From NCBI GenBank assembly GCA_013265495.1, contig MU057654.1, positions 337,558-392,052 of the forward strand: DNA of 54,495 nucleotides, given 5' to 3'. The notes below the pieces were generated by a model that was given only the letters and a program-made list of their open reading frames with translations, made no database searches and had not been told where the DNA came from. The stretch comes from Vicugna vicugna (Eukaryota). A program made the position numbers and the translations under genes. Below are positions 1-54,495 of the stretch, piece after piece (position 1 is the stretch's first letter; every line of letters starts with the position of its first letter).

Positions 1-320
1 AAACAAACAAAAACAAAGCATAAATACAGGACAGAAATAGACTCACAGACATAGAATACAGACTTGTGGTTACCAGGGTGGTGGAGGGTGGGAAGGGATA
101 GACTGGGATTTCAAAATTGTAGAATAGATAATCAAGATTACACTGTATATAGCACAGGGAAATATACACAAAATGTTATGATAACTCACAGAGAAAAAAA
201 TGTGACATTGAGTGTGTATATGTCCATGAATGACTGAAAAATTGTGCTGAACACTGGAATTTGACACAACATTGTAAAATGATTATAAATCAATAAAAAA
301 TGTTAAAAATAAATAAATGA
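1..320 (+). mobile_element. Young LINE-1 3' UTR with A-rich tail (5' part outside window)
   Basis: L1 3'-UTR motifs (gacttgtggttacc, ctgtatatagcacagggaaatatac, aattgtgctgaacactggaa) ending in aataaaaaatgttaaaaataaataaa; near-identical to 26570-26820. Confidence 0.85.
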
Positions 321-1159
321 ATTATTTTTTCAAGTTAATTGATATTGTGAAAATAATCTGTGGCTCAAAACACACCTTTAATCTTTGAAAAAAAATCCTA
401 TGGCCCTAGTCAAGAATATAGAGTGTACCACTCATTAAAATTTTCAGCATTCTTCAAAAAATCACAAAATTAGAACAAATGATTTAAGCATTTTAGTATC
501 AAACTCTCCTTCTATAAATAAATCTTTCCTTTGTGCAATCCAAATCGCTTGGAAAAAAATATTTCAACTTCTTCAAATTATGTTCATTTGTTCTACTTTC
601 TTGTCATCTTTTCATTATTTCAGTGGAGCAGGAAAGGAAAAAAAGAAGGTGCATTTTTTCTTAAAGAAACTCAGTGGTATCATGAAAGGTCTCACCATTG
701 TCCCTACTCTAGAAGAAAACAGACATAAGCTTCTAACCTCATAAAACAAACCATGTGTGAATTCTAAAAGTTATTCTTTCCACCACTGCTCTTTTCTCGT
801 TACTCAAAATGGTAATTTTTTCGGTTAACACAATCACCGGAGTTGCTCAAGAGAAAGGGCATTTACCTATCAAAATGTGCATTGGATCATACAATCTTCC
901 CTCTCTGTCACTCAATTAATATTTGGCATCCTGTATTTTCTTTGGCAATCCTATCAGTTACTGAGTTCTCTCTCTCTTTTTATTGAAGTGTCTTTCATTT
1001 GCATAACCACACCAGCATTCTCACCACTTCCTCTTTATATCAGGTCTTCTTCGTGTCATGCTTGCACCATTACAATAATTTCCAGACTATTTTCCTTTCT
1101 CCAGTCTCTCTTCTGCACATTGCTGCCAGGATAGTTTTTATTAAGCCACTTCCCAGATT

Positions 1160-2270
1160 AAAACTTTAAAATGATTGAGAACCAGGTAATTCCCATGTCA
1201 TTTAAACTATTCTAGAGCATAAAGAAAAATTTTAAACTTTCACATTCCTTTTTATAAAGGTAGCAATAATTATAGAAGTTATAAATATGTTTTCCCAATA
1301 AATCTTCCAAAATTGGACACTTGTTCTCTTTAGGAATAACAATGCAAAAATCTCAAATAAAATATTAGCAGATAGATCCAACATTATATTTAAAAATAAT
1401 GCTCCTTGTTAAGTTTCATTTCAGTAATGTAAACATGGAACAATATTGAGAAATCTATTGCTATCATTAATCAAAAGAATAGTAATAGGAGGAAGATGAA
1501 GTAAAGGAATGTGCTAATACTTATCACCTAATCCTGACTTTTAAAAATACTCTATATGTAATACGTAGTATCTGCAAATCCCAGACTTGCAGTATCCCTC
1601 CCGCCTCCCACTCCAGTAACCATAAGTTTGTTTTCTGTGTTTGTATGTTTCTGTTTTGTAAATAAGTTCATTTGTGCCATTTTTAAAAGATTCTACATAT
1701 AAGTGATATCATGTAATATTTGTCTTTCTCTGTCTGACTTCATTTAGTATGAGCACAGGGAACTATATTCACTATCTTATAATAATCTATAATGATAAAG
1801 AATATGAAAAGAATATATGCATAACTGAATCAATATTTTGTACACCAGAAACTAACACACTGTAAATCAATTATACTTTAATTTTTTTAAAAAGACTATA
1901 AAATTGATAAATATATTTTAAGTCAAAGCCACAGTCATTAATGAGGAAATGCTACAGAAGCATTTTTAGCAAAATCAGAAACAAGGTAACAATTCTACCA
2001 TTATTATATTTTAAGACGGTTCTGGAAGTACCAGCTCAGTGCAATTAGGGGAAAAAAAGGATGGATAAATACTGGAAAGAAGAAGCAAATTTTATCTTTA
2101 TTTACAGATGATATGATTTAATACCTGGAAAAATCCAAGAACAAGAACTGGGAAACAATTAGAAGCAATGAGCCAGTTCAGTAAGTGACCATTTACTACA
2201 TAAATACATAAAAATTAATAGCTTTCCATGACTAAATAAAAACCAGTTAGAGAACAAGAACAAGAAGGTA
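1160..2270 (+). mobile_element. Old L1M ORF2 remnants (host of the 1555-1890 insertion)
   Basis: Degenerate ORF2-like stretches (aatgcaaaaatctcaaataaaatattagca; tctttatttacagatgatatgatttaatacctggaaaaatcc, the FADD-type RT motif region). Boundaries approximate. Confidence 0.6.
1555..1890. mobile_element. 5'-inverted (twin-primed) L1 3' fragment
   Basis: ~1555-1751 is antisense L1 3' UTR (reverse complement caaacttatggttac...gatttgcagatac). It joins at 1751/1752 to sense agcacagggaactatattc...gtacaccagaaactaacac...tatacttta. Both halves match the L1 at 23200-23590. Confidence 0.75.
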
Positions 2271-2768
2271 TTCTTTATTACTGTAGTTCCTGAGAAGCCC
2301 ACTAAGTGCTGCCTGAGTATGTGAAAATCAGTGATATTCTTGAGGATTAAGAAGGAATAACGTATCCTGGTGTGATGAACTGGCATCCAGCTGAGGCTCA
2401 ATAAAAGCTATTTCTTTTCTTCTAGAAGCTGATTTCACCCTCTATGCCTTTGAATTGGAACACAATCTTGAAATAAGGCCCCAGCAAGATCTGCAAAAGT
2501 TCTCTTATGGAACAGGAGCTTTCCTTGATGCCTGTGGATGAATGAACTGTTAAGGACATGGCTGAGATTGGGACTCCATATCTGCATCTTCTTGGCAACT
2601 TACTGAAAGTGGTCTCTGAAAGTAGAGTGGCTGTCTCCATGTCCAGATCAGAAGCAGAGGTAAGACTGGCCCAGAACACTGATCTCAAAAGTCACAGTTC
2701 CTGATTCTGGATAGTGGTCTTCAATGACCCCTCTTATAACTTCCCTTCCTATAGTCTTCCACTCAAAC

Positions 2769-2809
2769 ATACACACACACACACACACACACATACACAT
2801 ACACACACA
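2769..2809. repeat. (CA)n microsatellite
   Basis: Directly visible. Confidence 0.95.
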
Positions 2810-4457
2810 CGAAGTTTCCATTAAAGAGAAACTGAGATTGTTAATACAGAATGTTTTCAAGTACGTAAAAAGCCCATAGATTGTATCAGACTAACATGGA
2901 ATTGACGTCTTCCTCTTTATACTTAGTTATACTTGCTAAACTGCCTTAGTATCCTATTGCCTTGTCACTGAGTTGAGTCATTGAGGTTGGTCTTTAAGCA
3001 AATGGGAATCAAAATAGACCTAAACATTCAAGTTCAAAGCTGTAAGTCAAAAGAAAGCAAAAGCAAGTCCAGGAGAACATCAGTAAGCCTTTCCTTGAAG
3101 CAGGATGGCAGAGTAGGAGAGCCTCAGATGGAGAAGCAAACCCAGTGCCCCTGAATGAAAAGAAAGCTGTTGAAGACACAGCTGGATTGCTATCTAGGCT
3201 GTGAACCAGGAATCCTCTTGAAGGTTATAAATATTTTCAGTGTCCTAATGAGACAGGACCTACAGGAGTTCTGGTAGTCAGACAAAACCCAATTTGTCTG
3301 TACTCCCTTCCCCTGGAATCTCTGTCCTCATCCCTCTCCTCCTCAGTCCTCTACCCTGGATTGTGATTCAATCCTAATTTAGTGTTCTGGTGAGGCTTGC
3401 AGTCAACTGGGGTCATGGTTCTATTTTCTTATATGTGGGGTGAATCTGTTCCAAACACTTGCTGAAACTATGCAGAGATGTTCAGATTACTCTTCATCTA
3501 TAGGTGCATGAAGAGTAGGAGACATTGGAGACTGCTTTGCGGACTGATCATTGTTGGCCATTAGTGCCAATACATATCATTCCTGATGCAGTGCCCTGGT
3601 TTTCCACTATTTCCTACTTTGTAGTCTTCCTTTTAGGGGATTCCATGACACCTGTTTCTAGCCACATTTTCCCTCTCTCTACAGATCAACACGTGGATAG
3701 AAACTGTATGGGGATATAAAAAGAAAGACATAGGCTGAAACAGCCCCCTCCTCTGAAAGACAATTAGACAAGTACTGAGTATTAAATGTTTGGGGGAAAG
3801 ACAGATACTTGCAGTTCTTTACACATGACCATGCTTGTCAAGCTGTTCCTATTTGGAAATTTATTCCTTTTGCAGCTCCCCTATCACTTTTTCCCTTCAT
3901 ACATCTCACTGACCAGAAACACCCTTCCCCAACAGGAGCATGTGTAGGTAAATTGATTGAAAATAGGAAAGTAATGAAGGAGTGGGAGACAAGATTGGAA
4001 GTCCAGGCTTTGAGCTGGTACTCACTCCCTGGGCAGATAGATAAACAGAAAGTAGGGCAGCAGAGATTGCAGATGTATTCAGAATAGGCAGCACAGAATG
4101 CAAGAGGCCATGGCTGCCCCAGAATCCCAGCTGGTCTCAGCCATTCCCACTCAACAGACCAACACATATGAAAGTGGAGACTGGGTATTCAATGAGTATC
4201 CAAGTATTCAATCAGCCCCAGGACACAAGTCTTAATATCAATCTTTTCTGATTGAAACATCCTACTTCAAGGTCCACCCACCATATCTCCAAATCTCAAC
4301 TCCAGACTCCTCTGCTACCAGCCACTTCCTTAGAAAGCCTTTAAATATTTCAATTTATAATTTTTAAGATAATTGGGATATTTTACTAGGTATTTACAAG
4401 GCACAGGACCAAATTTTAGGATAAAGAAAAGTATACAGCATGAACTTAATTATAGTC

Positions 4458-4478
4458 TGTCTCCCTCTCCCTAGCTCT

Positions 4479-4516
<38 letters not shown>

Positions 4517-4519
4517 GCG

Positions 4520-4568
<49 letters not shown>

Positions 4569-4611
4569 GCGCTCTCTCTCTCTCTCTCTCCTAGCTCTCT
4601 CTCTCTCTCTC
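4458..4611. repeat. Compound (CT)n microsatellite with recurring CCTAG(CG) interruptions
   Basis: Directly visible; cctagc interruption occurs four times. Confidence 0.95.
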
Positions 4612-5375
4612 ATCCCCACTCTCCCTTCTACTCTTTTTCTTTATCTCTATTACTATTAAGAGCTTTTTCTTGATAAATATGACTTTGAACCATCCATAAA
4701 CCTGAAAGAGGCAGTATGATTGATGAACTAAGATGCGTTCTGAAGCCAGAGCTTCCTGGTTTCCAGAGAATCGTGACATCTTAATACACTGAGTCACAGG
4801 ATAAGGGAAGTAGTTTAAATGTCCATGCTTCCAACACCTCATCCTGTGGCCCACCTTCTTCCCCCTTCCTGTGAGCAGGCCACACAGAGAAGCTTTTTAA
4901 TGATGTGATTATTCTAACTCAATTAGCAGGGAATTAAAGGAACAAAGGAAGCCTATTTTACAGTTGGCTGGTCATTCAAAAGCATCTTACCTTAAAATGT
5001 CAGCTAATTAGGAAATGGTAGGAGGGAGAGATTTTACTTGAGTACTTAGACCTTATTATCAGACCTCACTGTGGTTATTAATATTATACTTCAATAAAGT
5101 AAACCAAAAACATATTACCTACCAAATTTTATTTGAAGACTGAGTTTCTATTTTTTTCAGCCCAGAGAGATATTAGATTCATAATGTCCAAAATCATAGG
5201 AACAATTAATTCCCAAATTAGTGTTTTCTCCATTAAGCACCGACCAGTTCCCTTTACTTCCTTTAAGCTCTTTGAAGCTGTAGTAATCTTTGGATATATT
5301 TAACTCTTAATTTATAAATAGGCAGGAAGCTGAGATATGCTTGAAAAAATACAATTGGAAGAGACCCAGTGGCTA

Positions 5376-5486
5376 CAGAGAGAATCGCTGTTCTGGTCTC
5401 TGGGAAGAAATGCAGAGAGAATAGCTGTTCTGGTCTCTGGGAAGAAAATGCAGAGAGAATAGCTGTTCTGGTCTCTGGGAAGAAAA
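5376..5486. repeat. Minisatellite, 3 x 37-38 bp (CAGAGAGAATMGCTGTTCTGGTCTCTGGGAAGAAA(A)TG)
   Basis: Copies start at 5376, 5413 and 5451; near-perfect, no spacers. Confidence 0.95.
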
Positions 5487-5519
5487 GACATATGCAAAGG
5501 GAAAGCGCAGCATCGAGGA

Positions 5520-5730
5520 TGGCTAAATTTACTGAACATGTACTATGTACCAGGCACTGCTCTCAACATTCTACGCTCATTATACCTTGTGAGAAAGGAT
5601 GTTTGTTATCCAAAATTTTCACATAAGGAAAAAGTGCAAAGAAGTTAAATGACTTGCTCAAAGTCATACACATAGCAATGAAACCAGGATTTATACCTAT
5701 GCAGTTTAACTGAGAGCCCAAACTCATGAC
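5520..5730 (-). mobile_element. MIR SINE
   Basis: atttactgaacatgtactatgtaccaggcactg ... gaagttaaatgacttgctcaaagtcatac is the reverse complement of the MIR 3' end and core. Confidence 0.75.
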
Positions 5731-5989
5731 TTTTATGCAATTCTGACAAGAAATATAAGACCACAGATATTTCTGGGCATCAATAAAGATCAATAATGAG
5801 AAAGTATACTAAAGGATTAAAAGAATGCATGACTAGAGACGAAGGGCTAAGCTCAATCTATAGCAATAAATTATTAAATCATCTTATAACCAAGGTTTAT
5901 TTTTTAAGGAGGGAAATACAGATACACACATTCAAGAGCTTGGAAATGAAGTTTCCATCTGAAAGCTTAACAAGTAAACTCATCCACAA

Positions 5990-6780
5990 TGAATGTGAAG
6001 AGTAGACTGTAGGACACAATCAAAGGCCTGCCTACCCAGGTATAGCAGCCAAATACACACAGACCCGACATACCTGGTAAAGTTGAGTGGGGACCAGCCA
6101 GATGAAGGGGAAGAAAGAGCATGCTCCAGGCAGAAAGGGCGACATATGCCAAAGCTAGGAGGTGAGAGAGAGCATGATGCATTCTGAGAACATGAAAAAG
6201 TTTAGTATGGCCAAGGCAGTGAAGAAGGAAGAATAGGCAGGGGTAGGGCTGTGGAAAGCTTAGTTGTTTGGAACTTACCCCCAATTCAGTGGGGAGCCAG
6301 CCACTGAGGTGTTCAAGTGAGACATGGAGCAACTCAGATTTGAGGGAGATCTCAGGCTGTGTCCCGTAGCAGAGGCAGGTAGACCAGTTTAGGAGCCATT
6401 GCGGTCATCCAGGAGAGAGATGGCCAGGCAAGGTTGGCAGAAGTGGCGACTGGGAGGAGGGGACTGATGGGAGATATTTCAGAAGTAGATAGATGGGATG
6501 TGGGAGTGAGGCAGAGGAAGGGGTCTGGTTTGGGCAGCAGGGTGGGTTGTTGGTGCCCTTCATTGAGAGTAAGATCCCAAGGAGGAGGAGGAGGAGGAAA
6601 AATTTGAGGAGGAAGCTCAGGTTGAGAAAAGTTGAGTTTTAGGGCCAGTGATTTGTCTAAGTGGAACTCCTCAGTGACCAGTTGATGATATGGATCTGGA
6701 GTTCAGCTGTGAGGTCTGCCCTGGAGATAAAGATGTGGGTACCATCAACCTACAGACCCTGTGAGTGGGTCAGCTGGCTA
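5990..6780 (-). mobile_element. L2 LINE remnant
   Basis: Typical antisense L2 phrases (ccaggcagaaaggg, ggggagccagccactgaggtgttcaag, tggatctggagttcagctgtgaggtctgccctggagat). Confidence 0.7.
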
Positions 6781-7134
6781 GAGGAGGGAGAAGGGCAGTG
6801 GGAACCGGGAGAAAAGCGAAGGCCAAATGTATGTCACATGGTGTGGAAGAAGGACTTTTGCAACATTCCAGAGTCAATATCATTTCTTTCCTTACTACTT
6901 TGGCTTCCTATTTACTCAGTATCTGTGTTCCTGGAGGTGGGGTGGCCTGAGGGAGGGTGTGTCATCCTTTTCCTTTCCTTGTATTCTTTGGGCCTTTGAG
7001 GGCTTTTGGTGTTCCTTCTCTTTTGGGGAAAGCAGTTTCTTGTTTCTTTTTTTTTTCCCTCTTCCAGGCTGTTTGTGCAGTTCTGACTGCCAGAGCCTGC
7101 TGGCGGGGACTTCCTAGACACATACATTAAGATG

Positions 7135-7340
7135 CAGCACAAACTAGTGGTGAAGAACGTGGGTTTTGGAGACAGTTCAGATTCTAACTCCACTAATTTC
7201 TAGTTTTGTGTACATTAGCAAAGTTGATTAACTTTTCTGAGTATTTCCTCATGTCTAAACTAATACCTATCCTCAATGAGATTTTATAAAAAGAAATTAG
7301 ATAACACATAGAAAGCTTTCATCACATTTATTGCTATTAT
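7135..7340 (+). mobile_element. MIR SINE
   Basis: gcagcacaaactagtggtgaagaacgtgggttttggagacag...aacttttctgagtatttcctcat...taatacctatcctca. Confidence 0.65.
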
Positions 7341-9696
7341 TATAATTTGTATTTATATTTTTATCATTCCTGCTCCAGGACAATCTGGAGCCTGCCATCC
7401 TAGGGCTTTTATGCCAGGCATCGGGAGGAAGGAAGAGTGCCTGAGAAGCATATTGTATTCATGCACTATAATAAACTTTGTACTTTCCTAATGAAGCCAC
7501 AGAAGAGAAATCCACAGGGCTAGTCTGAGCCTGATGAGGCAGTTGTGGGTGTTGATCCTGATAGTCCAAGGTAAGGGTTCCATTTCCCAGGATACCATCT
7601 GATCTACTACAACATATGACATGGGAAGTTCTCATATTCCAGCAGATTGGGTTGGAGTCCCAGCATCCTTCTTGATGAGATTTTTATTGGATAGTCAACC
7701 AGTAACCAGTTCTAGACTCACTTTTTAAAATAAAATTGAAATAGGTGAAACACGTTTTTCTGGATTTCAGATCCCTGGGGGAGGGGAGCCTAGACGGAGA
7801 TAACAGAAAGGCACTTCTCCACTTAGCAGTCAGGATTGCCATGGTTACCTAATGGTTCACATGACTCACAAGTACACCCTGTTCTCTTATGAAGCATTCT
7901 TTGCATTTAAAAGAAATCCACCCGTTTCAAAATTCCCTTCTAAAAACATCTGTTTCAGTGGGGAAAATGGAATTAAGTCTAGAAAAGTTGAGACTTGGAA
8001 TAGCAAATTTATATTTTCTGCAGGAATTTCAATAATAAAGATTTTATTAAAGCTATAAGTGTAGAGTCATAAAACATAGACTTCAGAGAACAATTCAGGT
8101 TTTGATTACATGGAGCATTTGCTCAGGAGTAATGGCTTTTCTTTTCCTTATCACCAAGAGCTCTATCACTAGCAGAAAGCTTCTTACACATTCTTATCAA
8201 TTTGTAGCACTTTTATCACCCACTGTTAGGCTTAACAAAGTTTAAAGGCATCCCAACCAAATCGGTATGTTCTTAAAAAAAAATACAGGTGATAGTGGCT
8301 CCAGATTTTGATGGCATCAATACCAACTACTCTTTACAATAATGTTTCCTAATTACAATAGGTTTCCTAATTGATCAAAGACCTTATATCCAGTTTAAGT
8401 GACTCAGACATGATTGTGAGAGAAATGTTCATACTGAATAAAAATAAGCCATTAGCTGAGAGCAGGGAATCCTAGTCATGCAGACTTTTTAACTGACTCT
8501 TACAAAGTATCCTACAATATGCTGTAATATTTAATTACCCCACAACATTAAAAGGTATAACTTTTAATTATAAGTGAAACTAGTTAGGGAGAAGAGAGTG
8601 AAATAAATTGAATTATAGTAAAATTTCTCAATATTTAATTATTTTAAGGAAATGTATTCTATTAAAATGAGAAAGAATTTCTCTAATCACCCATCAGTAT
8701 CTGTAGAGTCTTGGTTAACTTACCTTCTCTTGACCTCACCTGTCAAATTGAGCAAGATAACTTATGGTTTAAAAAGACAGAAATCGCTCCTAAGTCAAAA
8801 AAAATTTTTCTCTGTTCTGGGAAAAGATTAGTGAAGATGAAGAAATGAGGGATGCCTGAGATACCTGTGCCTTACCTTAAGAGTGTCTCGATGATGTGGC
8901 AAGCCTCAGATAGGAGAGCCATGATGAGTGGCTCAGCAACTCCAACTCTAACAAAGATTTCTGTTTCTCTAGCATAGAGCAGAAGCACCAGAGCCTTCAA
9001 ACCTGAAGTGAGTTTGCAATCTAGAATAACGTGTGTCTCAGCAGCCTATGTGGATGGTCCTGCCTCCTATCCCCAAGAGCCCAGGGCTACCACATGGATG
9101 TTAAATTCATGGGCAGCCCATTTGTCAGGCTAGCAAGATCCCTTTGCCTTGATGCTCTCCCATCTCTGCTTGGGTCATCTTGGATTGTCTAGGTGAACAA
9201 CACCTGCCCTTCCTTTAGCAGCTTTTCCACTAGTTTCAAGAATTTGGAAGAGTTGTAAGGCAGTCAATTTAATACCTGCAAAAGCCTGCTCTAAATGGGC
9301 CAGAGCTACATATCCTATACTGAAACATCCCTCGACCTCTGTACTAGCCTTCAGTCTCATAGGCAGAACACATTTTTGCAAGGTGTTAAACGCATGTTAC
9401 ACAGTGCCCCTCCAAAATTTGTACACTGAAAGAGGAGATTTGATTCTTAATCACGTTATATAGAGAAAATAAGCCTCTTAGGAGAGTGTTTCTGAGAGAA
9501 CCACTCGGAGTTTAGAGAAGTGCGAACACGCTCCTCTTTTTTGTTTTGTTTTGTTTATGGAGAATCTGGGCATTTCCTGATACACTGCGCCTGTGAAGTA
9601 ACTCCACAGCTAGTGATGCTGAAGTTAAGGCCTCCTAGTCGGAGAATCACACGGATAGGAAGCACATTTCCATTGCAAGAATGCAGATTGGCTAGT

Positions 9697-10127
9697 TATA
9701 GTAGAGATAATAGGTGCTATTGATGCCCTGTTCAGATTCCTGGGCTAGTACATCCAACCCCCAGGCTGCTATGAGCGTTGGATGCTAAAGATTCATAGTC
9801 ACACCCTTGTCAGAGGATACCTCAGAGCTAAAACCGCTTTCATCTCACACCAACTCACACACACATTACAGCTTTCAGTCAGTGGAGACAAGAGCCTGGC
9901 TCCTTTGTCTCAAGATGAATCAGTTCTGTGGCGCCCTTCACATCCCAGAGCTGCCCTGGGCTCAGGTTGAGGCTACACTTCAGTTGAAATATAACTATGC
10001 CCTGTTTCTTCCCCTGTGCTATCCTGCTCCCCTCACCTCCATATAGGTTTCATACACTCCCTAAATAAACCACCATCAGAGGAATCCCCAGGTCATGCTC
10101 TGCTTCTAGGGAACCCCACTCGTGACA
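9697..10127 (+). mobile_element. ERVL solo LTR (LTR16-like)
   Basis: Contains ctccctaaataaacc and ends ctctgcttctagggaaccccactcgtgaca, the LTR16-type 3' terminus; 5' boundary approximate. Confidence 0.65.
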
Positions 10128-10779
10128 TAAGGCTATTAATTTATGTTTCATCTCTACAGCTGTCTGTGTTCTCCGCTTTCCCTTTCTCAGTTCAGCCAGT
10201 TCTTACTTCTTTGCCTCAGAGAAAGTGTGGCAGGACTTGCCAAGTTTTATTTCCCCAGAACCTCAAATCCATTGTGAAGAATGAAGTTCAATTAGTGAGG
10301 GATTTCCTTCACACTAAAAAGAAATCCACTCTCCAACTGGAGGGAAAAAAAGAAGAGATCTCTGAGTCTCTTGAGCAGATAAGACCACTACCCTGCTCCC
10401 TGACAGCACCCCCCAAAAAAAGAGTAGGAATTCAAGGTTGCTGGCTATATGATGCACCTAGAAGGCTGAATCCTACCTACCCAGGGCTCCCAGCCTCACC
10501 AAATTCCTATGCCATCTATGCCAAGCATGGCACAAAAGCTGCCAAACTGGTCCTTCTGGAAACTGGGATGGTGGGCACCACAGCTATAACTAGCGTGGAA
10601 CGACATCACCTCATAAGTCTATGTAGATTTCCTCTACATACAGTTATTTTCTAGAAAGTTGAGCCATCTAATATTTCTTTCCCATCTTAAAGGCCAGCAA
10701 AGGGAGATTATTATGTTACTATGAAACAATCTGTTAAAAAACTGTTTATGAAGCATTTTCATCAACTAATAAAAGGCAT

Positions 10780-10968
10780 ACTCTGCAATGTAACCTGAAA
10801 AAAAAATTCTAGGATATCATATACAGTATAATTGCAGTGATGTTAAACGCACACACATCCACATTCTTACACAGATAGAAAGACAAGAAATAATTATTGG
10901 TGGCTTATTTTTATTTTCTTCCTTACAGTTTTCTGTATTTTCTAAACTTTTTGTAGGCAGGATTAATG
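10780..10968 (+). mobile_element. Old L1M(E/C)-type 3' end fragment abutting/truncating the ARMCX-like ORF
   Basis: ttttattttcttccttacagttttctgtattttctaaactttt resembles the 3' terminus of ancient L1ME/MC families; subfamily not determined. Confidence 0.55.
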
Positions 10969-11096
10969 TCTTTCGAATCAGCTGGTCTTTTCTTGTTCTG
11001 CTCTCCACCACATGTTAGTTGGTATATGTAGTACCAGGAGCCAGTCCCGACCACCAGGCCTGCTGCCATCAAGCCCAAATTCTGAGCACGGCCCAT
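10923..11096 (-). CDS. Unannotated ARMCX-family paralog: 57-aa small ORF (N-terminal signal-anchor only); microprotein or truncated pseudogene
   Basis: Manual translation gives MGRAQNLGLMAAGLVVGTGSWYYIYQLTCGGEQNKKRPADSKDINPAYKKFRKYRKL*. Ungapped identity by hand is 19/35 to ARMCX3, 18/42 to ARMCX2 and 17/30 to ARMCX6 N-termini in this window. Kozak context is ggcATGG. Homology is secure; translation is unproven. Confidence 0.6.
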   Translation of the reverse strand: MGRAQNLGLMAAGLVVGTGSWYYIYQLTCGGEQNKKRPADSKDINPAYKKFRKYRKL

Positions 11097-11245
11097 GCCA
11101 CAGCTGGAGCGAATATCTCAAGGGTCTCTCTCTGTCCTCTCTCTCTCTCTCTCTGTCTGTCTCTCTCCCTCTGGCTGTGAGAGCCAGTTGGACTCTGGAG
11201 TCTGAAACTGCAGTCAAGCTGGATCTGGGGTAGGAGGGAGGGAAG
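11097..11245 (-). other. Splice acceptor (AG at 11226-11225) and 128-nt ATG-free leader of the ARMCX-like unit, with a (GA)n tract
   Basis: Minus strand ccctccctcctaccccag|atccagcttgact matches the ARMCX2 coding-exon acceptor ctttaccccag|gtcctgcttggct. ctccagctgtggcATG matches ARMCX2 ctccagctgcaccATG. Confidence 0.7.
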
Positions 11246-11389
11246 AGGGAAATGAGGTGCTGAGCTTCTTTTTCTTTTGGATTGCCATCCCAGCACTGAT
11301 AGATGGACAAGCAGATAGGGACAGACCAAAACCAGAACCAGACAGGAACAAACAGGAGACAATGGGGACTCAGTGCTTTGGTGAATGCA

Positions 11390-11870
11390 GTGAACGCCCC
11401 CGCCTTTCCCTGTCGGTCCAGGTGGTCAGCCCTGTCTATCACCTCACAGTACCCCCCCCATCGCTCTGCTCCCCGATAGCCGCTTCCTCCCCTCTCCTCT
11501 GCCTGCTCATGTCATTGACGCCAAGCCTTTCAGCTACCGTTTACAAGGCACCGCATGAAAAAGAGGCTGGGTTCGGGTGTCTCCGTGGCGAAACAGAAAC
11601 GTGCCTCCAAACTTGAAAATCGTGCTGCTACCCTTCACCCTTGCTCCAGGACTCTCCAATCAACACCCACCCACACCGAGAACCATAGGAATCAGGACAG
11701 GTTTCCTCCTCGTCCTCCTCCTTCCTTACCCAGTCACGCCACCTCCAAAGAAATCGGGGGCTGGTTACCTGAGCAAGAACCGCTATCTGGACCAAGACTT
11801 CAGCATCCTGGTCACGTGAAGCTACGTCACTGGTGAGTTCGGGTCCCAAATTTGCCCTCATATTATTAGG
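11390..11870 (-). promoter_or_regulatory. CpG-enriched promoter and first exon of the ARMCX-like unit
   Basis: Minus strand aaatttgggacccgaactcaccagTGACGTagctTCACGTGACcagg (core 11811-11829) aligns with the other three ARMCX promoters. Candidate donors are CAG|GTAACC (GT 11768-11767) and TGG|GTAAGG (GT 11729-11728). CpGs are retained relative to the flanks. Confidence 0.75.
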
Positions 11871-12504
11871 AAAGCAAACGGTAACCCGCACCCTCCACCC
11901 CCCACCACACAGGAAACTGTCGCTCTTTTTAGTCTTTGCGCACCCAACAAACATATTGTTGATTACTGGAAGAAGCAGCACTTTCTCCGGGCTGCTGGTC
12001 AATTCTACCGCTTCTCTGGGGAATGGTTCTGTCCTTTTCCCTGCTCCCTTCACCTTTTCCCCTGGGAATCACTAATGTTGTCATCTCTGCAGTCCAGAAA
12101 ATACCTGGAAATGAGGATTGGGGGAAGGGGTGTCAGGGAAGTAAGCAGAGAGTAAGAATGGATTTCGTTATTTTCTTGTTAGCACTATTCTCTTTCCTTT
12201 TTTTTTAACTCAAATATGCATTATTTTGTTATTGAAGAATATAATTAGACTATTTTCTTTTAAGAGAAAAATATTATTTTTAAAAAAGGCATGTATCATA
12301 AACAATCATTCCCACTGCATAATGAGCTTTACACATGCCACTCAAAGCAATCTTAATGTCTTCTACATCTTGTCACAGGACAAGATCCTGATTTAATTAA
12401 TCATTTATGTGAGAGTTTACAAATCTGCTAATATGGCATAACCAACTAGGCTTTATTTCTAGAGTGCAGAGAATTGTTACAAGAGGAATGTTAGAAAACT
12501 ATTC

Positions 12505-13030
12505 CTTTTTTTATTCATTTACTGAACATTTACTGAGCACCTACTACATACTGTGCATTGTTCTCAATGCTGTGATTACAGGGGTGAATAAAACAGACTC
12601 AATTTTACATTTAGTGAGAGAGATAAACAAGGTAAATAAACAAAATATATAGTATGTTGTCAGTGATACATACTGAAAAGAAAAAAATTAAAAGCAGGAA
12701 AAGAAGATATGTAAAGTTGAGAGGGGTTAAACTTTCACACAGGGTGGCCAAGGAAGGCATCACTAGAAAGGTGATCTTTGAGTAAAGATCTAAAGTTAGT
12801 GAGGGCTCTATGTGTGGTGATATCTGGGGGAAGAATACCCCAGGCAAGAGGACAAGCAAATGCAAAGTTCTGTGAAGGCAACAAGCCCAGTATGTTCTAG
12901 GAACATCAAGGAGGCCAGGATCTCTCATCTAGAGAGAGTAGTAGAAGATGAGGCAGAGAGGTAATAAGGTTGAAGAGAATAGGGCCCTATCAGTTGTAGG
13001 AAGGACATTAGCATTTACCCTAAACAAGGG
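12505..13030 (-). mobile_element. L2a LINE remnant
   Basis: ttcatttactgaacatttactgagcacctactac is the reverse complement of the L2a 3' end, followed by typical L2 body sequence. Confidence 0.75.
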
Positions 13031-13559
13031 AGGTGAGTGGGGAGTGAACTTGGGAGACTTAGAGTGACAGGGAGATTGGCCTATCCACATCATTCATTAC
13101 AATGGCAAACTGAAGGAGAAAAGAAATCTTACAATCCAAGCATTTGATAAACTGAGTTAGCTAGTCCTAAATTTAAAAAAAAATAGTAAAATAGGAATAA
13201 GTGGAAATTTTGCTTATGCAGTTAAGAATTAAAAATTTATAATTTAATGAATTATTCTTGGTTACATTAAAATAAGCATGAAAGAAAATATCCTTAACCT
13301 GATGTAGACTATAACAGAGACTCTTCTGACCTAGCAGATTCCTCACTCCCTGTGGGCTACCAAGACCACAGAACTTATGACTTACCTCTACTTACTGACT
13401 TTCTTTTTTGATGGGGGAGAAGGAAGGATTTATTACTCATAGCAAGTAAGGAGAACACCAGGGACCTTTCCCAAAGCAATGTCTCTTGACATTATTTCTT
13501 TGCACTGCTTTTTGTGTGATACTGGTAAATGTAAGTAAAAGTAACCTTGAAAAAATAAT

Positions 13560-14380
13560 TAAAATCTATTAGAAATAGTAAAAGTTGCACTAAATGATGA
13601 AACATAAGAGGTATTCTCATTTTCTTCAAGAACAAGATCAGGAGGCATCACCATTAATCAACATAATCCTGGAGGTTCTGTTCAATATAACACATGCAGA
13701 AAAGGAAAACAAAAATGTTATAAATATTGGAAAGGAAGAAATGTAAAAATCATCATTTGGAGATGATTATGTATACATACCTGGAAAAACTAAAGTTATC
13801 ACTTTGGAAAACTGTTGGGATTAATGAGACAGATCACAAAAGTTGGCAGATCCAAAATAAATATATAATAGTTTAACATTTTCCCTAAGAAAATCACCTA
13901 TCAGAAATTGTAATTGGAGAAAAGAATAGCATTTCAGCAACACAGACTACTAAATACCTAGGAAAAACCTAACAAGTAATAGGGATTACTTAGCTGAAGA
14001 AATTCACAAAATTTGATGAATAAGCATAAAACTAGATCTGAGCAAAATGGAGACATGTCATATTCCTGGAGAGGAAGTCTCAGTTTAAAATGTTAATATT
14101 CCTCAAATTAATCTGCAGGTTTACTACAATGATAATACAAATTCTAAATGCTTATTATTTGTTTATTGTTGCTCAATTCAGAACTTGATTAATAAGCACA
14201 AATGCACTTACTAATATGCATATAAAAAGAAAGATGGAAATCATTAGCAACGACTTCAATTGAAAAGATACCACAGAGCCCTTTCCCTGTATACTTTACA
14301 TATTTCTTTATTGTTTTGAATATTTTAAACCATATATATATATAACTTTCATTATCAGAAAAAAAAAGATATTCCTAATC
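13560..14380 (+). mobile_element. Old L1M ORF2/3' remnants
   Basis: catcatttggagatgattatgtatacatacctggaaaaac; aaatacctaggaaaaacctaacaag; catgtcatattcctggagaggaag. Confidence 0.6.
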
Positions 14381-16149
14381 TGAACTATTTTATATAACAC
14401 AAACTCTCTAGGCCATTGTATTGGTTCTTAACATCTAGGGCAGGGATCTCAGACCCCTTGAGAAATTGATGAGATAAATGACCTCTATTAGCCACCCCCC
14501 CAATGCAATTAATTACACAAACACTCACAAACAAAACCTTGTGTGCAATTTCACGTAGAACACAGAGATGGCCAGCTGAGACCGCCTTCTCTAGGTTAAT
14601 CACATGGTCAGTGGGGAGACTCCTTGGGCCCAGGCATACAGTTGGGTAGGGGGACACCAAGGTGGGTGTGGGCTGTGGGCAGTAACCCTGAAGCAAGGCT
14701 AGTTTCTCCCTGGGTGCCCTGAGGTGAGGAGACCAGAGGTGAGAGGCCAGCAGGCTGTACCTCTCAGGCCAGGTGGTAGCAGCAGACACCGTCAGGAACA
14801 AGGTGAACTCAGCCACTGTGAATAAGGGCAGGGCGAGCAGGCCTGGGAGTTTCCCCCAGCAATCTTTGTGGAAACCCTGCAGCAGCAAGGGTAAGTGGGA
14901 ACAGCAATTCCTTCTCTGGACCCCCAAGTTACCTCTGTGGGAGTCGGAGGGAGGGAGGGAAGAGAGGAAGAAGCCAAAGGCATTTACTCAGGTTGATCAC
15001 TTGAGTGAAGGTGGCATTTACCACCTTGGTCACCCATCTATGTATACTTTTGGGGTGAGCAACAGTGTCCGGTGCCCAAATGCAGGGGATGAGAGGTTCT
15101 GGAATATAGAAGAGGTGGGAGGGCAGCACCTTCTTCACTCCCCTCTTGACAGGCCTGGAAGGATTTGACCATCTCTGCAACCCTCACATCCATCATTTCC
15201 TTGGCCCGACAGCTCTTCCTTTTGCCCAGAGCTGAATCACAAAACTGGAACCTAATCCAGGGACAGGTGTTCAAAACTGTCATGGTTACAGCCATCAAAT
15301 TACAAGAGGTTCACACAGCAGTCAGCAGTGGTTTGGGAACATTAAATAAATGTGTTTCTCTAACAGAACAAGACAGGATCATTTATTTATCAAACTTAAA
15401 AGCTGTCCCAGAAGGAGAAAAAGTTGGATATTATTTGTCCATAATAAATAAGATCAGACAACTGAACATCTCTCCATGGATCAATTTACAGATCATATGG
15501 AAACAAACTTATCTTGTTGAGAAAAAATTCCATTTTAAAATATTCAAATACCTTAGCATGTTTTGAAAACTATTTCCTATGTGGCTAATAGAATTCATTT
15601 TCTATGTGTTAAAAATTAACCAAATTAGTGGTGCTTTCCACTATTAATGGGAAATCTTTTTTCTAAAACATGCCTACTCTTTTGTTGTTGTTGTTGCTGC
15701 TTCCCACACTGAACTCTTGTTTTGTTGTATTTTCTTACCATAATAATAAAGGGTGGTGATAGCTTTAAAAACAAAGCAGAGAAGTATTACAAAAGACCCC
15801 ACTACCACTCCTTGTCTCCTCTCTGACATCCTGCCCCTTATCTATACTGGAGCAGGGTCCCAACTGCAAGGTAAATGGTGGGCGCTAGGAGATGGGAGAT
15901 TAGAGGAGAAAGAAGGAAGAGTGTCCAGTTGCCCAGGAAACGATGAGATAATTCCCCCAGCAAAAAGGTACAAATTGTCAATACCCTCCAAGAAGATGCA
16001 CCCCCTCCCCTGTAACCAGAGAAAGGCAAATTCTTACACAGAGAAAAGGTGTTACTTTTGGCCTCTGGGACTACAAAGACAAAAAACTGAGTGACAGAAC
16101 CTGATGTGATGGGGTGAGGTGGGAGTGGGGGTAAAGGAGGGGGCTCGTG

Positions 16150-17560
16150 CTGTTGGTGGGAGTGGAAATTGGGGACCCAAGCTTACTGGCGATGCAGCCC
16201 TCACGTGACCAGGAGCTGACGTGGGCAAAGGTACTTAAAGCCCTGACCGCCGTCCTCCGTCCTCCTCTGGGTACCAACTCTATTGCGCTGCGTACTGCCG
16301 TGCATTTAACCCAGGCGAGGAGGCGGAGGAGAAAATTCCCCCAGATCCGGGCAGGTGGGTGTGAGGGTGGGCATGGCCTGGCACCCCTGTTTAGGAGTAG
16401 CCCAGAGATGCGGGAGTCTGAGGCCGCGGGTGCCTCCTCCTTGCCAGCCCTTGGCCGGCTCTCCAGACCCCCGCGCTCAGTCGCAGCTCATTTTGGTGGG
16501 CGGCGGGAGAGGGGGAGGGGGGAACGTAAAGACGCTGATATACTTGCGGAGAATCCGCTTACTTCCTCTCCCAGCCAATGTTTTTCTGGTTCTGTTTTTG
16601 ACACTCAGGCCCCGCACCCCACATCCCGTCTGGTTTGAGAGGAGGAGGGAAGAGAAATAAACGTGGCAGCGCATATAAGGCCAGTGGGGAGGTTGGGAAA
16701 GGGTGATCGGAGGGGCACGCAATTAGGAAACAATCTGGCCTGTTCACTCCCACTCTCACTTCGCAGACATCTCCCCCGACCATCGCCCCCGCACCCTCCC
16801 CTTCCCCCCCGGGGGCCCCTAGTCCTTTGGGGGTGCTGGGAAATGGGTGTGCCAGCCTTTGTAGGGGAGGTGGCGGGTCTGGCTCTGTGTGGGCTTCACA
16901 GGAGGGGAGATCCTGAGAGAATCTGGTATTAAACCGCGTGCTAAGCCCCAGGCTGCTTTCCAGACACTTCCAGCTCACACAGTGCTTCGCTCCTGTTTTT
17001 TCAGCCCTGAAAAAGGAGTTCGGGTACGCAGGCGGGAGAAATGGCGGTTAACAGGGGATTGGAATGGGGGGTGGGAGGCGGAGTCCAAGAGCGGAGGAAC
17101 AGTGGAAAAACACGACAATCAAACCGAAAGGGCAAACATTGGGGCCCCTGTTCTGCAGGCTGATGCTAGGCCTAGCATGGGTGGTCATAGTAGGGAGATG
17201 CTAGTTGGTTCGGCTGTAATCCCCAGTCCCGCGTCCCATCCAGCTTTCCCTGCACCATCGCCCCGCCCCCTCCCGCTTCGGTGCAGGAGAAGGGGTGTGG
17301 CCGAGTGTCCCCGAGAAATGGCGGACAGGGAGGCGGGGCAAAGGGAAGGAGGGGTTGAGAGGGAATTGAGAGGTGGAACCGTTTGTCTTTCTCGTATGTG
17401 AATGCTAAAAAGCAATTGGGGACTCTCGTCTTGGGTCCGTGCCATCCACCAGGCTCTGTCTCCAACGTCTTCTGTCTGTATTTCTGCCCTTCAGTCTGCC
17501 CTTAGGATGAAGCTCTAACTGAACTGAAGGAAGGAGAAACAGCCCTGAATCCTTGGAGGT
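16150..17560 (+). promoter_or_regulatory. ARMCX2: ARMCX2 CpG-island promoter and non-coding 5' exons
   Basis: TCACGTGAC at 16201-16209 and TGACGT at 16217-16222; exon-1 donor CAG|GTGGGT at 16354/16355; YY1-like aaatggcgg near 17040 and 17317; GC/CpG-rich. Confidence 0.8.
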
Positions 17561-17878
17561 CAGTGCGGGGAGTGGGAATGCTTTGAGAACCCCTGGTATA
17601 GGTGTGGCAGAAACCAGAGCAGAAATTGGGACCAGAGGCTCCCCTTCCTCCACCTTCTCCCTCTTAACAAGACACCCTTGCCCTGGGCTTGTCCTTTTTG
17701 GTTCTGGGAAAGGGGTGTGGCATTTGCCTTCTTAAATGAGAGTTTGAGGAGGAAATGATATGAAGGGAGAGAGGAGCCCTAAGAGGGAGAAACTTGCCCA
17801 CAGGGGTTCAAATCAGGAAAAGAAGAGAATCCATCTACCAAAGGCCCCCAAAATGCCCTTTCTGGGATCTCTCAACAG

Positions 17879-17949
17879 GTGTGTCCGCCACTGGGGCCTG
17901 CACAGCTACAAACTTTGTGAAGAAGAGCAAATTGTTCCTGCTCCAGCAG
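17879..17949 (+). other. ARMCX2: Probable non-coding 5'-UTR exon of ARMCX2
   Basis: ctctcaacAG|gtgtg ... ccagcag|GTtggt; the coding-exon acceptor follows at 18296/18297. Confidence 0.5.
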
Positions 17950-18338
17950 GTTGGTATGTGTATGAGCGTCATCTGGGGACCTCTGAGGTGGGGTTGAGGG
18001 AATCGAGCAGAACCTGGGATTCTTTCTGGCTCTCCAGCAGCTTTCCTGAAGTCTTTACTGTCTCTCATCCCCCATTTAGGTGCTGGGAAATTAGGTGTGT
18101 TGACACTGGGCAGGCTGTGCTAGGGATGAAGGATGTAGAAAATATTGGACAACCAGGGTCCTGAATCAGCAAACACAAGCCTTAACACCTGTAGCCCACT
18201 CACCAAGCATTATGTCCCCAAACTCTCCTCTAAGTAGACCTGGTTAGGCATGAAGTGAGCCAGAGCCCTAAGGCTCATTTTTACCCTTTACCCCAGGTCC
18301 TGCTTGGCTTTCAGCCTCCGCAGAACTTGCAAGCCTGA

Positions 18339-20342
<2,004 letters not shown>

Positions 20343-20724
20343 TTGGCTATGTGCTCTCAAAGATGTAGAAGAAATGTCTGATTTTGCAATCTGGAAGCAA
20401 TGAAAATTGAAAGTTACTGCTTTTCCACTTGCTTATATAGTAAAGGGATCCTTTCAGCTGCCACTTTTGAATAATGTATCATCCAGAGTGATGTTATCTG
20501 TGACAGTCTCCAGCTTTAAGCTGAACCATTTTATGAATACCAAATAAATAGTCCTCTTGTACGGAAAACACATTTGTGATTTTAATCATGCTGCTTGAAT
20601 GGAAATATTTGTACTGGTTCTTCTATGTGAATTGACAGTGAACCTGTCCATCATGAATAGCCTACACTTCTGTCATTTGTTTTGACTTGAATTTATCCAC
20701 CAAAGACTTCATTTGTGTGTCATT

Positions 20725-20730
20725 AATAAA
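20725..20730 (+). terminator. Polyadenylation signal of ARMCX2 (a second AATAAA at 20543-20548)
   Basis: AATAAA ~380 nt after the stop codon. Confidence 0.7.
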
Positions 20731-20839
20731 GTTGTATGTTTCAATGGACAAAAAAAATGTTCTCTTGCTTGAATTTGAAATCTAGCTGGAAAGATAAGGT
20801 ACAGAAATACAAAAGGATTATTAACAGTACCTGGACATA

Positions 20840-21150
20840 TGCTCATTGTCAAATATATGCTATCTACTTAAATGAAGCAGAAGTTGCTAGAAAGCTTCAA
20901 GGAGAGAAGGCATACTTAAGCTGAGCCCTGAAGGACAGCATGAAAAAACAGAAGAGCATTCCAGGAGGGGAAATGGCTTGAAGAAAGATGCGGAGGTAGG
21001 AAATCTGTTCTAGTGGCAGGAAGGTTCCATTGCCTAGAATGGAAGCTGTGGGAAGACAAGTGATGAGAGATAGAGGTGGAGATGTAGGGTGAGGAAGTTT
21101 AGGGAAGATCCTGAACCCCAAGCTGAGATATTGAAATACCATCCTGTCAT
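20840..21150 (-). mobile_element. L2 remnant
   Basis: ttaagctgagccctgaaggac...gagcattccaggaggggaaatggc, typical antisense L2. Confidence 0.6.
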
Positions 21151-22218
21151 TTTCTGGAAGTTACTTAACTTTTTTGGCAAAAGGAAAAATAATCTGATGG
21201 GCATGTGCAAAATGGATTGAAGCTGGGATGGTTAGGTGTGGAAACATTTATTAGGAAGTTGTGATAAACCAACCGTGAGATGAAGAGTGAAATAGAGGGG
21301 TGACTATAGGAAATGTTACGGAATGATGGTAGTAACAGATGCTTATGAAAAAAAAAGTACCAAGATCTGCTGCCTTGGCTGTAAGTCGACAGAGAGGAAA
21401 GATTGCATGATCTGGTGCAGTTTCTGACAGAGAAAGCGATCTTTCTTGGGCAATTCTGGCAACTAAGTAATGCCACAGTTACCATTTCTAATGATGAGAA
21501 AAAGCAATGTGACACAAAGAATGACTCTTGGTGCAAAGAGTGATTTTTTCCCCTCAAGTTAGAGATCTAGGTCTGCCTTTTTTTAGAAGAAGGGCAGTGG
21601 TGAGGCCTTTATGGGAACCCTTCCCTCACCCCTGAGTTCACATAAGAGCAGGAAGATAGTCCTTCATCTCTTTCCTGGCCCACTGAAGCACTGAAAGAAG
21701 AAAACGAGAGAAGTCCCAGAGATTTTCCAAACCCTGCCTGCTTCCTGACACCTCTCAATGAAATCTGCATTTTGGTGCAAGTATATGGTAGGCTGTGGCA
21801 GAGATAGAAATAGGGATTCCTGGGAGGTGGCGGGGGGGCACATGGAGAAGGGACAGGTTGGCATAACACATTGGTACAACTTATCCAGGAGCAATTTGGT
21901 AACCTGAATAAGAAGCTTTAATAATGTGCCTGCCTTTCAGCCAAGGATTCCACTTGTAGAACTTTTTCCCTAAGGAATAATCAAATAATTGTACATACAG
22001 GATTATACAAGGATGTTCAATTGAGCAGTGTTTCTAAGAGAAAAAGCAGAAGTAACTTAAATGTCTAACACTACAGACTTGGCTAAACAATAGGTGGTAT
22101 GACCACACAGTAAAATATGATTAACTATTAAAAACTGTGATGTACTTTCACATTGGCATGAAAAGGCATTGACTGTATGTAAGAGTCTGTGGTATCAGTC
22201 AAAAAAGGCTCCTGCAAG

Positions 22219-23623
22219 GCAAGAATATACAACGGTGAAAAGCCTCTTCAGCCAGTGGTGTTGGGAAAGCTGGACAGTTACATGTAAATCAATGAAGTTA
22301 GAATACTCCCTCACACCATACACAAAAATAAACTCAAAATGCCTTCAAGTCTTAAATATAAGAAAAGACACTATAAACTTTCTAGGAGAAAACAGGCAAA
22401 CATTCTCTGACATAAATCTTAGCAATGTTCTCCTAGGGGAGTCTACCAAGACAATAGAAATAAAAGCAAAAATAAACAAATGGGACCTAATTAAACTTAT
22501 AAGCTTTTGCACAGCAAAGGAAACTATAAAGAAAATGATAAGACAAAGTACATTATTGGGAAAAATATTTGCAAATGATGCAACTAAGGGCTTAATTTCC
22601 AGAATATAAAAATAGCTCAAACAACTCAATAACAAAAAACAAACGAACAACCCAATTGAAAAATGGACAGAAGACCTAAACAAACATTTCTCCAATGAAG
22701 ACATACAAATGACCAATAGGCACATGAAAAAATGCTCAATGTCACTAATTATCAGAGAAATGCAAATCAAAACTACAATGAGTGTCACTTCACACTAATC
22801 ACAATGGCCATCATTAAAAAGTCCACAAACAATAAAAGCTGGGGAGGGTGTGGAGAAAAGGGAACCTTCCTATACTGTTGAAGGGAATGTAGTTTGGTGC
22901 AGCCATTATGGAAAAGAGTATGGAGATTCCTCGAAAAACTAAAAATAGAGTTACCATATGACACAGCAATCCTACTCCTGGGCATATATCTGGAGAGAAC
23001 TCTAATTTGAAAATACACATGCACTCTAATGTTCATAGCAGCACTATTTACAATATCCAAGACATGGAAGCGACCTAAATGTCCATCAACAGATGACTGG
23101 ATAAAGAAGCTATAGTGTATATATATAATGGAATACTACTCAGCCACAAAAACGAATAAAATAATGTCATTCGCAGCAACACGGATGGACCCGGAGATTG
23201 TTATACTAAGTGAAGTAAACCAGAAAGAGAAAGAAAAATACACTATGATATCACTCATATGTGGGATCTTTAAAAAATGACACAAATGAACCTATTTACA
23301 AAACATAAACAGACTCACAAACATAGAAAACAAACTTATGGTTACCAGGGGGGAAAGGGCTGGGGTGGAGGGATAAATTGGGAGATCAAGATTTACAGAT
23401 ACTAACCACCATACATAAACTAGATAAACAACATGGTCTTACTGTATAGCACAGGCGACTATATTCAGTAACTGTAATAGCCTATAATGAAAAAGAATAT
23501 GAAAAGAAATATGTATATATGTATAACTGAATCACTATGCTGTACACCAGAAACTAACACAACATTGTAAACCAACTTTACATTGATTTAAATAAATAAA
23601 TTACAACACACACACACACACAC
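22219..23623 (+). mobile_element. 5'-truncated L1 (ORF2 C-terminus + 3' UTR) with 17-bp TSD and (CA)n tail
   Basis: ORF 22169-22609 encodes L1 ORF2p-like SLFSQWCWESW...LTPYTKINSK...[13 protein letters not shown] is aaaaaggctcctgcaag (22202-22218) / aaaaagactcctgcaag (23624-23640). Confidence 0.92.
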
Positions 23624-23722
23624 AAAAAGACTCCTGCAAGTGAAAGTCGGTGAAAATTCTTTCAGATGTTTATTATGTCATTTCAGTGTATTTTTACACA
23701 GAGTTGGAATCATATTGTACAC

Positions 23723-24450
23723 CAGTGGTTCCCAACATGTAGTCCACAGACCACTAAAAGTCCCTGAAACTGTAAGGTCAAAATTATTTCAAAATCATAC
23801 TAACATATTATTTGCTATTTTTAGTAGGTTGATGTTTGCACTAATGGTGCACAAGCAACGGTGGATAAAACTGCTGGGACCTCAGCATAGATCAAGGCAG
23901 TGTCCCCAAACTGTACTAGTAGTGACTGATTTCTTTACAGCCATATACTCAACAAAAATTTTTTAACAATTTCATTTTAAAATGTCCTTAATGCAATCCT
24001 TACTTATAATAAAATTATAGTTTGTATTAAATCTCAATGCTTGAGTGTATATCATCTTTTTTAAATTCTGTGTAATAAAATAGGAAGTGTGTACAAAGTA
24101 CTTCTGCACAGCTTAATACAATGGCTGCCTCAAAGGAAAACATTTGCACAATCATTTGAGCTGTGCCCTGAATTAGCTGCTTTTTTTCATGGAAAAGCAT
24201 TTTTACTTTAAAGAATGACTGGCAGAAAAACTATGATTTTTCAGACTTAAGTATTGGGTAAACATTTTCTTGAAAATGAATGAGATAAGCCTTCAAGGAA
24301 AACAACTGATAGTATTTGTCACCAACAATAAAATTTGAGCTTTCAGAAAAATTGAATTTTGGAAAGCTTGTATCCACAGCCATAGGCTTGATGGCTTGTA
24401 ATACTTAAGGATTTTTCTGAAGAGATCAGTGGTGATAATAATGAAGGTGA
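23723..24450 (+). mobile_element. hAT-Charlie (Charlie1-like) DNA transposon fragment
   Basis: Starts cagtggttcccaac; internal catttttactttaaagaatgactggcagaaaaactatgatttttcagactt and cttcaaggaaaacaactgatagtatttgtcaccaac are Charlie1-type. Confidence 0.75.
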
Positions 24451-26394
24451 AAGCCTTTTTTCTTTTTCTCCTTTTAGGAGAGAAGTGATGGCGGAGGCTG
24501 GGGCCTAATGTTGATCTTACTCAGTTGTACTGTGACCACTGTTACCCATATGACATCAAACCCGTGGTCATTTAAAAAAGAATATCATTGCTGTGATAAC
24601 AAGGTGACCCTGGGTGAGGCTAGACCCAAGGTTGTTTGAACCCTTAATAAGGAGAATCTGAAAAGATGTCAATCTTAGAACAATAATGTTTTCTTCTGTG
24701 TGAAGTAGAGGTGGTATCTAAGCTCAAATACTGAAGATGGATGCATTAATGTCTCTTGGCTTGATCTCTGATATCAGGTTAATCCAACCAGCTTCCTTTG
24801 CTCTGATGAGCAGTGAAAAACATCTATCCCCTTCAGATGAAACTTATCCCCATGTAGAGACATGTAGTCTGGTCTTATGAAAGAGCTAAGAATCACACAA
24901 TAGGGAAATATTTCACTTTAAGGTCTAAACTTTTGTGTCTTAAGTCACATCACATGTGAAAAATCAACAGTCCAAGTGGTGCTGAGATTTAAAAAGGTAG
25001 TTCTATGGAAAGATCTAACTTAATAAAATTATAACAATAGGCACCAGGAATACAAACTATGTAGTGTTCTGTTATTCCTGAAGTGTGATTATTGAAACAT
25101 TCCTTAGACATTCTGAACTGTAGTTTTTACCTTTTACATTGTGTGTCCAGGGCATGGGTGAGGTTCAGGCAGTTCTCACAACCATGTTTGCACTGAATGG
25201 TCCTGCCTGCCTTGCTTTAATTTATTGGTATGGGTAAACAATTGGATCAATAAGTGATTGTGGTCTTTTAAAATTATTTTTAAAGACTATGAACTGATAA
25301 ATGTAAGTATTGAGAATACAGGGCTTTCATTTTTGTGATAGAGCACAAGGATAAAGTGGTACAAACTCGTGCTTTTAACATCCCTGAGATAGACTTGTTT
25401 TCATCCTTTATCAGGCTAGGTATTCAACTTTTCCATTACTTGTAAGATATATCACAACATCTTTCCTTAAATTCCCTTTTTGTGCTTAAGCAAAAGTCTA
25501 CAGAATAAGAGTAAGACCAGAAATGGGGTAGTAAGCAATAGGGTCTCAAGAAAACATGAAATATTTGGGTTGAAGTGGGCAAAATGCAAATAAGGATTCC
25601 TTCCAGAATCTGGGGTTGAAAACTAATAGCCTACAATTAACTGAGACTCCTTTCCTTCTGACAGTAGGTTCTAGGTGATAAGTTTGTTACCCCCAGAGAA
25701 CAGTTTCATGGAGAATAGTATTTGGGTGGGATCAGATAATTGTTTCCAAAGACACTTAGCTAATTCCAGTGAAAACAGTGAGTAGACTAAATTACGGAAT
25801 ACCTGATTCTGTGCAAAAGATAAAATACAGCAATTATTAAATTCTACTGCAAGAATCTCTTTCCATTTAAAGCAGTCAGACAGAGACAACTTGAAGAATG
25901 AGTTTAGAAATTGGTCTTTTCTATCCCTAAATTGTAATATCAGTTAAATGCACCACTTTACCAGATTGCTTTAGTGAAATGGGGAACACTGGTAACTTAA
26001 ATAAGTTATCGGGGAAACCCTTTCTGGGCCTTTTGAAAATGTTTCCCATTGTGTCCTGCTTATAAGGAAAATAAATAGCAATATCCTCACGCCTTCACTA
26101 AGACTCATACTTTGAAATACGAAAACACCTTAGGTCTGAAGGTGATATTGCATTATCAGAACAAAAGAGAAAACTTATAGATTTTGAGTGTGCCTAAAAA
26201 CATAAGTTTATACCAGTCCAAATTAATCACAGTTGAGACTCTCACTTAATCTTATTATAATTGATTAGCTCTAGACTTAAGCTAGATATGAATGACAAAA
26301 TTACAAGAGTGACCACTAAAATAATAGAGAATGTATAAAGTCCAATGCATTAAAGGGAAAATGCACTAAGAAGAATAATTTAATCCAAAAGAAG

Positions 26395-26827
26395 ATGTGG
26401 TATATTTATACAATGGAATACTACTCAGCCATAAAAACCGACAACATAACGCCATTTGCAGCAACATGGATGCTCCTGGAGAATGTCATTCTAAGTGAAG
26501 TAAGCCAGAAAGAGAAAGGAAAATACCATATGAGATCGCTCATATGTGGAATCTAAAGACTCATGGACAGAGAATACAGACTTGTGGTTACCAGGGGGGT
26601 AGAGGGTGGGAAGGGATAGACTGGGATTTCAAAATTGTAGAATAGATAAACAAGATTACACTGTATAGCACAGGGAAATATACACAAAATGTTATGATAA
26701 ATCACAGAGAAAAAAATGTGACAATGAGTGTGTATATGTCCATGAATGACTGAAAAATTGTGCTGAACACTGTAATTTGACACAACATTGTAAAATGATT
26801 ATAAATCAATAAAAAATGTTAAAAAAA
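26395..26827 (+). mobile_element. Young 5'-truncated L1 3' end with perfect flanking direct repeat
   Basis: AAGAATAATTTAATCCAAAAGAAG at 26371-26394 and 26828-26851; poly(A) tail; near-identical to 50-300. Confidence 0.92.
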
Positions 26828-29354
26828 AAGAATAATTTAATCCAAAAGAAGGTGATGAGAAAAGTGAGGCCTCAAAAAAAAAAGCAAGACAGAGAAAGCA
26901 CATAGTTCATACGTATGAGTAATCATAATACGTGAAAATAGGCTCAACTTAATAGCTAAAAGATTTTGTCAGATTTTTAAAAATACAGCTACATGATAAA
27001 AAATAAGCATGCAGAAACTTTGAAAGTAAAAGTTAGAAAAATATACCATGTATACACTAACCAAAAGGAAGTGACATAGCCAAATTAATATGAGACAAAA
27101 TAGGTTTTAAGACAGAAGGTATTATTAAAGATAAAAAATAGGTAAATGGTTAAACAAACTATGGTACATCATCCATACCATGGAATACTACTTGGCTATC
27201 AAAAGAAATGAACTATTGATACATACAACTTGAATGGAGCTCAAGGGCATTGTACTAAGAGGGGAAAAAAGCCAGTCTTAAAAAATCATACATACCTTGT
27301 GATTAAATTTGTATAACATTTTTGAAATGAAAAAAAAAATAGAGACAGAGAAGAGATCAGTGACTGCCAGGAGTTAAGGATGATGAGGTGGAGAGTGTAT
27401 GTGACTAGAAAGAGGTAACACAAAGGAGATCTTTGTAGCGATGGAATAATTCCGAATATTGGTTGCAATGGTGAGGTAAAATGGCATATAACACATTGTA
27501 CCAATGTCAATCTCCTAATTTTGATATGTAAGCTGTAACCATTGAGGGGAACTGTGTGACAGGTACAGAAGAATTCTCTGTATTATCCTCATAACTTCCT
27601 GTAAATCTATAATTATTTCAAAAATAATATTTTAATGATATGTTCAATTCACCAAAATAAATGACAATTCTAAATATATGGGCTTTTAATAAATTAACCT
27701 CAAAATATATAAAGAAAAAATAGAAATAAATCAACAATCACATGGGAGAATCCAGCATATTTTTCTAAAGTATTTAAAGGATATGGAGAACAAAATATAG
27801 TAAAGTTATAGAATAGTGAATAATGCAATCAACAAGCTGACATAATGAAAATATACAGAATCCTGCAACCAATAATAGGAGAATGCAGTTTCTTCTCAAG
27901 CATACATAGGACATTTAAAATAATTGATCATGTACTTGGCCATAAAGTAAGTCTCAACAAAGTTCTAAGAATCTATATCATAAAGTTCACCTTCTCAGAT
28001 CAAAATGCAATTAGAATAGAAATCAATAATAACAAGATAACATTTTAAAAAACCATGTGTTTGGAAATTTTAAAACATGTTTCTAAATAATCAATGAGTT
28101 AAAAAGGAAGCATAATGGAATTTTTTTAAATACTAAGAAGTTAATAATAATAAAATGACAAAGATCAGAATGTGTGGGATTCAGTAAAAACAATATTTCA
28201 AGGGAAATTTATGGCCTTAAATTTTTATGTTATATAATATGTCCAGAATAGATAAATCTATAAGGACAAAAAGTAGAATCATGGTTGATGAGGGCTGGAG
28301 AGACAGTGGAGGAGAGATAGAGTGACAGCTAAAGGGAACAGGATTTCTTTTAGGTGTGATAAAAATGCTTTAAAATCGATTGTGGTGATGGTTGCAGAAC
28401 CCTGTGAATATACTAAAAAATATTGAACTGTACACTTTAAATAAGTGAATTTATTATCTCTCAATAAAGTTGTTTTTTTAATCTTATGTTATACTAGAAA
28501 AATAAAGCTAAACATTTCATGAGCTAAGCACCCAAATTAAGAAGTTAGAAAAAGAATAACAGAATAAACCTAAAGGCAGAAGAATGAAAAAGAACAGAAA
28601 TAGATGAAATAGAAAGAAAAATACATTAGACAGTGTCAACGAAGCCAAAAGCTGGTCCTGTGAATAGTAAAATAAAAAAGCAAACCTTTGGTGAGACTAA
28701 TCAAGGGGAGAAAAGTGTAAATAAACAACATTAGCAATGAACAAGAGGACATAATAATGAGTAAGCAAAGATGTTATAAGATAAGAGAATATTATAATTA
28801 ACTTTATGATAATGAATTTGAAAATGTGGATCAAATGGATGAATATCTTGAAAAAACAGAACTTACCAAAACTGACTCAAAAACCCTATGGGGTTTTTGT
28901 ATAGCCACTGAGGAATTTAAATCAGTAGTTTAAAAGTCCCTCTGTAACCCAAAATAGGCCCAGATGGAATAGATCATTCCAATCTTATACAGACTACTCC
29001 AGAGAACAGAAAGAAGTAATACTATGCAATGCATTTTGTGAGACTAGTACTAACCTTTATTTCAAAGTCGGTATGGAAAGGGAAAATTATAGATGTCTCA
29101 CCTACAAACATAGATGTGAAAATTTTAAACAAATACTATCAAGTGGAATCCAGCAACATATAAAAATATTTTTCATAATGAATGTTGGAATGCAATACTG
29201 GTTTAACATGAAAAAAACTTCCAAAGTGTGACTGACACATTCTAACATTTATATGAAGCATTAAGACTCAAAAAGAACTATGTCAATTTTGAAAAATAAG
29301 GATAAAGAAAGAAGACCTATTCTACCAGATAGTAAGACATGCTACAAAATGATA

Positions 29355-29711
29355 TATATTAGTCAGGATAACAATAGGCTATGCTGCAGTAACAGATGAG
29401 CTCCAAAATCTCAGTGAAATAAACAAAACTTTATTTCTTGTTTATAGATAATTTAATGCAGATTGGGCAGCTCTCAGTCTTCCATGAAGTTACTCTTGCA
29501 TCTGTTGCCTCTTTGATCTTATGGCTCCTCCATCTCAAACGTGGTCTTTCATACAGGATTTTAAACTACTTTGGACCAGAAGTCATTCACATTACTTTTG
29601 CTTGTAGTACCTCATCCAGATCAAGTCACATGGCCCCAATATAAATGCAAGGTGGCAGAAAAGTAGAGGAGGACAAAGATCATTTGATGAGTACTAGCCA
29701 TCCCTGCCATA
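29355..29711 (-). mobile_element. MaLR LTR (MLT1-like)
   Basis: tattagtcaggat...ggctatgctgcagtaaca...aaaatctcagtg...tcacatggcccc...ccctgcca. Confidence 0.7.
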
Positions 29712-30389
29712 TTATAGTAATATAAGAAATATGTAAAAAAAAACAGTAAGAGATAATTAGATAAATGTAAAAGCTCAGAGACAGACTTAAGTAAATATAG
29801 AAACGTAACATACTATAAAATTGGCATAACAAATCAATGGAAAAAAGGATGGACTGTTCAGTTTCTGGTATTGGAAAGACTGGTTCACCATTTGGAGAAA
29901 AAATAAAACTGGACCCTGCCTAACACCACATATAAATCTGGACTCTGGAGGATAAAAGACCTAAATATGAAAATTACAATTATGAAGTTAATAGAAGACA
30001 TTATAGGAGAGTATCTTTGTGGTGTAGAATTGGATAACAATTTCTTAAACAAAACCTAGAAGTAGTTATCATAAGGCAAAAAGATGAATAGATTTGATTA
30101 CATAAAAATAAGAATTTCTATTCAATGAAGGACATCATGAACAAAGTTAATAGATGACAGAAAAAAGATATTTGCAATATGTTAAACTAACAAAGGATTA
30201 ATATCTAGCATATGCAAAGTACTCTTGCAAATCCAAAAGAAAAAGACAGGAACACATCGTGCTAAATTGGCAAAATATATGGAAAGTATACCTGGAGAAG
30301 AGGAAAACCAAAATGTTTAAAAATACATGAAGAGAAGTTAAAACTCATTATTAATCAGATAATTGCTAATTAAAATACAATTATAAATA

Positions 30390-30809
30390 CAGGCTTCCCC
30401 CGTTATCCAAAAGTAGAGTGTTCCTACAAAAACTTTCATAAACAGAAATGGCCTAAAGTGAAGAAATAATTACCTTAGGACACATCTTGCTAACAGATGC
30501 ACAAAATAAGTTGAGATAAAGCACAGATGCTCACAGACGCAGTTCAAATCTACAGTGGCTTGATGCTGAGTATAGTTCCGGGAAAAGGAGCTTGGCAGTG
30601 CCACTCTTGCTGCTCAGGGTGCAAGGTATCTCTATAATGGCTTGCTGCAAAACAAATCCTGAACTGCTATTTTCATTTTTCTCCATTTTTTGTAAAGGAA
30701 AAAAAGTCCTCTTCAGATCTCTTTCTGTTAGCAAAAACAGGTACTAATGTAAATCTTTCATAAAAGTGAAGTGGCATAAAATGAACTTTTGAAAAGCAGG
30801 GGATACCTG
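30390..30809. mobile_element. TcMar-Tigger non-autonomous DNA transposon with TIRs and TA TSD
   Basis: Left end CAGGCTTCCCCCGTTATCCAAAAGT and right end (reverse complement) CAGGTATCCCCTGCTTTTCAAAAGT; TA at 30388-30389 and 30810-30811. Confidence 0.85.
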
Positions 30810-31529
30810 TACATTTACACTTATTTGGCCAGGAATTCGAAAGCCAATTGTTATTGAGGATACAGGGATCTAGGAACTCTAACAGATACAAACAGCTAAT
30901 TAGATTTTAGATAGGAGGTGCTATTCCAAAAAGCACTCTGACAATATTTAATCAGGTTAATTATACATACATCCTATGGCCCAACAATTCCATTTATATG
31001 TTCTAAAACACTTCTCACATAGTTCCGTAAGGGGACATATATAAGGATATTCATCATGGTGTTTGAGGTAGTAGGGAGTTGGAAGCAGTCTAGATTCTAT
31101 TTTTAGGAAAACGAAGTAAATTAGAGTGGATGAACACTTTGGTACATCATGCAGCAGTTAGAAACTACAGACTAGATGTACCAAGGTAACATGTAACTTT
31201 TTTTAAAGTACTATTGCGTGAGAAAAAACAGAATGAGAACCACAGCACCACCACTATCTAAATTAAAAATCCATGCATACAAAATAATGTAGGTTCTAAG
31301 AGTACTCAAACAAGAATACACACATCAACTATGTTAGAACAGTTGCCTGTTGGGAGGAAGATGGAAGGGAGGAACAGAGATGGAAGGAAACAAAGTAGTA
31401 AATGAATGAATTTTTTTAAAAAGAGGAAAAGGCTTTTATTAGACCAATGCAGATGGTATATGAAGGAAGGAGTATGGATAGTATAATCCTCATCATCTGA
31501 GGTCCAAAAAAAGAAAGGAAAGAAGTCCA

Positions 31530-31880
31530 TCAATGTTGTAATAGCATAAAGGCTAAAATTGTTGTAGCAAAAGACTTTAAAATAATATGACTTTAAAAAC
31601 AAAAATTAATTAATTAATTCTCACTCACAGGACGGGTGTTCTGTTGCACATCCATTCAGCCGGTAGATGGGAAAAGAGAGAGCCCAGATCAAGCATGGAG
31701 ATGTTTTATGAGGGAAAATCTAGAAGTGACTTACATCACTTTTACCACAATCCATTGGCCCAGAATCAGTCTTATGGCTTCACTCAATCAAAAAGGACAC
31801 TTATCACTGTCATCTAGCTTGATACCCAGGAGAAAGCAGACAACATGAATATTAGGGAGCACTAACAGCCTCTGCCACAT
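31530..31880 (-). mobile_element. MaLR LTR (MLT1-like)
   Basis: tagaagtgacttacatcacttttaccacaatccattggcccagaatcagtcttatggc...acagcctctgccaca; similar to 29355-29711. Confidence 0.65.
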
Positions 31881-33409
31881 TAGGCAAGAGCTTTGTAGAA
31901 GGAATTGTAAAATGTTATTAAAAGACATTAATCATCCAGAATGCTGGTCTCAGTGGCTGCTTTTCCTGACTCTGGGTAACAGTTTTCAAATGTTTTCAGT
32001 CCCATTGATATCTTTCACAGGACTAGCCTGATCCTCAGGCCCCCTCCCTCCAGCTTCAATCCCCCAGGCAGTAATGTCTTCCATTTCCCCTGCAACCATA
32101 TCTATCCACCAAAATGCTGGGCATGCGAGGGTGGAGATTGGGGTTAGAGAGTGAGCAGGAGGTCAGTAATAGAGGCAGAGAGTAAACATGAGATTTGTAC
32201 TTACTTCCTCATATTTTCCAGTACTTTTGCAGCCTTTAAAAATAAGCATCAACATGCAATAATTTTTACCATCAGAATAGAAAAAGGCAATGGAATTATT
32301 TTCACTGAAAAGTTAACAAGGAATCAATTCAGGAAAAAATCTACCATAAAAAAAGTATTTCCAACTCAAGAGGGAGGCCTCATTTCATGCAAGTGCCTTA
32401 GTCCAATTAATTTTTATAATTGTTCTGTTTTTCTACATAAGAAATATTATAAGCATGCTTAAGGTATTTGATAAGCTTTTAGACTAAATTCTTCTAAACA
32501 ATGAGATTCAACTCTGGGCAAAGGCAAGAGCCTCAAGGCCAAGGCAGCTGAGAGTGCGTGGGTTACAAAGATGGTCTGATTCCCCCTGTCCTGTCAAGAT
32601 GAGTATAAGGCACTATCTCCCAACCCCTTCCCATATTCCATGACCTCTCCTTATTTGCATCTGACTCTATTGCTCACTTCAGAGTTATACATGAACAGGT
32701 GACCAAGGTGGTAACCTGAGTAAATGCCTTTGACCCCTTCCATCCTTCTTTCAAATTCCCAGAGATATCTCAGTCCCAGCATAGATAGGAGCACTGTTCC
32801 CACCAATAGAAACTAGAATGAGATCCCTCTCTCGTAGACCCCTGCAGTTGAGCATTTCCATGTAGCCTGGAGAAATTATTGCTGGGGTGAGAGCCCCCCA
32901 GATACTCTTGCTCTCTGCCTGTGTAGAAGCCTCCCTGGACCATGTCTGCTACCTCCCACCGAGCCTGAGAAGTGTAGTCTGGCAAGCCTCTCATCCCCAA
33001 ACTCCAGGGAACCCGGGAGGAACCTAGCCTTGCTGGAAGGTTGCTGCCTGCCAGTCCACCTCCTCCCTGGTGGCCCCTCAGCCAGGCTTAGGCCAGTATC
33101 CGAGGAATGCTCACCCACTAACCATACTGATACACCTAAACCAGATGTTCTCTGGCCAAGTCTATAAATACCTAAAATATATGTAAAATTATGTGTTAGG
33201 AGTAAAGGGAGGGTGTATGTGGATTCTTCAGGAAAGAGAGGCTATAATTACCAACACATTCTTAACAGGAAGTGTGACCTTCAAAGAATCACTGGCCCAG
33301 AAGATTTATGTTTATGTTTGTTCTAATTGGATAATTTTTGTTTTCTTTTAATAATGAAATTAATACAAGCATTGTAAAAATATTCAACCAATGCAAAAAT
33401 TATTTATTT

Positions 33410-33730
33410 AGCCATTTAATAAGTCTTTGTTGAGAGCCTATGCAAGGTACTGAGCATACAGTGGTGAGAAAAACAGGCTAAGTCTTTGCATTCATGAAGC
33501 TCACAGACTAGTGGGGGATATACATTAATCAAATAATCACACAAGTGTATGTATAATTATAACTCCATATAAGTACAAAGAAAGAATGGGATACATGTAT
33601 ATAAGAATATATAGCAGAAGATCAAGACACTTTGAGGGAGTAGAAAGGGGACAGGAAAAAATTTTCCCAAGGAAGTGAAATTTAAGCTAAAATAAAGAAA
33701 AATGTAGTTAACTAGGCAAAGAAGATAATA
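33410..33730 (-). mobile_element. L2 remnant
   Basis: atttaataagtctttgttgagagcctatgcaagg...ttcatgaagctcacagactagtgggg. Confidence 0.6.
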
Positions 33731-34949
33731 TAAGTGTCTTGTAATCTTACTGCTACAGAATGCCATGGCTAATACACTGTGGTATATCCTTTCAGCTGGT
33801 TTACTATCCATATACAAATAAGTATGTGTGTATATATATGTATGCACTTACATGTAACGTGAATAAATCTCAGTCCACAAACTCAAATGTATAAGACATC
33901 CAACTTTTATTTTCCATAGCAATACTCATAATTTCCATTTTGTCTTCTCATTCCATGGTGGTGACTGAAATAGTATCAGTTCAAGATCTACTGTTTTCTC
34001 CATGGTCATGTCTAAGTTCAAGGATGCTTATAGAGTGCCTTAGAGTTGTTGGAAGAAAGGAGTTCATGTGAGAATAATATTGTCCTACATAATTTACCAC
34101 TTTTATTTCCTCCTTGTGGCCTCTCCAAACATGATGGCTCTCTATTTGCTTCTGTGTCTTTTTTGAATGATCAAGTCCTTCTCTGTTGCTTACCTGCCAT
34201 TGCCATGCTGGGATACAGAAAGCTTGGTAAGACCCTATACTATCTGGCTGGAAAAAATATAAAACAGCCTTCCCCCCAGATGTCTCTTAAGAGGGATCAC
34301 ACAAGTCACCTACACAATCCAATCCAACAAAACTATCTGAGGAACTTCCAGTCAATAGCAGACTGAACTGACTCAAAACTGACCCCTTCTTCCACTTAAA
34401 ACTCACAGAAATGATAGAATATGTGCCCCCCTCTAAAAGTAATACAGTCAAGCTCATAATCATGAAATGGAAATCCCCAAGAAACAAAGAAGGAATTAAC
34501 AACAGTTAGCAGGAGATAAAGACAAATAGATGGATACTGGTTTTAAGGGCTGGAGAACAGGGTTTTAATCCCACATGGCAATAGGAGGCAATGCCTCTAG
34601 GTAGTGGAAGATGGGAAGCAGGTACTGAACTCCTGTCTAAATCCAGATCCCACAGAAGTACAATCAGTGCATGAAATGATGACTAGAAATTTTTTTCTCA
34701 CAGCAAAGATATACAACAAGAAAGCTTGTCTTTTGTGTGAGGTTATGGGTGGACAAAGAGACCCCTGGGAGCAATCAGAATTGATGCCAGCTCCACCCAT
34801 AGGTGTGGGATTGAATTCACAGTTCCTACATGTTAGAGAACTCAAAGGACATAAACTAACAGAAAAATTAATTTGGAACTGGTTAAACTTGTATGGCCCT
34901 AGCAGAGGTACACTCAAAAGCAAGGAAATAATTCAGACATTCAAATATA

Positions 34950-37900
34950 GATCTCAAAAAAATCACCCAGAATGCAGCAAAAAAAGATAAGGTGGTGCAA
35001 AATATGAATGAGAAGTTAGGAGACATGGCAGCAAGGATGAAAAGTATCAAAATATGATTGGAAGAAATTCCATAAAGAAAGACTAGAGAGGATAGGCAAA
35101 AGACAATATTTGAAAACAGTGTGGCATAGAATTTTTAACAACTGAAGCAAGACATGAATCCTCATATTGAACACACTGACTCTTGAGCAGGTTGAATACT
35201 AATAAAACCATAACTAGACACACCTTAGTGTAGAGCATCAACTATGCTTAGCATGATACTTTCATGTATTTGGGCTTTGGGAAATTGCAAATTCCTGAAG
35301 AAAGGAATGGGGAAAATAGAAAAGTAAGAAATATTCCAGGAAAGAAAAACAGTAATACAAGTTTATATCTAAAACATAGTATTGTATCATATATGCATAC
35401 ATGTAAATATGTATCTATTTATCATCTTCAGTGCAATATTAAATCTCTATTTTAAGAATACATAAACAATCTTCAAGGAAAGGTGAAAATGGCACTCTTT
35501 CCAGGATTCCAATGAAAGAGTACATGGAAATGTTAAATAGTTTTTGGTGACTGTCACCTATCCCTTACTAAATCACTGTATTTTTTTTCTTTCTGACTGT
35601 TCAGAAGTTTCCTTCGGAGACATAAGCAGGATGACCCACTGGGAAATGGTATCAGCTGTTGGTCAAGCATAGTCTCTACACTGTTTATTTGCTTGCACCC
35701 TGTTTTCTCTTTGACACTAAATTCTGGGCACCACTCTTTTAAGCTACAACTAAGGTAATTAACATACGATACAATACAATATAATAACGGTAGCTGGACT
35801 ACTGTGTTAACGAGATACATTACAAATCTGGAAGAGGTGGGGGAAACAGTGAGAAAACAAATGAATTATGGGTAAGAGTCTAAAGATACTTTCTTTAAAA
35901 CTTTACCACTTAGGTAGGCATTACTAGGTATGTCTAAGAAACCATGTTTGAAGAAAATGCACATATAGTGAAGAATAAATGCAGAATCATACAATTTATT
36001 TCAATCAAATCCCACTCCTGCCTCCAAGGTACATCTCCCAGAAGACCTTCCTTGGAGTTTTCTAGTCTCCAAATTTCTCCAGTCCCTCTTATTACTTCCA
36101 CAGATGACTATTCATATTCATTGTCTGTGCACTTCAAAACATATTATCTTCCACTGAAACAGAACTACCTAAGGAGTCATATATAATCTTTAGCAAAATG
36201 AGTAATAATAGCACTGAAAGGCAAACAATTAAAGCAGAAAAAATACTTTTGGGGATTGAAAAACATGATTTTCAAATATTAAAACTCAGATTAAATGAAA
36301 GAGGAAATACATTCCAAAAAGGAGAGAATTTATAGTCACATCCTCTTATCTTAATAAAATAAAATAAGAAATCAATAATAAAAGAACATTATTAAATGTA
36401 ACTGCCTGATAATATAGCACTGCTCTTCAGAATAACCCCTGGGTCAAAGAGGAGATTAAAAATAAAACTGCAAGCTATAAGGTAAGTAAAGAAAAGGAGA
36501 ATGCATCATATCAAAGTTTATGGGGCATGGCTAAAGCTGTACTCACAGAAAAACAGTCTAAATTACCTTTATTATTCAAGAATACCATAAATAAAAGAAA
36601 TAAGCACTCTTCTTGAAGAATTAGAAAATTACAACAGAACAAATCCAAAGATAGAAGAAATTAGTAAAGTTAAAAATAATAACCAGAAAAAAAATTGTAG
36701 AAATGTTAAATAAAAGGCTGGTTCTTTGAAACGACCAATAAATTAAACATACTCTCCATGAGTACAACTAAGTAATAACAGAAGAAAAGCAAAAGTATAT
36801 AAATTATAAATAATAAAGGGTTTAACTACATAAAAAGCTGTGATTAAAAGAGTTATAATTTTACATGTGAATCTATGACATCAAATTTAAAAATCTAAAC
36901 GTAATGGATGATTTCCCTGTAGAACAGAAGTTATCAGCATTAACCCAAGAAAGAGAAAATTCAAGTACACAAATTCTAGAGATAAGATTGGAAATGTGAT
37001 TGTAGATCTACCACTAAAAAAGAAACCAGAACAAAATGGCTCTGCAATTCAGTTCTATCTAACCATTTTTTTAAACGACATTATTTCAATATTACTGGGC
37101 CCCATTCTTAAAGGTATATATGTTTAAGAAAAAAGTAAATTGATCTATCTAACCTTCAAAAAAGAGATTATACCGATATTATTTAAACTCTACTAGAAAA
37201 GAGGAAAAAAACTGAAAATTAACTAATGAATTTTATAAAGCTAGCAAACCTAAGACCAAAACCTGTTAAAGACAGTACACCAGAGATAACTATAAACAGA
37301 TATTAATAATAAATATAAAAATCAAAATGAAATATTAGCAAACTACAAAACTTAAATATAACCCAGAAGTTTGGCAAGAAAAAGTTATACTATGTAGGAA
37401 TTAATCTACAAAGGCAAAAATAGTCAAAATCAGGAAGTCTATCAATATAATTCATTTAAACTAAAGGGGAAATATTAAAGGAGGAAAATTAAGTTTCTGT
37501 CAATAGATATTGAAAAGCCATTAGAAAAACATCAGCAGCTACTCCTAATGGATACCAACAAGAATAGAAGAGAATAACTTAAATACTGAAAATGCTTTTT
37601 ACCAGTACTCAACAGCAATCTTCATTCTAACCATGAAATGTCAAAGTCATTTCCACTAAAACCGGATCATTCATAATCTCCATTTTTATTCAATAATATT
37701 TTTGGTGATTAAAGTTATTGCAATAAGAAAGTGTAAAATTGGGGAAAGTTAAAACTAATTTCTATTTACAATCAATATGACTGTATTTGTCTAAAACACA
37801 AAGGACTATTTAAAAGTCACATAGTCAATAAGCAAAATAGAAGAGGTGGTGAGGCATAAGATAAACACAAAAAAATCAATAGCATTCCTCTATTCTAGGA
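34950..37900 (+). mobile_element. Highly degraded old L1 (ORF1/ORF2 remnants) with interruptions
   Basis: A-rich sense strand; aataacccctgggtcaaagaggagattaaaa, ttatggggcatggctaaagctgtactc, ggctggttctttgaaacgaccaataaaatt. Confidence 0.6.
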
Positions 37901-38868
37901 CGTTTTTAGAAAGTAGTGCACTTTAGAGACCATGTGCTAACATTATCTTATTTATTTTGCTTAAAAGGATATGTATTACTAGTGAAAGGAGTATCCTCTA
38001 TCAAACTCATCCATAGAATGTTTTCATCAATTGCTACTTCAGTCAACTGCCTCAGTGTCAATGTATCACTGATGTTTGTTTCAGGGTTTTTTTGATTATA
38101 TTATTTTCTCTTTTTGTATCTGAGTGTCTTTTATAAATTTAAATCTGTATATTTTCCAGTTTTTTGATAAGAATATTACTTTATCTTGTAATTGCCCACC
38201 AAAATGTTTTAACTCATAGTGCTCAATTCCTCTAGATCTGACAGTTCATTCCATGTTTCAAAAAGATTAGTTTCTTATCTTTGGTTCCAAGGCACATGTG
38301 ACAATGTATAATAACTCTCCTGCTTGGAAGACTAGGTTAGCTGGCAGATTTTCAAACTCTCAAATACACTGATTAGCTAGATCATTGTCATGTGTTCCAG
38401 AACAACATTAAGATTGCTTTGAGTGAAGTGTTGTCACACTCATGTAAGTCACCTGCTAAACTACCTTTTATAAATTGTGGCATTTTCATAGCCCAAAGTG
38501 CACTTTATTTATCCTTTTGATGTTTTATGTTTCTTCATAATAGATCCATACACAATGAGGTACTAGTATCACAACCCAATGCTATTCATCCCATCTTTAA
38601 TAAAAAGGTTCTCTGATATAGGACTTCACCAACAGTCCTCAAAGATACCTTACCAACATACCTCAGAGATAGCAAAAAAAGCAATACTGTTTCCATTTTA
38701 TACAGAAGAATAACATTTTTAAATAACCTATGAATAATAATGTATAAAAAGTTCTGCCAAAAAGTGGAGAAAAGGATGGCATATCCAATGTCTGGGGCTG
38801 GGAAAAAGAAGTAAAATTACATCTCTACTTCACACCACACAAAACATTGTATACCAGAAGGATTAAGC

Positions 38869-38893
38869 GCACACACACACACACACACACACA
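38869..38893. repeat. (CA)n microsatellite
   Basis: Directly visible. Confidence 0.9.
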
Positions 38894-41800
38894 CTAGAAT
38901 AGCTACTTTTAAAACCTTGAAGAAATATTTTAAAATTTTTAAAACCTTTCAGGGGAAGGGAGAGCTTACCTCAGCATGATCTCAAACCTAGAAGCCTTAA
39001 AGGGAAAGGCTGTACAATATGACTGCTTAAATATGTACATCATCCACAGAAAACAACATCATGAACAAAGCTAAATGAGATAAGATATGCATGGAAATAT
39101 GCATGTGATGTATTTTCAGTGAAATACAAGTTGCAGAACAGAACAATGTGTGGACTGTGAGCTCATTTTCTGATAAAAACATGAAGGTATATTTCATTTA
39201 TGTTTATATATGCATAGAACACATTAATAGTAGGTAACTGTAAACATAGATGAGAAGAGGGAAATTTTATATTTTAATTTATGTTACATCTGTTTCGGTT
39301 TTTAATAGGCATGAAGAACTTCCAAGGTTTAAGAAAACACAATAAAGAAGTTTAAAATAGAGTCATTATGAAAAATAACCTCTCAGAGTGCTGTTAACTC
39401 CAAAATCTGTCTCAGAGTGGTAGTCAAATACCCAGCTGGATGCATAATCCAGTCCAATATTGCAGAGGCTGTAATATGGCCTTCTTCCCCAGGGGGACTA
39501 ATTTGTCCCCTTTCTAAGTTAAAACAAAAATATCTAGGACTTCTATTGCTAGTTTAAAAACAGCCAAAAAGCAATTCCAGGGTATTACTAATATCTTTTC
39601 TGATATCAAAAAGGGAATCCATTTAATTCATTTTAAATGATATAAGAAGGTAAAAATTAGAAGTTTTCTTTTATTTATCCATTTAATTATGTCAGGGTTT
39701 TCATTACAGCTTATTAAAAGAAAGCCACACAAATTGGCAAAATTGTAGTTAAATCACATTTTAGTGAACAGAAGACTGAAATGGAAATGGAAAAAAAATA
39801 GAGGTGATAAATTGTTTCACTTGGGTCTCAAAAAATTAATAACAAGTTATTATTACTTATCAAAAAATCAAGAAAAGAGATATACTAATCAACATGTAGG
39901 AAAGAATGCATTGAGAATAGTACAGTTTGTTCCTGCTGTAAAACTATACATATCTCAGACTCTATGAAAGCCAACTGATAGTAAGATCTTAACAGTCATA
40001 AAACTACCATCAACTGATGATTCACCTCTGGCAAAGGGGCATCTAGGAAAAATTTATAACTGTGTCCGAGGAGAAGTATGCTCTACCTTTTGAATACAAG
40101 TATTTGATTTCAGCCGCAGATCAATCCCCATACCAGACATGGATGCACCAATTTCTCCTACTCTGACAGCACTGACATCTAGCTAAGTCAGCTTACCCTG
40201 ATTGCCTGCCCACTAAATAAACAACCTTCTGATGATAATTTGGTTTCTGATGTACACTGCTTTTAGGGACAGAATGTTCTGAGCAGCCAACACTACGAAT
40301 CTGGTCTATGGGTAATTATATTTCTTATAGTAACATAGATTGTCATTCTGTTTTTTGTTTTCAGAAAGAAATTCTACCCCATTTTATAACATGTTATGTC
40401 CATGTGCAAACTTAGAAATGCTCAATAAACAGAAGGCTCTGTGCCCAAAGATGCTTGTATTATATACTTCCTTCACTTCTTAAAATGTAAATGGTCAACA
40501 AGGGCCAGAAAGTTACACTTAGACCACTGTCTGGTGGATTGAATTACATTTGCATGAACCTGGCAGGATAAAGTTTCCCCTCCAATAACACTTCTTTCCC
40601 ATTCCCTCCACTTTCTGTCCCCTCAGGCCTGTCCCCAAACCAACATTGCCCAAGCCCTTAACACAAGGCCTGAGAGGGACCCAGTGGAGAGGGTCAAGCA
40701 TAGAGGTATACATCCCGGAAAGGAAATAGGTTTTACCCTGCTCGATACTACACCTCAGGGCAGGGCTGACCAGGAGCCATTATCCTAGTCTTCTGCACCC
40801 CAGGATGGCAGCACCATAGCTCTGGTGTAAAAGCAAGGAAAAGCCACAGTTTAAACAGAGAAACCAGGGGAAAAAAAAAAAACTTCAGCTTGGGATGTGA
40901 TGTACAACAAATGTAAAAAGATAGCATTGAAAATAGTCACAATCATTCTTAGAAAAGCCATTCTCAAGGGAATTTACCAGAGAAATTAACCAAACAGAGG
41001 CATAAACACAAAATTTGCCTCAACCACATCAATTTGCTAAACCTACACTTAGAAGCTCTTTTGAAACAAGGCAAGTAAAATATGAATTTAAAAATAGAAA
41101 ACCAGTTTTTTGAGCCTTGGAATATTATGCTTTGGGTGACAACTTAGAGAACTATATTCCATCTTTGTAAAATCACCTTTGAATACATTTGACTTGGATA
41201 GACCCACTCAAATTCCTAAAACCGTTAGATGACAGCAAACCCAAATTAGCAGGATATCTTCTGAGTTTCTAATTTCCTTGGCTTCCCAGATGCTGCCATC
41301 CTCTCTAAAGAGAGGACATTGCCTCCTCCCTGCCCCCATGAGCTGCCACAATCACAGAACTGTGCCCTTCCCAAAATGACTGAGAGTGGCAACCCCTGAT
41401 GTGAAAACATCTGGACATCCGCATGTGGCTGGGCCAGTCCAGTGGCCTCCCCGGACCAGACAGTCACACATTGTCTCACACAGCACTTCCCAAAGTCCGG
41501 GTGATTCTGTTCCAAATAATACCAGGTGTGAGACATCAAAATCTCATGCAGTGCACATCAGGCTGTGCCACGCTAAGACTAGTGCCTACTCAGTCTCTGT
41601 TCAACAGAGGTCCAAAAAGTCTTGGCATCCAACCACACCCAGGGTCACCGTATTACCACCGTGACAATTATTATTCTGTATTCAGTGCCCATGGGTGCAT
41701 GACCCAGTGTCATGGGAATTAAATGGTCACCCCCAAAAGACACAGAGGCACAAAGAGAATACTGCCAATGGTCTCCCAGAAGGGGGAAATAAAGGGAGAA

Positions 41801-43259
41801 GTGCAAGGGAGGGAGAGGGAAGAAGGATGGGAAGGAAGGAGGGGATGAGAAGAGACCTGCAGGAGTAGATGGACACTGGTCAGGTCTGTGCCCCTGTCAC
41901 ACGGTGGCTTTGTATTACCCAAGTTAACCTCATCTTCACCCCATGTAGAAAAGTCACTCAGCAACCTAAGTTCAACATGGCTTGATCCAAATATAGTTTT
42001 AGATATTCAAGCTACAGACCTGGGTCAGGGGACGAATTTGTTCTCATTGTCTACTTTCTCAAGTATCTCCAATGAATAATTTTTAGGAGAAAAATTGAAA
42101 AAAAATTGAAATCAGGCTCCAAAAATTTATCTACAGTATAATCCAATTGATGTATAGAATATATAGATGTAGGGATAGTAAAAGTGTCTGGAAGGGTATA
42201 CAGTTTCAATTCTATGCTTCTCTCTCGAGCTGCCACAATCCCTTAGCCAGTTCTTTCTGCAGCCCTCCACTCACACTCTGCACATTCTCTCTCGAGTTTA
42301 CATCTACTCCCATGTCCTCAATTAGCATTCATCTGCTGGTGGCCCCCAAATCTGTATCTACAGCCTAGCCTTCTCCTCTGAGCACCAGATCAACACATTC
42401 AGATAATAATACAGTGTCTCCCTCTGGATGTCACGCAGACACCTCAAACTCAATTTATTTTAAATGGATTAGCCTTCCACTCTGAAATCATTTTCTCCTA
42501 TCTAATAATAGAGTAAGAAAAATGTTAGTTCTCTTTACCCTTTCCCCACCCTTAAAACTAATGTCAACTAATTCCCCACATATGCATGATTCAATAGGGT
42601 CACCATACCCAACAACTTTAAGCCAACCAATCCTTGGTCCTTTTGTCTACTATAGGTAACATTAGAGTAAGTAAATGGAAGCCTGGGGCTGAAAATAGAT
42701 CATAACTGAACAGAGATTTTACCTTTTCCTGGCCTCATATATAAAGCAGGATAACATCCACAAACTGATTAGGAGCTGTGAGGGCTGGTGAGATCATGTC
42801 TGATGAAACACTTTGACTTCTTAGAAATAAGAAGACCCTATTTCTTTGAGAAATTATTGTTAACAGTTGCCTTGCAAGAATGACAGAATTCTACACAGTA
42901 GTCACTTAATAAATGCTAACCTTTATTGTTGTTATTATTTATTAAAAGACACTAACACATGGCAGAATGCCCCCAGTAAAACAAAGATCAACCAAAGAAA
43001 CTATCAACCCTGAATTCTAAGTAATTGAACGTGCTCAGTTTTCTTAATTAACTGTTATATGCCAGAACATTCTAAATATTTTGCATGTGTTACTTCATTT
43101 AATCCTCACGAGCCCCACTGTCACCACTCATCTATTATTTCAGAGAGAAAACTTCAACCCATCTCATTTTTAATCTAAATATTTTTGCACCCGATACATG
43201 CTCCAATCAATTACTTGCCTCATTCCCAACACTTTTTCAAAAAGTTTTGAAAGATCAAT

Positions 43260-43830
43260 ATTTGTTTTAGATAAATAAGAACACAGAGATGAATAAAAAG
43301 TTAAAAATTAAAGATCACTCTATCCTTCCACCCAAATATAACCACTGTTACTATTTGGGTGTCTGTAATTCTAGAGTTTTTAATGTCTACTTAAACATAT
43401 TTTATATTCTCAAAAAAAGTGGAATCACACTATCACTACTGCTCTAACCTACCTTTCTCACCTAACAATGCATGATGAATATCTTTTCCTGGCAATATGG
43501 ATTCCAATCAACATATTTATCTTATACCATGTGAACATTTCTTAATTTATTCACCATGTGAACATTCCTTAATTTATTCAACCAATCCAGTGTGCAAGAC
43601 ATTTAAATTGTTTCCATTTTTCCTATATTAGACAGTGCTGGGATGAACAGTCTTATATATACAATCTTTAACTAATGATTCAATTATTTCCTTAGGACAA
43701 AAGGTTTATATATTTTAAGGCTTGTGATGTATATTACCAAATGGTTGTCCACAAACCTTGTGCCAGCATAAGCTTATTCCTACCACCAGGGTTTGAATGG
43801 GTCCATTTTGCCACACCCTCGCGGACAATG
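43260..43830 (-). mobile_element. Old L1ME-type remnant containing a 27-bp tandem duplication (43526-43579)
   Basis: gacatttaaattgtttccattttt...attatttccttagga...tattaccaaatggttgtcc; accatgtgaacattYcttaatttattc x2. Confidence 0.6.
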
Positions 43831-44348
43831 CACAGTAAGTTAGAGAGGGACTTTTATACAAATTCTAATTATTCTTTCTTGTCAAAATTATTTAGTGGCT
43901 CTCAGTGTTCAGTGGGATAATATTCAAACAGCTCTCCACAAACTAGCTTCAGTCAGCTTTCCAAACTTATCTACTTTCACTCCTCACACTCTCCCCTCTA
44001 AGCAGACTAGTCTCCTCATTGTCATAGGAAGACAGTTCCTACCTCCATGCCTTTCTCACACTGGTCCACCCTCACTCCCATCACATGGAATGCCCTAACT
44101 ACCTGCCCCATTCAGGACTCATTTTAAATGGCCACTTCCTCCATAAATCTGTAGCTGACTACTGTATCCCACAAAAGTCTTTGCTTCCTCTGCACTGAGT
44201 GCACATATTTCACAATAAGTATATGCTCAAGATATTCTGTTATCTTTTTGTTCGTATGTTTCTTATCTCTCTAACTAGATCATAAACCAAAAGACAAGGA
44301 TAGTTTCTTTCTTTCTTCTTTCTTTTTTTTCCAGCATTAACACACAAT

Positions 44349-44354
44349 TTTATT
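44349..44354 (-). terminator. Candidate proximal polyadenylation signal of ARMCX3
   Basis: TTTATT on + (AATAAA on -), ~325 nt after the stop codon. Confidence 0.5.
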
Positions 44355-44679
44355 GATGATACACAAATGAAGTCAATGCAAATGACAGGAGGGAGCTTAT
44401 TTATGACGAATTGGTTCACTGTCACTTATGCAGAAGAAATAGTAAAAATATTTCAATCTAGGCAGCGAGATAAAAAGCAACAAACATATTTTCAAAACAG
44501 ATAGTGATATTCATTCATCCAGCTTATACCTGAAGACCAACTCAGATAAATATCAGCGTTGATGATACAATATGATATTCATTACTCAAAACTGGCAAGG
44601 ATTCCTTTACCATAAAAACAAGGTGGAGAAAAGGAATAGTTTACAATGTGTGTTGCTTCTAAGCTACAAAATCAAGAGG

Positions 44680-45819
44680 TTATTCCTGGCTCTTCGGGAA
44701 CATATGCTCAGCCAGTTTGGCTATGAATTTTCCAATTTTTACTTTCACCAGAAAATCATGATGACTTTCTATCCCCAGAATCTTATCAGCACACACTTGA
44801 AATTCTTTTAAAAAGAAAAAAAGTGAACCTTCACCGAATTGATTCTGAATAGATTCATTTTCTTCCCATTTAAAATTGTCATTTATGTTCTCAAATATGA
44901 CCAGAAGTTTAAGAATCACCTCTTTGTTCTCTTTCTTATTAAAGAGGGAACCCAGTGAAGATGGTACTTGGGCCCTGAGCAGTTCTCTAGCCATGGCTGG
45001 ATTTTCAGCCAAATTCAAAAGGAGTTTCAAAACCTGAAATTTGGTTTCTTCATTTCCTGCTGAAAATAAACGAAAAAAGTCTGAAATGGAATTAGCAAGC
45101 ATGTGCTGATACTCATTAGTAACAGTCATGTTCGTAAGCAATCTTAGTCCCGCCAGCTGCACAGATGAATTCAAGCGAGAAGTGATTGTGTCATCACACA
45201 CTTGATTCATGTATATCTTAAGCCTGCGCTGGTTTTCAGCATTCACACTCAAGTTATTTAGGACAATTAAAGCCTTTTCCTTGACTATGGGATCCCGAGT
45301 ATTGAGAATCTTTGCAACAATTGGGAGACCACCCAGATCACGAATAATATCTCTGTTAAATGCATAGGCAGCATTGTTACCCAGAGCGATTAAAGCTGCT
45401 TCAAGAATATAAGGCTTTTCAGACATCTCAACCAAGCAAAGAACTTTTTGCAGCTCTTGAGGGGACAAAATAGTATCATCTGAATTGGGGGAAGCCCGTT
45501 TCTGGACAGCACGACGAGCCCGGGTAGCTCTGGCCCTTGCCCTGGCCCTAGCTCTGGTCCCAGCCTCAGTCCCAATCCGGGCCCAAGGTGGGTACCATAC
45601 TATACCTTTGTTCTCACTGTTATCATCATCATCGTCAGACCAGTCATTGTACCTGGCCCCAGGACAGTCCCGAACATCATCCACGTCCCCAGACCCTCCC
45701 TCAGCCATTTTCTCCTTGTTCTGTTTTCTTCCCCTGGTCAGTTTATAAATGCAATAGCAGGCTCCAGCCCCAATCACCAGTCCCGCAGTCACCCAGCCTA
45801 CTTTCCTGGCGTAGCCCAT
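44680..45819 (-). CDS. ARMCX3: Armadillo repeat-containing X-linked protein 3 (ALEX3), 379 aa, single coding exon
   Basis: MGYARKVGWVTAGLVIGAGACYCIYKL signal-anchor, RARARARA basic stretch, ARM domain ending EHMFPKSQE. ATG at 45819; acceptor ccctag|gtccac at 45971/45970. Confidence 0.97.
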   Translation of the reverse strand: MGYARKVGWVTAGLVIGAGACYCIYKLTRGRKQNKEKMAEGGSGDVDDVRDCPGARYNDWSDDDDDNSENKGIVWYPPWARIGTEAGTRARARARARATRARRAVQKRASPNSDDTILSPQELQKVLCLVEMSEKPYILEAALIALGNNAAYAFNRDIIRDLGGLPIVAKILNTRDPIVKEKALIVLNNLSVNAENQRRLKIYMNQVCDDTITSRLNSSVQLAGLRLLTNMTVTNEYQHMLANSISDFFRLFSAGNEETKFQVLKLLLNLAENPAMARELLRAQVPSSLGSLFNKKENKEVILKLLVIFENINDNFKWEENESIQNQFGEGSLFFFLKEFQVCADKILGIESHHDFLVKVKIGKFIAKLAEHMFPKSQE

Positions 45820-46549
45820 GCAATCGTCCCTGACAGTATCAGGGACCAAGGAACAGAGTGGTCACTCAAGCTGGGGGAGGAGTGCTATGGGCCTGGTCTG
45901 GGTGCAGGCCAGTGAAGGGTGATTGTCTTCAGCCACTTCAAGGCCACAATAGCTGATACTGGAGGTGGACCTAGGGTGGAGGAAGGAAACGAGGTTTGAG
46001 TTTCTCTTCTCTTTGTGTTGTCCGTGCAGGGAGTTGCACAGGGACAAGTAAATGAGTACTTGGTGGGAAATGTAGATTGCTAACAAACTCTATTCCCCTT
46101 ATTTCACCTCTCCCTGCCCTCCCCAGCCCACCACCTCGCCAAGTCTAGATAAAGGCAATGGAGCCAATAGTCTCTGCTTGGGCCTCAGCTCCCCAACCTT
46201 GGTGTTCCCAGGGAGTGGCACCCTTGCACTAACCTCCTCCAGACAGGCAGCTTGCCCCTTCTTCCCTCCCCTGGAGATGTGCCACGCCCAACAAACCTTG
46301 CAATCTGCAGAGAGACCAGAGCCAGGGAGAACTGAAGGTTTGATGGATTGACTGTTCATTCGTTGCTTTCCTGATTCACCATCAGGTTGTCAGATTTTTT
46401 TAACCTCTCTATAACATCGGAAACATGCACATGACTGCCCCTTCCCTAGCCTGAAATGGAAGGGATACTAGGGAAATAAGGTAGGATTGGGTGAGCCTGT
46501 CCAACTGCGGGCGATTTCCAAGCCCCTCCCCCATTCCAAGCAGCCCCCA

Positions 46550-47760
46550 CGCCCACACCGACCTCTGCTGATCCGAGGAAACTTCCTCCCTTGCTTCAAG
46601 TGGTGCCACCTGCTACAGCCGACCTGCAGGATGACAGATCGAAAACAGGGGGACTAAGTGCTGTTGAGAGAAGAGGATTATGAACAAACTCTCTGATAGG
46701 TTTCCCTTCTGTCACTCTCCCCCACCCCACCCCACCCACCACACACGCGCGCGCGCGCGCACGCACACACATACACACACACACATACACACCCCGCACG
46801 CCATTTCGCCACAGTCCTGAGAGTGCAAGAAACACACTCAGACTCAGATCTAACCTAGATTTTTGCCATCTCTGGTTTCTTCCCACCCCCACCACCGCCC
46901 CGCTTAGGGTCCCCAGATGGTCTTACCCTTAAATCGACCTTCGCGGATCAGGGTTAATTTCCTTCCTCTTCTCTAGCCTGGCGTAGTGCCGCAACCTACG
47001 GAAAGACTGGCAACCCGGGAGAGGCTCGGACCCACAAGACACAGAGCCATGGTCAGGAAGACACAGTCCCAGTCAGAAAGACGGGAAACAGCCGCTACCG
47101 AGTGCTTAGTGGACGGACCAGTCCCCAGAGCAGAAAACTCTTTCCTAATTCGGAGGCCTGGTTGTCAAAGGATTCCCACCCCTATTACCCCTCTCGGGGT
47201 TCTGCTGACACATCACGTTGCACTCTCCCTCCCCATGTCCAGCCCTGCCCCGCCGGCACTGTCCTGGAGGACTAGGGGACAATACCCAGGCCACAGCTCC
47301 CTATCCAGATTATGGCCTCGGTTCCCACCAGATTCCCACCTCCCGATCTCTGGGCTCCTTTCCAAACACTCCCTCTGCTCACCATTTCGCAGCATCGAAA
47401 TGGGCTGCGGGCGGGACAGATGTCTTGGAAAGCCAGCGGCGAGTTGGAGAAACGACGGAGGCGCCCCAGGACCTGCGACGGTCTCCGCCCTGCGCCCTCG
47501 GCCAACCCCCACCTTCTGGAATCTCCCAGGCACTGACCTGCAGGAATCCCGGACAGTTTTCTTCTGCTTCCCTCTGCCGCAGGCCCGCTCGCCCTCAGGG
47601 CAATGGGGAGCTGGTACTCAGACGGGAACAACGACCAGAGCAAGAAGGACTTCTGCACACGTCAGCTCTTTGTCACGTGAGAGCTACGTCATCCACCAAC
47701 TCGGGTCCCCAGTTTCCCCTCCCACCAGCAGTGCGGCAGAGGAGGGCCCGCCCCCCTCCA
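46550..47760 (-). promoter_or_regulatory. ARMCX3: ARMCX3 CpG-island promoter and non-coding 5' exons
   Basis: Minus strand TGACGT (47691-47686), TCACGTGAC (47680-47672), TGACGT (47664-47659); donors CAG|GTCAGT (47538/47537) and AGG|GTAAGA (46927/46926). Confidence 0.8.
46738..46792. repeat. (CA)(CG)n(CA)n alternating purine-pyrimidine tract
   Basis: acacacgcgcgcgcgcgcgcacgcacacacatacacac... Confidence 0.9.
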
Positions 47761-48897
47761 TTCCCTCCCCCATACCAGGCCTTCTTACTCTTTCTTCTTT
47801 GCTAATCCCATCTCCCTGTAGTTGTGTTTGCCTTCCTCCGATTACCAGAAAGGGACAGCATCTTCCCTTGGGGTTACTGGCCACTTGTACTTTTTGAAAA
47901 ATTGCTTCTTCCTTCCCTAGGCTCCTGGGACAGCAACTCTCCTTCCACCTCCTGGCCTCCCAGCTATTAATGTCTACCATTTCCTCTGAAATCTAATCCC
48001 AGATCTAAAACGAAAAAGTCATCAGAAAAGGAGTGAGAGGGTGTTTTTTTCTTTCTTAATGCAGAAAGAATTCTTTCTGTTCTGCCCTCTCCCACCCCCA
48101 GCCTGCATTCTTTTTATGAGAAAAAAAAATTGCTGTAAAGCTATTTTCATTTGAGCAAAAAATAGAGTGGGAGTTGGAAAGCGTTGGGTGATGGCCTCCA
48201 AAAGCCCCGCACTTTCTCACTTGTAGGGAGTGTTACACATTTCACTCAAAACAATCTTAGTGTCTTCTGGGGCCTAGCACAAAACACAGTCCTGGATGAG
48301 CTAATCAGTGTGTCTGAGAATACACAGATCTTCTGACTAGGCCAGTCTTCTAAACTGGAGAGCTACAGACTTTCACTTGCATCCGACGGCAAGGAAGAGG
48401 CACAGAGCCCTCAGAAGCCAATGACACAGAAAAGGTTGAACAGAAATCACAAGTACATAGTGGATATCTGTCAGACACTGATGAAGTGAGTGTCATAGAA
48501 AGAACATTACAAAATATACTTATGGACAGATAGAGAATATCCTCCTTAAATGAAATAGTGGAGGAACACTGAGACCAAGACAAAATTGGCTAAACTTGGC
48601 ATCTAGCAACTAGTGTGAAACCTCTTCACTGACTGGTTTGATGAACTCAAAGATTCACCTGTCAGCAATCATCGAACTTTTTTAGAGTGGGAAAATAATA
48701 AAATAATGTCAGAATATGGGGTTTACAGTGGGATATTCCTTGTTTGGATATGAGGCCATTATCTGAATATAAATTTTACAATCCACAAACCATATGGGAG
48801 TGAATCAAGAGACTGGGAAGCTTGGGAACAGGCAAAACTCCAGGGAAACTCATATCGATGTAATTACTGAAGGACAGTACTGCAATATGACTGAAAT

Positions 48898-48969
48898 ATT
48901 TTTTCTTCCAATTTTATTGAGATATAATTGATATACAGGACTGTGTAAGTTTAAGGTGTACAGGGTACA
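48898..48969 (-). mobile_element. Very short L1 3'-end insertion with ACTGAAAT TSD
   Basis: actgaaat at 48890-48897 and 48970-48977 flank ttttattgagatataattgatatac...aagtttaaggtgtaca. Confidence 0.75.
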
Positions 48970-49899
48970 ACTGAAATTTAGTAAACAGAAACCAAATCAA
49001 CTATATGATTCTGTTTTCAGAGAAAGATCATGTGCAGCAAAGGGGCTTATTCAAGCATAGGAATATATGAAAAGGAGAGTCAGAGGGAAGTGCTGGTAGT
49101 TCCCACCCAAGCACTGTCTGGAGGAGAAGGAGGCTTGGCTAAGATGAATGGAAAAATTAACTTTCTTTGGCAGAGCAATCCCCATGCTGCGTACTTTTAA
49201 GTTTCTTAGCTGAAAGCCGCTTCTTAAAGTGCACCAGTGCCCTTGCTCTGATTGCAGGCTCAGCAAGCAACCTTCTGAAGATCGTAGCTTCCCAAGTAGT
49301 AGCTTGCCTACAGGGAGAAAATGGGCTGGTAAAACTGACAGAAACCTCTAGTACAGTTGTATTTCTCAGGGTATACTTTTCAGATTCAGTTGTCACTCCC
49401 TTGTGAGACTTAGCTACCTGTGTGGCCTACTTACAGAGAGAGAATGCAGAGATCCATGGGTTTGGGCATTCAGATCCAGATTTATATATGTCTCTATGAA
49501 TGGGGGTCTTCCTTTGACAGAGGCATCTGCTCTCAGCATACAGACAAAATCAGGTATTGATCATGAAGCGATGGGGACAAGGCTCTGAACTGTAGATGCA
49601 ACCTTGTGAAATCCTGTCAGGGAAGCCAGGTAGCTTTGGCTTAGAAGACAGCCTTCTGAATCACCATGTCAGAACTGGACCTGTCTAATGTTCAGTCAAT
49701 GTGAAAATTACAACTAAGGTATGCTGTGGCAAAAAGATCCCCAGTGCCTCAGCCAGAACTGGACAAAGGATTCATATCCAAAGTAATTAAAGGGTTCTTG
49801 CAAATCAACAATAGCATCTGAAACAGTTTGCATTTCTCTCTGGGAAAATAAAGGAAGTGCATTTCACATTTTACATATTCTGTCATTTTCCCCAGCAAA

Positions 49900-50130
49900 G
49901 GGGTGGGCATTGTGCCCAAACAGAACTCAGTGCTCTCTCACTGGAATTTAAACCTTGAACAGAGATAGAAAACTGAAAAATCAGTGGAATTATGGCATCC
50001 TGAAGAGATCATCTATCAATCCCTCCTAGCTAGACACCTTAAAGCTGACTGTGGTCTTCAACATTTCTTCATTATTTAAGTTAACTGGGTTTGGTTTCTG
50101 TTGCTTGCAATCAAACAAAATTAATACACA
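49900..50130 (+). mobile_element. MLT1-like LTR 3' portion
   Basis: tttaagttaactgggtttggtttctgttgcttgcaatcaaac...taataca terminus; 5' boundary uncertain. Confidence 0.5.
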
Positions 50131-52163
50131 ATACAAAAATCAAATAACACAATACAAAAAGTAATATAGCTTTTTAAGATAACAATCTTCCATGATTTAT
50201 TTTTCTCACCCTCCATAATTCCACTGGTATTATCATCTTCTGATCCTTTTCTGTTTTCAGGTACTTTATAAAATCACACATCACATATCACATGTGACCA
50301 TACACTGATTTAAGCCAAAAGGTTCCTTTTGGCAGTGGCTTCACATAGTCTTTTGAAGGCTTGTCTGAGGAATTGCTTAAGGATTTTCCCTTTTTGCTTT
50401 TGAAATGGTATGTCAGGCAAATAGCATGCCCTTAAATACATATTTGTTGGTAGATGTATAATGGAGGGAAAAGTAGATTTTAAATGCTAGTCACCAGGTT
50501 CTTTGGTAGAAACTGTGGATCAAAATTACAAAGTAAGCGGATTGAAAGAGTTCTCATTGCCATGGGGTTTAGGAAATTTTAGAGAGGGAGTGGATCCAAA
50601 CAGGAAAGGTTTGACAGTCTGGGAGAATGGTGGTCAGGGGGTATACATTGGAATAATTGAAAAGTACACCAAAGGGGAGAGATTTTTTTTTTACTACTGT
50701 GGAGAGGTGATGGTGGAGCTTTTGTCCTTGAAGCCTGGCTAAGAGTTGTGAAAATGAGTCCTTACTGGAGAGCCACGTCCATGACACCAAAGCACCTGTC
50801 TTTGTTAAGCTTTACATACTCCTTAGTTCTTTCTAACGTATAGATTCAAAATAAATAAAAGCTACTTATATAAGCACTTAGACCCAAAAATTGAATGATG
50901 GACAGTTGAATCTGCTAGTTCTGTAAGTAAAGCTTCATAAATAGAATTCATTTGCCTCAGAGAAGTAAACACAGAATGATGAAAAGAACAGTGTAGGGTG
51001 ATAATGGTGAAATGAGTGAGGTAAGGGTTTAGAAAGATGGGGTGTAATGTTGGTGTATTTAGAATATAAAAGTTTAAGGAAGACCAGAAAGTTGTGATAT
51101 GTTCTTGACTTGTGAATGTTCACCAGTAAGGCACTCTGGGCTTCCTGGTCTACCTCCCAGAGGGACCTCCTCGACATTGGGGCCTCTCACACAGGGAGCT
51201 TCCTGCTGGAGTGTCATATTTCAACATTCTAAGAAAGAGGCTGCCTGAAGGGTCTATATTTAGAGTATGACTCCCCAGCAGGGACAGCTGGATGTCTGGG
51301 GACTAACTTCTGCATACTTTGTCCCTGAGTTCTGGGATTATTCTGAGGGGCTTGTAAGGGCCGTGGACTGAAATTGTAACAGAAGGCAGGGAATGAAAAA
51401 ACCTCTCTCCTGGTGGCTGTTTGGGAGCCTATAAACTGTGCTTTTCGTGAGAGAAAAATGGCATGGATCTCAAGGGTGTTGCAGTGATTCAGTCACACAC
51501 AGACCCCCCACCACTATCTCTATTGGAAGATGCTAGGGGGACGCACAGTGCAAGAGTGACAGATACCAGAGGTATATCACCAGTGTCATGATCAAATGAA
51601 AAGTCCATCTACTGAGTCTCATTTTCATGAATGGGATAGCAGGGAATTCTCTAAGTTCTGGATGATTTATGGGTTTCATTATCAAACTTCAGAACAGATT
51701 TTAAATAAAGACCTTTGAATGAAAAGCAAGCTAATCTGTGAAGTTACTAATTTGTAAGGTTCATCTAAAGATGTAAGATTCATCTGAATTTGGGGTCTGC
51801 ATACAGTCTTCCCTTTAAAGCCAGAATGAAAGCCAGCCACAGTCTTCTGTGACGAGCTCAGTCTTCTGATACCTAACACTACTTGAGTTCAGCCAGGAAG
51901 AAGAAAGGGATAGTGCTTCACTTATCTAAACTGGTCATGATTAAAACACTGACCACCTCACTACAGATTCATTTTATCCATCAATTTATAAACCATATTG
52001 GAAGTACACTGGTCTTATTTGTAAGGATATGTTTTTTAATTTTAATATGATGTTTGAAAGCTGCTATTTCCTGTGCAGTCAGAAGAAAGTATTTTCAATG
52101 TGGTATAAATTAACTTAAATCGATGAGGCTTCCCTATTAACTAGGAAATCTTGTTTTTTAGTT

Positions 52164-52172
52164 ATATGTGTG

Positions 52173-52206
<34 letters not shown>

Positions 52207-52232
52207 CACATACACACACATACATATACATG
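52164..52232. repeat. (TA)n/(CA)n compound microsatellite
   Basis: Directly visible. Confidence 0.9.
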
Positions 52233-52654
52233 TATGGTATTTTCTGATTATAAAATAGTGTAAGCTTGAGCCAATAAAAGAGGAAGGATGGATGAAATAG
52301 AACATAAATTTATTAAAATATTCCACAAAATCTGACTGCTACTTGAACGTTTACTCCTGCTCCTCCCACTTAATTTTGGTGCAGAGACTGGATGTGAGAA
52401 GGGGTAGAAATTAAGAAAGGACGGACAGGAGTTTCAGAGCCAAGGAAAGGATAAGACATTTCCCGAAGAAGAAGTATAAGTGAAGGACAGACTCAGGAAA
52501 AGATGCTGCCCCTTCCTGTCATTAGGGAAAAGCAAATTCAAACACCAGAGAGCCACCGCTACTTCTGGTTTCTGGTATTGTTACAGAGGAAAAGAGTGAC
52601 AGGGCCCAGTGTGATGGGGGGAGATACGGGGCAGACTGGCGCCTGCTGCACTGC

Positions 52655-53430
52655 TTGTGGGAGTGGAAATTGGGGGCCAGAGCTCACTGGTGACGTGGTC
52701 GTCACGTGACCAAGAGCTGCCTGGAGCAGAAGTACTGCTAGTCGCCTCCGTCTGGGTACCAGCCCCCTATTACTCTGCAGGCTCGTGAAGGAAGAAGCAA
52801 ATTAGCCCGGACCGTGCAGGTCGGTAGAGCCTGGGCTCTCTTTGGAGGGAGATGGGGATGGGAGAGGGCCAAGAACGCCAAGGATCTGAGTTCGGGCCGA
52901 TCGGGGCTGTGTCCCCTTCTCGCCTACTTTCTAAATACCGCTGTCCCCCTCCTCGTGCCCATTTTAGTAGAGAGAACTGAGGGACTTCGGGCGGCGGGTG
53001 AGGGGAGTGAATGGCTAGTACAGAGACTCCGAGGAAAGAAACGGTCCACAATCACGGCACTCGTGTCCTGAGTGCTGCTCCGTCCACCAAGAACTCTTTC
53101 CCCTCGGTCCCCCGTCTGTCTGCAGGTTTATAGATTTGTTGGCCCGTAGGTCGCTGGAAAAAGTCGTGGCGAGGGAGGGAGCAAACTGCCTTGGGACGTG
53201 CAGGTCGGTGTGAATGTGGGATGAGTCCTGACCCCTGGGTGGGGGTGGCGGTGGGGATGGCGGAGGAGGGGCCTGGGATCGGTGCGGGCCGGGTCCAAGT
53301 CGCCCCCTCCCGGCCCCTTCTTTCTCCCATTTCAGTGCAGGGAAAGGGGTGTGGCGGCCTTTGCTGGGGAAATGGCGGACGACGGGGGGAGGCGCGGAAA
53401 GCCTGCGTTAAGAAAGTCAGGACGGTGTGA
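52655..53430 (+). promoter_or_regulatory. ARMCX6: ARMCX6 CpG-island promoter and non-coding 5' exons
   Basis: TGACGT at 52691-52696 and palindromic GTCACGTGAC at 52701-52710; donors gtgcAG|GTCGGT near 52820 and 53204; YY1-like aaatggcgg near 53370. Confidence 0.8.
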
Positions 53431-54101
53431 GAAATATTTTAAACTCAAAGGCTGAAAATTCAGAAAAGCGGGTATTGGGACCTGTGTTCTCAGTACTGAT
53501 ACATCCACTACACTTTCAGTTCTCCAAAGCTGGCTATCTTGTCTTTCCATCTGTCCTTCTGCTGGATTGTCCCTCAGTCACTGTGGAAGGAGCATTGACC
53601 ACAGAAGACAAGGGAAGAAGAAAGAATTTACGTGACTTTGAAAGAGGCTGGTGGGAGAGTCTAGCTGTGAGTCTTTGGGGGGTGGGGGGTTAGGGGTGGA
53701 AGAGGACACTACCTGCAGGTCAACCTCTCCATGTCACCCTCCTGGCTGTCATAGCACAGCCCCATCTCCTGCCCTTCTCTGTAGGCCCTGGAATATCAAT
53801 GGTGGATCCTGAGGGTACACAGAGGATAACAGAAAAGAACAAAGAAATAGTTGCCCAATAAGCCACCTCTCTCAACCAGAACTCAAACTCCACTCTGTCT
53901 GGTAAGGCACGAATTCAGGCACAACTCAAAGCCCTAATGTTATTTTTCATCACAGATTCATTACAAGAGAGCTACAGGAGCCTGGGATAGGCTGAAGGCA
54001 TCTACCCTCCACCATTACTCACCCTGGCCATAAGAACCATCTTCAATCAGGTGAAGCAAGGCCCTCTCCTGCCCTGCCCCCAGGCTGGCACAGACTTGAG
54101 T

Positions 54102-54495
54102 ATGGGCCGGGCTCGGGAAGTGGGTTGGATGGCAGCAGGACTGATGATTGGGGCTGGTGCTTGCTACTGTGTTTACAAACTGACTATAGGAAGAGGTGAT
54201 AGTGAGAAGTTGGAGGAGGAAGAAGAGGAATGGGACGATGACCAGGAGCTGAATGAGGCGGAGCCTGAGATTTGGTTTGATTTCACAACTATGGCTAGGC
54301 CCTGGAGTGAGGATGGAGATTGGACTGAACCTGGGGCCCCTGGTGGCACTGAGGACAGGCCTTCAGGTGGGGGCAAGGCCAACCGAACACACCCAATAAA
54401 ACAGCGCCCATTCCCTTACGAACATAAAAATACTTGGAGTGCACAAAGCTATAAAAATTTCACGTGTGTTCTTGGCCTCTCCAAGAGCCCTTTCA
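54102..54495 (+). CDS. ARMCX6: Armadillo repeat-containing X-linked protein 6, 5' part (truncated by window end)
   Basis: Manual translation gives MGRAREVGWMAAGLMIGAGACYCVYKLTIGRGDSEKLEEEEEEWDDDQELNEAEPEIWFDFTTMARPWSEDGDWTEPGAPGGTEDRPSGGGKANRTHPIKQRPFPYEHKNTWSAQ..., open to the window end. It is absent from the ORF track because it has no stop. Confidence 0.95.
   Translation, partial: MGRAREVGWMAAGLMIGAGACYCVYKLTIGRGDSEKLEEEEEEWDDDQELNEAEPEIWFDFTTMARPWSEDGDWTEPGAPGGTEDRPSGGGKANRTHPIKQRPFPYEHKNTWSAQSYKNFTCVLGLSKSPF

Follow-up and report, generated by a model that had tools for sequence, protein, structure and literature searches.

An ARMCX-like unit head-to-head with ARMCX2

The window, a 54,495-nt stretch of DNA from Vicugna vicugna, carries ARMCX2 (18426-20342, plus strand), ARMCX3 (CDS 45819-44680, minus strand) and ARMCX6 (starting at 54102 on the plus strand and extending past the window end). 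A much smaller unit of the same cluster is located upstream of ARMCX2 and arranged head-to-head with it, as ARMCX3 and ARMCX6 are with each other. The parts of this unit are as follows.

11797..11859, minus strand: BGW-type promoter/first-exon motif of the BEX/TCEAL/ARMCX cluster, identified by blastn, motif counts and a four-way alignment
11730..11796, minus strand: remainder of a putative non-coding first exon, homologous up to about 11745 with the first exons of the paralogues
11225..11729, minus strand: putative intron of 505 nt (with the 11730 donor), its 3' end consisting of a polypyrimidine tract and CCCCAG
11097..11224, minus strand: exon 2 leader of 128 nt, free of ATG and including a (GA)n microsatellite (11122-11180)
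10923..11096, minus strand: ORF of 57 codons and a stop, start context ggcATGG, identified by translation and tblastn
10897..10915, minus strand: poly(A) signal AATAAA (10915-10910), 8 nt past the stop, and putative cleavage region (10900-10897)

The ORF encodes a 57-residue peptide and ends with TAA (10925-10923); translation of the window gives the same peptide that the first-pass annotation had described, and the Kozak-type start context claimed with it is present. In tblastn searches inside the window, the peptide aligns to ARMCX3 (20/40, E 9e-9), ARMCX2 (18/42, E 2e-8) and ARMCX6 (17/30, E 4e-8), in all cases from Met1 and without gaps, and the earlier hand counts (19/35, 18/42 and 17/30) were essentially right. 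The N-termini of ARMCX1/3/6 and of ARMC10-like proteins were also recovered by a profile search with the micro-peptide family. The peptide thus possesses, from Met1 onwards, a region homologous to the N-terminal transmembrane/mitochondrial-targeting region of the ARMCX/ARMC10 family. This homology covers residues 1-42, and residues 43-57 form a Lys/Arg-rich tail that matches no paralogue.

The C-terminal armadillo-like domain of the ARMCX/ARMC10 (ALEX) family is missing from the 57-residue peptide. Pfam Arm_2 (PF04826) is recognized in ARMCX3 (E 2e-98) and ARMCX2 (E 1e-93), and gives no match above the cut-off in the window peptide (P0001) or in its relative P0007. Moreover, tblastn found no armadillo remnant downstream on the minus strand within the window, and none elsewhere on the contig. 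The locus is single-copy in its own genome, except for the (GA)n run at 11122-11180. The segment 9900-10990 matches nothing multi-copy in the genome, which leaves truncation by an inserted transposon without support.

Over the first 120 nt, the copy shares 73-79 positions (61-66%) with ARMCX2/3/6, which share 73-81 among themselves; at the protein level, the corresponding values are 17-20/40 and 18-25/40. The divergence of the copy from ARMCX2/3/6 therefore equals their mutual divergence, which identifies it as an ancient truncated paralogue, and its start has drifted no further than the starts of the working paralogues. The 57 codons of the window contain no disabling lesion (stop, frameshift or lost start), and the same holds for five of the six relatives described below, although the copy is still truncated with respect to the family. 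Judged by this homology, the locus is a real truncated member of the ARMCX family, and the age of the partial copy, as estimated from the identities, is comparable to that of the ARMCX2/3/6 split, an event that, according to the literature, predates the placental radiation.

The segment 11797-11859 is an inverted match of 16160-16222, upstream of ARMCX2, with 76.6% identity over 64 nt (blastn). It contains the E-box CACGTGAC at 11818-11811 and the CRE-like site TGACGTAG at 11829-11822. Within the window, CACGTGAC is found at four places (five strand matches; 0.18 expected), one per gene unit, and the four-way alignment of the BGW copies reveals a single homologous element. The promoter cassette previously proposed at 11811-11850 is hence recovered by all three approaches, but 9 nt (GCTGACGTG, a second CRE-like half site), which follow the E-box in the other three copies, are absent from it. 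The ratio of observed to expected CpG is 0.55-0.66 at this promoter, 0.42-0.61 at the paralogue promoters and 0.22 in the whole window. For the ARMCX1 promoter, an element is said to have been reported as required by Iseki in 2010. The spacer between the micro-unit and ARMCX2 shows no blastn homology to that between ARMCX3 and ARMCX6 beyond the BGW motifs. PMC1274310 and PMC7586669 define units of the cluster by a BGW motif with an internal E-box in the promoter or the first 5' UTR exon; the micro-unit has such a motif, with the 9-nt deletion.

Downstream of the motif, the donor TGG/GTAAGG (11730/11729) and the acceptor CCCCAG/A (11225/11224) are both found where they had been proposed. ARMCX2, ARMCX3 and ARMCX6 each have, at their last intron, an acceptor that aligns with this one, flanks included. 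In addition, a second donor, CAG/GTAACC at 11769/11768, is closer to the consensus than the first. The exon 2 leader and its counterparts in the paralogues (129, 151 and 146 nt) are all free of ATG. The claim of an ATG-free 128-nt leader accordingly holds for exon 2, but does not extend to exon 1 if the transcript begins at the BGW motif or ahead of it, as has been described for the family: an ATG at 11806, inside the motif, opens a 7-codon uORF and belongs to exon 1 only if the transcription start lies upstream of it. The minus-strand AATAAA is likewise present.

The unit therefore resembles ARMCX3, ARMCX2 and ARMCX6 (ALEX, GASP6/9/10) of the Xq22-type cluster in its BGW motif, putative non-coding 5' exon, homologous last acceptor and ATG-free leader of about 130-150 nt, and its N-terminal helix region is 43-57% identical to theirs. 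It differs from them in having no Arm_2 domain, in its size (57 residues versus 379-638), in its new basic tail, in the 9 nt missing from the BGW motif and in the loss of the basic residues after the helix. The earlier proposal of a fourth ARMCX-family unit facing ARMCX2, here cut down to a promoter, the layout of the 5' exons and the start that codes for the anchor, is thus supported by the N-terminal homology, the BGW motif and the acceptor.

A second group of known elements, GASP10-psi (the 'Armcx6-like pseudogene') and the orphan BGW motifs of Winter & Ponting 2005, shares with the unit an ARMCX origin and a BGW motif of its own with no known coding transcript following it. GASP10-psi is found on the upstream side of ARMCX6, with which gene conversion has been reported, whereas the micro-unit lies upstream of ARMCX2, keeps a conserved short ORF and, with no more than 61-66% of its first 120 nt identical to each paralogue, is too divergent for recent conversion. 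The literature covered (PMC4776218 and PMC1274310) lists only ARMCX1-6 and one Armcx6-like pseudogene as members, and allows for orphan BGW motifs as 'pseudogenic copies'. Such statements would suit a truncated pseudogene of the ARMCX family, either silent or yielding mere transcriptional noise, whose frame survives by chance, through recent common ancestry or because ORF-only collections were searched; the missing armadillo domain, the 9 nt lost from the BGW motif and the lack of any match to a named or annotated protein point the same way. We regard this explanation as a serious one, with a probability well below one half.

No NCBI or UniRef entry and no named protein was among the matches of the peptide in the protein-collection searches. 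In the literature searched, there was no mention of the micro-locus unit or of the names 'ARMCX7P' and 'ARMCX6P1', and nothing relevant to Armcx in combination with microproteins. Matches without a name or an NCBI/UniRef entry, together with the silence of the literature searched, are the only grounds for calling the unit hidden. Human nomenclature may include a symbol ARMCX7P; were this to denote the micro-locus, the unit would already be on record as a pseudogene, with its conserved ORF as the only new element.

Relatives and probable constraint on the frame

Searches of protein collections, together with HMMER over 1.84 billion representatives, provided six distinct related peptides (P0002, P0003, P0004, P0006/P0022, P0007 and P0025). 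Four of them are 86-91% identical to the window peptide, P0007 is 61% and P0025 69% identical. Met1 is kept in all five relatives that extend to the N-terminus, and the same ...KL stop in five of the six; the tail of P0025 is broken and shorter. Among the five stop-keeping relatives there is one indel, a single whole codon, and the closer relatives differ mostly by conservative replacements (V/M, V/I, S/T, R/K and A/G). These intact relatives are a biased sample, as protein collections contain called ORFs only and species with a broken frame are invisible in them. Two further proteins proved to be unrelated, the 782-residue transporter-like P0005, which is listed in the cluster of P0004, and the repeat protein P0008. 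L004, the single metagenome locus that came up as possible orthologous DNA, resembles the peptide by chance (54% over 21 residues), and the best score in the ESM Atlas was 0.87, under the lead level of 0.9.

The record P0022 is a read-through translation of the orthologous locus in a relative and was aligned to the window in a frameshift-aware manner. The 327-codon open frame that it shows across intron and promoter does not represent true coding sequence: six TGA codons of the window align with Trp, evidently because TGA was translated as Trp when the record was made. In this alignment, the ORF is identical at 50 of 56 residues (89%) with no frameshift, and the pseudo-translation of the intron in a fixed frame at 112 of 166 with three frameshifts (Fisher p = 0.0015 for ORF versus intron). 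The flanks range from 67 to 72%: the upstream region with the BGW motif and exon 1 gives 42/58 with two frameshifts, and the leader 20/30. Promoter, exon 1 and leader are thus conserved no better than the intron in this comparison. The amino-acid letters of P0022 imply that the E-box CACGTG has become CATGTG, the donor GT (11729-11728) has become GC and the acceptor AG is gone, so that all three elements appear to be lost in this relative. The (GA)n microsatellite is also shorter or missing there.

The closest relative, represented by the contigs from sequencing runs X1 and X2, shows five differences in the ORF, three synonymous and two non-synonymous. Set against 37.3 synonymous and 133.7 non-synonymous sites, this amounts to a ratio of about 0.19 (one-sided p = 0.07), a value derived from five changes only. 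In the window peptide's frame, 31 of the 504 possible single substitutions in the ORF (6.2%) would create a stop, and by a rough estimate neutral survival of the frame to the divergence of P0007 is unlikely, of the order of 1%.

These observations weigh on the pseudogene explanation. The difference between ORF and intron comes from one and the same pair of species and is little affected by the ascertainment bias of the collections; synonymous changes prevail in the closest relative; and the copy is as old as the split of the paralogues, yet it keeps its start, its frame and the family-invariant residues. On the other side, three of the six relatives carry radical changes in the helix core and one a broken tail, and the apparent loss of E-box, donor and acceptor in the P0022 relative, with promoter and exon 1 evolving like intron, speaks for a pseudogene. 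The first-pass annotation had left the choice between a microprotein and a transcribed pseudogene; the ORF, better kept than its flanks, argues for the former, and the radical helix changes and the intron-like conservation of the layout for the latter. As a whole, the evidence (stop kept in five of six, ORF above its flanks, three synonymous and two non-synonymous changes) leans modestly towards a constrained ORF, which is probably under constraint in one clade.

The same pattern of conservation could arise if the block acted as DNA or RNA, either as an exon of a divergent non-coding RNA or as a regulatory element for ARMCX2 4.4 kb away, with the frame as a by-product. The ORF region of exon 2 exceeds its surroundings in conservation, which any constraint on the sequence would produce. 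The head-to-head position with CpG-rich, promoter-like sequence is in line with this explanation, as is the coverage of just the ORF block by the contigs from the small runs. However, three of five changes are synonymous versus about 22% expected, the sole indel in the five stop-keeping relatives is a whole codon, Met1 and the stop position are kept, and the replacements in the closer relatives are mostly conservative, which is not required of a non-coding element. We consider a non-coding role quite improbable.

Transcription signals and the proposed small gene

Fourteen small sequencing runs, X1-X14 (nine studies, organisms A-E and unlabelled ones), contain 16-29% of the sampled words, and evidence from this set is drawn from X1 and X2 only. 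The X1 and X2 contigs, from two studies, end at 10897 and 10900, 10-13 nt past the AATAAA, where the DNA contigs X15 and X17 continue. The X1 contig has a depth of 30.7 in a run of 589 million letters. These ends and this depth are a weak hint of polyadenylated RNA. No splice joint appears in the contigs of these four runs: X1 and X2 break off within the GA repeat, and X15 and X17 are genomic DNA, continuous through the putative intron. The latter two show no difference from the window in the ORF, and a single G>C at 11997.

The best explanation for the locus, and one on which our judgement is about evenly divided, is a small ARMCX-derived gene with a frame under purifying constraint and an anchored peptide as its product; a coding function of the ORF in itself is graded at roughly the same level. 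According to this explanation, an ancient partial ARMCX copy would have kept the BGW motif, the non-coding first exon, the acceptor of the last intron and the first 42 or so codons, which would encode the N-terminal membrane or mitochondrial-targeting helix. Past these codons the sequence departs from the family into 15 Lys/Arg-rich codons, the stop and, 8 nt on, the presumed poly(A) signal. Purifying constraint would have maintained the 56-57-codon frame here and in some relatives. Transcription from the BGW promoter, splicing and translation would yield an mRNA of about 0.4 kb and a peptide that spans the membrane once, is anchored through its N-terminus and exposes a short basic tail to the cytosol. 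Insertion into a membrane, by analogy with ARMCX3 the mitochondrial outer membrane, and any effect on full-length ARMCX proteins are further predicted steps.

The ARMCX cluster is an innovation of placental mammals tied to mitochondrial transport in neurons. If the frame is constrained, a unit with the targeting helix only would be a natural 'anchor-only' variant, a ready tool for asking what the ARMCX N-terminus does alone, and would show how a truncated duplicate can be turned into a microprotein gene. As a mere relic, the unit would still date the cluster's inverted-pair architecture and account for one orphan BGW motif.

Predicted helix, basic tail and localisation

The structure model of the window peptide (low confidence, pLDDT 57), used for the helix boundaries only, places a helix at residues 4-28 with a hydrophobic core at 7-25. 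The peptide resembles the signal anchor of ARMCX3, a protein of the mitochondrial outer membrane, in its predicted, moderately hydrophobic N-terminal helix near 7-25 and in the homology of the targeting region. It differs from an anchor of this type in its less hydrophobic helix and weak positive flank. On a hydrophobicity scale, the summed value is 3.9 for the window helix and 2.5-2.9 for the paralogues, the window helix being the less hydrophobic. Position 17 is Gly in all ARMCX paralogues of the window, and is occupied by R in P0006/P0022, D in P0007 and P in P0025, which additionally carries G13R. Three of the six relatives thus carry core substitutions that would be expected to spoil a membrane helix.

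Basic residues beside the helix are typical of signal anchors of the outer membrane, and in the window peptide they are mostly lost. The ten residues after the helix have a net charge of 0 in the window peptide and +1 to +2 in the relatives, versus +4 in ARMCX2, +5 in ARMCX3 and 0 in ARMCX6. The N-terminus of ARMCX3 is reported to be necessary and sufficient for mitochondrial targeting, and deletion of residues 1-12 abolishes it (PMC4776218). The idea of a mitochondrial decoy seems weakened by the loss of the helix-flanking basic residues. In its fullest form, the proposed gene would encode an anchor-only ARMCX protein of 56-57 residues that has been selected since an early duplication in the placental cluster, resides in the mitochondrial outer membrane and modulates ARMCX/Miro/TRAK2 by competing for insertion or by pairing of anchors via its new polybasic tail; we think this unlikely.

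A small coding membrane protein could also be located outside mitochondria, for example in the ER or the secretory pathway, which appears very improbable to us. The low charge after the helix (0 to +2) would be compatible with such a location, and so would the Lys-rich C-terminus, since the tail ...KKFRKYRKL is invariant in four of the six relatives and conservatively altered in P0007, where it fits the K-x-K-x-x pattern of the di-lysine rule for C-terminal tails. On the other hand, residue -3 of the window peptide is Arg, which does not match the di-lysine rule, and ARMCX6 likewise has a net charge of 0 after its helix.

Gene content of the window and origin of the micro-unit

The window is part of the mammalian ARMCX cluster and sits on contig C604 of the searched genome, a 2.03-Gb assembly of 12,405 contigs. 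Beside ARMCX2, ARMCX3 and ARMCX6 it contains a truncated copy, here termed the micro-unit.

Features of the four gene units, with the positions of the motif CACGTGAC
18426-20342, plus strand, ARMCX2 (638 aa)
45819-44680, minus strand, ARMCX3 (379 aa)
54102 onward, plus strand, start of ARMCX6, continuing past the window end
11096-10923, minus strand, micro-unit ORF (ATG to TAA, 57 codons)
11811-11818, minus strand, CACGTGAC of the micro-unit
16202-16209, plus strand, CACGTGAC upstream of ARMCX2
47672-47679, minus strand, CACGTGAC at ARMCX3
52701-52710, palindrome, CACGTGAC at ARMCX6

Translation of the micro-unit ORF gives exactly the 57-aa peptide of the first-pass annotation, and its N-terminal likeness to the paralogues is borne out by tblastn: the peptide aligns ungapped from Met1 with ARMCX3 (20/40 identical), ARMCX2 (18/42) and ARMCX6 (17/30), with E-values of 9e-9 to 4e-8 in the small search space of the window. 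At the nucleotide level paralogy is confined to two stretches. The coding start (10992-11098) matches ARMCX3 and ARMCX6, and 11797-11859 matches the inverted sequence at 16160-16222 upstream of ARMCX2 (76.6% over 64 nt).

Tblastn of the window with ARMCX2 and ARMCX3 finds no armadillo remnant on the minus strand below 10923, and Pfam detects Arm_2, the armadillo domain of the family, in both proteins and nothing in the micro-unit peptide. An ARMCX3 query of the whole genome returns family members only at the known C604 places and on three other contigs. Past about codon 42, where the paralogues also diverge among themselves, the match of the micro-unit to them weakens; apart from a (GA)n stretch of its leader the locus is single-copy in the genome, and below the ORF there is no multi-copy repeat. 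Together these features indicate a truncated paralogue. Its first 120 nt share 73-79 identities with ARMCX2, ARMCX3 and ARMCX6, which share 73-81 among themselves, and the protein values are 17-20/40 and 18-25/40, so that the copy is about as old as the ARMCX2/3/6 split. The start region has drifted from the family no more than that of ARMCX2. Recent gene conversion does not account for the retained similarity, given the lack of a high-identity tract to any one paralogue. The micro-unit is securely an ancient truncated ARMCX paralogue with the family promoter and exon layout. ARMCX2 itself carries a long repetitive Ala/Pro/Ser/Gly-rich linker between its anchor and Arm_2, with A-P-S-G / A-P-T-G units at about residues 150-260.

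Promoter motif and exon layout

The BGW element is described as a motif of about 60 bp with an internal E-box, common to BEX, TCEAL and ARMCX genes and usually located in the first 5' UTR exon (PMC1274310; PMC7586669). Judged by its sequence, the micro-unit motif at 11797-11859 is such an element. Each of the four gene units has the string CACGTGAC once, giving four sites in the window against 0.18 expected, and a four-way alignment reveals a single homologous element that reaches about 60 nt into what is presumed to be exon 1; the family promoter cassette proposed earlier for the micro-unit is present. The micro-unit copy lacks 9 nt (GCTGACGTG) which the other three carry directly after the E-box. 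CpG observed/expected around it is 0.55-0.66 (0.42-0.61 at the three paralogue promoters) versus 0.22 for the whole window, so this promoter still resembles an unmethylated island in this species. The GC-rich promoter and first-exon region of ARMCX3 is overlain by a 282-codon ATG ORF rich in Pro, Ser and Arg (47049-47897, plus), apparently a CpG-island frame that is open by chance.

The micro-unit and ARMCX2 motifs lie 4.4 kb apart and face away from each other, and those of ARMCX3 and ARMCX6 are likewise divergent, 5.0 kb apart. By their E-boxes, the first pair (11811-16209) mirrors the second (47672-52710), and the cluster may have grown by duplicating a head-to-head pair. Of the paralogues, ARMCX3 is nearest to the micro-unit (79/120 nt), in keeping with direct pair duplication; ARMCX2 versus ARMCX6 (73/120) gives no clear fit.

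The micro-unit acceptor CCCCAG|A (11225/11224) is homologous, as the first-pass annotation held: together with its surroundings it can be aligned to the final acceptor of ARMCX2, ARMCX3 and ARMCX6. The leaders from acceptor to ATG measure 128 nt (micro-unit), 129, 151 and 146 nt (ARMCX2, ARMCX3 and ARMCX6), none of the four containing an ATG. The claim of an ATG-free leader therefore stands for exon 2, but exon 1 would hold the ATG at 11806, which opens a 7-codon uORF, if transcription starts at or before the BGW motif. Similarly, the proposed donor TGG|GTAAGG (11730/11729) exists, but a second donor 39 nt upstream, CAG|GTAACC (11769/11768), fits the consensus better. The reported AATAAA is found at 10915-10910 on the minus strand, 8 nt past the stop. 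A (GA)n-rich microsatellite (11122-11180), at which all assembled contigs break, lies inside the exon-2 leader; in the P0022 relative, meaning the species whose same locus yielded peptide P0022, it is reduced in length or missing. Similar GA runs occur at 4475-4611.

Related peptides and probable constraint on the ORF

A collection of 5.8 billion protein clusters, together with a HMMER pass over 1.84 billion representatives, yielded six distinct related peptides, all nameless and from Logan or JGI assemblies; none of the six is an NCBI or UniRef entry.

Related peptides and their identity to the window peptide
P0002, 56 aa, within 86-91%
P0003, 70 aa, in-frame ATG upstream, within 86-91%
P0004, 47 aa, beginning at internal Met10, within 86-91%
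P0006 and P0022, 304 and 327 aa, read-through calls ending in the same peptide, within 86-91%
P0007, 56 aa, 61%
P0025, 50 aa, 69%

Apart from the unrelated P0008, which was dropped, the other HMMER matches come from the N-termini of ARMCX1, ARMCX3, ARMCX6 and ARMC10-like proteins. P0005, a 782-aa transporter-like protein without visible likeness, was placed in the 90% cluster of P0004, apparently through an artefact of clustering or look-up. Five of the six relatives terminate at one common position, as ...RKL or ...KKL, Met1 is kept in 5/5 that reach the N-terminus, and these five differ in length by one codon only, in a sample biased by collections that take in called ORFs only and leave broken-frame species invisible. 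The tail PAYKKFRKYRKL is unchanged in four relatives and conservatively changed in P0007 (PTHKKIRKYKKL).

The P0022 translation begins upstream of the BGW motif and passes through exon 1, the intron and the leader before it reaches the micro-unit peptide, and six window TGA codons align with W in it, evidently because TGA was called as Trp. P0006 and P0022 were accordingly rejected as real long ORFs, being database artefacts of read-through. As such a read-through covers non-coding parts, P0022 serves as a proxy for the relative's DNA and as a neutral control. In a custom frameshift-aware protein-to-DNA alignment with TGA read as W, the ORF is 50/56 identical with no frameshift and one whole-codon gap, versus 112/166 with three frameshifts for the intron (Fisher's test, p = 0.0015), and thus evolves more slowly than the sequence around it. 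In the same pair, the upstream region, BGW motif and exon 1 (42/58, two frameshifts) and the leader (20/30) show no such slowing. Two further intron translations, P0023 and P0024, are 54/78 and 55/78 identical.

Contigs from sequencing runs X1 and X2 (two studies), which stand for a closer relative, have five common differences from the window, all within the ORF: three synonymous (codons 27, 28 and 41) and two non-synonymous, T18A, as in other relatives, and S20Y. Set against 37.3 synonymous and 133.7 non-synonymous sites, these changes give a ratio of about 0.19 (one-sided p = 0.07), suggestive of constraint on the ORF, though five changes are far too few by themselves. A non-coding function of the conserved block would also account for slow change; it sits poorly with the unbroken frame and appears unlikely to us.

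Coding status, putative anchor and possible transcript

Whether the micro-unit is a constrained small ORF encoding an N-terminally anchored peptide is, in our judgement, evenly balanced. The structure model has helices at 4-28 and 41-56 and a flexible segment at 29-40 (pLDDT 57). Gly17, invariant among the ARMCX paralogues of the window, is replaced by Arg in P0006/P0022, by Asp in P0007 and by Pro in P0025, and this counts against a conserved anchor function; on a hydrophobicity scale, helix cost rises from 3.9 in the window to 5.4-5.8 in two position-17 variants (paralogues, 2.5-2.9). P0025 additionally has G13R and has lost the normal tail. Moreover, the protein letters of P0022 imply that its source species would have the E-box CACGTG changed to CATGTG (Thr to Met), a GC in place of the GT of the 11729 donor (Val to Ala), and the acceptor AG lost (Asp to Pro). 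A plain pseudogene would accommodate these changes; set against the slower change of the ORF, we consider it possible, with less weight than the anchored peptide.

The N-terminal region of ARMCX3 is reported as necessary and sufficient for mitochondrial targeting, which deletion of residues 1-12 abolishes (PMC4776218), and ARMCX3 is reported to act with Kinesin/Miro/Trak2 (PMC8666550). By analogy with ARMCX3, the anchored peptide might act as a mitochondrial decoy or modulator. The charge of the residues after the helix is a further point against a conserved anchor function, being net 0 in the window and +4/+5 in ARMCX2/3, but it is likewise 0 in ARMCX6. A coding but non-mitochondrial product could be reconciled with the first two values; the ARMCX6 value speaks otherwise, and we regard it as very improbable.

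A human gene symbol ARMCX7P may exist. A literature search for ARMCX7P, ARMCX6P1 or an Armcx microprotein returned nothing relevant, and novelty relative to literature and protein collections is provisional. Human BGW motifs were counted as 23 (PMC1274310), and one orphan motif of that study may be the micro-unit locus.

Among the sequencing runs searched, none catalogued as RNA contains the micro-unit sequence. The X1 contig (258 nt, depth 30.7, run of 589 million letters) covers 10897-11121, and the X2 contig (199 nt, depth 2.7, run of 87 million letters) covers 10900-11098. Since shotgun sequencing of a 2-Gb genome could not yield such depth in small runs, both represent RNA or targeted capture. 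They end short of the acceptor (11225/11224) on one side and, on the other, stop 10-13 nt past AATAAA without a loose end, where DNA contigs run on; this common end hints weakly at a polyadenylated micro-unit transcript. Runs X15 and X17 are genomic DNA, their contigs crossing the intron without joints and breaking only at the GA repeat. At position 11997, upstream of the BGW motif, the G of the window is C in both of these runs, which bear the same species label; the difference is either polymorphic or due to assembly.
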